A DNA stretch of 64,000 nucleotides from a virus (Duplodnaviria > Caudoviricetes). Numbering within the stretch: the first letter of the stretch is position 1; each line of letters begins with the position of its first letter. The stretch is from positions 92,002 through 156,001 of the IMG/VR virus record IMGVR_UViG_3300031555_002371. One strand, 5' to 3'. This document shows, one piece after another, positions 1 through 64,000 of the stretch. Below the pieces are notes generated by a model. That model saw only the letters and a program-made list of their open reading frames with translations, ran no database searches and was not told the DNA's origin. Made by a program: the position numbers and the translations under genes.

Positions 1-212
1 GCAAAATCAATAAGCTCTCCAACATTGGATGCACAATCGGTCATCTTTGGCTTTACGATTGTTTCATCCTCTGCTTCGGCAAATGCTTTCTTACGCATAT
101 GCTCCTGTGTAACAATGGTGATGTTAGCGGGATAGCCAAGAATCACAATGATTTCATCAGATAACTTTTTCAAATAATTCTGCACTTCAAAACTTTTCTT
201 TAATGTAATCAC
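1..212 (-). CDS. hypothetical protein (partial, runs off window)
   Basis: AAGGAG RBS and GTG start at 212; frame stays open (MITLKKSFEVQNYLKKLSDE...) to the window edge. Confidence 0.6.
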   Translation of the reverse strand, partial: MITLKKSFEVQNYLKKLSDEIIVILGYPANITIVTQEHMRKKAFAEAEDETIVKPKMTDCASNVGELIDF

Positions 213-448
213 AACTATTTACTCCTTTTGTTTTAATTAAACTATTTATTTAAACTTTTCAATGAGATTTGCGGCTGGCACAGCAGTTGCCATGCCAGCG
301 CACCACAAAGAAAAGAGAAAGATAAAGAAATGAAAGCAGAGGGTATATATCCCTCTATTATACGAAAAAACAGGTTTTTCAGATTCAGTTTTAAGCCTCG
401 AAAGTTTCGGGGCTAAGAGGGGGTAAAATAAAATTCATCTAAAAATTG

Positions 449-1312
449 TTAAACGGAATTTTTATTTTTCTTTCGCTCTCTATCATATGCCTTTACAAAT
501 TCTCGTTGACAACTCACACATCTACAAGTACGATTGTTCTTGGAGTCCACTTGAAATTCATAACCACAATCTACGCATTTGATGGTTTTTATTTCTTGCG
601 GAGAATATTGTGTGCAGGAAGAACAGTATTTCTTCGTACCATTTTTGTTGCCCTTGGTTAAGATATCGCATTCGCTGCAACGAATATAATTTTCTCCTTT
701 GTATTTTAGATACTCATATCCAAGCTCACGGAAGTCATAAACTTGAAATACTTTTTCGCTCTCGTCATCGACAAATGTAACTCGACAACTTAAATTATCA
801 TTTCGTTTTGGCAATTCCAATAGACCCAGTTTGCGCAATTTTCCAATCTTAATGTCGCGGTCTTGTAAGTTGCAAGTAATGCGAGCCAAAGTGAAAATCT
901 CTTTGTCGCCAACGTTAACCCATCCGTTGTTTTGTGCATTTTTAATATTTCCAAGTTTAGCAAGACACAAGAATGTGAAAATCAATCGTTCAAGAACTTT
1001 ATTGTGGATACCCGTTATGGTATCAAGCTCAGATTGAGTAATCCATACACCGTCTATTTGGTATAATGTGTATTTCCCAGCGTTGCTCGCTATACGTTCA
1101 ATATTGGCATCCCAATCGAGTTTATTGTTTTCGTAGTGTGGATAGTTTTTCTCCATAAAATCAATTAGCAGGGAAGTTATTTTCTTCTTTCGATATCCAA
1201 GGTGATGATAATAATATTTTGCCAGAATCGAAAGTGTGGAAAACGGCTTTCCTACAATCTGCCCATTGTTAATACAATTTTCGGCAAATTCTTTTTCGTT
1301 AAGAATAATCAT
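449..1312 (-). CDS. hypothetical phage protein with C-terminal CxxC zinc-ribbon motifs, downstream of the RNAP gene
   Basis: ORF track 290 aa; AGGAGG RBS favours a start near 1312; CSEC/CSSC/CVDC/CVSC pairs. Confidence 0.7.
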   Translation of the reverse strand: MIILNEKEFAENCINNGQIVGKPFSTLSILAKYYYHHLGYRKKKITSLLIDFMEKNYPHYENNKLDWDANIERIASNAGKYTLYQIDGVWITQSELDTITGIHNKVLERLIFTFLCLAKLGNIKNAQNNGWVNVGDKEIFTLARITCNLQDRDIKIGKLRKLGLLELPKRNDNLSCRVTFVDDESEKVFQVYDFRELGYEYLKYKGENYIRCSECDILTKGNKNGTKKYCSSCTQYSPQEIKTIKCVDCGYEFQVDSKNNRTCRCVSCQREFVKAYDRERKKNKNSV

Positions 1313-4106
1313 CAATCTCACCTCCTAATGTTTTGGTTTTCATAACGAAGTCGATTCCGCAATATTGGAAATCGCCAACATCGTCTGTCTGCTCCGGGAA
1401 CTGAATCTGCCCGCCAGAGTTCCTAAGTAAATTTTTTATAATAACATTCCCACTAACATCCCACGCAAACTGTTTGGAATTCTCAGTGTGATAAAGCATA
1501 TCAATAACAATATTACATAATTCATCTTCGTTGGAACAAATTTTTTCGCATTCGCTTTTGAACCACTTGGAACAAACATCTCTTTCCATCCAGAGGTCAT
1601 AAATATCTACCTTTTGGTTCTCACTTTTCTTTTTGAATAGTTCTAACTTCTGAAGGTATTCCTTGTATATTGCATAAACCTTGTTAAAGTCGTGTTTACT
1701 ATATTCCGCGTCACTTTTCAATATAGAGCAATCAAAAGTAGGCTGCTCACACTTCTTTGACAAATACCCTTTAAATGTCTGCTCAAACAACCAGCATATT
1801 CTATTGACGATACAGGCATTTGTTCCAACAGGTTTGAGTTTATAATAATAATCCAAATACTCAATCATTTCTTCGGTCTTATCCTGATATGCTTCAAGCT
1901 CTTGAATTGTGTAAATACCGTATTCCCAGAATCTTCTGGCTACACCTTGATTGTTGCTTTTTTGGTAGAGATTATTTTGAGTTTTAAGGCTTGGATACAC
2001 ATAAGTCATAAAATACGGCTTATTAGCAGCCACAATAGACTTATTAAATTCTTTTCTTTTGATTGCATCCTCGTCATCGGTGTCCTTGATTTTATTGTCT
2101 CGATAACTATACCAATAGCTTGGCATTGATTTTGCGATAACGCCTTTCGCTCTATCAATTGTGTTTTGCTGATAAAGCTGTCCGCACATAATGCGATAAC
2201 CAAGTGTCTCATATTCTATTGTCCCAGGTTCAAATCCTGCTTGAACCTCAAACATTCCGGTGATATGATTTGTTACTGTTCCGATATCGTCGTTAAATGC
2301 AAGTTTGTTTGCTTGTATGATATCATCTTCGCTTGGAATTTTCTTATCCGCTTTTCGCTGTACACACATAATTGTTTTCAGGTTTTGTGTATTATGTAAA
2401 ATAACGGGGTTGTCGGTACACATATTTGTATCACCGTCTTTATCAGCTCCGTTCATAGCGTCACAAGCAGTATCAAAAGCATTGAAAATAAGAGCGGTGG
2501 TGATATACTGATACCAATAGCGAGTGTCCTCGTTATTTGCAAGCCTCATTCTGCGGATATTGTTATGACACGTCATTGGCGCACGAAAACAAGCAATTTC
2601 TTCGGCGGATCGGTCAATCCAATATTTGTGATATACCTCTCCCGCTTTTAGCAATCCTGTGATTTCAAGTCCGAACATACTCTGTGCCAATGCATAAGGG
2701 TCTCCGCTAATCATTGCAAAATTTGCATTGATACGAATTGCGCCCCTCTCACCCATTTCAATACGCTTACGAATCATATTCCAGATTTTGTGACGAATGT
2801 GCGGGTCATTAATCATACGCTTATCTGCCATGAGAGCTTTTACGCAGTAATCTATATTATCGCCAAAGGCGTTTTTTTCGTTTAAGCCGAAACCAGCAAG
2901 AAACACAATACTCTTGCGGTAGTCCATACCCAGAATATCCTTAATCTCATCAATGGTCGGTTGGCAAAGTTCGTATAGTTCTTCGTCAGTAAAATGATAA
3001 CTCTGTAAAAATTGGTAATTGGTGTCTCTAACACCCTCTAATTTGTTAGGTGTAGTTTTGGGTGTGGAGAACTGATAATGATTTTCTTGGCAATTACGAT
3101 AAAAGTCCTCCCAGCTATCATAGCTATCCCAGAGCTTCAACATTGATACAGTAAGAATAACTTCAGCGTTTCTTATATCCCTCTTGTCGCCCCACGCATC
3201 TGTTATCTCATAAGTCCCTGCGACCTTTTCCGCAAACTCCAAAAAGTCAAATGTATATACCATCCCCTTAGTCCATGCATATCGTGTATTCATACCGGCA
3301 ATAGTATGTTCGCCATCACCAGTTAAATACTCATTAACCTTTCTGGAATAAGAGGGGAGCATTAAGCCGTAGCCATCAGAGTCATTGTGTTCGATTTCAA
3401 AATCGTTTTCATAACTCATAATCGGCTCATCACTATTTTCATCATTGAGAAGAATGATATCTTCTTTAAAGCGGGTAATGCAATCATTCACAACAATAAT
3501 ACCGTTTGGCTCTGGTATAGGGACGGAACCAGAGCAGATAAGTGCTTGGTATGCTTCGAGTTTGGCTGGTACAAGCTCTTTTTCTATATTACGCCCATTA
3601 TCAAGTCGCTTTTTTAACTCAGGATATATTTCTTCGTTTACGTAAACAATCGTGGAGTTTTTAATGCCGCCATTTGTGCCGAGAAATCTACGATATCGGA
3701 TAATGCAACTCTTTCCATCAATTTGACCGAAGTTGATTGAGAACCCGTCATTTGCTCTATCATAATCGGCGTTGTTCTCCATGATTACACAAACATAATC
3801 TTTTTGGAACTGCAGATTATACAAATTATCGTAATACTTGTTAATCAGCATTTTTGTTTCTCTTGTTTTTGGTTTTTTCTTTGTGTCTCTAATCTTTCTC
3901 TGAATACATCTTACAGCATCATTGATGTCGTTCTGGTTATTGATTTCATCAATGAAGCGTAAACATTGGCTGTCGTTCAATGCCACTATGCAATCCGGGC
4001 AATCGCGCATAGCAGTTTTCAGAGGGAGAGTAAGATTCCAATTGGCTATTTTAAGTTGTTTGCTCGAAAGTTTATAAATTAATTTGTGACAACTTTTTTG
4101 TTCCAT
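1299..4106 (-). CDS. YonO-like single-subunit (RdRP-fold) RNA polymerase
   Basis: 935 aa; catalytic GADKDGD (DxDGD) motif, DGYGLM and FRAP segments typical of YonO/RdRP-fold enzymes. Confidence 0.85.
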   Translation of the reverse strand: MEQKSCHKLIYKLSSKQLKIANWNLTLPLKTAMRDCPDCIVALNDSQCLRFIDEINNQNDINDAVRCIQRKIRDTKKKPKTRETKMLINKYYDNLYNLQFQKDYVCVIMENNADYDRANDGFSINFGQIDGKSCIIRYRRFLGTNGGIKNSTIVYVNEEIYPELKKRLDNGRNIEKELVPAKLEAYQALICSGSVPIPEPNGIIVVNDCITRFKEDIILLNDENSDEPIMSYENDFEIEHNDSDGYGLMLPSYSRKVNEYLTGDGEHTIAGMNTRYAWTKGMVYTFDFLEFAEKVAGTYEITDAWGDKRDIRNAEVILTVSMLKLWDSYDSWEDFYRNCQENHYQFSTPKTTPNKLEGVRDTNYQFLQSYHFTDEELYELCQPTIDEIKDILGMDYRKSIVFLAGFGLNEKNAFGDNIDYCVKALMADKRMINDPHIRHKIWNMIRKRIEMGERGAIRINANFAMISGDPYALAQSMFGLEITGLLKAGEVYHKYWIDRSAEEIACFRAPMTCHNNIRRMRLANNEDTRYWYQYITTALIFNAFDTACDAMNGADKDGDTNMCTDNPVILHNTQNLKTIMCVQRKADKKIPSEDDIIQANKLAFNDDIGTVTNHITGMFEVQAGFEPGTIEYETLGYRIMCGQLYQQNTIDRAKGVIAKSMPSYWYSYRDNKIKDTDDEDAIKRKEFNKSIVAANKPYFMTYVYPSLKTQNNLYQKSNNQGVARRFWEYGIYTIQELEAYQDKTEEMIEYLDYYYKLKPVGTNACIVNRICWLFEQTFKGYLSKKCEQPTFDCSILKSDAEYSKHDFNKVYAIYKEYLQKLELFKKKSENQKVDIYDLWMERDVCSKWFKSECEKICSNEDELCNIVIDMLYHTENSKQFAWDVSGNVIIKNLLRNSGGQIQFPEQTDDVGDFQYCGIDFVMKTKTLGGEIDDYS

Positions 4107-4190
4107 GCTCTACCTCCAATCTTGTAATATAAAATCTCTCGTTTTCTCTCTTGTTCAGATTTAGTTTTAAGTTTTTAAGTAAAAGGCTTT

Positions 4191-4613
4191 TTACAGCCAC
4201 ACTCTAAATTGTTGTTCTTTTTCAAGCCATCGTGATTGTAGATTTTTCTCGTACTTCAATAAATCCACAATCTGATATATGTAATAACAGTAATCTATCT
4301 CACCATGTCTAATAAGATATAAAACACTATTAATAAAAGCTTCGTATGAAGTTTCCAAACCACAAGATAAATTTGGGTCGGGAAGTGCCGATTCTAATTG
4401 TGCCTGCTTTTTCAATTTCATGAAATCGCGCTGCCAATCATTATTCGTGTACCCCTTTGGTGGCTTTGATAATGTTCTATCTAAATTTGTATATGAGTTC
4501 TCGCCTTGCATATGTGTATATATCCTCCTTTCTTCTATGATGTTTTTAGTCCGCCTGTTAATACAGTTTTCTAATCCTGCACACATTATATCACGGTTAA
4601 GAATATTTGTCAA
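4191..4613 (-). CDS. hypothetical protein
   Basis: 140-aa ORF co-oriented with the RNAP; start uncertain. Confidence 0.5.
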   Translation of the reverse strand: MTNILNRDIMCAGLENCINRRTKNIIEERRIYTHMQGENSYTNLDRTLSKPPKGYTNNDWQRDFMKLKKQAQLESALPDPNLSCGLETSYEAFINSVLYLIRHGEIDYCYYIYQIVDLLKYEKNLQSRWLEKEQQFRVWL

Positions 4614-5007
4614 GTGGTTTTTCAGAAATAGTTATATTTTTTTTGTTAAACCACGTAAAGCTCTTAGCAACAGAGCAAATACGGTTTATCACTATAGCAT
4701 ATAATATATATATAATAATTAAGACTGTCTTACATATAGTCTTAATTTAAGACAGTCTTATATTAAGTATTAATTTATACGAACATCTTATAGTATTTTA
4801 GTCTTATAAGTATAAATTAATACCGATGAGCTTGGTGCAAGATATCATATCGGCAACAAGCTCATACGACCTATTATCGCGTTATTACAAATTTTCGGAA
4901 TGTACTTCCAAAATGTTTACCAGTGTTTATATTTCCGAAATTATAATATGCACAAACGTATTTTCTACATTTATTTACAATTAAAAAGGAAGTTATTTTG
5001 CGAATAT

Positions 5008-5351
5008 CGAAACTTTCGTGATTTGAATTTTTCAAATTCTTTATTTTTGCGGACTATCAAACAAAGTTGTTCAACATTAAAGTTTTTACCGAAAAATCTA
5101 AATATAAATATCGAAACTTTCGTGATTTAATTTTGTTTTTGAGTTATTTCGGGAATAATTTTTTAACTTCGGTAAATTGCGAAACTTTCGGAGTTATAGG
5201 TTAGAATCGATAATTTTCGGCAAACATCGAAACTTTCGTGATTTAATTTTGGCATGGGATTTTTTTATTTATAGATTTTTGGCAGAAAAAATTTTTTTTG
5301 AGAGTGAAGGTGATCACATTCCGGCTTTTGTTCCGGTTCTCGAAAGTCTCG
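5008..5351. repeat. cluster of CGAAA[C/G]TTTCG palindromes
   Basis: copies at 5008, 5112, 5180, 5228 (three extended by TGATTT) and a degenerate copy at 5341; also at 399 and 63903. Confidence 0.85.
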
Positions 5352-5508
5352 AAATGTAAATATATCCCCATATATGCCACAAGTCTATAAAAGTACAAAA
5401 AATAGAGTTATAAACGCCTATAATATAGGTATTTCCCTATTGTATATAATTATTATATATATAACATCATTGTTCCGCTTTTTGATTTTCGGCATGATTT
5501 TCGGTATG

Positions 5509-5660
5509 AGTTAGCCTATGCTAACTAAACGGTTATCAGTCTCCACATCATCGGATTTTATCGGATTTATAGAAAATATAATCATTCAGAACATACCACA
5601 TCATATAGTTAGTCAATGCTAACCATGTATGCCCAGGTTATAAGTTAGCATATGCTAACC
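5509..5660. promoter_or_regulatory. three GTTAGC-N4-GCTAAC-type palindromes (operator-like)
   Basis: 5509-5526, 5607-5624 (one mismatch), 5643-5660; a fourth copy at 14647-14664. Confidence 0.7.
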
Positions 5661-5799
5661 ATTTATGGCGATATTCCGCAAAATCCAGGTTTTTATACAC
5701 TATTCACAAAATACCCATATCCATCTACCATTTGCAAGGCTTGGTATTGTGCAAAAATCACAAATCACAAAAATTTCAAAAAAACTTTTGCAAAACCTC

Positions 5800-5828
5800 T
5801 TGACATACTCAGCAGAGTATGCTATAAT
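5800..5828 (+). promoter_or_regulatory. sigma-A promoter with CATACTC-N4-GAGTATG palindrome across the spacer
   Basis: TTGACA-N17-TATAAT with extended TG. Confidence 0.85.
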
Positions 5829-5919
5829 GGTGTCACGATGAAGGGCGGATCAAAACAAAATCCGCCATCATTCAAAAGTCAATAACTAAATCTGAACAAC
5901 AAAAAGAGAGGTAAACGCA

Positions 5920-6276
5920 ATGATTAAAAATGCAAGACTTGAAAATTTATTTGTTCTTTCCCACAAAGTCACGGTATATGTGCCAGTGACAAAGAACGAC
6001 GAAAACGGCGCGCACGAAATCGATAATACAAAATATGTTGATGATATGGCGCACACATTGGCGAACCTTTTCGGGGGTGCAACATCTACCGATGCTATTG
6101 GTTATTGGGTATCCGATGAAAGAGGACTTGAAAAAGAGAATACAAAGATGGTATTTGCCTATGCCGAAAGCCTTGACGAAATCGATGTTGTAATTGACAA
6201 ATGCGAAGCAATCAAAACCGAATTGAATCAAGATGCAATTGCTCTTGAAATCGATGGTCAAATGTATTTCATCTAA
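5920..6276 (+). CDS. hypothetical early protein
   Basis: GAGG RBS, 118 aa, first gene after the promoter. Confidence 0.75.
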   Translation: MIKNARLENLFVLSHKVTVYVPVTKNDENGAHEIDNTKYVDDMAHTLANLFGGATSTDAIGYWVSDERGLEKENTKMVFAYAESLDEIDVVIDKCEAIKTELNQDAIALEIDGQMYFI

Positions 6277-6332
6277 TGCAGAGTAACGCCCGAAATGGGC
6301 GGTAATGCAACCGAAGGCGGTTACAAGTCCGC
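6277..6332 (+). ncRNA. twister ribozyme (permuted, type-P5-like)
   Basis: TGCA-GA-GTAA-[CGCCC/GGGCG]-G-TAA-TGCA-AC...GCGG-TTACAAGT-CCGC; T1 GUAA/UUAC and T2 AC/GU pseudoknots are both complementary. Confidence 0.85.
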
Positions 6333-7546
6333 GACGATGCAAGCGAACAATGAAAAGAGGTTAAACCATGAAACGAATTGACATTGATAAATGTATCAAG
6401 GCGAAAAGCATTGAAAAGGCATCAAGGATCTTTGCCGAACATCTTACCCGAAACGGTTATGAATGGGCAGCGGAGGAAGTTGTGGAATGCGTGGCGAATG
6501 GGTACTATTGCCAAAGCAATGCAATGGAACACAACCTCCCGAAAGAAAAGGTCACACATCCCACATCATCCGATTGGTCATACTATTGGGCGATTGAGGA
6601 AATAGACGATGGCAAATATTATGCATGGTTTATCGAAAGAATGGAGGAAGATAAAAAAAATGACGGTTTGTATTGAAAGTTATAAGGGAAACGGCAATTA
6701 TTGCGAAATCGAAATAGCGGAAGGATATTCTAATAATATCTATGTTGTTAGTGTTTGCCCGATTGTCAACGAGAAGGAAAGCCTTGTCGGATATCCTTTC
6801 AGAAAAGCGGTATATCCGATTAGCGAAAAGAAAAAAGCGATGGCAACATATAGAAGATATATTAGAACCTATTGCAAGGAAGCGAAGGAAAAGCAATGAA
6901 AAAGCAAATATCTTTTGAATTCATCCAGGAATGCGGAAAAAATTTCACGCCATCCCACAAAATCGCGGAATGGGCGAAACGAAACCGAATGGAAATCAGC
7001 AACCGATATTTCAGTACCTATATCAAGGTAAACGGAATTGAATACACATATCATCATTATCACATCGAAGCAACCGAAAACGGAAAAGAAAAAGTCACGA
7101 TTTATATGGAGGAAATTTGAGATGGCAAAGATTACAAGAGAACAATTCAACAAGTGGAACGCCCAGGCGAAAAACGGTTTTCAATTTGATTTGAAATGTT
7201 TCGCGGTATGGAACGAAAAGACCTTGACAAAGAAAATCAAGATGGAAAACGGCGATATCATCGAATTCAAAATCGAATACAATAAAGAATTTGAAACGAA
7301 AACCAACGAATGGGGATGCAAGTGGAATGTGGAAACGGGTCGATATATCCCGATGCTTTATATCACACATTGGAAACCTTCGACAAGCGGATGTTATCAT
7401 TCAAGCGGAAGGGAAAAATCAGAAGTCCTCGGAAGTCCGGAAAATTCCAAAAAGTACAATGTACTTTGTAAGCTCTCCGAAACGGTCAACACCGACGAAT
7501 ACATGGAAGAATTCACAAAGAAAAGCGCATAATACACAAAATAAAA

Positions 7547-7623
7547 TGCAGACGGAATCCGCCGAAAGGGAGGCGAAACGAAAAGGCGGATTTAATGCAG
7601 CCGATGGAGCGTCCGAAGCCGCT
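7547..7623 (+). ncRNA. twister ribozyme (permuted, type-P5-like)
   Basis: TGCA-GA-CGGA-[ATCCGCC/GGCGGAT]-T-TAA-TGCA-GC...AGCG-TCCGAAGC-CGCT; T1 CGGA/UCCG and T2 GC/GC covary with the first copy. Confidence 0.85.
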
Positions 7624-8391
7624 ATATAGATTAGGAAGGAAAAATGCAATGACACGCCAGGAACGAATGGAAGATATCAAGAATAGATTTGATTTAGCAC
7701 TTGCCGAAAGGAATTTCACCGAACCAGGAACGGAAAATTACAAGACATTATCGGAATGCGCAAAGCTCATTTTGAATGAGTATCAACGGATGCAACGGTC
7801 AAAGCAACATCAACACATCCGATATGGCTTTAGGCTTTACGGAACAACATATCACATAGTAACATTGAATCAATATCAAAGAGTATGAAAGGAAGATATC
7901 AAAATGAAGTTTGCGGAATTTAGAGCGGAAATCATCAAGGCATACATGAAACACTTCCCGAATGGGCATTGCGCGGTAGAGCTTTATAAATGCCTCGGAA
8001 ATAGTATCACAATTGATTGTCACATCTCACCGAATGGAAGATGCGGAAACGATATGATGATGGTTTGCCTTCGTTTGGAATTGCCCGATAGATTTAATAT
8101 ATCGGAAGATAACCTTCCCGAAAGCATGACGATGGAGGCATGGCGTAATTACTATTTGACTATTCCCGATAATAAATATATGGCGTATGGAAGCAATAAG
8201 GCAGCATTCCGGAAATCAAGCGGAACGGCGGAAAAGATGGTCAACGTGGCGGAAAAATTCTTTTCCAGGCTCTACGAATCCATCAAGGCGGATTATCTCG
8301 GCGGAAGAATTCATAAAGATCATGCGGAATATGTGAAGGCGAATGTTGAAAAATAATTCTGAAAATTTCAAAAAACTTTTACAAAACCACC

Positions 8392-8420
8392 TTGACATAC
8401 TCGGCAGAGTATGATATAAT
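8392..8420 (+). promoter_or_regulatory. sigma-A promoter with CATACTC-N4-GAGTATG palindrome
   Basis: TTGACA-N17-TATAAT. Confidence 0.85.
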
Positions 8421-8780
8421 ATAGGTGTAATAAGGAAAGCAACGGAGGAACATCACATGGAAATCATTAAAATCGGAAGCGTTGAGTTAACCAAAGAGGA
8501 AGCGGAAAAGCTCTACGAAAGCGGAAAATACATCGTAACATTTAGCCGTATTTATCAATTGCATTATAGCAATGCACAAAAAAGAGTATACGGAACGGAA
8601 ATTTATAGGCAGCAAGGCATGGCACGACGCGGAAGATTTTATGCTATGGATGCAAAGACGGTCAATCATCTTCTCGGTTTTGCATTGGTAAATGAGGATA
8701 TATAAGATGAAAAGAAACGAAATCCGGTTACGACCCGATTATGCGGAAGATTGAAAAGTACATCAAGGAGGAAAAGTAAA

Positions 8781-9236
8781 ATGCAAAGATATGGGGCTTT
8801 TGAAAAGAGAATGAATATCGCAGGAAAATTTCATAAGGTTAGCGAAGATCCTATTGTGATTGGATTTATCGGAAACGTAAATGCGGAAGATTTGAATGCG
8901 GAAACCATCGAATATATAAAAACCTTTTATAATGTGAGAGGGAAGAATCATCACATGACAAAAGATTATAAAGTGAAAATCAATCAAAGCCTTTATAATA
9001 GTTTTATGGTTATTGATGAAAACCATTTTGAATTTGAATATAGACTTTTGAGCCGATGCAAGCAGGATTGTGAATACTATCTCGGATACGGCGGAAGATG
9101 TGATAAACACCTATGGGCAGGGAATCCGAAAGATCATATCGCAAAGATGCGCGAGCTTTACAACATCGTACCCGAAAAGCCGGAATGGTTGACCGAAGAA
9201 CAAATAAACGAATACGCCGAAAGGATGGGAGTATAA
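8781..9236 (+). CDS. LPD11 (large polyvalent protein-associated domain) protein
   Basis: YRLLSRCKQDCEYYLGYG...LWAG...EKPEWLTEEQINEY motif. Confidence 0.7.
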   Translation: MQRYGAFEKRMNIAGKFHKVSEDPIVIGFIGNVNAEDLNAETIEYIKTFYNVRGKNHHMTKDYKVKINQSLYNSFMVIDENHFEFEYRLLSRCKQDCEYYLGYGGRCDKHLWAGNPKDHIAKMRELYNIVPEKPEWLTEEQINEYAERMGV

Positions 9237-9237
9237 G

Positions 9238-9639
9238 ATGGAAGTTTTGAACATGGAAAACGTCAACGAGATATGGGAATACGCTTGCAGCGGAGAGATT
9301 GAAAATCTCAAAGCGTATTATGAGAACGGCGGACAAAAGGATGCGAGATATTACGGATGCGGAAAATATCATTCCTTGATTATGGGAGCATTAAGGAATG
9401 AACAATATGAAACCGTTGAATACCTTTTGAGCGTTGGCGAAACGGTCAGAGCCGATGAAGTTATGGAGTTTAACAGCGCATACGGATTTGAAAAAAGCAT
9501 TGAACGCCTTGAGGAATTGTTCAGAGCCTCCCTTGATTGGATGCGCCAGCATATGCCCAAAGATGAATATATCAATGTGATGTATGATAAATTGAGCATG
9601 ACACCGGGCGAAATCGTAAAGTATAGCAAAGAGTATTAA
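9238..9639 (+). CDS. ankyrin-repeat-like protein
   Basis: SLIMGALRNEQYETVEYLLSVG resembles one ankyrin repeat. Confidence 0.45.
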   Translation: MEVLNMENVNEIWEYACSGEIENLKAYYENGGQKDARYYGCGKYHSLIMGALRNEQYETVEYLLSVGETVRADEVMEFNSAYGFEKSIERLEELFRASLDWMRQHMPKDEYINVMYDKLSMTPGEIVKYSKEY

Positions 9640-9847
9640 AAGGAGATGTAAAGATGGAAATTATCGGTGGAATTATAGTCACATTCAATATCTTTTTGGT
9701 GTTGGGCATTGTCGGTGGAATAGAGCATAACACAATATCAATGTCAACCGGATTTTTGATTTGCATGGCGATTATCGGAATAACCGCATTGATATTCAAA
9801 GGAATGGAAGTTTTTCAAAAGATAAAAAAATAAATCTGAAAAACCTC

Positions 9848-9896
9848 TTGACAAATCAGAGCGAACGTGATATAATGTGTATAGTAAATGAGTTAC
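9848..9896 (+). promoter_or_regulatory. sigma-A promoter plus downstream GTAA-N5-TTAC operator
   Basis: TTGACA-N17-TATAAT; GTAAATGAGTTAC at 9884-9896. Confidence 0.85.
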
Positions 9897-12800
9897 AATA
9901 AACAACAAGAGGTATTAAAAATGAAAACCATCGTAATGAACACACTTGCAAAGGTAAATAAGGATTCCACCCTTGATGAAATCAAGGCTGTTATGAAGGC
10001 TGAATGTGCAAAGGTCACATTCAAGATCACCGATAGTGATTGGAACAATATGCTCACCGAAGTGCTTTACGAGTTGATGTGATTAATTTACATCGAAAGC
10101 TAAATCTAAACAACCACAAAGAAAAGGAGAATTTGAAAATGGGATGCGCTAATTTTAGAAGAATGGAATTTGATATGCCGATGATTTGCGGTAGAACCTA
10201 CGGTCAGATGGCAGAAGAATATGAAAGAGAATTTGATGAGGAATTCAGCGACGAGCTTTATTACATCTATCAAAGCGAAGAATTTGACGATGCTGCGGAG
10301 CTTGCGGAAGAATTCACCAAAGGCTTGGCATTCCATGATGTTAGCGTAATTTCCGGTCATTATGACGGTTTTCAATTCTATGTTGAGGAAAGATACGGAA
10401 ATACATTCGACCTTGATAAATCGTCGAGATATTGCATTGACAATGAGGATGCACATTATTATTTCGATATGTTCAGAAGCCAGGCGTTGAGAAAAGCCGA
10501 TGCGGAAAAGAACAAAATCCGCAAATGGTTGATGAGTCTTGAGGCAAGGGGGTATAACGTTGTGGTTTGTACAGGTAGATTTAGCAACGGAGAAGCAACC
10601 TATTCAATCGCAACACCCAGAGCGCAAATGATAGCGGCAGCGAGATCATAAGGAGGAAGTCATGGAAATCAAAATCACCAAAAGACAAAACATCTTTGAA
10701 CAGCATAATGACAAGGTATCGAATTATTGCTATCTTGTGTATGGAAAGATTATCAACGACGAGAAAACCAAATACAAGAAATTCAGATTTGTAGTACATT
10801 TTGATGGATACGATTTATACGAAGAAGGATGCAAAACCAAAGCGGACATGATGGATTATCTTGATATGCTCATCGATGGCTTTATTTCTTCAATTGAGAG
10901 CTACGATAATTGCGAAGCGTTTTATGAGGCTTGCCGGGAATCAATCAGAAGCTACAACGATAAATTTGCGGCATAAGGAGAACGACATGGCACGATATAG
11001 AAAAACATTCAAATTTTGCGAAACTGAAGATGAGGCAAAACGGTTTTGCGAATCGGAAAATAAAAACCGATATATCCGAAAACATCATCCAGCGCATTAC
11101 ACGCTATGGAATAGTCAGGATGGCAAAGAACACAAATTTATTGCATGGTACGTTACAAAGTGAGGCGGAAAAGATGAAGAAAACAACCTATGAATTAGGA
11201 AAGAAAAACGGAGAAAAGCATGAAAAATTTTGAATTATGGTTTGGCTGCCTGGGCAATGGCACAACGGTATGCAATAAAGCGGTAGAGGAAAACGGCGAT
11301 TATAAGGTGATTGCCCATATCTCAAACGCTGGAAACATCCGATGGAGAGTAAAAGAATCATATGTTCCTGCGGAAGATATGAAACGTATCAAAGAAATGG
11401 CGGCGAGAGATAAAACAAACTTCCAAAGGGAATTTGAAAAATTCCCGATGAGAACACAATATGCAAGAATCATCGATGCCGTACCGTTTGACAAATTCAT
11501 GGAGTTTGTAGACGATAAGAGACCGCTTGAGGAAAAGTTGCAGACTATGCGCGGATACTATTACACCATAGCATAAAGGTAACGATATATGAAAAATAGA
11601 GTGATAAACTATAAGGGATATATTATTAGCACAGAAGAGGGAGAAGAGAAGGGAATCTTTTTTAGAAATCCTTTGCAGAATGTATCCTTTGATGCGTATT
11701 ATGACGAGCCGATTTTGTCCGCTTGGAAATATCTAAATGATATTAAGAATCCCATTAGAAGATTATATGAAATTCTAATTGGTAATGGAAATATCGTAAA
11801 GAATATTAAGAGTTGGTCGGAAGATATGGATTGGGGCGGTTTTAATGGGAATATCTTATGTTTCCCTATCTATTTCAAGAGAGAATACAGAAAACTAACA
11901 GCTCATTGTTGTGCAAGTGGCAATATTGCCAAAATCGAATCTTATGGATATGAAAGCGAATTTAATTCTTGTAGTGGTGATTGCCATATAGAAAAAACTG
12001 TAATTCATTTGAGCAATGGTAAATCTATTAGAATTAAAAGAAAAGAACAGTATCATTTTACCTATGAACATATCGTGAAGGAAATTATTGATACTGACAT
12101 TAAAGAGTGATTTTAGACGGAGGATATTATGATTTACGAACAGATGGAATTTTCTAAAATTAAAGAGCTTAAGGTTGGAGATAACATTTATATCGGAATC
12201 ATAAATGCCCATAACAAAATGAATTTTATTAAAGCAATAGTAACACGTCCTTTGTATTGGAATAGTGATGCAGACGAGCCGGACTGGGAAGTTGAAACGA
12301 ATAATGGATTTGTAGATATTTATAGTATTTTTCAGATCAATGCTTTGAAAAATGTATTTTTGGCAGATTTAATGATGGAACAGAGGGAGCAGATGTAGCA
12401 ATGGAAAATATCAAGTATATTAACAAGATCGTAGAGTATATCGCAAAGCCGGTCAATTTAAAGCCGATTGGAAATTGCATTTATATTGTACTTGCAAACG
12501 GAAATAGAATCAAGAGTTATTGCGAACATGATGGAGTAATGCTTGAAGTTATCAATTTCAAAGAAGGAAAAGTTGACAGCGCATTTCTTCCTTTTTGCAA
12601 TTACTTCCAGGCGGTAAGATGTAGCGCAAATGCGCCTCTGTGGTATCAGAGTATCGATAGAGATGGATTGTGGCGTTTTGAAAAAATGTATACACACGTT
12701 CTTCCCAAAGATAGCGATTATGAAAGTTTGGCGGATGCTATCACCGATTATATCGAGCTGTTTTCATAATGACACGTAAAGAATTAAAGCGAAAAATTCA

Positions 12801-14444
12801 ATCTCATAGATACTCATGGACTCATGGAGAGATGGAGCATAGAGATAGAATAGAAAAAGAACTTGAATCAGAAAATTATCATCACTTGTTGCTTTTGATA
12901 AGAAACCATAATTACTCGGCAGCATTTGATTGGATAGAGAAAGGAATCTAATATGTCATATCTGGATGAGGTTAAAAAGGCGTAAATCCGCATGGTGTTG
13001 CATATGCGGATATGACAAAGGGCAAACACGTTGTTGTTGATATCCCGATAAAACACGGCGAGGATGTTGTCGAGGTAGAAGGCACTATTTCAAGTGAGTT
13101 ATGGTATGATAAACCTTGCCACTCGGTCAATAGTAGAATCGACTTGACAAAGCAAAATACAAAGCAGGATATCATTTCGTTTAGTCGTGGTTTATATGCG
13201 GTATATGCGGAACGTATCAAGCGGATATATTAACGATAATAAAAACGGCATTTCATTATCAAAGCAAGGAGTTAAAAATGAAGTTGACAAAATTTTCATT
13301 CAAGTTTAAGGGCGGAGTTATTTCCGTTATGGCATTCAACAAATCAGAAGGCAAGATATTAGCGCAAGCGGAAGCGATTAAGAGAGGATGGGATTATGAG
13401 CTACTTTGAAGTTGCAGGCTTTACGGAGCATATCGAGGAGGTAAAATAATATGACCAAAACCGGATGGTGGGTAGTTGATTTTGATATCACCCTGGACGG
13501 TAAAACCGTTAGGTTTGAAGATTTAGATGAGTGTTCCCAGGAACATATTTTGGAAAGAATCAAAGAAGGATATAAACAAGGTGAAATTGTTGAAGAAACC
13601 AACGATTAACAAAAGGGAGATAGCGATGAGTTATTCAATTATTTTTGAAACAAAGATTGTAAAACTTTCCGATGGGAGAATTATTCATTTTGATTTGAGC
13701 GGATGTAATAACGATAATTCCGGGCGAGATCGCCATGAATTCCATGCAAAGATTTATACCGTTGAGGACTTCATCAAATATGCGGAGCATTTCAAAGAGA
13801 ATTCAAAGCCGCATAAAGAGTCTAATGGATTTGATTTGAAGATTGGCAGCCGATATGCAACGATGTATGATTATGGCGAGCATCTTTTGAGAATGTTGAA
13901 GCGAGCAGAAACATATGCGGATTTTCTCTCTAAACGCTATTCGTCGGCGGAGTATTGCATCGGTATTGAGTTGTACAAACCGGAGCGTAAAACCATGACA
14001 CTTGAAGAATTTGACAAAGTGTTTTATAAATTGCTTTATGGTGAGGGCGGTTTGTCTTATTCAAGAGTTATGGAGTATCCCGATATGCGTAATGAGGCGG
14101 AGATTGTAAGGCTCATTGAGGATAAAAAGCCGATTCAATTCTATATCGGTAAAGTAAGATAAAGCACTTGAAAAATTCACAATTCTATGATATAATATTA
14201 TAGAGTACATATAGGCTAAAATAAAGCCGTTTGAGAGCGTTTCACAAGGAGAGATATATAAATGCCCATTCTGATTATTCTCGGCATATGCACCGTTTAC
14301 GCCGTTTATGGAGTATATAACAAGCTAACCACATCAAACACGGTTCACGACAAAGAGACACGTGACAAAATCGGCAGAGAAATGACCGGTAAATCTCCTT
14401 CAGAATGTAGGAAGATTTTAAAGAAGTATAGATAAGGAACGACA

Positions 14445-14642
14445 ATGATGGATAACAAGCCAAATAGAAAAACGCATACAAGCAGCGTGGTAAAGCGCAA
14501 ATACAACGATAAAACATATGAGACGGTCAGAGCCATGCTTCCCATTGATTTGGTACAGCAATTCAAAGCAAAATGCGAGAGGGAAGGTAAATCCCAGGCA
14601 AGTATCATCAAAGCCGCCATCGAAGCATATTTACAGTCATAA
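14445..14642 (+). CDS. ribbon-helix-helix DNA-binding protein
   Basis: KRKYNDKTYETVRAMLP...FKAKCEREGKSQASIIKAAIEAYL pattern. Confidence 0.65.
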   Translation: MMDNKPNRKTHTSSVVKRKYNDKTYETVRAMLPIDLVQQFKAKCEREGKSQASIIKAAIEAYLQS

Positions 14643-14703
14643 AGTTGGTTAGCCTATGCTAACTGACTTTTTTGAAATTTTTCAACTTTTTTCAAAAAAC
14701 CTC

Positions 14704-14732
14704 TTGACATACTCGGCGGAGTATGATATAAT
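14704..14732 (+). promoter_or_regulatory. sigma-A promoter with CATACTC-N4-GAGTATG palindrome
   Basis: TTGACA-N17-TATAAT; preceded by the GTTAGC palindrome at 14647. Confidence 0.85.
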
Positions 14733-15759
14733 ATAGGTGTAAGATAAATAAACACAAAAGGAGAACCCATCATGAGCAAAACAATGTTTGAGTATTTAAA
14801 AGAGAGAACCTTTGATGGATTAAATATCAAATCCGTAAAGGAAACCAACACGAAGTACACCATCGTCTTTGAGTTTGAGGGAGATGAGGCAAAGGCTGAT
14901 TTGCCCAAATCCTGCGCACCTGGCTGCCACTATGATGTATGCGACAATTCCATCATTACGGCAATGTCAACCATCTATTTCAATAGAGGCGATTTTAAGA
15001 ACGCCAAAATGTGGCTTGACAAAATCACCGATAAGAAAGACTAATAGGAGGATGGCAAAAAAAATGATTACGATAAGAGATTTATTGAATAACGTTGAAC
15101 TTCAATCTACGGCAAAATACTTCTACTATGACTATGATAAAGAGCAAAGAATTGAGTTGACCGAGGAAGAAGCAAGAGATTATGACATTAAGTACATCTA
15201 TGAAGAAGATGGCATTATTTGTTTTGAAGTTGATAAGGAGAGCTAAAAATGAAAGTATATAGTTATAGATTGAGCCACAAGAACACAGATAGAATAATTG
15301 TCGTACAAGGTCATAGCATGGAAGAAGCCTGTTTGAATTTCGGCGCAAACGTAAATCATTATGATTTTCTATCCAAAGAGTTTGTAAAAGATGATGGCAA
15401 AACCAGTCTTGAAGAAGCGATTGGATACGCCGGAGCAAAAGCGATTGTAGATGGTTTTGAGCGTAGCGGCGATTGGAATAGAGACCATATTCGACTTTCG
15501 AATAAACTTCAAAAGTATTACTATGATGATGTTGGAATCTATAATCGGAACATTGAAGAAGCTATTGAGGTTATGGTACACCTGGCGATTGCAAAACGAT
15601 ATCCCGACAATGATTTTATTGTTGACCATAATAATATGATGTATGAGATTGATAGCTCGCTTTAAAATGTTTGTCAACCAACAAATAATTTATTTGCAAA
15701 AATCAAACGATAGGCAAATAAATTTTTTCAAAAAACCATAAATAAATCTGAAAAACCAC

Positions 15760-15808
15760 TTGACAAAACAAGAAAAGTATGCTATAATATATACAGTAAA
15801 TGAGTTAC
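15760..15808 (+). promoter_or_regulatory. sigma-A promoter plus GTAA-N5-TTAC operator
   Basis: TTGACA-N17-TATAAT; GTAAATGAGTTAC 15796-15808. Confidence 0.85.
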
Positions 15809-18800
15809 AACAATAACCGATGTTCCGCATCGTTTATTTAAAATCTTGGAAACTAAATCTGAACAACCACAAAGGAGGATGAACATGGTAGATAATTATG
15901 GTAGATGGACGTATGAGCAAAACACACCCGAAGAAAAGAAATGTGATTGTGACCGCATTGCAGATTGGATTTGCAAAAAGGGATATACGCCGAAAACCTC
16001 TATTGAACATCTGGTACACATGATTATTCTTATGTTCGATTGCTGCGACAATTACGGAGAGTATGACGAAGAATCGGGATGTGGCGGTTATGGTGATGAA
16101 TTCACTATTGAGGGATGCAAACGGTATGTTGAAGATTCCGGCGGATTTAAAGAATTTGATTATGAGGCATAAATGGAGGAAGCAACGATGATTAAGATTT
16201 TAGAGTTGAAGAATTACACGATTCCGTATTGTGGGAATAAAAGGATTCAGCCTTATGGCGATTTAGTTGTTACCGATGGAACACATAAAAAGACCGCAAA
16301 GATTATGGATGATGGCATAAAGCAATATATCACATTTAACCGAAAGAGATATTACGTCCGCAATGCCGGCAAGCTGTACAGCCCGAAATATGTTATTGTG
16401 GGTAGTATGGAAGATGCGATTGCATGGTTAAAAGAAGCCAATTTTAAAATCGAAATTCAGAGCGACAATGCGGTAAAGGTATATTACAAAGATTGCACCG
16501 GCGAGTTTACACAGATTACCCCATGTGATGAGTCGAGAGATGGATATTACATGATTGAGGGTAGAGTACAAAATCTTATGGATTGGATAAGGAGATAAGG
16601 AAATGAAAATCAGAACATGGATTAAATATGAGGAATCTTTTCTTCCCACACCGAGATGCCGCAAGTTAAGATACCGTGAGTGCGAGGATTATGTGGAAGC
16701 CAATCTCAAAGAGGTTGACAAGGGCGAATTAAAACTTGCATTTGAAGATGATAGCTACGGCGGAGCAGGAGATATTTATTTCTACAAGGGCAAATTGTGG
16801 ACGAAAGATAAAACAAATGTAAGTATTATTTCTGATTTGCAGGAGCGAGGCAAAAAGGTAAGCACCGCATTAGATTACTTGATTTATTGCCATGAAAATT
16901 GTAGCACTTATTTCTTCTTTTCGTGGGATAGAGAACAAGGCAAGGACACATCGAGAGATGCTGTAATTAAGAAGTTGAGAGCGGATATGAGCAATTATAT
17001 CCTGGTCGATGGTGAGCTTTATAGAACCACTGCAGAGCCGAGATATTGCATTTATACTTTTGGATTAGGTCATAATCACGGCGGTACTTCACTATCGGTT
17101 GATTATCATTATAATATCAACATTAGCAAAGAGCGTTATTTCTCCGCCCTTGACGGAGAAAAGGCGGTTGAGGAAGCAAATCGAATTGCCGCAAGACGTG
17201 GAGATACAAACTATGTCGGAAAGTTTGTTGCAAGAATTACCGTTCATATGCCGGAACTTGTGAAGATTAAACCGAAGAAGCAGCAGCATGGAAACGGAAA
17301 TGAGATTATCAATTCGATGGAAAGTATCATCAATAATTCCAATAGCGCAAACGAAGCAGGATTGATGTGTATGATTGCATCGACAATGGTTGGAAGATAA
17401 GGAGGTAAATATGTTTGGTGGTAGCGTATGTCTTGTTAAAGATAACGGAGATTGCGAATATCTCTATGAGTATATAAACGATATCAACGATGCGGAACTT
17501 CTCGCACAGTTGGCAATGGAAAATAGATATCGAGAAGGGTTGATAATTATTTTTCCTGGTCATAACCGAGGCATCCGAAGCAAGGGCGGAGAGGAATATG
17601 AAAGAGCTTTGAACCTTGCAAAGAAATATAAAGCAGAGGTAAAGAAGATGGGAACTTTGAAAAAGAATAGTTTGGAAAATGCGAGAAGATGGCTAATCAA
17701 AAACATCGAGGAAAACACGAACCGATTTGATTTTCAGATTCTCAAAGAAACCGAGAACGACGGCTGCTATTATTTTGATTGCAAATACAAATGGTCGTTG
17801 AACGGCTGGGTAAAAAATGTTCATTCGGAAATCATTGTTATTTATCATGAGCAAACCGGGCAGTTTGTAAGCCCTGAACTTATTGCGACTTATCCACCTT
17901 CAAAAGCAACTAAATAAGGTTGCAAATCAAAAAAGCAATCAAATAAAGTTGCGAAAAGAGGTTGTGAGGTTGTAATGTTAAAAGAATTTAGAAAATACGA
18001 TAGAGATAGCATCCGTAAGGCAATAATTCCAGTCCGGAAAATCAACGAAATTCTTTCCGACAATGATATTCCAATCAAGATACTTTATAAGTATGAGGAC
18101 AAAAGCAATTTTTGCAAGTTGTCTATTGAAAATAACAGCCACACCACTTTAGTATCTTCGGTAGTTGTCGGAAATCTTTTAGGAATTACCATTGAAGATT
18201 GGTATTGGGTGAACAACGGATATGATATTTGCATTGAATATCAAGTTAAAAAGGAGATAAAAAATGGCAAGAAGAATTGAAGGAACTATTTACAGATTGA
18301 CCTATGCCGCCACTTGGCACGATTATGTTGAGTGTAGCAGCAAGGAAGATTTGTTCAAGTATGTTGCACAAGAAGTTGTCAATGGTCAGATTGTTACCTC
18401 TGTCAATGAAATGTGTAAGGATGGCAGTACACCGAAAGTCAGAGTCCACACCGACAAGGAGTTCAATCGGATTTTGAAACAGTATCAGAACCCGCCGGAA
18501 GTCCGAATGTAAGAGAGTTACTGGACGAATAGCGACGGCTGTCACTACTATCTCTCACCGATTGACGAAAAGGATTTTTCTGTCGGTCAGTTTAGTGTTG
18601 ATGCTCGTTCTTTGACACAGGCACGAAAAGAAGCAAAGGTTTGGATTAAGGAAAAATCCAGCGAATACAAAATCATTATTGCGGGGGTTAATTATGGCAA
18701 GGGTTTTAACGACACTGCTCAAAGCAAAAGGATATAACAAGGTCGAAGTCTTTCAGGAGAAAACAAAGGTAAGAGGAAATGGAAATTTCTCTTTGCCCAA

Positions 18801-19002
18801 TGTCCTTAAAGAGTTCAAAACACCGGAAGAAGCAAAGGCGTATATTGAGGGCATCGTGTGGGCGGCAAATTACTACGGCATCGACGTTTCCCACTATATG
18901 AAGGATGTGGATTTGTAGTATGCGAAAAGTAGTATTTACCATTTACCGACAAGGAATTTCAGAAGATTTTGAAAGAGAGAAAAGAAAGGAAAAATATTAA
19001 AA

Positions 19003-19602
19003 ATGAAAATAGTATATAACGGCAAAGAATACGATATTACATCGGAGCAGGAACATAGCATAAATAAAATATTGGGAGTGGATAAACTTCCTTTTAAGGT
19101 AAAAGATTTTGACATATTTACAATAGCGGATATTGAATTTATCAAATTCCCTTCGGAAAATGGGAAAACGCCTGTATTGGCTAAAAACATTCTTTTCGAT
19201 AGCGAATTTGGAGAAACAAACAATCTGTCTGAAGCAACCGAACTTCTTGACAGGTTAAACAATGAGATTCTTTTAAAGATGGAAAATAGTATCGGAAAAG
19301 AAAACATTCTTGAATTTGAAACAGACTTAACTGCATTAGATGGAATGAAAGATTATGGAAAATTCAAGTCAAAAATTAGCTTGCCGACATTAGACTTTAT
19401 CCGTCGTAATGCGGAAATTTTGGATAAGTATAATCCTGGTGCGCGGTATTATACTGCCACACCTTTCAGCACTCCTAAACGCGATTATTCTCGTTGCGTT
19501 TGCTGTGTCAACTCCGGCGGTATTCTGGATTGGCGTGGCTGTGGCTATCGCGGCGGTATTCGTCCGTTTTGTATCTTGAATTCTTCCATCTTTGAATCTT
19601 GA
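19003..19602 (+). CDS. DGR target protein 2 (remote), C-terminal variable region, DUF6273/CLec-like
   Basis: 3' end matches the TR at 40208; paralog of 39194-39802; ends GIRPFCIL. Confidence 0.9.
   Translation: MKIVYNGKEYDITSEQEHSINKILGVDKLPFKVKDFDIFTIADIEFIKFPSENGKTPVLAKNILFDSEFGETNNLSEATELLDRLNNEILLKMENSIGKENILEFETDLTALDGMKDYGKFKSKISLPTLDFIRRNAEILDKYNPGARYYTATPFSTPKRDYSRCVCCVNSGGILDWRGCGYRGGIRPFCILNSSIFES
19489..19571 (+). repeat. DGR variable region VR2
   Basis: differs from TR at 12 positions that are all TR adenines, plus one C/T near the 3' end. Confidence 0.95.
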
Positions 19603-19612
19603 GGAAAATAAA

Positions 19613-20239
19613 ATGCAAAAGAAAAGAATTATAAGAATGATAAACAAGAATTCCAATAAGATAGCCATTGCGCTACTCTTGACAGTGATTGCGATTATCA
19701 CTTGCACAATTATTGTGTTTGCAACGAACATGGAAAGCAATGCTATAGATGATATAGAGAATTACACATCTGCGGAATCCCTCGCGGATTCCGTGAGTGG
19801 AGCAGTGGAATCTCTTGTTTCAAGCGAAGAACCCAAAACATCAATCGAATCGAATGATGTGCCGATGTCGGAAACGCCCATCACAGAGCCTCAAGAAATG
19901 TTTGTAAGCATCGGAGAATTTAAGTTGACTGCATATTGTCCTTGCACTAAATGTTGCGGAAAATGGGGAGAAAATCGCCCCACAGATGCCAACGGAAATA
20001 TGATTGTTGTAACAGCATCCGGAAGATATGCAAAGGAAAATTGGACGGTTGCAGCGGATACAAATATACTTCCTTTTGGAACAGGAATTTACATAAACGG
20101 ATATGAATACGAAGTACAGGACAGAGGCGAAGCGGTCAAGGGTAATAAGATTGATATTTACTTTGATGACCACCAGGAAGCATTGAATTTTGGCGTACAG
20201 TATGCAGAAGTTATGATTAAAGTTGTTGAGGTAGAATGA
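19613..20239 (+). CDS. 3D-domain protein with N-terminal transmembrane segment (putative peptidoglycan-lytic)
   Basis: TAYC...TASG...VAAD...PFGT...QDRG...KIDIY motifs. Confidence 0.85.
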   Translation: MQKKRIIRMINKNSNKIAIALLLTVIAIITCTIIVFATNMESNAIDDIENYTSAESLADSVSGAVESLVSSEEPKTSIESNDVPMSETPITEPQEMFVSIGEFKLTAYCPCTKCCGKWGENRPTDANGNMIVVTASGRYAKENWTVAADTNILPFGTGIYINGYEYEVQDRGEAVKGNKIDIYFDDHQEALNFGVQYAEVMIKVVEVE

Positions 20240-20243
20240 GAAA

Positions 20244-21431
20244 ATGAGATTCAGTATTGAAGCGAGTGAATTAAAGAATATAATCAATCGAGTATCGGCG
20301 GTAACGGTCAAGAAGCCATTTCTATCATTTATGTCCGCTCTTGAATTTTCTGTAAAACCAAACGGAATCCTTCACGTTGTTGCAACGGATTTGGAGCAAT
20401 TCGCATCGGTTAGCGCATCAACGACGGATTATGAGACCGGCACGATATATGCCTATGTGGAAAGTATCACAAAGGCAATTGCGAACATGAGCGGAATGAT
20501 TTCCGTCGAGTTGGCAAGCGAAGATATTATCTCTATCAGAACGCCAAAGAAGAAAACGGAAATTAAAGCGTTGGATTGCAAGAATATATACCCGAAATTT
20601 TCGTCGCTGGATATGCCACTCGCATTTAGCGCAAATGAGGGGGATTTAATAAACACCTTTATTGCGCTTAAACCTATGTTGGCTTCGCTTGATACAAACA
20701 CACCTATCTTTTCTGGTTTTAATGTGGATGCAATGCATAGTAGATGTATTTCGTGCGACACATATAGATACGGAATTAAAAAGCTCGGATGGAAATTCCA
20801 TAACCAAGAATTGAATATCACGATTCCTGGAAAGATTGCGGACAGTTTGAAGAAGATTGGAAATGCAAAGGGAAAAGATGATATCTCTGTTTTTGTCGGA
20901 AAACCGAATAAGGAAAAAGAAAACACACAAATCGCATTCATCGGAAAAGATTATGTATATGCGGTAAAGTTGCTTGCAGGACAGTATGTTGATATCGATA
21001 GGGTTACACCTTCTCTTGTTGATTACGAACTTTCCGTTGATACAAAGGAATTTGCGGCAGTTGCAAAAGAGTATATAAGCATAACTGATGCAAAACAAGA
21101 TGCGCTCATGTATTTCATGTGTGAGAATAATAGAGTATCCGCAGCAACCATTACTTCCAAGTTTAGAACGACAGACATATTGGAAAATTCCGTTGTAAAT
21201 AAACTTTATAACCCTTTCATTTCATGTTTTGATGCAAAGTTTATTCGTGAGGCAATGGAGCTTTTCAATGGAGAAGTGGTCAATGCACATGGCGCACAGA
21301 AAACTGCCACAAATGGATACAATTTGCATGGTATCATTTTTGAGAACGATAATTATACTGCATATGTTCTTCCCATTGGCGGACATAGAAAGCCGATAGA
21401 TGAAATCCGAGAGTTTATGACAGAATCTTGA
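20244..21431 (+). CDS. DNA polymerase III beta subunit-like sliding clamp
   Basis: 395 aa; ATDLE, CDTYR, GQYVDIDRV segments match the three-domain beta-clamp pattern. Confidence 0.75.
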   Translation: MRFSIEASELKNIINRVSAVTVKKPFLSFMSALEFSVKPNGILHVVATDLEQFASVSASTTDYETGTIYAYVESITKAIANMSGMISVELASEDIISIRTPKKKTEIKALDCKNIYPKFSSLDMPLAFSANEGDLINTFIALKPMLASLDTNTPIFSGFNVDAMHSRCISCDTYRYGIKKLGWKFHNQELNITIPGKIADSLKKIGNAKGKDDISVFVGKPNKEKENTQIAFIGKDYVYAVKLLAGQYVDIDRVTPSLVDYELSVDTKEFAAVAKEYISITDAKQDALMYFMCENNRVSAATITSKFRTTDILENSVVNKLYNPFISCFDAKFIREAMELFNGEVVNAHGAQKTATNGYNLHGIIFENDNYTAYVLPIGGHRKPIDEIREFMTES

Positions 21432-21473
21432 CAAATTACATAGGCTATGCTATAATATATGTAAGTGAGTTAC
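21428..21473 (+). promoter_or_regulatory. sigma-A promoter plus GTAA-N5-TTAC operator upstream of an HTH gene
   Basis: TTGACA-N17-TATAAT; GTAAGTGAGTTAC 21461-21473. Confidence 0.85.
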
Positions 21474-21480
21474 AACGATT

Positions 21481-21816
21481 ATGGCACAGCCAATTGGAGG
21501 ATATAAATTGAATAACAAATTAAACGCTAACATTGTTCTTGAACTTCAAGAGAAATGGGAGCATACAGATAAAAACACAATCATGGATAATTTGGAACGT
21601 TTCTTGATTGCGAAGTATCCGGAGTGTCGGGTGTTTGATACCAAGTTAGAGAAACTTATGGATATATCAGGAGCAAAGAAGCATACAGTTTATGCATGGG
21701 TAAATAGAAGTAGAGAGAATGTCAAAGTACCGTTCTTGAAACTTTGCGAAATTGCAAAAGCACTCGATGTAGATGTGGATATCTTATTGAGTCATGCGGA
21801 GAAAGTAGGAGAGTAA
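21481..21816 (+). CDS. XRE/Cro-like HTH transcriptional regulator
   Basis: LMDISGAKKHTVYAWVN...LKLCEIAKALDVDVDILL. Confidence 0.7.
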   Translation: MAQPIGGYKLNNKLNANIVLELQEKWEHTDKNTIMDNLERFLIAKYPECRVFDTKLEKLMDISGAKKHTVYAWVNRSRENVKVPFLKLCEIAKALDVDVDILLSHAEKVGE

Positions 21817-22291
21817 TTTATAATTATGTTTGCAAATGACGAAACAATGAGAGGGAAAATCAGAAACGATATTATCGCTAATGCCGATGATACACAGGTC
21901 TCTGTTGTAGATAAAAGATTCTTTGGGGCAATAACCGTTATCGGAGAAAACCACAAGGAAGCTGCGGAATATCTCAAAGAGCATTTAACCGAGTGTAAGA
22001 CGAGAGGCGCAGAGATTAAATTGCATTTTGAAGTAGAGGAAAAATTCAAGGTGGCATTAGATGTGGGCAAGAATTAAAGCGTTTATATGTAGACCGTTCT
22101 GCCAACATGATTATGAAAAAATTGCATGGCGAGAAGAATATGATAGAGTGCGAGAAGTGCGCTATTCTGTTCGTAGATATAAATGTACCAAGTGCAATAA
22201 AAAGATATGGGTAGATGGAAGATGCGACCCATATAGTAAATAAAAGACGGATTTTATCATCAAAAGATGGCATAAATAGAGGTAAAACAAT

Positions 22292-22525
22292 ATGAATAAT
22301 AATACCAGAACCAGAATCAAAACAGTCATAACCGCCGAGAGCCAAACATTAAAAAATATAGTTGATGAATTAAACATTCGACATCCCGGTAAATCTAAAA
22401 CAGCACAAAACCTATCAAACAAATTTTCCAGAAAAACCATTCGATTTGATGAGGTTGCGGAAATTATGGATATATTGGGTTATGATATTGTTTTGCGCAA
22501 TCGGAAAACAGGAAAAGAATTTTGA
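22292..22525 (+). CDS. small HTH-like protein
   Basis: TAQNLSNKFSRKTIRFDEVAEIMDILGY pattern. Confidence 0.55.
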   Translation: MNNNTRTRIKTVITAESQTLKNIVDELNIRHPGKSKTAQNLSNKFSRKTIRFDEVAEIMDILGYDIVLRNRKTGKEF

Positions 22526-22814
22526 TTTTGAAAGAGCTTTGTAATATGAATTATAAAAAATTTCAAGGCAAAAACATTGCAGAGGTTGCCAAGTATCGAG
22601 AGGATTTAAGTAGTTATTGTAATAATTATTATGAGGATGAAGAAGGTAATATTATTTTTGCAAATTCCGATGATGATAATTACACGGACTATTGTTTGGT
22701 AACTTTCGATGGAAGATTAAAACATTTTCACAAAACATTTGCAGAGAGCTGGACGAGTAGTGGGAATGTTATGGAAGTATTTACAGAGTTTTTAAATTAG
22801 AAAGGCGATAGTGT

Positions 22815-23324
22815 ATGAAATTTAAAGATATACCCAGGTTTACACGTGCCGGTTCTTATCAAGTAAATATGCCTCTTAATTATTTTGTAAAATGGGTTAG
22901 AGAAAACCAAGAGGAATGTGGACTTGAAATGAATCCTGATTTTCAGAGAGGTCATGTTTGGACGGAAAAACAGCAAATAGCATATATTGAATTTCTTCTC
23001 CGAGGCGGAAAGTCTGGAAAGGTTGTTTACTTCAATTGCCCTCTTTGGAGTTTAGGCAGCCGAGATTGTGATTTTGTATGTGTTGATGGTTTGCAAAGAA
23101 CAACGGCGATAATGAGATTCATTGACAATGAGATTCCTGCATTCGGTGTTTATTATAAAGACTTTGAAGATAATTTGCCGATGGAAATTGATATTATCGT
23201 TAATATCAACGAACTTAAAACCAGAAAAGAGGTTTTAAAGTGGTACATTGAAATGAATGAGGGTGGCACACCGCACACCGAGGAAGAAATTGAAAGAGTA
23301 AAAAGACTGTTGGAGAGCGAGTAA
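22815..23324 (+). CDS. standalone DUF262 (ParB-like/GmrS-type) protein
   Basis: PDFQRGHVW and VDGLQRTTAI motifs. Confidence 0.8.
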   Translation: MKFKDIPRFTRAGSYQVNMPLNYFVKWVRENQEECGLEMNPDFQRGHVWTEKQQIAYIEFLLRGGKSGKVVYFNCPLWSLGSRDCDFVCVDGLQRTTAIMRFIDNEIPAFGVYYKDFEDNLPMEIDIIVNINELKTRKEVLKWYIEMNEGGTPHTEEEIERVKRLLESE

Positions 23325-23764
23325 TGGGATATAGACGATTATTCATCATGCGTAAGGATTTGAATATGTCTCCTGGTAAGCTCTCCGCACAGGTGGCACA
23401 TTACGCCGAGGCATATTGGACTCATCTGATGAGAGTCAATGTAGAATTTATTGAAGGTGTCAATTGTGAAGATTGTTATTATTCAAAAGTGATTATTCCG
23501 ATTGACGTTTTCAACCAATATATAAATGGTTCTTTTATAAAGACCATATGTGCAGCACGAAACAAAAACCATCTTATGAAAGCCAAAGCTATGGCGGAAG
23601 AAATTGGCTTACAAGAGGGAATAGATTTCGGATTGATATGGGATAACTGTTACACAGAACTAACGCCAGAAGAAGAAAATGGCACTACTCTAACGGGTAT
23701 TTGGTTCAAGCCGTTGCCCGATGAGATTGCGCATAGCATAAGTAAAAAATATCATTTGTATTAA
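23324..23764 (+). CDS. peptidyl-tRNA hydrolase, Pth2 family
   Basis: IMRKDLNMSPGKLSAQVAH, DNCYTEL motifs. Confidence 0.8.
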   Translation: MGYRRLFIMRKDLNMSPGKLSAQVAHYAEAYWTHLMRVNVEFIEGVNCEDCYYSKVIIPIDVFNQYINGSFIKTICAARNKNHLMKAKAMAEEIGLQEGIDFGLIWDNCYTELTPEEENGTTLTGIWFKPLPDEIAHSISKKYHLY

Positions 23765-24034
23765 GGAGGTATTCCCATGAGGGGGATTAAGGAAAACGGT
23801 ATGCAGATATTTGCTATAATCTTCATTTCGATTATGGCTATTATTTGTATTACACAAAATAATTGGATTGGTTTCGTAATTGATATTCTTTTGATTTTGT
23901 CAAATGTGGCATTGATAATCCATAATAGATGGGAAAAGAAAATGATGGAAACGTTTTCAAATTACAAATTCAATTTTGATAATTATGAAAGAAAAAAAAT
24001 TTTTAAAAAATAAAAAATAATTCTGAAAAACTAC

Positions 24035-24083
24035 TTGACAAACGGATTTGTTTGTGCTATAATATATACAGTAAATGAGTTAC
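24035..24083 (+). promoter_or_regulatory. sigma-A promoter plus GTAA-N5-TTAC operator
   Basis: TTGACA-N17-TATAAT; GTAAATGAGTTAC 24071-24083. Confidence 0.85.
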
Positions 24084-24106
24084 AACAAATCAAAGGAGAT
24101 TGTATT

Positions 24107-25951
24107 ATGGTAAACGTAGTAATTAATGATGAGAAAAATGGTGTTGAGGTAAGATTTGATAGCAAGCCCGATGAAGCAGTTCTCGATGTACTCCGCAGCA
24201 ATGGATTTCATTGGAGCAACAAGCAGAAGATGTGGTATGCAAAGCAAACGCCGGAGCGTATGGCGATTGTAAGCGACTTGTTTTCGGGGGATTGTAAAAA
24301 CCATCCTTGTGGCGGTTCTTCTGTTACCGTTAAAAATAAATCTGAAAAACCGCAAAATTACGACCTTTGGGAAGTGACCAGAACCGATGAAATCGGAAAT
24401 AATTTTGCGAAATATAAGATTTATGATACGAAAGAAATCGCAACCATTGTTCGCAAGCATATCAAGCCGAGATTCCCAATGTGCAAGTTCTCCGTCAAGA
24501 GCGACCACAATAGCATCGATGTTGACCTATTGGCAAGTCCTTTTGCAAAAGATAGCGACGAGCTGAAGGCAATCGTTCACTATGTTTATATGTTTGTTGA
24601 GAGTTATAATTACGACAATAGCGACTCGATGACCGATTATTTCGATGTCAACTTCTATTTTTCCAGCGAAAGAAACATTATCTCTTACTCTTACGAACAG
24701 ACCGAAGCAACTGTATCGGATGCAAATATTTCAGCAGCGTTTCAGGAAAAGAAAGCGGAGTACGAAACCGCAGAGCGTGAGAGAGCAGAACGTGAATACC
24801 AGGAACGCAAAAAGCAGATAGAGATTGATAGAGCGGAATCCGCAAAGAGAGAAGTAATCCGTAAAGAAAACCATGCGAAAATCGAAGCGAATGCTGTTGT
24901 TAAAAACCTTTCTTTCTTCGTCATGAACTGCTATGATAAAGTAGAAGAAAATGACGGCTCTTTTTCCAAGAATAGTAGATGTAATTGCAAGGTTCAAAAA
25001 GCGGTTTATCTTACCAAAGAACTTTATGATATGCTCCTAACCATGATGGTGTCCGACTTCTCCTTTTATGAGAATATGGGTGGAAGTTATACCGATGACC
25101 AGCGTATCGTATCATTCCTTGACTTTGAAAAGATGAGCGAGGAAGAACGCAAAACTGTTGAATGGTACAATACAAGTTGCGTTGCTATCTATTGTGATGG
25201 CGAGTTAATGATGGTTGTTGACCCGCAGGGACACGGATATGCGAAATACGTTTATTATATAGATGATGAAAGTAGCATTATCGACAAATATGTAACCTAT
25301 CTTGGCGGACTCTCGGCGGAAGAACATAGAGAGAATAGGGAGCTTGCAAGAATTATTACAGATATTAGCACACAAATCATTGAAGAAAACGGATGGCACG
25401 ACACTTGGAATAACACCAACTTCAAAGAGTACAAAACCATTATCAAAGCGTGGATTTACGAACACAACTTTAAACTTTCTGTCGGTGTAGCAAGAGCTAT
25501 TCAGGACGGATATATTAAAGAAGCAGTGTATAGACTTCTGACCGAAGTTGATGGAATTCGTGAACAGTTTGACCGAGCAGGATTTGAAGAAGGTCAGAAA
25601 GTAACCATTATTCAGATTAATGATTTCGGTGGAATGAGCGTTGGTCATGTGTTGTTCAAGTCCTATATGTTCGGAGAATATGCACAGTATAGAGATGCTG
25701 TAAAGATGGTATTCAGACCCGAAAGAAAAAGAAATGATTATTATAAATGGTTCTACAACGAAGTAATCATTGTTGATGGTTGGGTTGACTTGCCGGAAAG
25801 CCTACTCTGGGAAACCAGCGTATCGAATGGCATGGTTTGCAAGAAAACAAAATTCTTGTCTTGTGATAGAAAGCAGTACGACGTTATTCTTGAATATCTC
25901 AAAGAGCAGAATGCAAATGTTTTGGTAAACACCTATAAACCACAGTTTTAA
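24107..25951 (+). CDS. polyvalent-type protein with LPD29-like domain
   Basis: KEIATIVRKHIKPRFPMCKFSV...YNYDNSDSMTDYFDVNFY; AGGAG RBS. Confidence 0.6.
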   Translation: MVNVVINDEKNGVEVRFDSKPDEAVLDVLRSNGFHWSNKQKMWYAKQTPERMAIVSDLFSGDCKNHPCGGSSVTVKNKSEKPQNYDLWEVTRTDEIGNNFAKYKIYDTKEIATIVRKHIKPRFPMCKFSVKSDHNSIDVDLLASPFAKDSDELKAIVHYVYMFVESYNYDNSDSMTDYFDVNFYFSSERNIISYSYEQTEATVSDANISAAFQEKKAEYETAERERAEREYQERKKQIEIDRAESAKREVIRKENHAKIEANAVVKNLSFFVMNCYDKVEENDGSFSKNSRCNCKVQKAVYLTKELYDMLLTMMVSDFSFYENMGGSYTDDQRIVSFLDFEKMSEEERKTVEWYNTSCVAIYCDGELMMVVDPQGHGYAKYVYYIDDESSIIDKYVTYLGGLSAEEHRENRELARIITDISTQIIEENGWHDTWNNTNFKEYKTIIKAWIYEHNFKLSVGVARAIQDGYIKEAVYRLLTEVDGIREQFDRAGFEEGQKVTIIQINDFGGMSVGHVLFKSYMFGEYAQYRDAVKMVFRPERKRNDYYKWFYNEVIIVDGWVDLPESLLWETSVSNGMVCKKTKFLSCDRKQYDVILEYLKEQNANVLVNTYKPQF

Positions 25952-26489
25952 ATATCACGGTACACCGTTATAATCCTTGTTCCCACATCTAAATGGTGTG
26001 GGAACAGGGGGAATTAAAGAGGAGGAAAATATTGTGAGTAAACACGCAAACAAAATGCCAGACATGAGAGTGTGGAGAGAAAACAGATATAGAGTTTTTA
26101 ATGAGAAAATCAACCATTTTAAAGAGCATCCCAAATACGAATGGTTGCGAAAATATGCTGATGATGCAATGAGATATAACGAGGGTGCAGGATATTATAT
26201 GATAAAAGCTGCGGATTTCATCGAAAGAATTGAGAACGCAAGCATTGAATATATTGCTGATTGGCTTGACGGAAAAAATCAATTGGAATGGTCTGGAATC
26301 AAAAAGGAGGATTGAATATGAGAGTTAGAACTATGACTATACAAGAGGGTCATATGCACAACATTGACCGCTATCCTAATTTTCACAAGAGCGGAAGCAT
26401 TTCTGGAATGAAGCAAAAAGTCTATGGGATGAATGCTTTGCTTGTAAGATGCGGAAGTTATATTTATAATGTTCCATCGGAGGTCTATT

Positions 26490-27212
26490 ATGCTGCCCAC
26501 TAAAATAGGTATTACGGAAGCAGGAGATGCAGGATTAGATTTTTCGTGGGTTGATAAATTGCATGATGTAAATATTATCATAACAAAACACCTTACCATT
26601 GAAAATAAACCGCTTATAAATGCTCTCCTGGAAAACTCACATAAAATCATCTTGCATTGCACTTGCACAGGATATGGTGGAACGAAGATGGAAAAGAATG
26701 TGCCTACGCCGTTTGAAGTTTACGATGGTGTTCGTAGTTTGATTCAAAAAGGATTCCCGGTATCTAATATCGTTTTAAGAACAGACCCGATTATTCCGAC
26801 AATTAAAGGAATACATAGGGTTGAAAAGGTGTGGGATTTGTTTTCCGATACGGAAATTAAAAGATGTCGTTATTCTGTTATTGATATGTACCCACATACC
26901 AGAGAAAGAATTATTTCTGTGTATGGAGAATTACCATTTGAAACATTCAAAGCTCCGGCAAGAATGATGGATATGGTAAGAAGTGCGGTTGAAAAATATG
27001 GTAGATATGAATTTGAATCATGCGCCGAAAATCTTCCGCAGCAAGTAGGGTGCGTTAGTCAAAAGGATTTTGATATTCTTGGCGTTTCATTTGAAAACAA
27101 CGTGGGCGGATTTCAGCGAAAAGGTTGCCTATGTGTGGCAGGTAAAACAGAATTATTAAATAACAAAACAAGATGTCCTTCTGGATGTTTGTATTGTTAT
27201 TGGAAAGATTGA
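26490..27212 (+). CDS. DUF1848-like / radical-SAM-related Fe-S protein
   Basis: RTDPII and C-terminal CPSGCLYCYW. Confidence 0.55.
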   Translation: MLPTKIGITEAGDAGLDFSWVDKLHDVNIIITKHLTIENKPLINALLENSHKIILHCTCTGYGGTKMEKNVPTPFEVYDGVRSLIQKGFPVSNIVLRTDPIIPTIKGIHRVEKVWDLFSDTEIKRCRYSVIDMYPHTRERIISVYGELPFETFKAPARMMDMVRSAVEKYGRYEFESCAENLPQQVGCVSQKDFDILGVSFENNVGGFQRKGCLCVAGKTELLNNKTRCPSGCLYCYWKD

Positions 27213-27262
27213 TAATATGTATGCAAGGTGAAAAATATTTATAAATAAATCTGAAAAACCTC

Positions 27263-27313
27263 TTGACAAAACTAAAAGAATGTGATATACTATAGATACA
27301 GTAAATGAGTTAC
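27263..27313 (+). promoter_or_regulatory. promoter plus GTAA-N5-TTAC operator upstream of the recombinase
   Basis: TTGACA-N17-TATACT; GTAAATGAGTTAC 27301-27313. Confidence 0.8.
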
Positions 27314-27328
27314 AAAAGGAGGCACACA

Positions 27329-28267
27329 ATGTCAACTAATACCGCAATTATTTCTTCTCCGTTCACGGATAAGGTATTCATCGTCGATTTGCCGGAAACC
27401 AAACTGAAAAAGGATGGCACTCCGAAAAAGACGGTATGTAACAAGAAAAAGGGAAGAAAGTCCGAAGTATATCCGTTCTCAATTGAGGATGCAAAGAAAA
27501 TGGTGAACTACTTCAAAGAAAATGAGATGTGGCATCATTACCTTATCTTCGTTATGTCCTGCAATATGGCAAGACGAATTGGCGATACCCTCTCGTTGAC
27601 ATGGGAACACATTTTCAATCCAAGAAACGGCGCAATTCGTGAGAACCTTTTGGAAATCCAAGAGGATAAGACCGACAAGCTCGCCAATCCGAGAATTAAT
27701 CCTGCTTGTGTTGCAGCAATCAAGTTGTTTATCGAAAAGACCAAATGCGAGCCAAGCAAAGATAACTACTCTGGTTATGTGTTTATGCAACTCACTGGCA
27801 CTCACAAGGGCAATGTAATGACCGCTGATGGCTACCGTAAAGCCTTGAAAAAGGCGGCTGTGGCGGTTGGAATCGAGTACAATATTGGAACTCATAGCCC
27901 ACGCAAATCGTTTGGTATGTGGTCAAGAATGCTTCATCCTGGCGACTATGACAGCATGGAACTCCTTCAGACTATTTACAATCATTCCGACACCAAGACC
28001 ACGAAGCACTATATCGGCTTGACCAAGCAGAAGATTGATAAGTATTATGACGATATGGGCGCATTCTTCGATGAGTATGTAACTGGTGATAAAGAGTATA
28101 TGAGCGTTTCGGAAACCCCAATCGTAAGTCTTGATACAAACGATTTGAGAGACATTATCCGAGCAGCATATGAGGCTGGCGGAAATAATTTCGGCAACGC
28201 TGACCCGATGGTTCATGTAGATGCCATCAATGAGATTATGAGTATGATTGAAAGTTTAGCAAAGTGA
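27329..28267 (+). CDS. tyrosine recombinase/integrase family protein
   Basis: catalytic set R(RIGD)...K...HSPRK...NHS...HYIG. Confidence 0.9.
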   Translation: MSTNTAIISSPFTDKVFIVDLPETKLKKDGTPKKTVCNKKKGRKSEVYPFSIEDAKKMVNYFKENEMWHHYLIFVMSCNMARRIGDTLSLTWEHIFNPRNGAIRENLLEIQEDKTDKLANPRINPACVAAIKLFIEKTKCEPSKDNYSGYVFMQLTGTHKGNVMTADGYRKALKKAAVAVGIEYNIGTHSPRKSFGMWSRMLHPGDYDSMELLQTIYNHSDTKTTKHYIGLTKQKIDKYYDDMGAFFDEYVTGDKEYMSVSETPIVSLDTNDLRDIIRAAYEAGGNNFGNADPMVHVDAINEIMSMIESLAK

Positions 28268-28276
28268 GGGCAGAGA

Positions 28277-28939
28277 ATGATTACAGCGTATTTTGTAAAA
28301 AAGATTGCGGAAGATAATCCGGATAAATATTGGTATCGTATCGACGGTGATAATGTTATCAACAAGGAAAGCAATCAGGTTGTGGGTAGTTTGGATACCC
28401 TTGTTTCCATTTTGCGCAAGAAAATGCATTGTGATTTCGATGTGATTTTCTATTGTCATGTTTCGCTTGTCACCATTTATCAATGCAAAGAGTGTGGAAC
28501 GGTTATTTTTTCAAGAGATGACGAAGAATATGACCCCAATTTACGATGTCCGACGTGTGGAGAATATAAAACACATTTTGAATATTGGACTGCTGAAGAT
28601 ATTGCAAATGATGAGAATAAGAAGAATACCATTGAAACATACAAACAAATGCAGCAAGATAGAATTGAGGAGGATAAACGTTATGTGAAACGTGGAAATA
28701 AATATGATTGGCAAATTTGGCGCGGGAGAATTAAGCTCCCAAAAAGAGCAATCATTCTTGACCTCGAATGCGACAATTTGTTTAGAACCAGGCTCAAAGG
28801 TTTACGATTGAATGTTCATTGGGCGCACAAAGACGGAATATCTTATATTTATCAAAAGCATTTTACAATTCCGCTCTCCTGGTCGGCATTAAAAATACAA
28901 ATAAGAATCAGGAGAAAGCGAAAAAACACAGAAGAATAA
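28277..28939 (+). CDS. hypothetical protein with CxxC pairs
   Basis: 220 aa; CKEC/CPTC. Confidence 0.6.
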   Translation: MITAYFVKKIAEDNPDKYWYRIDGDNVINKESNQVVGSLDTLVSILRKKMHCDFDVIFYCHVSLVTIYQCKECGTVIFSRDDEEYDPNLRCPTCGEYKTHFEYWTAEDIANDENKKNTIETYKQMQQDRIEEDKRYVKRGNKYDWQIWRGRIKLPKRAIILDLECDNLFRTRLKGLRLNVHWAHKDGISYIYQKHFTIPLSWSALKIQIRIRRKRKNTEE

Positions 28940-28976
28940 ATTTTTCGACTTTTTAACACTAAATCTGAAAAACCTC

Positions 28977-29027
28977 TTGACAAATCCGTGTGAATGTGAT
29001 ATAATAGGAATACAGTAAACGAGTTAC
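28977..29027 (+). promoter_or_regulatory. promoter plus GTAA-N5-TTAC operator upstream of mazF
   Basis: TTGACA-N17-TATAAT; GTAAACGAGTTAC 29015-29027. Confidence 0.85.
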
Positions 29028-29151
29028 AACTTTTTACTGTTAACGCTATGGGCTGGGAGTATAAATAAAAGCCCAACATGATATACAAGTGAAAGCAGAA
29101 TCCAGCCGTAGCGGTTACATAAGCATTATTAGTCACAAGGAGGCGTGGATT

Positions 29152-29544
29152 ATGCAGAGTACCACATATAACATTAATATTCGCCCTAAGTGTGGCGAAA
29201 TTTGGATGTGTAACTTGAGTGTTAAAGGAGGGAGTGTACAAGGCGGATACCGCCCGGTATTTATACTATCAAACGATAAGAATAATACATATAGCACAAC
29301 TCTTAATATTATTCCTATCACTTCAAAAATGAACAAGAAACGACTACCTGTTCACGTTGAACTGTGGTTGTATCAGGAATACGGTCTTAAATCTCCAAGT
29401 ACGATGCTCGTAGAACAAATAATGACTGTTCCGGTTGATTCTTTCGATAAGTGTGTTGGAAAAGTGTCAGACAATAAAGTTTTATCGGATATTAGCAATG
29501 CCATTGCCATTCAGTTTCCGATTATGCAAATGGTTAGTGACTAA
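29152..29544 (+). CDS. PemK/MazF family endoribonuclease (no adjacent MazE)
   Basis: GEIWMCNL...GSVQGGYRPVFILSND...IPITSK...EQI motifs. Confidence 0.9.
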   Translation: MQSTTYNINIRPKCGEIWMCNLSVKGGSVQGGYRPVFILSNDKNNTYSTTLNIIPITSKMNKKRLPVHVELWLYQEYGLKSPSTMLVEQIMTVPVDSFDKCVGKVSDNKVLSDISNAIAIQFPIMQMVSD

Positions 29545-29568
29545 TTTATAAATAATTCTGAAAAGGTC

Positions 29569-29597
29569 TTGACAAAAGAATGGGTTTGCTGTATAAT
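29569..29597 (+). promoter_or_regulatory. sigma-A promoter
   Basis: TTGACA-N17-TATAAT with upstream AATTCTGAAAA box. Confidence 0.8.
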
Positions 29598-29628
29598 ATT
29601 AACATGGGTATCGTGGAGGTAGTATATC

Positions 29629-30630
29629 ATGGCAAAAAAAACTACAAAAGAACTGATGGACGAATTCTTTGATAGCCACAGTGGTGACACTATCATAAGA
29701 ATGCGCTCTCAGGTTGATAGACCGGAACTTTATGAATATGAAGAAAAAATTGGCAAGCAGCTTGTTGACATGAATGTTGACGAATTGTTTGAAATGATAA
29801 TGTCATTTAAAGCGAACAACCGTAAAAACGCTAAGTTTATGGTGTCTCATTCTTCTTATGCACAAATTTCCTATTTGTATCGCGCAATTTTCAATTATTA
29901 CATTGACAATATCGAGATTATTCGTAATCCGTTTAATGACCCTCGCATGAGAGGTAGAGAAGCAAATAAGCGTCTGGCTCAAAACAGAGATACATTAACA
30001 TGGAATTCCGTTCAGGAAATCCTCAACAATGTCCATCGTGATTTTGAGCATGATAAAGCAGACTACATTGAGTGTATTATACAGTTATTCTATAACGGCT
30101 TTGCAAATGTAGATGAGATTGTCAATCTGACGAAAGATGATGTAAACACTAAAAACAAAACAGTTCGTCTTAACGGTAGAACAAGAACGTTGTCAGATAG
30201 ATGTTACGAACTTCTTATTAAAGTGCATAACATGGATAAACTGGATGGTTGGCGTGGCGATTTTCTTATGGCAAGTTGGCATGGAAACTATTTCAAATAC
30301 CCCATTCGTCCGAAGAATGAGTTTGATTTTGCAGACAAGACTCTTGTTGAAGTTGGAAGTATTTTGAATCGTTATTTATCGGAAAACATTAATAAGAAGT
30401 ACGATACAAAGTTTAATTATCATAATCTGTTTTATCTTGGCTTCTTTGACCACATAGTTTCTAAAGTTGGTAGACAAAGAGCGAATGAGTTGGTTACATC
30501 TTATCGTAGCTCAGAGGATGCAGCCGAACTTATGAATTTTGCAAATAATTACGGTGTGGTAATCGACAATGTATCTCATCTCAAGAGAGCGTTGCAGCCG
30601 TATATCGATGTGGAAGAAATTGAGGAATAA
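29629..30630 (+). CDS. integrase-fold protein lacking clear catalytic residues; MrpR/YopR-like repressor candidate
   Basis: 333 aa; SAM-like N-terminus (YEEKIGKQLVDMNVDEL...NPF); LFYNGFANVDEIVNLTKDDV without the catalytic Arg or HxxR. Confidence 0.55.
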   Translation: MAKKTTKELMDEFFDSHSGDTIIRMRSQVDRPELYEYEEKIGKQLVDMNVDELFEMIMSFKANNRKNAKFMVSHSSYAQISYLYRAIFNYYIDNIEIIRNPFNDPRMRGREANKRLAQNRDTLTWNSVQEILNNVHRDFEHDKADYIECIIQLFYNGFANVDEIVNLTKDDVNTKNKTVRLNGRTRTLSDRCYELLIKVHNMDKLDGWRGDFLMASWHGNYFKYPIRPKNEFDFADKTLVEVGSILNRYLSENINKKYDTKFNYHNLFYLGFFDHIVSKVGRQRANELVTSYRSSEDAAELMNFANNYGVVIDNVSHLKRALQPYIDVEEIEE

Positions 30631-30634
30631 AATA

Positions 30635-30659
30635 ATAGGCTGCCTCCGGGCAGCCTATA
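30635..30659 (+). terminator. GC-rich hairpin after the MrpR-like gene
   Basis: ATAGGCTGCC-TCCG-GGCAGCCTAT; weak U-tract. Confidence 0.5.
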
Positions 30660-30721
30660 TCAAAACTTTTACAAATAAATCTGAACAACCATAATAAACG
30701 GAAAGGAAGAAAAAAAAACAA

Positions 30722-31342
30722 ATGGTTGCTTATGTATTATCCGATGGAACAGGCAGATATATAAGAAAAGATAATGGTTCTGGAAAATATGTCTCAGTCA
30801 AAGGAGAAAAATATGCGTTGCAATTCCAGACATCAGAATCCGCATTGAAAATCCTATACAATAGTATACCCAAAACAATCCGAGATAACTTCGGAGTAGA
30901 AGAAATCGTCATTGAAGATGTTAAGACCACAAAGAATATGGATGTAGTCAAAGGTATCATCAATAAGAATATTGTCGATAATGAAATTTCGTCGTGGCTA
31001 ACCAAAGTCGATGCATTTATCGAACTTACAGAAAATGTAGAGGCACGAATTGTTGAACTTGTTGAGCTGTTAAGTACGACGGATAAAGAGATTTGTGATA
31101 TCCAGCATTACATTGAATTCAGCAGCTTAAATGCTTATCAAGGATGGTTAGCAACAAGTATGCTTCAGAACCGGCTTCGTCAGCGAAGAAAATATAAAGA
31201 TGAGCTTGCAGCACTTAACTTAATTAAATCTTGTAAGATTGATTCAAAGTCAATTGAGAATTTACATAGATCAGTTGATGGACTCGGAGGGCGAAAGTAT
31301 TCTCCCAGAGTGCTATCAGAATTGTTTCTGGATACAAAATGA
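30722..31342 (+). CDS. conserved phage hypothetical protein
   Basis: 206 aa; DIQHYIE...R...Y.PR pattern. Confidence 0.6.
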   Translation: MVAYVLSDGTGRYIRKDNGSGKYVSVKGEKYALQFQTSESALKILYNSIPKTIRDNFGVEEIVIEDVKTTKNMDVVKGIINKNIVDNEISSWLTKVDAFIELTENVEARIVELVELLSTTDKEICDIQHYIEFSSLNAYQGWLATSMLQNRLRQRRKYKDELAALNLIKSCKIDSKSIENLHRSVDGLGGRKYSPRVLSELFLDTK

Positions 31343-31959
31343 ATCGAAGATATACACTTGCAGACCTTTACGTAGACCCAAATTTACATATTGAAAAATG
31401 CAACAAATGCGGAGCAGAACCGAGATGGGAGAGTTTGGAAAGACACCGATTGTATTGCGAAAAATGCCATCAAATAGGACACCCTAAAACAACTCATTGT
31501 TGGTATAAAAGAAATGATACCATTGATGAATGGAACAGATTGAACCACCCAACCGATAAAAGCGGTGAGAAGGAGTGAGAATTGAAATAGACAGAAGTAA
31601 ATGCGGAAGTGAATATTCTTTATGTCCACGATGCAAGTTTGAAAACGAAAATGATTATGACAAGTGTGGTTATTGCACAATGGTAGTCGATGTCGCTTAT
31701 AGTTTCTTAATTTGCGGTATTCCTATTGGTTCGGGAATTACGCATTTACACAAGAATTTTGAGCCGAAAGAGAAAGGCGGTACGGAGTGATGAATGAATT
31801 GTTGAAGAAATTGCTTGATGAAGCAGATGTAAAATTCGGTTGCTTTAATGCGTTTTGCACAGAAAGAGCAACAGAAGAAGCGAAGAAAAACTTATGCGAT
31901 TTTCTTGTTTCAAATGGCGTAATTGTATCACGCACACCACGGAAAGAGGGGGCGAGGGT

Positions 31960-32373
31960 GTGAACAAAGAATTGATGTTTTCAAGCAAAACGGATTTGTG
32001 GTCAACGCCGCAGGATTTATTTGATAAATACAACGAGATATATCATTTTGAAACAGATGTGTGTGCTTTGCCCGAAAATGCAAAATGCGAAAAATTCTTT
32101 ACTCCTGAAATGGACGGATTAAAGCAAGAATGGACAGGTGTTTGTTGGTGTAATCCTCTGTATGGCAGGCAGATCGGGAAATGGGTCGAAAAGGCTTGTA
32201 AATCGTTTGCAACGGTTGTAATGCTCATTCCTGCAAGAACAGACACAAAATGGTTTCACGATTATTGTTTGCCTTATGGAAAAATTGAGTTTTTGCGTGG
32301 TAGATTGAAATTTGGCGGATGCGAAAATCATGCTCCATTTCCGAGTATGATCGTAGTATTCAAAGCAGATTAA
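31960..32373 (+). CDS. phage DNA N6-adenine methyltransferase (Dam-like), NPLY variant
   Basis: WSTPQDLF, DVCA, WCNPLYG, PARTDT, GRLKF, APFPS. Confidence 0.85.
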   Translation: MNKELMFSSKTDLWSTPQDLFDKYNEIYHFETDVCALPENAKCEKFFTPEMDGLKQEWTGVCWCNPLYGRQIGKWVEKACKSFATVVMLIPARTDTKWFHDYCLPYGKIEFLRGRLKFGGCENHAPFPSMIVVFKAD

Positions 32374-32876
32374 GCCGGTGATACATTGGATTTATCCTCT
32401 GACATATTATTGTGGTTTGGGGGAAACTCAAAGGAAGATAGAGATGTGAAAGATAAAGTTTTAAAATACTTTGTAAAAGTAAAAGAATCCACAAACCTCT
32501 TTCTATGGTCTATCACGCCGAGGACATACAATCTTCAGCAATGTATTTATATTGTACAGAGAAGGAAATAGTATTTCTTACATAAACAAAACTGGTAATG
32601 AAACCGTTATTTTATTATCAAAAATACGAAAGGTAGATAAGAAAATGGGAAAGAAAAGATTGGAACTCGTCTTTGAGGTGGACGAAGTAAATGAAAGACT
32701 GAACATTTCCGGAACGAATGAAGGATTTAGCGGATATGAATTGGTCGGAATTCTTGAATGCAAAAAGCAAGACATTATCGACCAAATAACAGGTCGAGCA
32801 AAATTTAATCGTATATATAAGAATCCGGACGGAAGTACAATCGAGATTGAAAAAGTAGAAAGCGAGAAAAATTGAT

Positions 32877-33416
32877 ATGAAGAAACTTTTAGTAATCGTA
32901 GACGTTCAGAATGATTTTGTTGATGGTGCGCTCGGCACAAAGGAAGCACAGGCGATTATCCCGAAGGTCATTGACAAGATTGCCGAGTGGGATGGTGATA
33001 TTATCTGCACGTTAGATACCCACAAATATAATTATCTTGAAACAAGAGAGGGGAAGATGCTGCCCGTTCCTCATTGTATCGAGGGAACGGAAGGACACAA
33101 CATCAACATGGATGTATATGATGCACTGATTGATAAGTCATGCACAAAGTTCTCTACATTGAGTACGCTTTGCAAGTATACATTTGGTAGCACCGCACTT
33201 CCCGAAATCATCCGAGGCGCAGATGTTGACTATGTGGAGCTTGTAGGACTTTGCACCGATATTTGTGTAGTATCAAACGCTATGCTTTTAAAGGCGCATT
33301 ATCCCGAAATGGAAATTGCGGTTGATGCAAGTTGCTGTGCAGGTGTTACACCAGAAAGCCATAAGGCAGCACTTACTACAATGAAAATGTGTCAGATTAC
33401 GGTGATTGGAGAGTAA
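32877..33416 (+). CDS. pncA: nicotinamidase / isochorismatase-family cysteine hydrolase (PncA-like)
   Basis: VDVQNDF, DTH, HC, K, GLCTDICV catalytic pattern. Confidence 0.8.
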   Translation: MKKLLVIVDVQNDFVDGALGTKEAQAIIPKVIDKIAEWDGDIICTLDTHKYNYLETREGKMLPVPHCIEGTEGHNINMDVYDALIDKSCTKFSTLSTLCKYTFGSTALPEIIRGADVDYVELVGLCTDICVVSNAMLLKAHYPEMEIAVDASCCAGVTPESHKAALTTMKMCQITVIGE

Positions 33417-33420
33417 GAAG

Positions 33421-34284
33421 ATGATTACGCTTGATGGAAACAAAGTAGAAGTAGGTAAATTCCCGGATGGAACAATTCTTATGAAGCGTGATGGAAGCCC
33501 TCTCGATTTTATGAGATATGGATTTTTTACACCGCATTCTAAAATTGTATGGCAGTTTGAAAATAACGAAGAAATGATTGTGCTTATGTATCTGGTAAAG
33601 CATTTGAACAGTTGTGGCATTAAAGATATTATGCTTATCATGCCTTATATCCCGAATGCTCGTCAGGATAGAGTTAAGAGCGAAGAAGATGTATTTACTC
33701 TAAAATACTTTGCGGAGTTCATCAATAGCCTTGGATTTTCAAGTGTAACCGTGTTAGACCCTCATTCCTATGTGAGCGAGGCATTGATTGATAATATTAG
33801 AGTACAGACTCCCAAGTATTACATCAATAATACAATCGACATGATTAACGCTATTGAGCCGATTAACTCCGAAAATCGTTTGATGGCTTTCTATCCCGAC
33901 GAGGGAGCAATGAAAAGATATTCTGGATTGCTTGATATGCCATATGCATTCGGAATTAAACAGAGAGATTGGGCAACCGGTCAGATTCAAGGACTTGATG
34001 TATCCGGCATGACCGATATTATTTGTGATAGTAATGTGCTTATCATTGATGATATTTGTAGTAAAGGCGGAACATTCTATCATAGCGCAAAGAAGCTCAA
34101 GGAGCTTGGCGCAAAGAATATTTATCTATATGTTTCACATTGCGAAAACACCATTCTTCAGGGCGACTTGCTTACCAGTGGGTTGATTGAAAGAGTATTT
34201 ACAACCGATAGCATTTTTACAAAAACACATGAAAAGATTGAGGTAATGAATTATGATGCGTACAAATCCTATGCTTTTAATTGA
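33421..34284 (+). CDS. ribose-phosphate pyrophosphokinase-like (Prs/Adps-like)
   Basis: FPDG, PYIPNARQDR, DPHS, PDEGA, IIDDICSKGGTF. Confidence 0.9.
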   Translation: MITLDGNKVEVGKFPDGTILMKRDGSPLDFMRYGFFTPHSKIVWQFENNEEMIVLMYLVKHLNSCGIKDIMLIMPYIPNARQDRVKSEEDVFTLKYFAEFINSLGFSSVTVLDPHSYVSEALIDNIRVQTPKYYINNTIDMINAIEPINSENRLMAFYPDEGAMKRYSGLLDMPYAFGIKQRDWATGQIQGLDVSGMTDIICDSNVLIIDDICSKGGTFYHSAKKLKELGAKNIYLYVSHCENTILQGDLLTSGLIERVFTTDSIFTKTHEKIEVMNYDAYKSYAFN

Positions 34285-35731
34285 TTTCTACAAGGCGGTT
34301 CACGCCGAGATGCTGCCGAATGGGATTAACAAATCAGTCTCTTATGAGACAGCAAGAATGAGCAGAATCAAAAGATGGAATGAAATTGTAAGTTTCATTT
34401 GGCAACCCATTTGCAAGACTTATCTTGTGGATTACTTTAATGAAAACTTCTTTAATAGACCTTTTGATGAAGTGATTTCTGAGTACAAGAGAGTCATGGA
34501 TGCTGCACTCGGAGCGGATAATTATAAGATTGATAAGATTGCAAAGCTGCATGAGCTTGGCTGTCTTCCTATTGAAGTAAGAGCATTGCCGGAAGGCACA
34601 CGTGTTCCTCTCCACGTACCGATTATGGAGATTTCTAACACACATCCTGACTTTGCATGGCTTCCGCAGTCACTTGAAAGCCTCATCTCTGCGGAGAGTT
34701 GGCATCCTATGATTGCCGCAACCGTTGGTTATACTTACCGTCAGATTGTCAACAAGTATTATGATCTTACTTGTGATAACAATATTCCGAGAGCAAAAGC
34801 ATTGGGAGCATTTGACTTCCGAGGCGAGGAATGCACCGAGTCTGCTATCAAGGCTGGTGCAGGTTGGTGCTTGTCTTTCTTGAACACCGCAACCGTACCC
34901 GTAGTTCCTTATCTTGAAGCAATGTATAATTGTGATTGTGCCAAAGAGCCTGTCGCATTCGGTTCTCCCAGCACAGAACATTCTGTCATGTGTAGTAATT
35001 ATGCGGTTGACGGAGACGAAGAAACGTTTATTAGACGATTGCTGACTGAGATTTATCCTAATTCAAGTTTCTCTGCAGTTCTTGATTCTTATGATTATTG
35101 GAATGTTGTTGAAAATATTCTTCCCAAGTTGAAGAAGGAAATTCTCGCCCATAACGGATGTATGCTTGTACGTGGAGATTCCGGCGATTGCGTTGAAGTA
35201 GTAACCAAAACGGTATTTAAGTTGTGGGAGATTTTCGGAGGCACAATCAATAGCAAAGGATATAAGGTTCTTGACCCTCATATCAAGGCAATTTATGGCG
35301 ATAGCATTACCGTACAGCGTTGCGAGGAAATCTATAAAATTCTCATGGAAAATGGTTTTGCTTGCTCCAACGTTGCCCTTGGCGTAGGTTCATTCTCTAT
35401 GCAGTGTATTGAGGAAGATGGGAAACTGATGCCATTTACTCGTGATACTTTTGGCATTGCAATTAAGGCGACTTATTGTGAAATTAACGGTGTTCCCACT
35501 CCTATCTTTAAGAATCCCAAAGAGGGCGGATTTAAGAAATCTCAAAAGGGTTGTTGTGTCGTACACAGAAACCACGAAACAGGCGAGATTACTTTTGAGG
35601 ATGGCAAGACGTGGGAAGAATCGAAGAATGATAAGGATAATATGCTTGAAACCATTTTCCGTGATGGTAAGATGATTAAGGAGTACACCCTTGCTGAAGT
35701 AAGAAATAGATTGCATGGAGGGAACTTTTAA
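34253..35731 (+). CDS. NAMPT-fold nicotinate/nicotinamide phosphoribosyltransferase (Namat-like)
   Basis: DFYK..H, FDFRG, TEHSVM, DSYD, VRGDSGD, IYGDSIT, RDT, KKSQKG. Confidence 0.9.
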   Translation: MMRTNPMLLIDFYKAVHAEMLPNGINKSVSYETARMSRIKRWNEIVSFIWQPICKTYLVDYFNENFFNRPFDEVISEYKRVMDAALGADNYKIDKIAKLHELGCLPIEVRALPEGTRVPLHVPIMEISNTHPDFAWLPQSLESLISAESWHPMIAATVGYTYRQIVNKYYDLTCDNNIPRAKALGAFDFRGEECTESAIKAGAGWCLSFLNTATVPVVPYLEAMYNCDCAKEPVAFGSPSTEHSVMCSNYAVDGDEETFIRRLLTEIYPNSSFSAVLDSYDYWNVVENILPKLKKEILAHNGCMLVRGDSGDCVEVVTKTVFKLWEIFGGTINSKGYKVLDPHIKAIYGDSITVQRCEEIYKILMENGFACSNVALGVGSFSMQCIEEDGKLMPFTRDTFGIAIKATYCEINGVPTPIFKNPKEGGFKKSQKGCCVVHRNHETGEITFEDGKTWEESKNDKDNMLETIFRDGKMIKEYTLAEVRNRLHGGNF

Positions 35732-36915
35732 TGATTGATAGTTTTGTAAGAGAATATGAATTTTTGAGCAATTTCTATCCTGCCGAAGTTATATATCATG
35801 GTATTAAGTATAAGAACAACGAGGCAGCATTCCAGGCACAAAAAACCAAAGATATTAAAGATAGATTTCAGTTTTCTTCTTTGAATCCTTCCGAAGCTAA
35901 AAAGCTCGGCAGAAGAATTGAGCTTCGTAGTGATTGGGAACAAGTGAAAACCAATGTAATGTACGAAATCTGTCTTGCAAAGTTTACACAGAATGCAGAC
36001 TTGAAGCAGAAATTGCTCGATACTCATGACGAATACCTTGAAGAAGGTAATACATGGAATGATAAGGTATGGGGAACTGTCAATGGTGTTGGCGAAAATC
36101 GCCTCGGTAAGATTCTTATGAGAATCCGTGAGGAACTTTCAATGGATTTTGATTTGTATTCTGCAAAGAATGAATGTGTAGAATGGATTCGTAAGTTCTT
36201 CGATGAGAATGGCAAGGGATGTAATGCTATCATTGGTATCTCCGGAGGAAAAGATAGTTCTGTTGTGGCTGCGCTTTGTGTAGAAGCTCTTGGCAAGGAT
36301 AGAGTTATCGGAGTGCTTATGCCCAATGGAGAACAAGCGGATATTGATGATGCAGTTACATTGTGTGAATTTCTTGGAATTAGATTTACACAGGTTAATA
36401 TTAAAGATGCTTATAATGGTATTCTTAACAGAATGGGCAATCTGTTTGTTCCGAGAGAGGACAGCTCTTATGTAAATGATTTGATGGCTGTTTCCGAGCA
36501 AACAAAAGTCAATCTTCCGCCACGACTTCGTATGGCTACGCTTTATGCCGTATCGCAGAGCTTGAATGGTAGAGTTGCAAATACTTGTAACCTCTCGGAA
36601 GATTGGATTGGATATTCGACCAGATATGGCGACTCAGTTGGAGATTTTAGCCCCGTGTCGATGTTTACAAGTGATGAGGTTGTAGCCATTGGAGATGCTT
36701 GTGGCTTACCCTATAGCCTTACTCATAAAACTCCCGCCGATGGTCTTTGTGGAAAAACAGATGAGGATAATTTTGGATTTACTTATGCCGTTCTTAATAA
36801 GTATATTAGAACCGGTGTATGTAATGATGAAGCAACCAAACAAAAGATTGATGAGATGCATAGAAAGAACAAGTTTAAATTTGAATTGATGCCTCATTTT
36901 GAATATAGGAGATAA
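35731..36915 (+). CDS. nadE: NADAR domain fused to NH3-dependent NAD+ synthetase
   Basis: N-terminal FLSNFY...EAAFQAQK...D.VWG...G.N.LGKILM..R (NADAR); C-terminal GISGGKDS, RLRM, GYSTRYGD, PADGL..TDE (NadE). Confidence 0.9.
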   Translation: MIDSFVREYEFLSNFYPAEVIYHGIKYKNNEAAFQAQKTKDIKDRFQFSSLNPSEAKKLGRRIELRSDWEQVKTNVMYEICLAKFTQNADLKQKLLDTHDEYLEEGNTWNDKVWGTVNGVGENRLGKILMRIREELSMDFDLYSAKNECVEWIRKFFDENGKGCNAIIGISGGKDSSVVAALCVEALGKDRVIGVLMPNGEQADIDDAVTLCEFLGIRFTQVNIKDAYNGILNRMGNLFVPREDSSYVNDLMAVSEQTKVNLPPRLRMATLYAVSQSLNGRVANTCNLSEDWIGYSTRYGDSVGDFSPVSMFTSDEVVAIGDACGLPYSLTHKTPADGLCGKTDEDNFGFTYAVLNKYIRTGVCNDEATKQKIDEMHRKNKFKFELMPHFEYRR

Positions 36916-36917
36916 AA

Positions 36918-37709
36918 ATGAAAAAGATTGATGCTCTTGGCGAGCGAATGAAAAGATATGAATATGTAACTCGTACTTATTTGACAAGACGTGTTCCTGC
37001 TATCATTCGTCTTGACGGAAAAGCATTTCACACTTTTACGAGAGGGTTTCAGAAACCTTTTGACGAAATCCTTGTAAAGACGATGCAGCAAACAATGCGT
37101 TATCTCTGCGAGAACATTCAAGGATGTGTGCTTGGATATACACAATCTGATGAAATTACACTTGTACTTATAGATTACCAAAAGCTCGACAGTGATTCTT
37201 GGTTTGGATATAATATTCAGAAGTGCGCAAGTGTAGCCGCAAGTATGGCTACGATGGTATTTAATAAGTTCTTTGATTGCAATGTTTATGCATACAAAGC
37301 AGAAACAGAAATCATGGATGAGAAATATTGGGAAGCTCTTAATGTCGCAAGACAGCGTGGAGCTATGTTCGATGCAAGAGTATTCTCTATTCCGAAAGAA
37401 GAAGTTTGTAATTGCGTTTTGTGGCGACAGAATGATGCGACCAGAAATTCTATCGAGATGGTTGGTCAGGTATATTTTTCACAGAAGCAGTTGCACAAAA
37501 AGTCATGCAATCAAATCCAGGATATGTTGATGCTTGAAAAGGGAATCAATTGGAATAACACGCCTACACACCTTAAACGTGGTAGTTGTTGTGTAAGAAC
37601 ACTTGATAACCTTACCAAACGAAATAAGTGGATTATCGATACTGAAATTCCAATCTTTAAGGGAGAGGGAAGAAAGTATATTGATGACCGTGTATTTGTA
37701 GGTGAGTAA
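36918..37709 (+). CDS. tRNA(His) guanylyltransferase Thg1-like protein
   Basis: RLDGKAFH, QSDEI, FDAR, WRQ.DA.RNS. Confidence 0.9.
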   Translation: MKKIDALGERMKRYEYVTRTYLTRRVPAIIRLDGKAFHTFTRGFQKPFDEILVKTMQQTMRYLCENIQGCVLGYTQSDEITLVLIDYQKLDSDSWFGYNIQKCASVAASMATMVFNKFFDCNVYAYKAETEIMDEKYWEALNVARQRGAMFDARVFSIPKEEVCNCVLWRQNDATRNSIEMVGQVYFSQKQLHKKSCNQIQDMLMLEKGINWNNTPTHLKRGSCCVRTLDNLTKRNKWIIDTEIPIFKGEGRKYIDDRVFVGE

Positions 37710-37712
37710 AGC

Positions 37713-39092
37713 ATGACAGAAGCAGATGTTGTAATTATTGGTGGCGGTATTGGGGGTATGATGACCGCTCGCCGAATTAAAAAACTCAACCCTAATAAAA
37801 AGGTGTTGATTATCGAAAAGGGTAGGACCATAGAAAATCGGAAGTGTGCCGCACAAAATGGCAAGCCATGCGCCCATTGTGATGTTTGTGGTATAACTTC
37901 TGGATATGCCGGAGCGGGAGCTTTTTCCGATGGCAAATTCAATCTTGGAACTGCATATGGTGGTACTCTCGGAGATGAGCTTGGTGAAGATATTGCAATG
38001 AAATACATCATGGAAGTAGATAAAATTCTCTCCATTTATGCAAGTAATCAGCACGACAATTATCCGGAAATTTACAAGTCCAATAAAGAGTTGAAGTTGA
38101 AATGTTTACAGAATAACTTGCAATTACTCGATATGGATGTTCGTCACCTTGGAACAGATAGAAATTTGCGCCTTATGCAGAGTCTTATCAGACACCTAAA
38201 TGATATGGGTGTAATTATGTGGGAAAAAACCGAAGTAACCAATGTAAAAAAGATAAACTCTGAATATAGGGTTGAATGCAATAGTGGCGATTATATAACG
38301 GCATCTAATGTTGTATTTGCCGTAGGCAGAGGCGGTTCAAAATTCTTAACAACTTTTTGCAAAGCCAACAATATCCCTATGCACTCTAACGCCGTGGATA
38401 TTGGTGTGCGTGTTGAAATGAAGGATGCAATTTGGAATGAATTTAGTTCCAAAATTTACGAACCGAAGATTCTTTGCAAAACCAGAACATTTGAGGACAA
38501 AACAAGAATGTTTTGCTTCAATAAGGGTGGTATCGTTAGTGCAGAAAATAACAATGGTGTAATTACCGCCAATGGTCATTCTTATTCTAACGATGCAAAG
38601 AAAACGGGTAATTGCAATTTCGCTATTCTTACATCTATTAACTTTACAGAACCATTTAATCAACCTACGGTTTATGCAGAAAGTATCTCTTATCTTGCAA
38701 ATATCATTGGGGCAGGGAATGTAATTGTTCAAAGATTTGGAGACCTTATTAGAGGTAGGAGAACAAACGAACATAGACTTTCACAGAACACTGTTAAACC
38801 CACACTTAAAGCAACAGCCGGAGATTTAAGTTTGGTTCTTCCTCATAGAATACTGACCGATATTATCGAAACGATTTATGCTCTCGATAATGTAGCTCCC
38901 GGAACAGCCAATGATGATACATTGCTTTATGGTTGCGAGAGTAAGTATTATTCGGTAAAACCACAAATGGATAGTAGTTTTTCTATTATGCCCAATGTGT
39001 ATGTGGTTGGTGATGGCTCTGGTGTATGTAGAGGTTTATCGCAATCCGCAGCAATGGGATTATATGTGGCAGAAAAAATTTGCAATTTTTAA
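37713..39092 (+). CDS. FAD-dependent oxidoreductase
   Basis: GGGIGG Rossmann motif, GAGAFSDGK, GDGSG..RG. Confidence 0.85.
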   Translation: MTEADVVIIGGGIGGMMTARRIKKLNPNKKVLIIEKGRTIENRKCAAQNGKPCAHCDVCGITSGYAGAGAFSDGKFNLGTAYGGTLGDELGEDIAMKYIMEVDKILSIYASNQHDNYPEIYKSNKELKLKCLQNNLQLLDMDVRHLGTDRNLRLMQSLIRHLNDMGVIMWEKTEVTNVKKINSEYRVECNSGDYITASNVVFAVGRGGSKFLTTFCKANNIPMHSNAVDIGVRVEMKDAIWNEFSSKIYEPKILCKTRTFEDKTRMFCFNKGGIVSAENNNGVITANGHSYSNDAKKTGNCNFAILTSINFTEPFNQPTVYAESISYLANIIGAGNVIVQRFGDLIRGRRTNEHRLSQNTVKPTLKATAGDLSLVLPHRILTDIIETIYALDNVAPGTANDDTLLYGCESKYYSVKPQMDSSFSIMPNVYVVGDGSGVCRGLSQSAAMGLYVAEKICNF

Positions 39093-39112
39093 AAATAATT
39101 CTGAAAAACTAC

Positions 39113-39141
39113 TTGACAAACCAAATTCGATGTGCTATAAT
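39113..39141 (+). promoter_or_regulatory. sigma-A promoter of the DGR cassette
   Basis: TTGACA-N17-TATAAT. Confidence 0.8.
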
Positions 39142-39193
39142 ACATACAATAAATAAATCTGAACAACCACAAAAAATCAAAAGGGGTGTTGAA

Positions 39194-39802
39194 ATGAAAA
39201 TCAATGTAACTAACAAGGTTAAGAATCTGAATGTAACCATAAGCGAATCTGCAGATGGTTTTGCAATTCTGATTGCAGAAAAGAAAGATAAGACTCTCGG
39301 CTCTGTTGCTCCTGGCAACGTCGTAACTATCGGTAAGCGCAAGTACATTGTTCTTGGTCATGCAGCCGAAACTACCGCTCTCCTTGATGCAAACAAGATT
39401 GACGAAAGAGTATTTGATGACGATGATGGCGATTATGAAACCAGTGATGTCCGTAAGTATCTTAACGACAAGTATTATAAGGAGCTTTGTGCAGCGGTTG
39501 GCAAGGATAATGTAGTTAAGCACAAGGTAAACCTTGAGGCAGATGATGGCACTAATAAGGGTGCATTCTGTGAGGACTTTGTATCCCTTATCACTACCAC
39601 GAATTATCGTCGTTATCGTGAGCATATTCCTGCCGCTGGTTATCCTTGGTGGACTGCAACCAGAGTGACTACGGCTGACAAGGATTATTCTCGTTACGTT
39701 TGCTATGTCAGCTCCGGCGGTGTTCTGTGTTGGGGTGGCTGTGACTGTCGCCGCGGTATTCGTCCGTTTTGCATCTTGAATTCTTCCATCTCGGTATCTT
39801 GA
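39194..39802 (+). CDS. DGR target protein 1 (DUF6273/CLec-like)
   Basis: WWTAT...GIRPFCIL C-terminus containing VR1. Confidence 0.9.
   Translation: MKINVTNKVKNLNVTISESADGFAILIAEKKDKTLGSVAPGNVVTIGKRKYIVLGHAAETTALLDANKIDERVFDDDDGDYETSDVRKYLNDKYYKELCAAVGKDNVVKHKVNLEADDGTNKGAFCEDFVSLITTTNYRRYREHIPAAGYPWWTATRVTTADKDYSRYVCYVSSGGVLCWGGCDCRRGIRPFCILNSSISVS
39689..39771 (+). repeat. DGR variable region VR1
   Basis: 13 differences from TR at TR adenines, plus the same 3' C/T difference as VR2. Confidence 0.95.
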
Positions 39803-39812
39803 ATTTAAGACT

Positions 39813-40178
39813 ATGAGCGACGAAAGCAGATTTGAGATAGGGAACAAGGCGGAACAGTTATATTTTAGCGTATTTGACCTTACAACCAATCGTAGCCATT
39901 ACCCAACAAAGTTCCGGCGAATGGCAGATGAATTACAAAAATGCGCTTTAACAATCCATGACAATTTGTTAAGCGCAAATTCCATTAAGCCCGATACTTT
40001 ACAAAGGAAAACCAAAAGATACGATTTACAAATTGAAGCAGTCGCTCAATGTAACCGAGTGTTAAGTTTAGCCAAATATAGTATGCACAAAAATCTTATA
40101 AGTTCTGCAACAGGCGAGCAGTGGACGGAATTAGCCCACGATATTAAATTTATGACTCTCGCCTGGAGCAAAACCTAA
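39813..40178 (+). CDS. avd: Avd-like accessory variability determinant (four-helix bundle)
   Basis: 121-aa basic helical protein between VR and TR; ends with W..K. Confidence 0.75.
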   Translation: MSDESRFEIGNKAEQLYFSVFDLTTNRSHYPTKFRRMADELQKCALTIHDNLLSANSIKPDTLQRKTKRYDLQIEAVAQCNRVLSLAKYSMHKNLISSATGEQWTELAHDIKFMTLAWSKT

Positions 40179-40207
40179 ATTGATAACTCATTAGGCTATA
40201 TGCTGTA

Positions 40208-40290
40208 TCTCGTAACGTTTGCTATGTCAACTCCAACGGTATTCTGAATTGGAATGACTGTGACTATCGCAACGGTATTCGTCCGTTCTG
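40208..40290 (+). ncRNA. DGR template repeat (TR)
   Basis: AAC/AAT-rich copy of both VRs; flanked by complementary segments 40193-40204 and 40354-40365. Confidence 0.95.
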
Positions 40291-40401
40291 GTGGATTAGC
40301 GAGGTCTATAAATCGTTATTGCGATTACAAGGAGTGCGCCACTACATCAAAAGAGCATATAACCTTTCTCACGCCTTGTGGGATAAATACAAAAGTATAA
40401 T

Positions 40402-41814
40402 ATGGATGATTTTCAGAAACTTATAGACTTTGAAAATCTCTACCATTCTTGCCAAGCGTCCTTGAAAGGGAAAGGTAAGAAAGTAAGTGCGGCGAAATTT
40501 AATGTGTTGGCACTTGAACACCTTTGCGTAATGAAAAGGCAATTAAAGAATCATACATATAAAGTTTCGCCGTATTCAGAGTTTATAGTAACTGAACCCA
40601 AAAGACGAGTTATCAAAGCGGGTTCATTTAAAGATAAAGTCTTGCAACATTGTCTCTGCGATTATGTTCTTTTACCTAAAATGAAAGATATTTTCATACG
40701 AGACAATTATGCCGGACAAATAGGAAAAGGAACTTTATTCGGATTAAATCGATTATCCGAGAATTTAATTGACTTTTATGCAGATCATCGAACCAATGGA
40801 TATATTTTAAAGTGTGACATAACAAAATTCTTCTATTCTATCAATCATGAAGTGATGAAGGAATATGTAAGAAAATATTTCACAGATGAAGATATTCAAT
40901 GGATTTGTGATTTGTTTATAGATAGTGTTGATGGCGACGGTTTACCTCTCGGAAATCAATGTAGCCAGGTATTTGCACTTATTTACCTAACAGGATTGGA
41001 CTACTATATTACCGAAGAATTAGGGTGTAAATACTATGGTCGATACATGGATGACTTTTATTTATTATCAGACGATAAAGAATATTTAAAACGATGTCTG
41101 GAAGGAATACAAAGGTATCTTGTCGGTTTACATTTAACACTCAACGATAAAACCGAAATTGTTTCAATAACAAAAGGGATTAGATTTCTCGGTTTTCATA
41201 CATATATTGCGGATAACGGAAAAGTAATTCGTAAACTAACAGGAGAGAACAAACGTAAAATTAGAAAGCGTTTGAGAAAATACGCGAAACTCGTACACGA
41301 AGGCAAAGTGACAAGAGAGAAATTCAATGAAATGTACAACTCTTGGAGAAACCACGCATCTCATGGTAATTGTTATAAATTGCTTTGCGAAATGGATGAT
41401 TTTGTGAAAACTTTATTTGGAGAAAAACAAATGGAATTAAGAGTTATTATTGCAGGTAGCCGTGATTTTGATGATTACAAATACTTGTCTGAGACACTTA
41501 AAAGTTTCATCAAAGAACATCCGAAAAGAGATATTATTATTGTGAGCGGGATGGCGCGTGGTGCAGATAAACTTGGCGAACAATTTGCCATTGAAAACAA
41601 TCTTGCTATCCGTAGATTTTTTGCCAAATGGGATAAGTACGGGAAAAGTGCGGGATATATACGTAACAATGAAATGCTGGACTTTATACAGCAACCGAAT
41701 TGTGAAAGTGCTGTTATAGCTTTCTGGGATGGCACAAGTAAAGGCACAAAACATACGATTGACAATGCCAGAAAAAGAGATATACAAACTTATGTGTATA
41801 TCAAAAAAAAATGA
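40402..41814 (+). CDS. DGR reverse transcriptase with in-frame C-terminal SLOG (YspA/DUF2493-like) domain
   Basis: GLPLGNQCSQ and RYMDDF; from 41431 VIIAGSRDF...SGMARGAD...AGYIRN...FWDGTSKGT. Confidence 0.9.
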   Translation: MDDFQKLIDFENLYHSCQASLKGKGKKVSAAKFNVLALEHLCVMKRQLKNHTYKVSPYSEFIVTEPKRRVIKAGSFKDKVLQHCLCDYVLLPKMKDIFIRDNYAGQIGKGTLFGLNRLSENLIDFYADHRTNGYILKCDITKFFYSINHEVMKEYVRKYFTDEDIQWICDLFIDSVDGDGLPLGNQCSQVFALIYLTGLDYYITEELGCKYYGRYMDDFYLLSDDKEYLKRCLEGIQRYLVGLHLTLNDKTEIVSITKGIRFLGFHTYIADNGKVIRKLTGENKRKIRKRLRKYAKLVHEGKVTREKFNEMYNSWRNHASHGNCYKLLCEMDDFVKTLFGEKQMELRVIIAGSRDFDDYKYLSETLKSFIKEHPKRDIIIVSGMARGADKLGEQFAIENNLAIRRFFAKWDKYGKSAGYIRNNEMLDFIQQPNCESAVIAFWDGTSKGTKHTIDNARKRDIQTYVYIKKK

Positions 41815-41825
41815 AAGGATTTAAT

Positions 41826-42890
41826 ATGATTAAATTTGTTGATAAAGCAAATAGGTTTGTTGAAATGTTCGATAGTAACACTGGTCTTTATATCCGTAGT
41901 GGAGTTATCGATGAAAACGGCAAAGATACAGGTGTTGACCCTTTTATGAGATGTTTTCCATCTCTGATTGACGTTGGTATTATGCAGCGTTGTGTATGCG
42001 TCGGTAAGTGTAGAGTAGATTGTTACCAAAAAGCAATTGACCGCGTTGGAAACAATATGACACTCGAAGATTACAAGTCAATTCTCGAACAGTGTAAAGG
42101 CAAAGTATTTCAGTTTGCTCTCGGTGGTGCTGGCGACCCCGACACGCACGAAAACTTTGAGGAAATTTTGAAACTGACAAGAGAATACGGAATTGTGCCG
42201 AACTTCACAACTTCGGGTATTACTTTTACCGAAGAAAAGGCGAGACTTTGCAAAAAATATTGTGGAGCGGTTGCAGTAAGCGAACATCATGCAGAGTACA
42301 GCGAAAAGGCTCTTGATATGCTTATCAAAGCAGGAGTCAAGACGAATATTCATTACGTACTTTCCGCCAAGTCTATTGATGATGCAATTTATCGTTTGAA
42401 GAATGGCGGATTTCATAAGGGTATTAACGCCATTGTGTTCTTGCTTTATAAGCCGATTGGTCTTGGAAAGATGGAGAACATTCTTACTGCAGACAATCCC
42501 AAGGTTAAAGAGTTCTTTGAGGTTGTAGATTCGGGGGATTTCGATTTTAAGATTGGTTTCGACTCTTGCTCATGTGCCGGAATTGTAAACAATACTTCTC
42601 ATATCGACCTTCAGAGTATTGACTTCTGCGAGGGTGGTAGACACTCTATGTATATTGATGCACACATGAACGCTATGCCCTGTTCTTTTGGCAATCAGGA
42701 TAAGAAATGGTATATCGACTTACATACCCACACCATCGAAGAAGCGTGGTATAGCGAAATTTTTGAGGGATTCAGAGCGTCTTTGAAAAACTCGTGTCCG
42801 GGCTGTAATAAGAGAAATTGTTGTGCTGGTGGTTGCCCTATTTGTAGAGATATTGTTCTCTGTAATAACGTCGAGAAACACCTTGTTTAA
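41826..42890 (+). CDS. radical SAM protein with SPASM-like C-terminus
   Basis: CVCVGKCRVDCY, GGAGDP, NFTTSG; C-terminal C...PC...CxxC...C.GGC. Confidence 0.85.
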   Translation: MIKFVDKANRFVEMFDSNTGLYIRSGVIDENGKDTGVDPFMRCFPSLIDVGIMQRCVCVGKCRVDCYQKAIDRVGNNMTLEDYKSILEQCKGKVFQFALGGAGDPDTHENFEEILKLTREYGIVPNFTTSGITFTEEKARLCKKYCGAVAVSEHHAEYSEKALDMLIKAGVKTNIHYVLSAKSIDDAIYRLKNGGFHKGINAIVFLLYKPIGLGKMENILTADNPKVKEFFEVVDSGDFDFKIGFDSCSCAGIVNNTSHIDLQSIDFCEGGRHSMYIDAHMNAMPCSFGNQDKKWYIDLHTHTIEEAWYSEIFEGFRASLKNSCPGCNKRNCCAGGCPICRDIVLCNNVEKHLV

Positions 42891-42909
42891 GGGAGATAAA
42901 AAAAATAAA

Positions 42910-43323
42910 ATGAAAATAAGAACTGATTACGTGACGAACAGTAGTTCGAGCAGCTTTATTGTATGTTTTGCGAGAATTGCTGACGAAGAAAAAGCAAAGA
43001 AAATTCTTGAACAGTATCCATCCATTAAGCAGTATACTGCGCAAGAAGTTCTTGAAAATATCAAGGATAGCAAATGGAGTCGTTGGCTTGAATACGATTG
43101 GGCAGGAATTGACGCAACGCCAAGCACAGAGTATATCCAGGCACATGAGAATGATAGATTTGTTGTGTACAAAGATAGTGAAGAACTCTATCCCGACGAA
43201 GATGGCTATTGTGATTACGATGTAGATTATTCTGACTTTGATACCGATGCCATTGATGCAATGACCGATGAAAATGGATTTGCCGAGGTTGAGTGTCAGT
43301 ATGGCGCGGGTAGAGACGGTTGA
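42910..43323 (+). CDS. MKIRTDYVTNSSSSSF-motif protein 1
   Basis: shared N-terminal motif. Confidence 0.8.
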   Translation: MKIRTDYVTNSSSSSFIVCFARIADEEKAKKILEQYPSIKQYTAQEVLENIKDSKWSRWLEYDWAGIDATPSTEYIQAHENDRFVVYKDSEELYPDEDGYCDYDVDYSDFDTDAIDAMTDENGFAEVECQYGAGRDG

Positions 43324-43333
43324 GGTAACAACA

Positions 43334-43768
43334 ATGAAAGTACGTAATGATTTTGTTACGAATAGCTCAAGTAGTAGTTTTATAATCGCTTATAGAGCTA
43401 TTCCACAAATAGATGTAGAAACTCTTTCAAAGTATCCATTCTTAAAGTCTTATCAGAAAATGATTGATGGTATTGTGTCATGCAAAAATTATGAAGATAC
43501 CAGACCCGGAAAGGTATACAAAACAAAAGATGAATATGATAAATTGTTTGTTTCTTACCATGGATGGGGCGACAAGGACACCGTTGATAAAATTCTTGAG
43601 GATGAACCCTCGTTAAGAAAAGGTTACGAAAGAGCTATTGAATATATTGCAAATGGATATGCGATTTTGGAAAAGAGCATAGACAATTGTGATGATGGTC
43701 TTATGAATTTAATCCATACGATTGCTGAAGATAATGAGTATTTCGTTATTATTGGAGGTGACGAATGA
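43334..43768 (+). CDS. MKVRNDFVTNSSSSSF-motif protein 2
   Basis: shared N-terminal motif. Confidence 0.8.
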   Translation: MKVRNDFVTNSSSSSFIIAYRAIPQIDVETLSKYPFLKSYQKMIDGIVSCKNYEDTRPGKVYKTKDEYDKLFVSYHGWGDKDTVDKILEDEPSLRKGYERAIEYIANGYAILEKSIDNCDDGLMNLIHTIAEDNEYFVIIGGDE

Positions 43769-44169
43769 TGAAAGTAAGAACAGATTTTGTTACCAATTCG
43801 AGCAGTAGTAGCTTCATCATTGCATATAGAGAAAGCGTGAATGAATTACATAATACGCTTGTACAGATGATAATTGACTCAGACAGTTACTATGATACAA
43901 GTGTCGCAGATGTTATTGATAACAAAGATGCACTCGATAAAAAGTTTTTAGCATGGTTCGGATGTGGCGTGGATAGCATTCGTGATGTTATTCGGAGAGA
44001 TGCCGATGTTAGAGAAGAATATAACAGATGTGTTGATTATCTTCAAAAGGGGTATAAACTTATATGCAAGTCAATCGGTTATGGCGATAATACCTTACAA
44101 GAATTGATTCGCATTTTGGCAAAAGACAATGATGATTTTGTGATGATGGGAGACGAATATGAAGATTAG
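43765..44169 (+). CDS. MKVRTDFVTNSSSSSF-motif protein 3
   Basis: shared N-terminal motif. Confidence 0.8.
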   Translation: MMKVRTDFVTNSSSSSFIIAYRESVNELHNTLVQMIIDSDSYYDTSVADVIDNKDALDKKFLAWFGCGVDSIRDVIRRDADVREEYNRCVDYLQKGYKLICKSIGYGDNTLQELIRILAKDNDDFVMMGDEYED

Positions 44170-44638
44170 AACTGACTTTGTAACCAATAGTTCAAGTAGC
44201 AGTTTTATCCTTGGCTTTACTTCTGCGGATACAATTGATAGTGAACTAAAAGAAGGATACCCCTCATATGCTATGGCAACAATCGGTACGGTTATGCAGG
44301 ACGTTGATGCGGCGACACAATTTGATAAAGATGAGGTTATCCATAGGATTCGTGAAAATTTGAAATACCGGGCAAGGTGGAGCGTAGAGGAAATCTATCG
44401 CAGAAGAACGAGATGTTCGTACAATGAGGCTTCCGACTATGTGCGCACACCAGAAGGTGAAAAAGAAGTTCAGGAATATGTAGAACGAATCATTAAAGAA
44501 ACGCTCGAAAAAATGGAAGGTAAATCTATTTTTGTTGAGGTATCTTATTCAGATAACGATGGCGAATATTTTAGCGAGTTAGAGCATCGTATTATGCCGC
44601 GACTTGCTGCCACAATGATTACTTTTGACCACCACTAA
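44159..44638 (+). CDS. MKIRTDFVTNSSSSSF-motif protein 4
   Basis: shared N-terminal motif. Confidence 0.8.
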   Translation: MKIRTDFVTNSSSSSFILGFTSADTIDSELKEGYPSYAMATIGTVMQDVDAATQFDKDEVIHRIRENLKYRARWSVEEIYRRRTRCSYNEASDYVRTPEGEKEVQEYVERIIKETLEKMEGKSIFVEVSYSDNDGEYFSELEHRIMPRLAATMITFDHH

Positions 44639-44919
44639 GAGAAAGAAGGTGGAATGATATACTTACAGTATACGAATGTATCATTGAGATAGAAAACAAC
44701 GGTAACATACAACGTCATGTTATTGAAGCTCCGCGAATTATGATAGAGCGACAATTTATGACTTTGGTTAGGCAAGCAGCAAATAATCCTAATCCTATCG
44801 CCGTAAAGCTAATGCTTGGTTAAATGACCATATTCCGGCAGAGTATAAGGAATACGTTTACGAAAGCGAAGCCGACTGAAAAATTTTTTAAAAATTTAAA
44901 AATAATTCTGAAAAACCTC

Positions 44920-44948
44920 TTGACAAACAGAAAGAAATGTGATATAAT
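44920..44948 (+). promoter_or_regulatory. sigma-A promoter of the first RNA cluster
   Basis: TTGACA-N17-TATAAT. Confidence 0.85.
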
Positions 44949-45064
44949 AAGTATGTAATCAAGAGATACACATTGAGTAGTGAGTAAAAAGCCTTATTGA
45001 TTATGCCACAAGTACGAACCTCTCCATCGGAGACCGTACAACTCCGGAGAGGGTGGCAGCGATT

Positions 45065-45144
45065 AGAAGTTTGGTGTAGGTGGATAGCACGTTGACCCAT
45101 AGGGGGTCGGAGGGTTTGGGTTCGAGTCCCATTGGCTTCGACCA
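45065..45144 (+). tRNA. atypical tRNA-like gene (anticodon arm irregular; identity uncertain)
   Basis: D arm, TTCGAGT T-loop and ACCA end present; anticodon region TTGACC-CATAGGG-GGTCGG is non-standard. Confidence 0.5.
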
Positions 45145-45303
45145 AAAAGAAAATCGCTTAAAAGTATGAGATGAGAAAAAGTGATGTAAAATGATTAAAA
45201 TGCTGGTCGCAAAGTGGATGAGAAAAGACCGTTGGGAAGGTGTGCGCAGCCGAATCCAACCATCACTCCCATAGGTGAAAGACCTACGGCTCAATGATAA
45301 TAA

Positions 45304-45379
45304 TGGGGTATCGCCAAAGTGGTAAGGCACAGGACTTTGACTCCTGTATGTACTGGTTCGAGTCCAGTTACCCCAGCCA
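45304..45379 (+). tRNA. tRNA-Gln(TTG)
   Basis: cloverleaf; CAGGA-CT-TTG-AC-TCCTG; CCA end. Confidence 0.9.
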
Positions 45380-45382
45380 AAT

Positions 45383-45456
45383 AGGAGAGTAGTTTAATGC
45401 AAAATAGCCGCCTCCAAAGCGAAAAGATGAGGGTTCAAGTCCTTCCTCTCCTGCCA
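45383..45456 (+). tRNA. tRNA-Trp(CCA), degenerate anticodon stem and D-loop
   Basis: AGGAGAG/CTCTCCT acceptor, G73, loop CTCCAAA; only 3 Watson-Crick pairs in the anticodon stem. Confidence 0.65.
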
Positions 45457-45497
45457 TGTACTATCAAAACAAAATCTGAAAAACCAAAAAACTATAT

Positions 45498-45573
45498 GTG
45501 CCATTAGCTCAGTTGGTAGAGCAATTGACTTTTAATCAATAGGTCGGCGGTTCGAGTCCGCCATGGCACACCA
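45498..45573 (+). tRNA. tRNA-Lys(TTT)
   Basis: canonical cloverleaf with CCA. Confidence 0.95.
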
Positions 45574-45574
45574 T

Positions 45575-45742
45575 CCGAGAGGCTATAATGCATCATCCTT
45601 CTAAAAAGAATATGGGTTTATTTTATAAAGATACATTGATTTCCTCTTGGTTTTCCTTTCCGTGTAGACGGCTATGGGGCAACTTCCTTCTATATTATTT
45701 ACATAATAACCATACAAATTTAGTTGCCTCGATTTCCATTTA
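45575..45742 (+). ncRNA. two Y-RNA-like units (45575-45650, 45665-45742)
   Basis: stem-GGCTA-stem-[A/T]TCCTTCTA...stem-GATTTCC-stem motif. Confidence 0.7.
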
Positions 45743-45763
45743 AAATTAAAAAGGAGAAAAAAC

Positions 45764-48004
45764 ATGAAAAACACCAATAAGATTCTTTTAAGAAGAAAGA
45801 GCAAGGTTATTATCACTGGTAGAACTTCTTACATCCAGGATAAGACCGAACAGGCACTCATGCTCTCTATGATTAAGAACTTTGAAGCACTCGGATTTTC
45901 CGTATCTGCCGATTTGTTCGGACAGATGAGGCTGCTTTCAGGGACAGAGCTTAAACAGTTCTATAAGGATGTAATGCCTTGCTTAAAGGAGATGGTAGGA
46001 GCGGATAAGACTTATCTGCCTATGTATCCCAACTTTCCCCAGCAAGTCATGGAAGCATCTGACGCCGAGCTTATCATCAACGCTCTAATTCATTATTTTA
46101 CTTTTGGCACTTGGATGCCTGAATATGAGAAAGATGAGCGTTTACCCCTTATTGATGATAATAAAACGGCACTTTTATCTATCGGAACGCATGATGATTT
46201 GATGGAAGTTTTCACTAATCTTGTTGCAAGCAAAACATCCCTCTCCGAGCAGGATAAGGAAGATGTAGAAACTATCATGCTTGATTGTGCAAACTACTAC
46301 GATTATCTTCCCGATGAAATCCCTCTCAAAGAGAATGTAGCATTTATCGGTAAGCTCATCTTGGAGAAAGCACCTATTGTATCTGCGAGATATATCCAGA
46401 AGTATTTCAACACCGCAACCGATGTATTAAGACTTGTTGTTGCATTGTCTGATGGCGACATTAGCCTTGCCGTAAGAACTGAATGCAGAAGTTTGAAGCG
46501 CAAAGAGCGCAGAATGATTATGGATTTACTTGCCGGATGTGGAAACATTACAGAAGATTTGTTCCGATATCATGCTGAATGGCTCTATGTTGCACGTTTC
46601 CTTCATCCTTTTGAGTATACCACTCCTATATATAAGGATGTAATCAAGGCATTTAACACGCTCCACAATGAGAAGAAGCCTTTGATGTTTTCTGGTAAGG
46701 TGCAGAATGCTATTGTCGCAAAGAACATGAGAGAAGCGGCAACTCTGTTGAAGCATAGACCTGGTGATTTTGCTCGACAGCTTGATAAGGTGTTGAGAGA
46801 TGCAACTGATAAGAACTACGTTGTCAACTGCTTCAAAGATATTGCCAACGAAGTATCTACTCCTGTTCTTCTCCAAGTTTACCAGCATTTCGTTGGTAGA
46901 GCTTCCGAAAAGAAGAACCCTGTGCGTGTATGTTTCCCCAAGGGTAATCTTGCAAAGGCACTTGTAATCTCAAATGATTTGCCCGATATCGATGCGAAGT
47001 TCTGCAAGGCTATCCAGCGTATCTGCAAGGATGCACTTATTAATAACTACATGAGCAAAGATTTCATGGGCAATGTTTATATCGACCATGAATTTAAAAA
47101 CTTCCTTGTACCTTTTAGCCAGAGAAGTGCAAGCAAGACCGCAAAATCTGTTGTTCGTGGCAGCAAGATTCCTGTTAAGGCAAATGCAACCGCAGTTAGA
47201 GGATTTATCTGGTGGACTAATATGGATAACAGTAATAGCGGGGATTATTGGGACGATAGCAGAGTAGACATTGACCTTTCAGCAGCAATCTACGATGAGA
47301 ATTGGAATTATCTCGAACACGTTTCGTATACCAATCTCCGTTCTGCAAGGTATAAAGCATATCATTCCGGCGATATTACAAATGCTGGTAGCGTAAATGG
47401 CAAGGGAGCGGCAGAGTTCATTGATGTGGATATTGCATCTGTCGCAAAGTGTGGTAGATATATTGTATATCAAATCAATAGTTTCACCAGACAACCCTTT
47501 GCAAGTCTTCCTAATGTTCGTTTCGGATGGATGGAGAGGGAAGATGTTAATAGCGGTGAAATCTTTGAACCCTCAACCGTTGTAATGAATATGGATGTTA
47601 CGGCAGAAAGTACCGTCGCAATCCCTGTCATCTTCGACTGTTGGGAGCGCAAGTTCATTTGGTGCGACATGAACCTCGCCATGAGTCAGACCAGAAGCCA
47701 TTTTGGTGGCAACAATCTTGAGAGCAATCTTAAAGGTGTTACCGCAACTTGCTATGGCATGACCCATCTCAACAAGGCAAATCTTTATGATTTGATTTCC
47801 TTTAACGCTATGGCAAGGGGAAATGTCGTGACCGATAGAAACGAAGCAGATATCATTTTCAGCAACGACACAACTATTCCTTATGAGATGGTTAATGAGA
47901 TTGATGAAAAGACCGGTAAGACGGTATCTGTCATGAGAGATAAGACCGACGTGCCTATTATTACGGCATTTGATACGGATTATTTTATGGGACAACTCCT
48001 ATAA
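45764..48004 (+). CDS. ROT/TROVE-like helical-repeat protein with C-terminal TerD-like domain
   Basis: 746 aa; TATDVLR, RPGDFARQLD, then DIDLSA...HSGDITNA...AAEFIDVD (TerD-like). Confidence 0.75.
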   Translation: MKNTNKILLRRKSKVIITGRTSYIQDKTEQALMLSMIKNFEALGFSVSADLFGQMRLLSGTELKQFYKDVMPCLKEMVGADKTYLPMYPNFPQQVMEASDAELIINALIHYFTFGTWMPEYEKDERLPLIDDNKTALLSIGTHDDLMEVFTNLVASKTSLSEQDKEDVETIMLDCANYYDYLPDEIPLKENVAFIGKLILEKAPIVSARYIQKYFNTATDVLRLVVALSDGDISLAVRTECRSLKRKERRMIMDLLAGCGNITEDLFRYHAEWLYVARFLHPFEYTTPIYKDVIKAFNTLHNEKKPLMFSGKVQNAIVAKNMREAATLLKHRPGDFARQLDKVLRDATDKNYVVNCFKDIANEVSTPVLLQVYQHFVGRASEKKNPVRVCFPKGNLAKALVISNDLPDIDAKFCKAIQRICKDALINNYMSKDFMGNVYIDHEFKNFLVPFSQRSASKTAKSVVRGSKIPVKANATAVRGFIWWTNMDNSNSGDYWDDSRVDIDLSAAIYDENWNYLEHVSYTNLRSARYKAYHSGDITNAGSVNGKGAAEFIDVDIASVAKCGRYIVYQINSFTRQPFASLPNVRFGWMEREDVNSGEIFEPSTVVMNMDVTAESTVAIPVIFDCWERKFIWCDMNLAMSQTRSHFGGNNLESNLKGVTATCYGMTHLNKANLYDLISFNAMARGNVVTDRNEADIIFSNDTTIPYEMVNEIDEKTGKTVSVMRDKTDVPIITAFDTDYFMGQLL

Positions 48005-48011
48005 GTTATTA

Positions 48012-48645
48012 TGCGGCTTAATATACTCATCCTTCTATTACATATATTGTCTGCAAAACAAATAAAATTGAGTATGTGCTTTCCGCAATTATATATCTTT
48101 GTTGGCTAATGTAGACCATCCTTCTACGCCGATAGGCACTTGATTTGGGATTAAGAATTTAGGTCAACAGATTTCCAACATTAAAACCAAAACTATTCGG
48201 CTAATCATTATCATCCTTCTAAACTATCAGGGAACAGATGGCGCAGGTTCGATTCCTGCCGAGGCGACCACCGCCTTGTAGTTTAGTGGCAGAACGTCTG
48301 CATTGTTTCAGATAATGAGATTCCCGAATTAAAAATAAATTTTATAAATAAATCTGAAAAACCTCTTGACAAACAGAAATGTTTGTGATATAATAATAGC
48401 GTAAACAAAAGATGTTTACTTCCGGCTTAACAGAGTCATCCTTCTAAACCCGCAAGGGAACAAACTTTTAATTTGTACAGTAAGAGTCTGTGATTTCCGG
48501 AACAATAAATATAGTCGGCTAAATAATCTCATCCTTCTATTTATGACTGATAATCCGTGTGTTGTGGGTTCGAGTCCCACCCATGCAGTTGCATGGTAGC
48601 TCAACGGTAGAGCAACGAAAATAATGCGAGATTGTGCTTTCCGAC
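48012..48645 (+). ncRNA. five Y-RNA-like units (48012-48087, 48100-48180, 48195-48329, 48420-48502, 48514-48645); two carry permuted tRNA domains
   Basis: same motif as the upstream pair; units at 48195 and 48514 have T-arm, closed acceptor stem, then D-arm. Confidence 0.75.
48366..48394 (+). promoter_or_regulatory. sigma-A promoter inside the RNA array
   Basis: TTGACA-N17-TATAAT. Confidence 0.85.
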
Positions 48646-48667
48646 ATCAATAAGAGAGGTATTTCAA

Positions 48668-49417
48668 ATGCTGCACACCCTTAAAAGTCAATCTGAAAAA
48701 CCATTTATCGAAGAATTTGAAAAGCTATGTAGAACACGAAGTTCCTGGTCTGTATGGGCAGACTTCGTAACAACTACTGCTTGCGCACTCTCCAATTCTA
48801 TTGGAAAAGGTGCTGTTAATTTTGACAAGAGAGAAAAAGAATATGCAGAATGCATCGAGCGTTTAGGAGGAGTAGAAGCACCAGCAAAAATGTTCGCTTC
48901 GATTGTAAATGCATTAGAACTTAATCCAGAACAAGACTTCCTTGGTGATATGTTTATGCGCCTTGGTCTTGGAAACCATTGGAAAGGTCAGTTCTTTACT
49001 CCATATCATGTATGCAAATTGATGGCGGAAGTTAATTGCGAATCTCTTGGCGAACAGATTGAAGAAAAAGGCTGGGTATCGGTTAATGATTGCGCTTGTG
49101 GTGCAGGTGCTACGTTAATCGCCATGGCGAACACCATGAGAAATAAAGATATCAATTATCAGAACCACGCATTATTTGTGGCTCAAGATATTGATAGAGT
49201 TGCAGCATTGATGTGTTACATCCAACTTTCACTTCTCGGATGTGCTGGATATGTTGTTGTTGGAGATTCAATTTGTAATCCATTAACAGGTCATCCGCTC
49301 TTTCCGAGAGTCAACAGCAATCACGAGTTATGGACTACTCCAATGTTCAATAATGATGTTTGGAGTATGAGAAGGCTCTTTAATACATTCGATTTAATCA
49401 ACAAGGAGAATAGATGA
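48668..49417 (+). CDS. N-6 DNA methylase-like protein (HsdM-like N-terminal part)
   Basis: GQFFTPYHV, VNDCACGAG; no NPPY motif visible. Confidence 0.7.
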   Translation: MLHTLKSQSEKPFIEEFEKLCRTRSSWSVWADFVTTTACALSNSIGKGAVNFDKREKEYAECIERLGGVEAPAKMFASIVNALELNPEQDFLGDMFMRLGLGNHWKGQFFTPYHVCKLMAEVNCESLGEQIEEKGWVSVNDCACGAGATLIAMANTMRNKDINYQNHALFVAQDIDRVAALMCYIQLSLLGCAGYVVVGDSICNPLTGHPLFPRVNSNHELWTTPMFNNDVWSMRRLFNTFDLINKENR

Positions 49418-49605
49418 AATATCAGTTTATTTGCCCAAAGTGTGGCAAAGAAAAGGTAATCGAGATGCCAATGTCTGAATACAAGTCAGACGGGCATATG
49501 TGCGAGTGTGGTGCTGAACTTAAAAGAGACCCTAATACATTTTGTAAAAGTTATAAGGTGAATTGTAATGGGTTTTACAGCCAACACCCAAGCGGTAATA
49601 AGTAA
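49414..49605 (+). CDS. FmdB-like zinc-ribbon protein
   Basis: YQFICPKCG...CECG...GFY. Confidence 0.7.
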   Translation: MKYQFICPKCGKEKVIEMPMSEYKSDGHMCECGAELKRDPNTFCKSYKVNCNGFYSQHPSGNK

Positions 49606-49750
49606 GACACTAACCAAAACCTAACCGATGTATGTAGCCATTTACGATTTTTCCTTTCATTTTTTAATCATACACCTCCTCCATTTTATAAATTATCATC
49701 GGTAAAACTTGTGCAAAGTTAATTGGTATAGGTCTTTGCACAATACATAA

Positions 49751-49787
49751 GCTGGCGTGGTGGAATTGGCAGACACGCAAGATTAAG
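49751..49787 (+). pseudogene. 5' half of a tRNA-Leu, truncated at the anticodon loop
   Basis: GCTGGCGTGGTGGAATTGGCAGACACGCAAGATT..., no matching 3' half found; HNH gene follows directly. Confidence 0.7.
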
Positions 49788-49798
49788 TTTTAGATAAA

Positions 49799-50326
49799 TT
49801 GTATAAGAAAGAGCAAATTAAAGGCTTTGAGGAATATTCAGTAGATACCGATGGAGTTGTATATTCCAAGAAAGGCAAACCATTAAAGTATTCCATCAAT
49901 CATAGAGGATATTGCATTGTAAACCTTATGGCGAATGGCAAAAGAAAAGGTTTTGCGGTACATACATTAGTTGCAAAGCAATTCATTGAAAATGATAACC
50001 CTATGAAAACACAGGTGAATCATAAAGATGGAAACAAAAGAAAAAATTGTGTTGATAATTTAGAGTGGACTACTCCAAAAGAAAACACTGAACATTCTAT
50101 ATATTGTCTTGGAAACGATTTGAGTGGAGCAAGAAGTCCAAATGCAAAGAGTATAGGTGCTTACGATAAACCTGGAAATCTAATTCATAGTTTTGGAGCA
50201 TTGTCAGATGCGGCAAGATTCTTATGTGGAAAAGATGATAACTACCGACACAAACAAACCAGTATTTACAAAGCCGCAAATGGTATTAGAAAAACTTATA
50301 AAGGCTTTGTTTGGAAATACATATAA
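49799..50326 (+). CDS. HNH homing endonuclease (NUMOD4-HNH-NUMOD1 type)
   Basis: VHTLVA..F, VNHKDGNKRKNCVDNLEW...N..H; C-terminal YKGFVWKY. Confidence 0.9.
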   Translation: MYKKEQIKGFEEYSVDTDGVVYSKKGKPLKYSINHRGYCIVNLMANGKRKGFAVHTLVAKQFIENDNPMKTQVNHKDGNKRKNCVDNLEWTTPKENTEHSIYCLGNDLSGARSPNAKSIGAYDKPGNLIHSFGALSDAARFLCGKDDNYRHKQTSIYKAANGIRKTYKGFVWKYI

Positions 50327-50336
50327 AAGTTAATAT

Positions 50337-50738
50337 GCGGGTGTGGTGGAATGGCAGACACAAGGGACTTTTTCATTGACATTTAGAACAATCTAAATAC
50401 CTGAAAAGGTTGAGCATCAAGGTAGAAAACTCCTTGTTTGAATGTGGGCTAAAACGGCGAAAGAGTCAATGGAAACGCCGTGCTAAATTCGCAGCAAAGA
50501 CCCTACCCAATGCGTTAATGTTAGGGTTGGAAGGGACATTACATAAGGTTAGCGTAAACCGGTCTTTGTCTGTGATAAATGTGTAGAGAGTATATACCCA
50601 CTGCCTAAATCGAAAGATATGGTAAAGACGTATTCCAGACTACAACAACATCGTTGGCTTACGAAATCATAAGTAAGAGTAGTAAGAAAATCCCTCGGTG
50701 GCGACACTGTACGAGTTCGAGTCTCGTCACCCGCACCA
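50337..50738 (+). tRNA. tRNA-Leu(TAA) interrupted by a group I intron
   Basis: exons 50337-50370 and 50687-50738 join to AGGGA-CT-TAA-AA-TCCCT; long variable arm; CCA. Confidence 0.85.
50371..50686 (+). mobile_element. group I intron (about 316 nt, no ORF)
   Basis: follows a U and ends in G; AAACGGCGAAA/AACGCCGTGCTAAA, GTAGAGAGTA and AAGACGTATTCC core-like elements. Confidence 0.8.
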
Positions 50739-50910
50739 TCCCCCAATGAGTACATCCGATATTAGTTCGGATATGGCATAGGAATGAAACCACGTGTTTG
50801 GGAGCGTGTCATTCGGTTGAAAAGCGGATATGAAAGATAGTGCAGAATAAAGGCTTCCGTTACAGATTTTACAAGTATAGTTTTCCGATAACGTATAGCG
50901 GAAAACATCT

Positions 50911-50987
50911 GGGCTAATGGCGCAATTGGTGAGCGCATCCGGCTCATAACCGGACGGTTCAAGGTTCGATTCCTTGTTAGCCCACCA
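50911..50987 (+). tRNA. tRNA with CAT anticodon (Ile2 or Met)
   Basis: TCCGG-CT-CAT-AA-CCGGA; CCA. Confidence 0.9.
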
Positions 50988-50990
50988 CAT

Positions 50991-51083
50991 GGAGGATTAA
51001 CCCTAACTGGCAAGGGAGCGGTTTGCTAAACCGTTAGTAACCGAGCAATCGGCGTGTAGGTTCGAGTCCTATATCCTCCGCCA
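50991..51083 (+). tRNA. tRNA-Ser(GCT)
   Basis: cloverleaf with long variable arm, G73, CCA. Confidence 0.9.
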
Positions 51084-51084
51084 T

Positions 51085-51200
51085 GCTGATGTAGATTCAA
51101 GTAGCAAGAAAGAGCTGACCATACAGTAATCCCTTGCGGAAGGTAAATCATGCTCAATAAGGTGAGTAAGTTGTGGGTTCGACTCCTACCATCAGCACCA
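51085..51200 (+). ncRNA. 116-nt tRNA-like RNA with intact acceptor and T arms but a non-tRNA middle
   Basis: GCTGATG/CATCAGC-ACCA, GTGGG-TTCGACT-CCTAC; three extra hairpins. Confidence 0.6.
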
Positions 51201-51203
51201 TAT

Positions 51204-51291
51204 GGAGAGTTAGCATAATTGGTAATGCAGCAGACTTGAAATCTGCCGTTGCCGAAAGGCATTCAGGGTTCGAGTCCCTGGCTCTCCGCCA
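51204..51291 (+). tRNA. tRNA-Ser(TGA)
   Basis: CAGA-CT-TGA-AA-TCTG; long variable arm; CCA. Confidence 0.9.
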
Positions 51292-51300
51292 ATAAAATGA

Positions 51301-51770
51301 ACACCGTAGCTGCGAATATAGGCGGGGTTACAACCAATTCCCAAAATCCTCGTTAGGGCAAAGACGTGAGAACTGCTCCTATGGCTGAAGGTTCTTTACG
51401 GTGTCCGATGTTAATAAGGAGTGATCAACCTGTTGCGGTGAAATGATATATCCGTCAACCGAACCAATTCGTATTTGGGTATTAACACGGCGTTATAGTC
51501 CTACCAACACGTTAGATTGAGGGAAGCATAGATGAGGACTTATTTACTACGAGAGTGCAGTTACTAAATTATAGTGAACTATCGGAATTTGCAATTGGTA
51601 ATATGCTGCCGATAACGAACTGCAAGAGTGAATGCAGATGAAGATAGTTTGCGGCAATCTAACACTAATCAATGGTTGAAGTTTGAGGCGCATATAGGAT
51701 GTGGTGTGGCTATGCAAACCAACCAACGGTGTTTCGGCATAGAGTAGAATTTCTTCTATTGATTAGTGTG
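51301..51770 (+). ncRNA. putative large structured ncRNA within the tRNA cluster
   Basis: no plus-strand ORF; at least seven long-range complementary pairs. Confidence 0.55.
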
Positions 51771-51787
51771 AACATTGTTCCGAATAT

Positions 51788-51862
51788 CTGGATGTAAGTC
51801 AATGGTAGACGGCGTGATTTGGGGTCACGAGGTTGCGAGTTCGAATCTCGCCATTCAGACCA
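51788..51862 (+). tRNA. tRNA-Pro(TGG)
   Basis: CGTGA-TT-TGG-GG-TCACG; CCA. Confidence 0.9.
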
Positions 51863-51941
51863 AAGTTGAATTGATATTAGTAACCATAGGAACAATGGAG
51901 AAAAGGGAATAGAACCTTCCAATCTATTCCAACTTACAAAC

Positions 51942-52018
51942 GCAGGTATGATGTTCAACGGTTAGCATTTCAGTCCTCCAAACTGACTGTGGCGGTTCGA
52001 ATCCGCTTACCTGCTCCA
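51942..52018 (+). tRNA. tRNA-Gly(TCC) with atypical C33
   Basis: TCAGT-CC-TCC-AA-ACTGA; U73 discriminator; CCA. Confidence 0.8.
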
Positions 52019-52098
52019 ATGACCTTTATGGCAACCTAATTTTTAAATAGGCTATGAGTCCATGAATTAAATAAGCTCTCCTGGTCAGAGAGCAATAC

Positions 52099-52185
52099 GC
52101 TGGTGTGTCGGAATCGGCAGACGAGGCAGACTCAAAATCTGTTGCCTTCACGGGCGTATGGGTTCAAGTCCCATCACCAGCACCA
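52099..52185 (+). tRNA. tRNA-Leu(CAA)
   Basis: CAGA-CT-CAA-AA-TCTG; long variable arm; CCA. Confidence 0.9.
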
Positions 52186-52222
52186 CATATCAATTGATAT
52201 AACAAACAAAGGAGATTTCAAA

Positions 52223-52864
52223 ATGGATTTTAAGAATATCAAGAGTGTAAGAATGACGGCTGATGGAAATATCATTATTTCTACACATAAGCAGAGAGTA
52301 GCACCCAAGGAAACCGACAACATTGTTAAAGTAGCAGAAAACGGATATGTAACGGCTACAAAGTTTATCAGGGGACTTGCGTATGGTTCAGCGACATTGT
52401 TCCCGGAAATCACAGATGTTTCCGCGCTTAATAATAGTGTTGTGATTGTGACCTTTAGGGATGGTTCAAAGGAAAAAGCTACTATTAGCGGAGATGATAC
52501 GTTTTCTATTGAGCAGGGTGTGTCAATCTGTCTTACAAAGAAGCTCATTTCCACATTCACGGGTTGTAACGGTAGTTCCGTTTATAACAAGTTGGTAGAG
52601 CTTGGTATGGCGGTATACAACAACAAACTGAAGGCGATTGAAGCTCAAAAGACTGCGGATGCGGAAAAAGCTGAGAGAGCCGCAAAGCGATATGAAAAAG
52701 CAAATCGAAGAAAAGAAAAGAGAGCGGCGGCTTTAAGAGCTGCGCAGGAAGCCGAAAGAGAAGCGCAGATTGAGATTCAGAAGGAAGCATATTTGCGAGC
52801 AATGAGGGAATATCAAAATAATCCTGCAGACCTTGATTCACATGATTCTTACAGGAAGTATTGA
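52223..52864 (+). CDS. hypothetical protein with C-terminal coiled coil
   Basis: GGAG RBS, ATG 52223. Confidence 0.7.
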   Translation: MDFKNIKSVRMTADGNIIISTHKQRVAPKETDNIVKVAENGYVTATKFIRGLAYGSATLFPEITDVSALNNSVVIVTFRDGSKEKATISGDDTFSIEQGVSICLTKKLISTFTGCNGSSVYNKLVELGMAVYNNKLKAIEAQKTADAEKAERAAKRYEKANRRKEKRAAALRAAQEAEREAQIEIQKEAYLRAMREYQNNPADLDSHDSYRKY

Positions 52865-52910
52865 TATGCTTCCTGTTTTTTAATAATAAAATATACCAAA
52901 GGAGAAAAAA

Positions 52911-53585
52911 ATGGAAACAAAAGAAAGATTATATAATTGTTTTAGTAAATGTCTATCAGCAAAGTATCTTCACGTTGAGAATGATGGTTCTTATTGTTTA
53001 ATAAAAAACGATAATACATTGATAATTTATTTTGAGAAAAGTAATGGAAATATGGACTGGAAAAGCAATTTTAACTTCCCAGCAAAACCATATAGAAAAA
53101 TGCAAAACAAATGGTATTGCCATCGCGGATTTCTCAAAGTATGGAAATCAATTGAACCATATGTTGCAGATGATATTAATGATTCAAATATAAGCAAAAT
53201 TGAAATTGTAGGATATTCTCATGGCGGTGCAATTGCACAATTGTGTTTTGAGTATGTAAAATTCAACAGACCCGACGTGGAAGTTTCTGGTGTTGGATTT
53301 GGTGCGCCTCGTGTATTGTGGGGTTTTACAAATAAAAAAGTCAAAGAAAGATTCGACGGTTTTGTTGTTGTGCGAAATGGAAAGGATATTGTGACCCATC
53401 TGCCCCCTGTAATCTTTGGATTTAATCATAAAGCGTCTGTTTTGAAAGTTGGCGAAAAGTGGGGTATGAGCAACTTTATTTCTTGCGTAAAAGAGAAGGG
53501 TATTAAAAAGGCAATACTTGATTGCGACTGGTTTGGTGGTGTAAAAGATCATTACCAAGCAAGATATTATAATGCGTTGAAATGA
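52911..53585 (+). CDS. lipase class 3 family alpha/beta hydrolase
   Basis: HRGF, GYSHGG, FGAPRV, DIVTHLP. Confidence 0.85.
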   Translation: METKERLYNCFSKCLSAKYLHVENDGSYCLIKNDNTLIIYFEKSNGNMDWKSNFNFPAKPYRKMQNKWYCHRGFLKVWKSIEPYVADDINDSNISKIEIVGYSHGGAIAQLCFEYVKFNRPDVEVSGVGFGAPRVLWGFTNKKVKERFDGFVVVRNGKDIVTHLPPVIFGFNHKASVLKVGEKWGMSNFISCVKEKGIKKAILDCDWFGGVKDHYQARYYNALK

Positions 53586-53606
53586 TTAGTGTGGAGCTTA
53601 TTAAAT

Positions 53607-54368
53607 ATGGTTTACATAACAGGAGACACCCATTCTATATTTAACCGTTTTTCCACAAGAACATTTCCAGAGCAGAAGGATATGACAAGAGATGATTTTG
53701 TTATTATTTGTGGAGATTTCGGCGGCGTTTGGTGTGATACTTTTGAAGAACGGTATTGGCTGGACTGGTTAAATCAGAAACCATTTACAATTCTTTTTGT
53801 CGATGGAAATCATGAGAACTTTGATAGATTGTACGGAGATGAATTTGATGTTGTAAACTTTCATGGAGGAAAAGCACATAAAATCAGAGATAATATTTAC
53901 CATCTCATGCGCGGGCATATCTTTGATTTGTGTGGAAAGAAATTTTTCGCATTTGGCGGGGCGAGCAGCCAAGATATACGCGACGGCATTTTAGATGAAA
54001 AAGACTACCCGACAAGAAAAGACTTGATTAAGGATTATAACAAACGAGCCAAAGCTGGTCAAATGGTAAGGGTCAATCATCTTTCATGGTGGAAAGAGGA
54101 ATTGCCAAGCATTGAAGAAATGACTCTTGGTGTAAAAGAATTAAATAAACATGATAATGCGGTGGACTATGTTATATCTCATAGCCTACCACAAGAGATT
54201 TGTTCTTTGTGTGGTTATCATAATCCAGATACAATTACGCTGTATTTTAATCAACTATTACGAGATGGATTAGTGTTTACGGAATGGCACTGTGGGCATT
54301 ACCATAAAGAACAGAGGATAATGGGAAAATTTTATATCCATTATAAAGACATAAATAGAATCGTGTAG
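53607..54368 (+). CDS. metallophosphoesterase (calcineurin-like)
   Basis: GDTH, GDFG, DGNHE, GHYH. Confidence 0.9.
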   Translation: MVYITGDTHSIFNRFSTRTFPEQKDMTRDDFVIICGDFGGVWCDTFEERYWLDWLNQKPFTILFVDGNHENFDRLYGDEFDVVNFHGGKAHKIRDNIYHLMRGHIFDLCGKKFFAFGGASSQDIRDGILDEKDYPTRKDLIKDYNKRAKAGQMVRVNHLSWWKEELPSIEEMTLGVKELNKHDNAVDYVISHSLPQEICSLCGYHNPDTITLYFNQLLRDGLVFTEWHCGHYHKEQRIMGKFYIHYKDINRIV

Positions 54369-54384
54369 TAGTGTGCCATATCAA

Positions 54385-54603
54385 TCAGATGTTATCCATG
54401 ATAACATCGATGAGATGAATGGGGTCTAATTCTTCGGCTGTGCATTTTCGACAAATATCTTTTACAACATCTTCGTTTAATGAAATATCGGAAATAGATG
54501 ATAAAACATCATTGTTGTCATTGACAACTTTAATACCAAAAGATATATAACAACCGAGGTTGTCAGAGTGAATCTTTTCTTTGAATGCGAGATACCGAAT
54601 CAA
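54385..54603 (-). CDS. small hypothetical protein (DUF6514-like)
   Basis: SFGIKV...ISDIS...LDPIHLIDVI; overlaps the end of the HTH gene. Confidence 0.55.
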   Translation of the reverse strand: MIRYLAFKEKIHSDNLGCYISFGIKVVNDNNDVLSSISDISLNEDVVKDICRKCTAEELDPIHLIDVIMDNI

Positions 54604-54817
54604 TCAAGCCAACCTCCTCTCTAAATTCTTCGACGTTAATGTTTAGAAACAAGATGAGGCGTAGTAAAACTATAGAACCCGGCAGCCTTTCTCCTTTTTC
54701 AATACGCTGATACCACCTGGTTGTTACAGAAACGGCATCTGCAACTTGTTTTTGAGTGTATCCCATGTCAATTCTTGCGTGTAAAACCTTACTCGAAAAT
54801 GTCGAATAGAATTGCAT
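54563..54817 (-). CDS. XRE-family HTH regulator
   Basis: ARIDMGYTQKQVADAVSVTTRWYQRIEKGERLP. Confidence 0.85.
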   Translation of the reverse strand: MQFYSTFSSKVLHARIDMGYTQKQVADAVSVTTRWYQRIEKGERLPGSIVLLRLILFLNINVEEFREEVGLIDSVSRIQRKDSL

Positions 54818-55055
54818 TTATAACACCTCCTTTTCAAAGACGTATTATACCAATTCTTTTACACAATGCAAACGGTCTGGTTGTTCCTATTGTTGAAATT
54901 GACGGAAAATTTTCTTCGATGTAAAAAAGAGGAGGTTTATGAAATATATTGTTGGGGGTTGTGGTTTGTAATGTGTTTTATATACATCTTGGTACAAAGA
55001 GGAATAACAAAGTTTATAGATATTTTTAGAAAAAAGTGATAAAAAGGAGTTATTT

Positions 55056-55547
55056 ATGTTAATTATTTTTATGTTTATTGCTATCTGTCTAATTATCGGG
55101 GGAGCGTTAATGGTTTGTAGTGCATATAAGAATGGTAAATATAATGTCAGAGAATCATTGGAATCCGGTGGTATTGCAGAAATCGTTTGTGGCGGTTTTA
55201 TCGCTTTTGTAGTCATTATTGCGTCGTGTGTACTAATTCATAACTTGCTTGAAACCTCAGTTGTTAATCAGAAAATTGAGATGTATCAGCAAGAAAATGC
55301 CATTATCGAAGGACAAATTGAAACGGTTATAAAACAGTATCAAGAGTATGAGTCCGGCATTATTACAGAGGTTGGAAATAAAGAGAGTTATATTACCCTT
55401 GTTTCCCTCTATCCTGATTTAAAAGCGGACGAGCTTGTAAATAGGCAAATCGAAGTTTATTTGAACAATAACAAAACCATTGTAGGATTAAAGAATCAAT
55501 TACTCAACGAAAAGATTTATCGTTGGTGGTTATATTTTGGAGGTTAA
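55056..55547 (+). CDS. membrane protein
   Basis: two hydrophobic segments; ends RWWLYFGG. Confidence 0.65.
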   Translation: MLIIFMFIAICLIIGGALMVCSAYKNGKYNVRESLESGGIAEIVCGGFIAFVVIIASCVLIHNLLETSVVNQKIEMYQQENAIIEGQIETVIKQYQEYESGIITEVGNKESYITLVSLYPDLKADELVNRQIEVYLNNNKTIVGLKNQLLNEKIYRWWLYFGG

Positions 55548-56301
55548 AATGTTGACATATATCGCAGTTGTACTTACGTTAATTCTGATTACACAAGTTG
55601 TCCGTGTAACACAGAATGGCATTAGTCTTTATAGACAGAATAAGGCTATTGATAAAGAGTTGAACCGCATTGGTACAGTCACAGATGAAGATTTGGAAAC
55701 CCAAAAGAAAGCATATAGATTCATCGTGAGTTTCTTCGAGAATACCAAGGTAGATAAAAAAGATGAAAACAAAGTGTCCCTTTTGTAATTGGCTTGCCAA
55801 AATCATTGATGACGAAAAATGGTATCGAGAGAATCGTCCAAGAAGACATCAAGAAGCATATAAGCATAAATATACTGTCGCTCTTGTAAGCGAAAGTTAT
55901 TATGAGGGTAATTATACCGGCGAAGCAAGTTATCATGGGTATGAATTGAACTTCTGCCCCGTATGCGGAAAGGCAATAGAAAAAGAAACAAATGGAACTT
56001 AAAGACTGTACAAAAGAAGAACTTATTTCTATTATAAAAAGATTATCATTCTCTGACACTGGTTGGTTAAAATCAATTTTGAGCGATATTGAGTATGAAC
56101 GTATGAGAAAGAAGATTCAAGAGGCGGAAAATTGGGGCAAGGTCGCTGGTGCTGCAAGAGATAGATATATTGAAATAGTGAAAGAATATCAAGAGGGCGG
56201 CAATTATTCTGCCAGACTTCTCAAAGAAGCGCAACAGTGTTTAAAGGATGCAGAAATGGCAGAAAGAAAAGAAGCAAAGTTGATGAAGGAGATAAATTCA
56301 T

Positions 56302-56697
56302 ATGTTAAATGATACAATGGAAATTTATACTACATACTTTGCAAATGTTCGTAATCTACCGAATGATATAACACCTATCTCTATTTGCGGAAAAGCTCCG
56401 GCTGGATGGAAAGGTCTACAATATAAAGTGTTAGCACCCAAATACTCATTTTTCTCTGTATGGAAGCAAACACATGATAATGATTATTATATTAAACATT
56501 ATCAAGATGAAGTCTTAAAAGATTTGAATGTGGTAGATGTTATTGATAAACTAATATCTTTAATTCCAGATGGAAAACCACGAAAAGTAGCCATTATTTG
56601 TTATGAAAAACCGAGCGACTTTTGCCATCGTCATTTGGTCGCAGATTGGTTCTCGCAAAATGGAATTGAAGCAAAAGAGTATGAGGTAAGCAAATGA
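56302..56697 (+). CDS. DUF488-like protein
   Basis: IYTTYF, LAP, ICYEKPSDFCHRHLVA. Confidence 0.75.
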   Translation: MLNDTMEIYTTYFANVRNLPNDITPISICGKAPAGWKGLQYKVLAPKYSFFSVWKQTHDNDYYIKHYQDEVLKDLNVVDVIDKLISLIPDGKPRKVAIICYEKPSDFCHRHLVADWFSQNGIEAKEYEVSK

Positions 56698-56924
56698 AAG
56701 TTGTAGGAAATGCGAATATGGTTGTAAATGCGAATAATACTTGCATTATTTGTGATAAATACGTACAAATCAATGGAGAGGTATTGCCGCCAGCACCAGG
56801 CAAAGGTAGCAATGTTACAACAATAAATGATAAAGTGTATATCAATGGCTATGAGTATAAACGAGGTAAATGGCGCAGAACTTTAAAAGCATTATGGCAC
56901 TTGGTATTTTGAAAGGATGTAAAT

Positions 56925-57497
56925 ATGGGAAAGATTTTTTATACTTCCGATTTGCATATTAGCCATGCAAATGTAATTAGATTTGATAATAGACCCTATG
57001 AGTCCGTTGCAGAAATGGATGAAGCTCTTATTAAAAATTGGAATGAAACGGTTTCCGATAAAGATACCGTGTACATCTTGGGGGATTTTTGCTGGCTTAC
57101 TGATACAGATTGGGAGAAAAACCTTGCTAAACTCAAGGGTACTAAAATCCTTATTAACGGCAATCATGACATTAAAAATATGTCAAGAAGTGTACGCAAG
57201 CATTTCCAAGATGTTAAGGATTATAAGGAAATCTCTGATAATGGTCGTAGAGTGATTTTGTGTCACTATCCGATGCCTTTTTATAAGAAAGATTATGATG
57301 TAAATACGTATATGCTTTATGGTCATCTACATAAAACCATTGAAGAAGATTTCATGCAAGAGTTTAAGCGTATTATTAAAGCAAAAGATAACCGAGGAAG
57401 CTCGGCAAATAAGTGTAATTTCTATAATTGCTGGTGTGGTTTTTATAACTATAAACCGGTAACGCTTGATGAAATTATCGCAAGGTGGGCAGAGTGA
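56925..57497 (+). CDS. metallophosphoesterase
   Basis: SDLH, LGD, GNHD, HYP, GHLH. Confidence 0.9.
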   Translation: MGKIFYTSDLHISHANVIRFDNRPYESVAEMDEALIKNWNETVSDKDTVYILGDFCWLTDTDWEKNLAKLKGTKILINGNHDIKNMSRSVRKHFQDVKDYKEISDNGRRVILCHYPMPFYKKDYDVNTYMLYGHLHKTIEEDFMQEFKRIIKAKDNRGSSANKCNFYNCWCGFYNYKPVTLDEIIARWAE

Positions 57498-57705
57498 TGG
57501 GTGAAATATATTGCCCAACCTGCCAATGCGGCGAAAAGATGAAGCCAATCTGGTTCTGGGAAGATGAATACAAGACAGCATACGACACAATGTATAAAAC
57601 AGGAAGAAAGAGAAGAAATGTTTCTCATTTCGAGTGTGATAACTGTGGTAAAAAAGAGGTTTGTGATGATTCTTTTGCCGGACAATGGATGTAAGGAGAT
57701 AGGAA

Positions 57706-58419
57706 ATGGGATTTGAAAAACCAACAACAAAATATATTGATGTGAAGCTGCAAAAAGATTTACATGATAATGAAGATATCTGTCCAACGTGCGGCGGTCT
57801 TGGATTGATGATTGCTAATAATCCATATGGACTATCCGATGACCCGGACAAATCGTTTTCAAATCTTTTTCCGTACAAACATCAATCGCTAACCTTTTGT
57901 AAAGATTGCTTCAATGGCGTTGTAAAGCGTTGTAAACTATGTGGAGGTATCATACCAAAAGGAAGAACAAAATGCAATTGTGAAAAACAAGCAGCATTAG
58001 ATAAAATTGTAGAGCAGAAGAAAAAGAAAGAAGAATTTGACAATGCTCCCATTGCACCAAAAGAAGTTGAAGAAAGTTGCAAATGTTTCTTCTCAGAATC
58101 ACACCCGATAAACGATGGTTATTTCTTTGAATGGGAAGATTTCTTTGAGGCTTGGCATGGATACTGTTCTGATGTCCCGGAGGAAGATAGACCGGAATAT
58201 GTTTGGGTTACTGAAGTTGTAAACATGAGTATAGATGCTGCTGATATTATTGAAAATGCGACAGAAGATTTGTACGAAGATGCCACAGATAACATTCCGA
58301 GAAAAAAAGTTAAAGAGCTGCAAGATTTCCTTGATGAATGGTGTAAAACTTGTGGAGTTTGCGAAACCTATTATGAAAGCCATAGGTACAAGGTAAGAAT
58401 TCCTTGGGAGCAGTATTGA
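57706..58419 (+). CDS. Cys-rich hypothetical protein
   Basis: CPTCGG, CKDCFNG, CKLC motifs. Confidence 0.6.
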   Translation: MGFEKPTTKYIDVKLQKDLHDNEDICPTCGGLGLMIANNPYGLSDDPDKSFSNLFPYKHQSLTFCKDCFNGVVKRCKLCGGIIPKGRTKCNCEKQAALDKIVEQKKKKEEFDNAPIAPKEVEESCKCFFSESHPINDGYFFEWEDFFEAWHGYCSDVPEEDRPEYVWVTEVVNMSIDAADIIENATEDLYEDATDNIPRKKVKELQDFLDEWCKTCGVCETYYESHRYKVRIPWEQY

Positions 58420-58719
58420 TGAGCAATCGTATTATTTATTCCAAAGATAGCGAGGTCTGCATAGCTTGCGAACATTATGATAATTGCGATAATAAGCGGA
58501 TGGAGATGTGTGCCGCAGCATATCTCCAACCACCCGCAATGCCAACTATAATGCCCATCGGGACTGATATCACAGTTAAGCATGATTATAGAGATGTAAA
58601 AATAGCAGAGAATACAACTATAACCATTGACCTTGAGGAAGTTAAAAGAGATACATTGAAAAAACTTCAACAAGAAATCTACAATAGTTTTGGTTGTTCG
58701 TTTTTAAGAGAGGGATAGA

Positions 58720-59928
58720 ATGAACGAAATGAAAAAACTCGTTGATGAGCTGAACTATTATAGGAATGCTTATTACAACGAAAATCAAAGTATAATTAGC
58801 GACAAAGAGTACGACCTATTGTTTGATAAGTTAGTAGAGATGGAGCGAAAAACCGGTATTGTTTATGCGAACTCTCCAACACAAACAGTAGGTTGTACCG
58901 CTATAAGTCAGTTGAAAAAAGTAACACATAACCATCCTTTGCAATCGTTAGATAAAACCACAGAAATTCAAGAGTTCTATGATTATTTCAAAGGAATGCC
59001 CATGTTACTCATGGCGAAAATGGACGGGCTTACTTGCTCTTTACTTTATAGAGATGGTAAGTTGGTGAGAGCTGAGAGTCGTGGAGACGGTGAAACTGGT
59101 GAAGATATAACACATAACGCAAAGGTCTTTGTAAATCTTCCCACAGAGATTCCTTTTAAGGGAGAAATGATTATCGACGGCGAATGTATTATCACTCGTC
59201 ATGACTTTGAAAGAATCAATAAACCTCTGATTGAAAAAGCAGAGCAGGAAGCAACCGCACTCGGCTTAACCGATAAGGCGTTTAAAGAATATGTAAGAAA
59301 ACATTCATATGCTAACCCGCGCAACCTTGTTAGCGGTTCAGTTAGACAGTTGGATAGTGCGATTGTCGCAAATAGGAATATCCGTTTTATCGGATGGAAG
59401 TTATATAGCATGAAGAATCCTGGCGGTACGTCGTGTGGTGTTAAGGAACATACCGATGGTCTCATTTGTCTTAAAGAGTTTGGATTTGAAGTAGTGCCAA
59501 ATATAACGATGATTGATAATGCTGTTTCTGATTATGCCGAAGCCATTGAGTCAATTAAGAACGATTGCGAAAAGCTCAACTACCCGATTGATGGTATGGT
59601 TGGTATCTTCGATGATATTGAATATGGCGCAAATCTTGGAAGAACGGGTCATCATCCAAGACATTCTCTCGCGTTTAAATTCTATCAAGATGATAACGAA
59701 ACAGTATTACTTGATATCGAATGGTCAACAAGCAGAACGGGGCTTATCAATCCCGTTGCTATTTTTGAGCCGGTTGAAATTGATGGGACAACGGTTTCAA
59801 GAGCGTCATTACATAACATTTCTATTATAGAAAATATATTAGGTAAAACACCATATGTTGGTCAAAAAATATGGGTGAAGAAAGCAAATGCGATTATTCC
59901 ACAAATAACAAGGAGTGAAAAATCGTGA
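58720..59928 (+). CDS. ligA: NAD-dependent DNA ligase, N-terminal part (adenylation + OB domains)
   Basis: YY...ISDKEYD, KMDG, RGDG, ANPRN, DGMV, AFKF, SRTG, RASLHN. Confidence 0.9.
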   Translation: MNEMKKLVDELNYYRNAYYNENQSIISDKEYDLLFDKLVEMERKTGIVYANSPTQTVGCTAISQLKKVTHNHPLQSLDKTTEIQEFYDYFKGMPMLLMAKMDGLTCSLLYRDGKLVRAESRGDGETGEDITHNAKVFVNLPTEIPFKGEMIIDGECIITRHDFERINKPLIEKAEQEATALGLTDKAFKEYVRKHSYANPRNLVSGSVRQLDSAIVANRNIRFIGWKLYSMKNPGGTSCGVKEHTDGLICLKEFGFEVVPNITMIDNAVSDYAEAIESIKNDCEKLNYPIDGMVGIFDDIEYGANLGRTGHHPRHSLAFKFYQDDNETVLLDIEWSTSRTGLINPVAIFEPVEIDGTTVSRASLHNISIIENILGKTPYVGQKIWVKKANAIIPQITRSEKS

Positions 59929-59935
59929 GAGAGGT

Positions 59936-60805
59936 ATGCAGATGGAAATTAAATTATTAAAAATTCCAACGGAGTGTCCTTGTTGTGGTTTCCCAACGGA
60001 AATAAAAGAGAATAAAGGTGTAAAAACACTTTACTGCATAAACTCTCGATGTCCTGCGGTTATTTATGACAAAATTTCAAATTTTGCATCCAGAGAAGGA
60101 ATGAATATTGTCGGTATTTCAGATGAACGACTTCGTATATTGATGGAGCATAAATACATTACCGACTTTGCAAGTTTGTATAGAATACATCAATTCAAAG
60201 ATGAGATTGCAAAAATTGATGGTTTCGGTAAAATTAGCGTTGAGAATTTAATTGCAGCAATAGAGACAAGTAGAGAATGTAAGTTTGCCAATCTTTTAGT
60301 TGCACTCGGTATTCCTGGCATTGGCAAATCAACCGCCAAGACGTTGGCAAAGTATTGTATTTACGATAATGTTATCGTTCCAAACAAAAACAATCTGCTT
60401 GAAAAATTTCTCGGTTTTGTAGATATGAATTTCGATTGGTCGCTTATTTCTGGGTTTGGCGAAGCAACCAGTAATGGTATTAACGAATATGTTATTGAAA
60501 ATCGAGATGAAATCGAGGCTCTTATTCCTATCGTAAAGATTATAGACGATGAGCCACAGCAGTCTACCAATAAGCTCGGTGGTAAAACATTCTGTATTAC
60601 AGGCAAACTTATTCATTATGAAAACAGAGATGCATTAGTTGCAGATATAGAGAAATTTGGCGGTAAGATTGTGTCTAATGTAACCGCAAAAACAAATTAT
60701 CTAATTACCAATGACACAGAGAGCGGTTCTGGCAAAAACCAAAAAGCAAGACAACTTGGAACACAGATTATTACTGAACAAGACTTTATAAAAATGTGTG
60801 GGTGA
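59936..60805 (+). CDS. ligA: NAD-dependent DNA ligase, C-terminal part (Zn finger, HhH, BRCT)
   Basis: PTECPCCG...C.N..CPA, GFGKIS, ALGIPGIG, FCITG...K..KA..LG. Confidence 0.85.
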   Translation: MQMEIKLLKIPTECPCCGFPTEIKENKGVKTLYCINSRCPAVIYDKISNFASREGMNIVGISDERLRILMEHKYITDFASLYRIHQFKDEIAKIDGFGKISVENLIAAIETSRECKFANLLVALGIPGIGKSTAKTLAKYCIYDNVIVPNKNNLLEKFLGFVDMNFDWSLISGFGEATSNGINEYVIENRDEIEALIPIVKIIDDEPQQSTNKLGGKTFCITGKLIHYENRDALVADIEKFGGKIVSNVTAKTNYLITNDTESGSGKNQKARQLGTQIITEQDFIKMCG

Positions 60806-60810
60806 TGGCA

Positions 60811-61542
60811 ATGTCTATTGAATTATTACATGGAGATTGCCTAAATCTCATGCAAGATATTCCCGATAAATCCATCGATATGATTTTGTGTGATTTGCCG
60901 TTTGGAGTTACCCAAAACAAAGCTGATATTGTTATTCCATTTGAACCACTATGGAAACAATATGAGCGAATTATAAAAGATAATGGTGCAATCGTATTGT
61001 TTGGTCAGGGGGTCTTTTATGTAGATTTGGTTAATAGCAACCGAAAATTATTCCGATATGATTTAGTATGGGATAAACAACTTGTGAGTGGTTTCTTAAA
61101 TGCAAAGAGAATGCCGTTACGACAACATGAGCAAATAGCGGTATTCTATAAAAAGTTACCCACATATAATCCTCAGTTTACACAAGGTAAACCATTACAC
61201 ACAAAAGGAAAGAAATACAAAGACAAACCTGTCATCAATCAAAACTATGGTGCATATGAAGCAGCAGATGATAGTCGTGTTGGAAGTACAGACAAATATC
61301 CAACAAGCATATTCTCCTTCCAAAAACCACATCCGAGCATTGCAAAGCATAGAACCGAAAAGCCGGTGTCATTACTTGAACATCTTATCAAAACATATAC
61401 AAACGAGAATGATACAGTGTTAGATAATTGTATGGGATGTGGTAGCACAGGTGTTGCCTGTCAAAACACCAACCGTAATTTTATAGGTATAGAGATTGAT
61501 GAAAATTATTTCACAATTGCTCAAAAAAATATTTATAAATAA
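60811..61542 (+). CDS. DNA methyltransferase (N4-C/N6-A, beta class)
   Basis: ILCDLPF, HRTEKP, VLDNCMGCGSTG. Confidence 0.9.
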   Translation: MSIELLHGDCLNLMQDIPDKSIDMILCDLPFGVTQNKADIVIPFEPLWKQYERIIKDNGAIVLFGQGVFYVDLVNSNRKLFRYDLVWDKQLVSGFLNAKRMPLRQHEQIAVFYKKLPTYNPQFTQGKPLHTKGKKYKDKPVINQNYGAYEAADDSRVGSTDKYPTSIFSFQKPHPSIAKHRTEKPVSLLEHLIKTYTNENDTVLDNCMGCGSTGVACQNTNRNFIGIEIDENYFTIAQKNIYK

Positions 61543-61556
61543 ATCTGAAAAACCAC

Positions 61557-61584
61557 TTGACAAATAAAATGTTTGTGTTATAAT
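61557..61584 (+). promoter_or_regulatory. sigma-A promoter
   Basis: TTGACA-N16-TATAAT with upstream AAATCTGAAAAACC box. Confidence 0.75.
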
Positions 61585-61612
61585 ATATACGACAATAGAG
61601 AAGGAGGTACAT

Positions 61613-61882
61613 ATGCGAGTAAAAGTTGAATTTTCCTCATTGGAAGATGTCCAAGTTTTTACTTCTATTGCACAAAAGGTAAAAGAAGATGTGCGATTGA
61701 TTGGTAAGGATGAGAACGGAAGCGATTGGAGTTTGTCGGCAAAGTCGTTCTTTTGTTCGCTGATTATTGCAGCGAAACTTCAAAAGAACCGAGAGCATAC
61801 AGCTCATGAGGTTAATTGGAACACAATATACTGCGAATGTGATAGGGATATTTACAGCCTTATCCAAAAATTTGTAGTATAG
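61613..61882 (+). CDS. HPr-like small protein
   Basis: DVQVFTSIA...DVRL...SAKS pattern; lacks the His15 equivalent. Confidence 0.45.
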   Translation: MRVKVEFSSLEDVQVFTSIAQKVKEDVRLIGKDENGSDWSLSAKSFFCSLIIAAKLQKNREHTAHEVNWNTIYCECDRDIYSLIQKFVV

Positions 61883-61927
61883 AACTAAATCTGAAAAACT
61901 ACAAAACAACAAGAATGGAGGATTCTA

Positions 61928-62857
61928 ATGGAAGCAAATAATACACAGCCCAGAAAAAGTTATGAACTTGTAAATTTCTGCGAGTTCGATAGTTTTGCAG
62001 AGCAAAGCTATTGTGCTATGCATGGAGTTGACCCAAGCCTCAATCTCGGAGATATCACAAAGGTTGATGAAACGGCAATTAAGCCATTTAACATGATTTG
62101 TGGCGGCTCGCCATGCCAGGATTTTTCTGTCGCTGGCAAGGGTGAGGGTAGTAAGTGGAAGTGTAAAGAATGCGAGCATGAATACAACCCACTTACCGTT
62201 CATTATACAGTTCGTCATAAATGTCCCAAGTGCGGATGTGAGCAGATTGACAAATCTCGGAGTTCGTTACTTGTGGAATGGTTGCGCGTTATTCGTGCCA
62301 ACCACCCTAAATGGGGTATCTACGAGAATGTAAAAAATATTGTTGGAGCAAGATTTAAAGAAACATTTCAAATGTTCCTTGATGAGCTTCACGAATATGG
62401 ATATAATACATATTTTTGTGTGTTAAATGCAAAGGATTATGGTATTCCGCAAAACAGAGAACGAGTTTATCTTATCATCATTCTTAAAGAACTTGACAAT
62501 GGCAAGTTTAAGTTCCCAGAACCCTTTGATAATGGTGTAAGACTTAAAGATGTTCTTGAAGATGAAGTTGATGAAAAGTATTATATCAACACTCCAAAAG
62601 CAAAAGAGCTTGTTGACGAGCTTCTTACCTCCGGCAAACTTGACAAAGCGGTATCTAACACCGTGAGGGCAGGGGGGGAGAGGAAGTGTAGACCGACATC
62701 AATGGGATATGGTTCAAGTCTAATTAAGACTGGAATCTTTTCGTGTCAATGTAGTGTATTTGACCGAGAAATTGATGTTGCAAACACTTTACTCGCAAGA
62801 GATTATAAAGGCTTTGGAAACCAAGGGATGAATGGAGTAATCACAAAAGATGAATAA
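61928..62857 (+). CDS. C5-cytosine DNA methyltransferase, catalytic part (motifs II-VIII, lacks motif I)
   Basis: GGSPCQDFS, ENV, PQNRER; Zn-ribbon insertion. Confidence 0.9.
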   Translation: MEANNTQPRKSYELVNFCEFDSFAEQSYCAMHGVDPSLNLGDITKVDETAIKPFNMICGGSPCQDFSVAGKGEGSKWKCKECEHEYNPLTVHYTVRHKCPKCGCEQIDKSRSSLLVEWLRVIRANHPKWGIYENVKNIVGARFKETFQMFLDELHEYGYNTYFCVLNAKDYGIPQNRERVYLIIILKELDNGKFKFPEPFDNGVRLKDVLEDEVDEKYYINTPKAKELVDELLTSGKLDKAVSNTVRAGGERKCRPTSMGYGSSLIKTGIFSCQCSVFDREIDVANTLLARDYKGFGNQGMNGVITKDE

Positions 62858-63063
62858 GATAATCCAAATAGGAAATATAAGAAAGGGAACACCAAAGTTT
62901 AGTAATCCTCAAACTGGTAGAATTTATTCAATTGAAGGCGTTGCTCCGACGTTGAATACCTGTCAGGGGGAGAGCGAGAACCCAAAGTGTTAGTAAAGGT
63001 GGATATGAAAACCGTTTGTGAAAGGCGAATGGACGAAGGATTGCGTACATTCAAGGATGAAGT

Positions 63064-63525
63064 GTGCGGAACAATCCGAACTATCGATGCGGGGGTGATA
63101 AAAGAGTGATTGATAGCACAGTTAATAGTGGTTATCGAATTAGGAAATTAACACCCAGAGAATGTTGGCGTTTAATGGATTTCACCGATGAAGATTTCGA
63201 TAGAGCAAAGTATTACACAGAAGAAGAATGCAAAGCTCTGCTTGCGAAGTACCCGAAGCATAAGGGCAAACGACAATTCGATGAAGAAGGAAGAATTGAG
63301 AGAATGTCAGATACGCAGTTATACAAGCAAGCCGGAAACTCAATTTGTGTAGGAGTTCTTTATTACATATTTAAGGAGTTATATGCTGCAATGCCTTACC
63401 TCTTTGATGACTTAAAGGTGAGTAGTTATTTCTCTGGAATCGGTGCGTTTGAGAGTGCATTAGATAGATTATACGAGGATATTAATTCCGAAAATTTTAC
63501 CTTGCCGCAGGTGCAGAAAATTTAA
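63064..63525 (+). CDS. C5-cytosine methyltransferase C-terminal part (motifs IX, X followed by motif I)
   Basis: RKLTPRECWRLM, YKQAGNSI, then SYFSGIGAFE; true start unclear (frameshifted at the G tract). Confidence 0.8.
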   Translation: MRNNPNYRCGGDKRVIDSTVNSGYRIRKLTPRECWRLMDFTDEDFDRAKYYTEEECKALLAKYPKHKGKRQFDEEGRIERMSDTQLYKQAGNSICVGVLYYIFKELYAAMPYLFDDLKVSSYFSGIGAFESALDRLYEDINSENFTLPQVQKI

Positions 63526-64000
63526 GTGCTAACCTGCGGGGGAGAAAAACATAATTATCTACGACGATTATAATAGCAATGTTAGAGCAGACCAAGATAC
63601 AATTGGAACATTAACATTGAACATAGGAAATAGTTGTTTTAGAAACGCTTATAAACTCATTGAGGGTGGATAATGAAATTAGATAAAATCAAAACACCCG
63701 CCCATTCGGGGGTAATGAATTAAAGTGTTTAAATAGCAAAGGTGGAAGAAAAGGTGTGGTTGGATTACAGCCATCACTAACCGATAGGGTTTATGATTCA
63801 GATGGTATAGCAACTGCAGTTGCAACGTCAACATTCTTCATGCCATGCTATTTAGTAAAAGAAAAGGAAAAATAAATACTTCTTTTATTGTAATTTAGAC
63901 CTCGAAAGTTTCGGCGTTTACAATATCAAAAGTTGGTGTTTATATTGATATTTCCTTTTCGCAAACATCGAAAGTTAGGAGATATAATAATTATAAAATG

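Follow-up and report, generated by a model that had tools for sequence, protein, structure and literature searches.

Depletion of NAD+ is among the commonest means by which bacteria defend themselves against phages, and the chief countermeasure known from phages is NARP1. The locus analysed here (positions 32877-36915 of the window, a 64,000-nt stretch of a gut phage genome) raises the question of which route to NAD+ could be encoded by four coupled plus-strand genes for a PncA-type nicotinamidase, an Adps-like enzyme, a Namat-like transferase and a NADAR-NadE fusion protein. The initial annotation had proposed a deamidated variant of NARP1, in which nicotinamide would be deamidated, joined to ADPR-PP to give NaAD and then amidated by NadE.

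Composition of the four-gene cassette

The source phage record (156,001 bp) is complete (CheckV 100%). The four ORFs are as tightly coupled as had been described, with neighbouring ends overlapping or 2 nt apart, and promoter and terminator scans yield site counts no higher than those in shuffled sequence. The cassette is embedded in a long co-directional gene block. The same four-gene arrangement is found again in more than 100 loci, so that it is not due to chance.

The first gene (32877..33416, plus strand) encodes a 179-aa PncA-type nicotinamidase of the isochorismatase family (PF00857, 1.7e-23), for which the top PDB match is the nicotinamidase PncA from P. horikoshii (1ILW/1IM5, 4e-16). 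The Asp-Lys-Cys triad and the metal site of nicotinamidase are present in this protein; in a set of 82 unique homologs encoded at related loci, at least 97% keep Asp9, Lys100 and the Cys of TDICV as well as Asp47, His49 and His66, which bind the metal.

The second gene (33406..34284, plus strand; phrog_619, 4e-70) encodes a putative Adps-like ADP-ribose pyrophosphokinase of the Prs fold. Its true start is probably the ATG at 33421; the alignment to Adps of phage SPbetaL1 begins at window residue 6. The protein is 38.8% identical to the characterised SPbetaL1 Adps (E 1e-52), whereas matches to solved Prs enzymes have E-values of 7e-15 or weaker. The motifs DDxxSxGGTF, FTLK, PHSxV, FPDxGAxKRYS and GxKxR..TGxI are common to the two proteins, and the PP-loop and hairpin motifs are of the Adps type. 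Sequence comparison makes this gene orthologous to Adps, the activity of which has been proven biochemically, and not to Prs; SPbetaL1 Adps itself was judged not to be a Prs in the Osterman preprint.

The fourth gene (35731..36915, plus strand, 394 aa) had been taken for NadE. The NadE domain is confirmed (PF02540, 2.6e-45), but a NADAR domain that precedes it (PF08719, 1.2e-28) had been overlooked. The NADAR domain spans approximately residues 8-136 (35752-36138, plus strand; TIGR02464, 91 bits, cut-off 73.7), and the NH3-dependent NAD synthetase domain approximately residues 147-384 (36169-36882, plus strand; TIGR00552 nadE, 147.7 bits, cut-off 63.65), with a conserved SGGxDS loop. The PDB matches of the fusion protein are the NadE structure 2e18 (1.5e-30) and YbiA, 2b3w (2.3e-16). 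The Francisella NMN synthetase 3fiu ranks second among the solved relatives of the NadE domain, so that, judged by sequence, NaMN is also a possible substrate. The N-terminal 140 aa form a NADAR domain, as known from E. coli YbiA and from AdfN, a phage NADAR protein given as an anti-DarT factor in PMC11825919, as cited in PMC13464706; unlike either, the NADAR domain of the window is fused in frame to NadE, an arrangement found, among approximately 160 loci, only here and in locus L085.

The initial annotation had also reported the lack of an NMN/NaMN adenylyltransferase, and this holds for the entire phage: a PF01467 search finds no match across the 156,001-bp record, whereas the same search matched 14 of 14 control genomes.

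The remodelled base pocket of the transferase

The third gene (34253..35731, plus strand) encodes a 492-aa Namat-like transferase of the NAMPT fold with a remodelled base pocket, a candidate nicotinate ADPR-transferase. Its closest solved relative is SPbetaL1 Namat (9w5x/9w5w, 6e-120; 43.5% identity); human NAMPT is matched with only 1e-48. In the Namat crystal structures, the nicotinamide pocket consists of F189, R192, D215, A242, R306, D13' and Y15', D215 forms a hydrogen bond with the amide, and the D215A substitution cuts NAD+ output 8.1-fold (PMC12774641). In human NAMPT, Asp219 has been reported to define substrate specificity (PMC7096376). The manual alignment behind the initial annotation had placed an alanine at this position, and the alignment of LSFLNTATVP in the window with LSFTGTDTIP in SPbetaL1 Namat agrees: D215 (human D219) corresponds to Ala213. 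A242 is likewise replaced, by Ser240, so that both carboxamide-facing residues differ. Where NARP1 has D215 and A242 for nicotinamide binding, the window has Ala213 and Ser240, and the change is class-wide.

Among the nicotinamide-pocket residues named from the structures, these two are the only ones changed. HMMER and MAFFT alignments to 9w5x/SPbetaL1 indicate that D13, Y15, R40, F189, R192, H245, R306, D308 and F392 are kept, which includes the stacking residues and the full Namat catalytic core (H245, R306, D308, F189, R192, D13' and Y15'). Further substitutions (SPbetaL1 numbering) are S239 to Gly, H187 to Gly and G213 to Asn; the changes specific to the clade comprise Q185A and A172Y in addition to S239G and H187G. 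A single-sequence AlphaFold2 model of the transferase was uninformative (pLDDT 35).

The SCH clamp of the window protein (GSFSMQC-IEEDGKLMPF-TRD) keeps R40 and F392, has Cys at position 7 and contains a 9-aa insertion before TRD, with a conserved Phe immediately preceding TRD. Throughout the large clade to which the window belongs, the insertion is 9 aa or longer and the second aromatic residue (Y396) is lost; given these features, adenine recognition in this clade could differ from that of Namat. A separate group (loci L112, L113 and L115) and phage Phass-1 combine D215A and A242S with the fully canonical clamp GS[YF]TYQ[YF]xTRD (GAYTYQYVTRD in Phass-1); a PncA gene is a neighbour of the transferase in L112, L115 and Phass-1 and not in L113.

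The identity of the ribosyl donor bears on the main alternative to the deamidated NARP1 reading, namely, a Preiss-Handler-like salvage in which the Prs-like enzyme would produce PRPP, the NAMPT-fold transferase would form NaMN, the host NadD would adenylate it and the phage NadE would complete the synthesis, or else NMN would be made by the NadE domain and adenylated by an NMN adenylyltransferase of the host. The clamp insertion in the window's clade is compatible with such a scheme, as are the acceptance of PRPP by canonical Namat in vitro, the nearly equal similarity of the NadE domain to the Francisella enzyme and to archaeal NadE, and the usual presence of NadD in hosts. We nevertheless regard it as unlikely, considering the much greater similarity of the second gene product to Adps than to true Prs, together with the preprint's denial of Prs identity for SPbetaL1 Adps, the retention of the adenine clamp residues F392 and R40, and the existence of wholly canonical-clamp sub-groups that share the pocket change and, mostly, the same neighbours. 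Moreover, the PRPP-using Bacillus phage G possesses NadD and lacks Adps, whereas the complete window phage has no adenylyltransferase. Because the Adps gene is kept adjacent and is orthologous to SPbetaL1 Adps, F392 and R40 are kept and a canonical-clamp sub-group exists, ADPR-PP rather than PRPP appears to be the donor.

Covariation and gene linkage across related loci

In 158 related loci, the metagenomic ones having been sampled with a variant-specific pattern, the residues at positions 215/242 are A/S (115 loci), S/S (20) or D/A (23), and mixed pairs do not occur. Loci with A/S or S/S are here called variant and those with D/A canonical. The same split is repeated in the best 150 50%-identity representatives from a library of 1.84 billion proteins, approximately 58 of which are variant; D215 and A242 are invariant in 23 of 23 canonical loci and in approximately 88 canonical representatives. 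The gene neighborhoods separate along the same line. In 85 variant loci the available flank is 4 kb or more on either side; of these, 81 have PncA, 84 have Adps and 77 have NadE. The respective counts for the 15 canonical loci flanked to the same extent are 0, 15 and 0, and PncA and NadE are absent near all 23 canonical loci examined. An apparent cluster of NadE genes near canonical loci was rejected, as it consisted of NADAR genes linked to NadE via fusion proteins; NADAR genes are present near canonical NARP1 in 5 of the 23 loci.

Adps adjoins the transferase in 99% of the variant loci. The same set of genes is retained in changing order (e.g., NadE-PncA-Adps-Namat in L140, Namat-PncA-NadE in L147 and Adps-Namat-NadE-PncA in L035-L040). 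One database protein, P0044, joins a variant transferase to NAD_synthase in a single chain; fusions of this type were not detected in the viral scan and are in frame in none of 30 metagenome relatives, so that the fusion may be either uncommon or the artefact of a frameshift. A single origin of the pocket change would fit the tree, and the co-occurrence with PncA and NadE is thus best viewed as long-term retention after one event, not as many independent events; the Fisher values make the loci look more independent than they are.

These patterns can be set against an ordinary, nicotinamide-using NARP1, in which PncA and NadE would be independent auxiliaries that boost host nicotinate salvage or clear nicotinamide to some other end, and the altered pocket residues would be neutral or would tune affinity. 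Namat with the D215A substitution retains residual activity (the drop is 8-fold, not to zero), a serine at 242 could still form a hydrogen bond with the amide, and NadE or PncA is not nearby in some variant loci. This explanation is improbable, however, in view of the invariance of D215 and A242 in the canonical class and the replacement of both residues wherever PncA or NadE is nearby, with no mixed states. In addition, a Namat that used nicotinamide would have its substrate destroyed by the PncA of its own operon, and the fusion of transferase and NadE in P0044 also argues against mere auxiliaries.

Still less probable, in our assessment, is that the true substrate of the transferase and of the isochorismatase-family enzyme is some other pyridine or amide compound, or that the pathway ends in NaAD or a related dinucleotide, which would serve as a decoy, signal or inhibitor instead of as a precursor of NAD+. 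Isochorismatase-family hydrolases are diverse in their substrates, residue 213 is variable within the variant class (N, K, L, S, P, G), and NadE is lacking near approximately 9% of the well-flanked variant loci (e.g., Ruminococcus albus prophages), where the last step of a deamidated NARP1 would have to be performed by the NadE of the host. Against this stand the conservation of the nicotinamidase-specific triad and metal site among the homologs and the linkage of NadE, the known substrates of which are NaAD and NaMN, in 91% of the well-flanked loci, with one case of fusion.

A candidate route through NaAD

Taken together, the 215/242 covariation, the linkage to PncA and NadE, the orthology of the second gene to Adps and the lack of an adenylyltransferase support the deamidated reading of the initial annotation: the module is probably a nicotinate-type derivative of NARP1 that would convert ADP-ribose and nicotinic acid to NaAD and then to NAD+. 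From the observed gene identities, residue changes, covariation and linkage, we infer the substrates of all four enzymes, that of the third step above all. The steps would begin once a host NADase defence has split NAD+ to ADP-ribose and nicotinamide. The PncA-like enzyme would convert nicotinamide to nicotinate, and the Adps homolog would use ATP to convert ADP-ribose to ADPR-PP. The Namat-like enzyme, with Ala/Ser in place of Asp/Ala, would join nicotinate and ADPR-PP directly into NaAD, so that no adenylyltransferase would be needed, and the NadE domain would then use ATP and ammonia to amidate NaAD, which yields NAD+. A speculative further role for NaAD, put forward in the initial annotation, would be that of an NADase-resistant pool. 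The fused NADAR domain may be an accessory N-glycosidase that probably strips ADP-ribose off modified DNA or other conjugates. The extra ATP and two extra enzymes are a cost to the phage that counts against this route.

NARP1 (Adps and Namat) is known from phages SPbetaL1, Bas63 and ICP1 and from Paenibacillus foliorum (bioRxiv 10.1101/2024.02.11.579819; PMC12774641; PMC13586617). The window module shares with it the adjacent pair of Adps-like and Namat-like genes, which here overlap (33406-34284 and 34253-35731), the level of identity to both SPbetaL1 proteins, and the conserved catalytic core, R40/F392 and Adps motifs. Unlike NARP1, it has Ala/Ser at 215/242 and an insertion in the SCH clamp, its class has nicotinamidase and NAD synthetase as obligatory or near-obligatory neighbours, and its predicted product is NaAD instead of NAD+.

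Preiss-Handler salvage (PncA, PncB, NadD, NadE) likewise starts with a nicotinamidase, ends with an NH3-dependent NAD synthetase and proceeds through deamidated intermediates. However, neither a PncB-type nicotinate phosphoribosyltransferase nor NadD is found in the phage; an Adps homolog and a transferase of the NAMPT/Namat type are present instead, so that the adenylate would come ready-made from ADP-ribose. Bacillus phage G encodes a Preiss-Handler set (gp275, gp277, gp281 and gp283, by annotation only). It was considered as a cultured carrier of the variant module and rejected, given that gp277 fails the Namat profile and that the phage has a PncB-type NAPRT with NadD and no Adps.

NARP2 (Nampt and Nmnat, Vibrio phage KVP40) and NARP3 (PnuC and NadR, Bas30) (PMC13464706) are also phage-encoded systems of NAD+ restoration against NADase defences, and NARP2 too includes a NAMPT-fold enzyme. 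In contrast to both, Nmnat, NadR and PnuC are absent from the complete window phage, the donor-activating enzyme is Adps-like and the base pocket is not of the nicotinamide type; compared with the PRPP-preferring Nampt of NARP2, the transferase is much nearer to Namat than to NAMPT and has the Namat-clamp residue F392.

No description of the reaction of nicotinate and ADPR-PP to NaAD was found in the literature, and the four-gene module is not described in the 2022 NAD-ADPr virus survey, the NARP3 paper or the preprints on NARP1, aRES and RyR, nor was a description found by keyword. Megablast of the cassette found no match in 50,697 phage records, and the only variant-clade record above 60% identity in tblastn is MT835544.1. 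With slightly less assurance than for the module as a whole, we favour the proposal that the Namat-like enzyme catalyses the reaction of nicotinate and ADPR-PP to NaAD and PPi, that the D215A/S and A242S two-residue switch sets its specificity, and that it would define a fourth, deamidated pathway of phage NAD+ reconstitution, which occurs widely among the phages and prophages of Clostridia from gut and rumen and is missing from cultured model phages. Possible reasons to deamidate include the trapping of freely diffusing nicotinamide as an anion, a forward pull on the reversible transferase step, or a nicotinate-type pyridine pool in the host. Cultured carriers, namely, Ruminococcus albus KH2T6 and AR67, Konateibacter massiliensis and Pseudoruminococcus massiliensis, make experiments feasible.

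The evidence points to an undescribed deamidated route, which would start from ADP-ribose and nicotinic acid and pass through deamido-NAD, as a variant of the known NARP1 counter-defence. If this is correct, a large and diverse branch of Namat (approximately 58 of the 150 nearest clusters at 50% identity), spanning many phages and prophages of gut and rumen Clostridia, runs NARP1 via nicotinate. The transferase would then represent a new enzyme reaction and a new natural source of NaAD, and the residues at 215/242, D/A as opposed to A or S followed by S, would provide a simple annotation rule to separate the two types of pathway.

Gene content of the four-gene cassette

The window (bases 92002-156001 of an IMG/VR virus record of 156,001 bp, complete according to CheckV) contains a cassette of four plus-strand ORFs (window positions 32877-36915) with overlapping or nearly abutting ends, as the initial annotation had described. 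Gene 1 (179 aa) belongs to the isochorismatase family (PF00857, 1.7e-23), the closest solved structure being the nicotinamidase from Pyrococcus horikoshii (4e-16). The catalytic Asp9, Lys100 and the Cys of TDICV, together with the nicotinamidase-specific metal ligands Asp47, His49 and His66, are each retained in at least 97% of the 82 unique homologs from related loci. Gene 2 (292 aa, likely starting from the ATG at 33421) encodes a Prs-like protein (phrog_619, 4e-70) that is 38.8% identical to SPbetaL1 Adps (1e-52), compared with hits to true Prs structures at 7e-15 or weaker, and shares with Adps the motifs in the PP-loop and catalytic-hairpin regions. ADP-ribose pyrophosphorylation has been demonstrated for SPbetaL1 Adps, which its authors do not consider a Prs (10.1101/2024.02.11.579819). 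Gene 3 (492 aa) is Namat-like, matching the crystallized SPbetaL1 Namat (9w5x/9w5w) at 6e-120 and human NAMPT at 1e-48. The 394-aa product of gene 4 is a fusion of a NADAR domain (residues 8-136, 1.2e-28), overlooked in the initial annotation, to an NH3-dependent NAD synthetase (residues 147-384, 2.6e-45; 147.7 bits on TIGR00552, with a cut-off of 63.65), correctly recognized there as NadE. A PF01467 search that matched 14 of 14 control genomes found no NMN/NaMN adenylyltransferase in the whole phage, in line with the initial claim, and no Nudix gene was found in this phage.

Base pocket of the transferase and spread of the variant class

In Namat structures, the nicotinamide pocket is formed by Phe189, Arg192, Asp215, Ala242, Arg306, Asp13' and Tyr15'; Asp215 is hydrogen-bonded to the amide, and its replacement by Ala reduces NAD+ formation 8.1-fold (PMC12774641). 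The corresponding Asp219 of human NAMPT has been reported to define substrate specificity (PMC7096376). Profile alignment equates Asp215 with Ala213 of the window transferase, so the manual alignment, by which the amide-selecting Asp was read as Ala, was correct. Ala242 is replaced by Ser240, a second change facing the same substituent. The window transferase still has the stacking residues, the two arginines, the catalytic His245 and Asp308.

By profile alignment, the Namat-family gene of every locus was assigned to a class, in a sample of 63 viral, 65 genome and 30 metagenome loci and two GenBank phage loci (MT835544.1 and Phass-1). Of 158 loci, 115 have A/S and 20 have S/S at positions 215/242 (variant), and 23 have D/A (canonical), the metagenome loci having been chosen using the variant-type pattern; none of the 158 shows a mixed state. 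Other positions diagnostic of the variant class are S239G, H187G/S, Q185A and A172Y/F. Where flanks of 4 kb or more are available on both sides, the 85 variant loci include PncA in 81, Adps in 84, NadE in 77 and PncA with NadE in 74; all 15 canonical loci possess Adps, and none has PncA, NadE or the pair. Gene order in the variant class is shuffled while the set is kept (NadE-PncA-Adps-Namat in L140, Namat-PncA-NadE in L147, Adps-Namat-NadE-PncA in L035-L040). The window module is recurrent across loci and not an isolated oddity.

When 1.84 billion 50%-identity representatives were searched, 1207 scored below 1e-30 as Namat-family members; the best 150 of these include about 88 of the canonical type (G-D / S-A-H / H) and about 58 of the variant type (x-A or S / G-S-H / non-His). 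In P0044, one of the variant representatives, the transferase and a NAD synthase domain are fused. Many representatives are 550-1100 aa long (P0003, P0022, P0029, P0035, P0067 and others) and align with the query in two or three segments, with breaks near residue 318; their large insertions (perhaps inteins or inserted domains) have no Pfam match at 1e-4. In the 308-aa P0076, a single gene call links 37 N-terminal residues of a PncA-like protein to 270 residues from the C terminus of a variant transferase, probably through a deletion or an assembly artefact. Namat-family members are present in 2043 of 50,697 phage records, where only one uncultured faecal phage exceeds 60% identity to the window transferase. 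Carriers in genome collections are mainly MAGs of Lachnospiraceae, Oscillospiraceae and Ruminococcus, and cultured ones include R. albus KH2T6 and AR67, Konateibacter massiliensis and Pseudoruminococcus massiliensis. In a quick maximum-likelihood tree, all canonical sequences lie together on a single side of a branch supported at 99%. This tree is consistent with the pocket switch having arisen once, so that the association of the genes represents one event followed by long retention rather than many independent events; the retention spans lineages down to about 40% identity.

Genomic neighborhood and comparison with known systems

Among about 160 loci, the in-frame NADAR-NadE fusion is found only in the window (35731-36915) and in one other locus (L085:9487-10791). 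Free-standing NADAR genes occur near both variant (L041, L044, L083, L113, L151) and canonical (L056, L060, L117-L119) NARP1 loci, which suggests a general NADAR-NARP1 link, perhaps in ADP-ribose supply or in countering DarT. An NrtR-like regulator combining Nudix and NrtR winged helix domains, the type that represses NAD regulons in response to ADP-ribose, adjoins 34 variant and 4 canonical modules (e.g., L087:10320-11231 and L117:4002-4706), and ADP-ribose may induce the cassette in some of its carriers. Macro-domain genes recur beside 15 variant and 2 canonical modules (e.g., L024:7443-7979 and L052:6908-7378). Directly downstream of the cassette, the 36918-39092 region encodes a homolog of Thg1-like tRNA-His guanylyltransferase (PF04446, 2.3e-29) and a 459-aa protein resembling FAD-dependent oxidoreductases; at other loci, neither is a recurrent neighbor of the module. 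Just past the co-directional block containing the module lies a sigma-70 promoter that matches the consensus perfectly (12/12) and has an extended -10 TG (39113-39141).

The module resembles NARP1 in its first step but lacks the Asp and Ala that bind nicotinamide, a defining feature of NARP1. The module resembles the Preiss-Handler pathway in the first and last steps but lacks PncB and NadD, and differs from NARP2 and NARP3 in the absence of Nmnat and PnuC/NadR, respectively. No description of the module was found in the papers on NARP1, Namat, Adps, aRES, RyR and NARP3, in the 2022 survey of viral NAD-ADPr systems, or by keyword literature search. In Bacillus phage G (NC_023719.1, 199500-209500), a single block provides the full classical set for nicotinate salvage: Nudix, isochorismatase gp275, PncB-type NAPRT gp277, KptA-like gp280, NadD-like gp281 and NadE gp283, without Adps. 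The human-gut, code-15 (TAG-recoded) phage Phass-1 (OQ749652.1, 95000-103500) has a block flanked by tRNA genes, annotated without interpretation of the gene set as nicotinamidase, ribose-phosphate pyrophosphokinase, nicotinamide phosphoribosyltransferase and two hypothetical proteins; these are a 140-aa gene product and a NadE (profile match, 5e-78). The Phass-1 transferase carries the D215A/A242S switch beside a canonical adenine clamp.

Donor substrate and the predicted reaction

Five lines of comparative evidence favor ADPR-PP as the putative donor. The Prs-like partner, adjacent in 99% of the variant loci, is orthologous to Adps; Arg40 and Phe392, both of which stack on adenine in Namat, are retained; a basal group (L112, L113, L115) and Phass-1 combine D215A/A242S with the fully canonical clamp motif, with PncA near the module in all of these except L113, where none was found; the PF01467 search detected no adenylyltransferase in the window's phage; and Bacillus phage G, with its PncB-type NAPRT, has NadD and no Adps. 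The donor could instead be PRPP, the outcome that the initial annotation had named as incompatible with its reading; two observations weigh against ADPR-PP, namely that the large clade including the window transferase has an insertion of at least 9 aa in the SCH clamp and is missing the second aromatic residue, and that the NadE domain has Francisella NMN synthetase as its second-closest solved relative. On balance, sequence comparison supports the originally proposed deamidated variant of NARP1, with ADPR-PP as the predicted donor.

The mechanism that we consider fairly probable for the window module is that PncA would produce nicotinate, Adps would convert ADP-ribose to ADPR-PP, the transferase would join the two into NaAD, and NadE would yield NAD+. 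Such a module would imply a new enzyme reaction. The longer route might repay its cost to a phage by trapping diffusible nicotinamide as an anion, pulling a reversible step forward, or suiting a host pool based on nicotinate.
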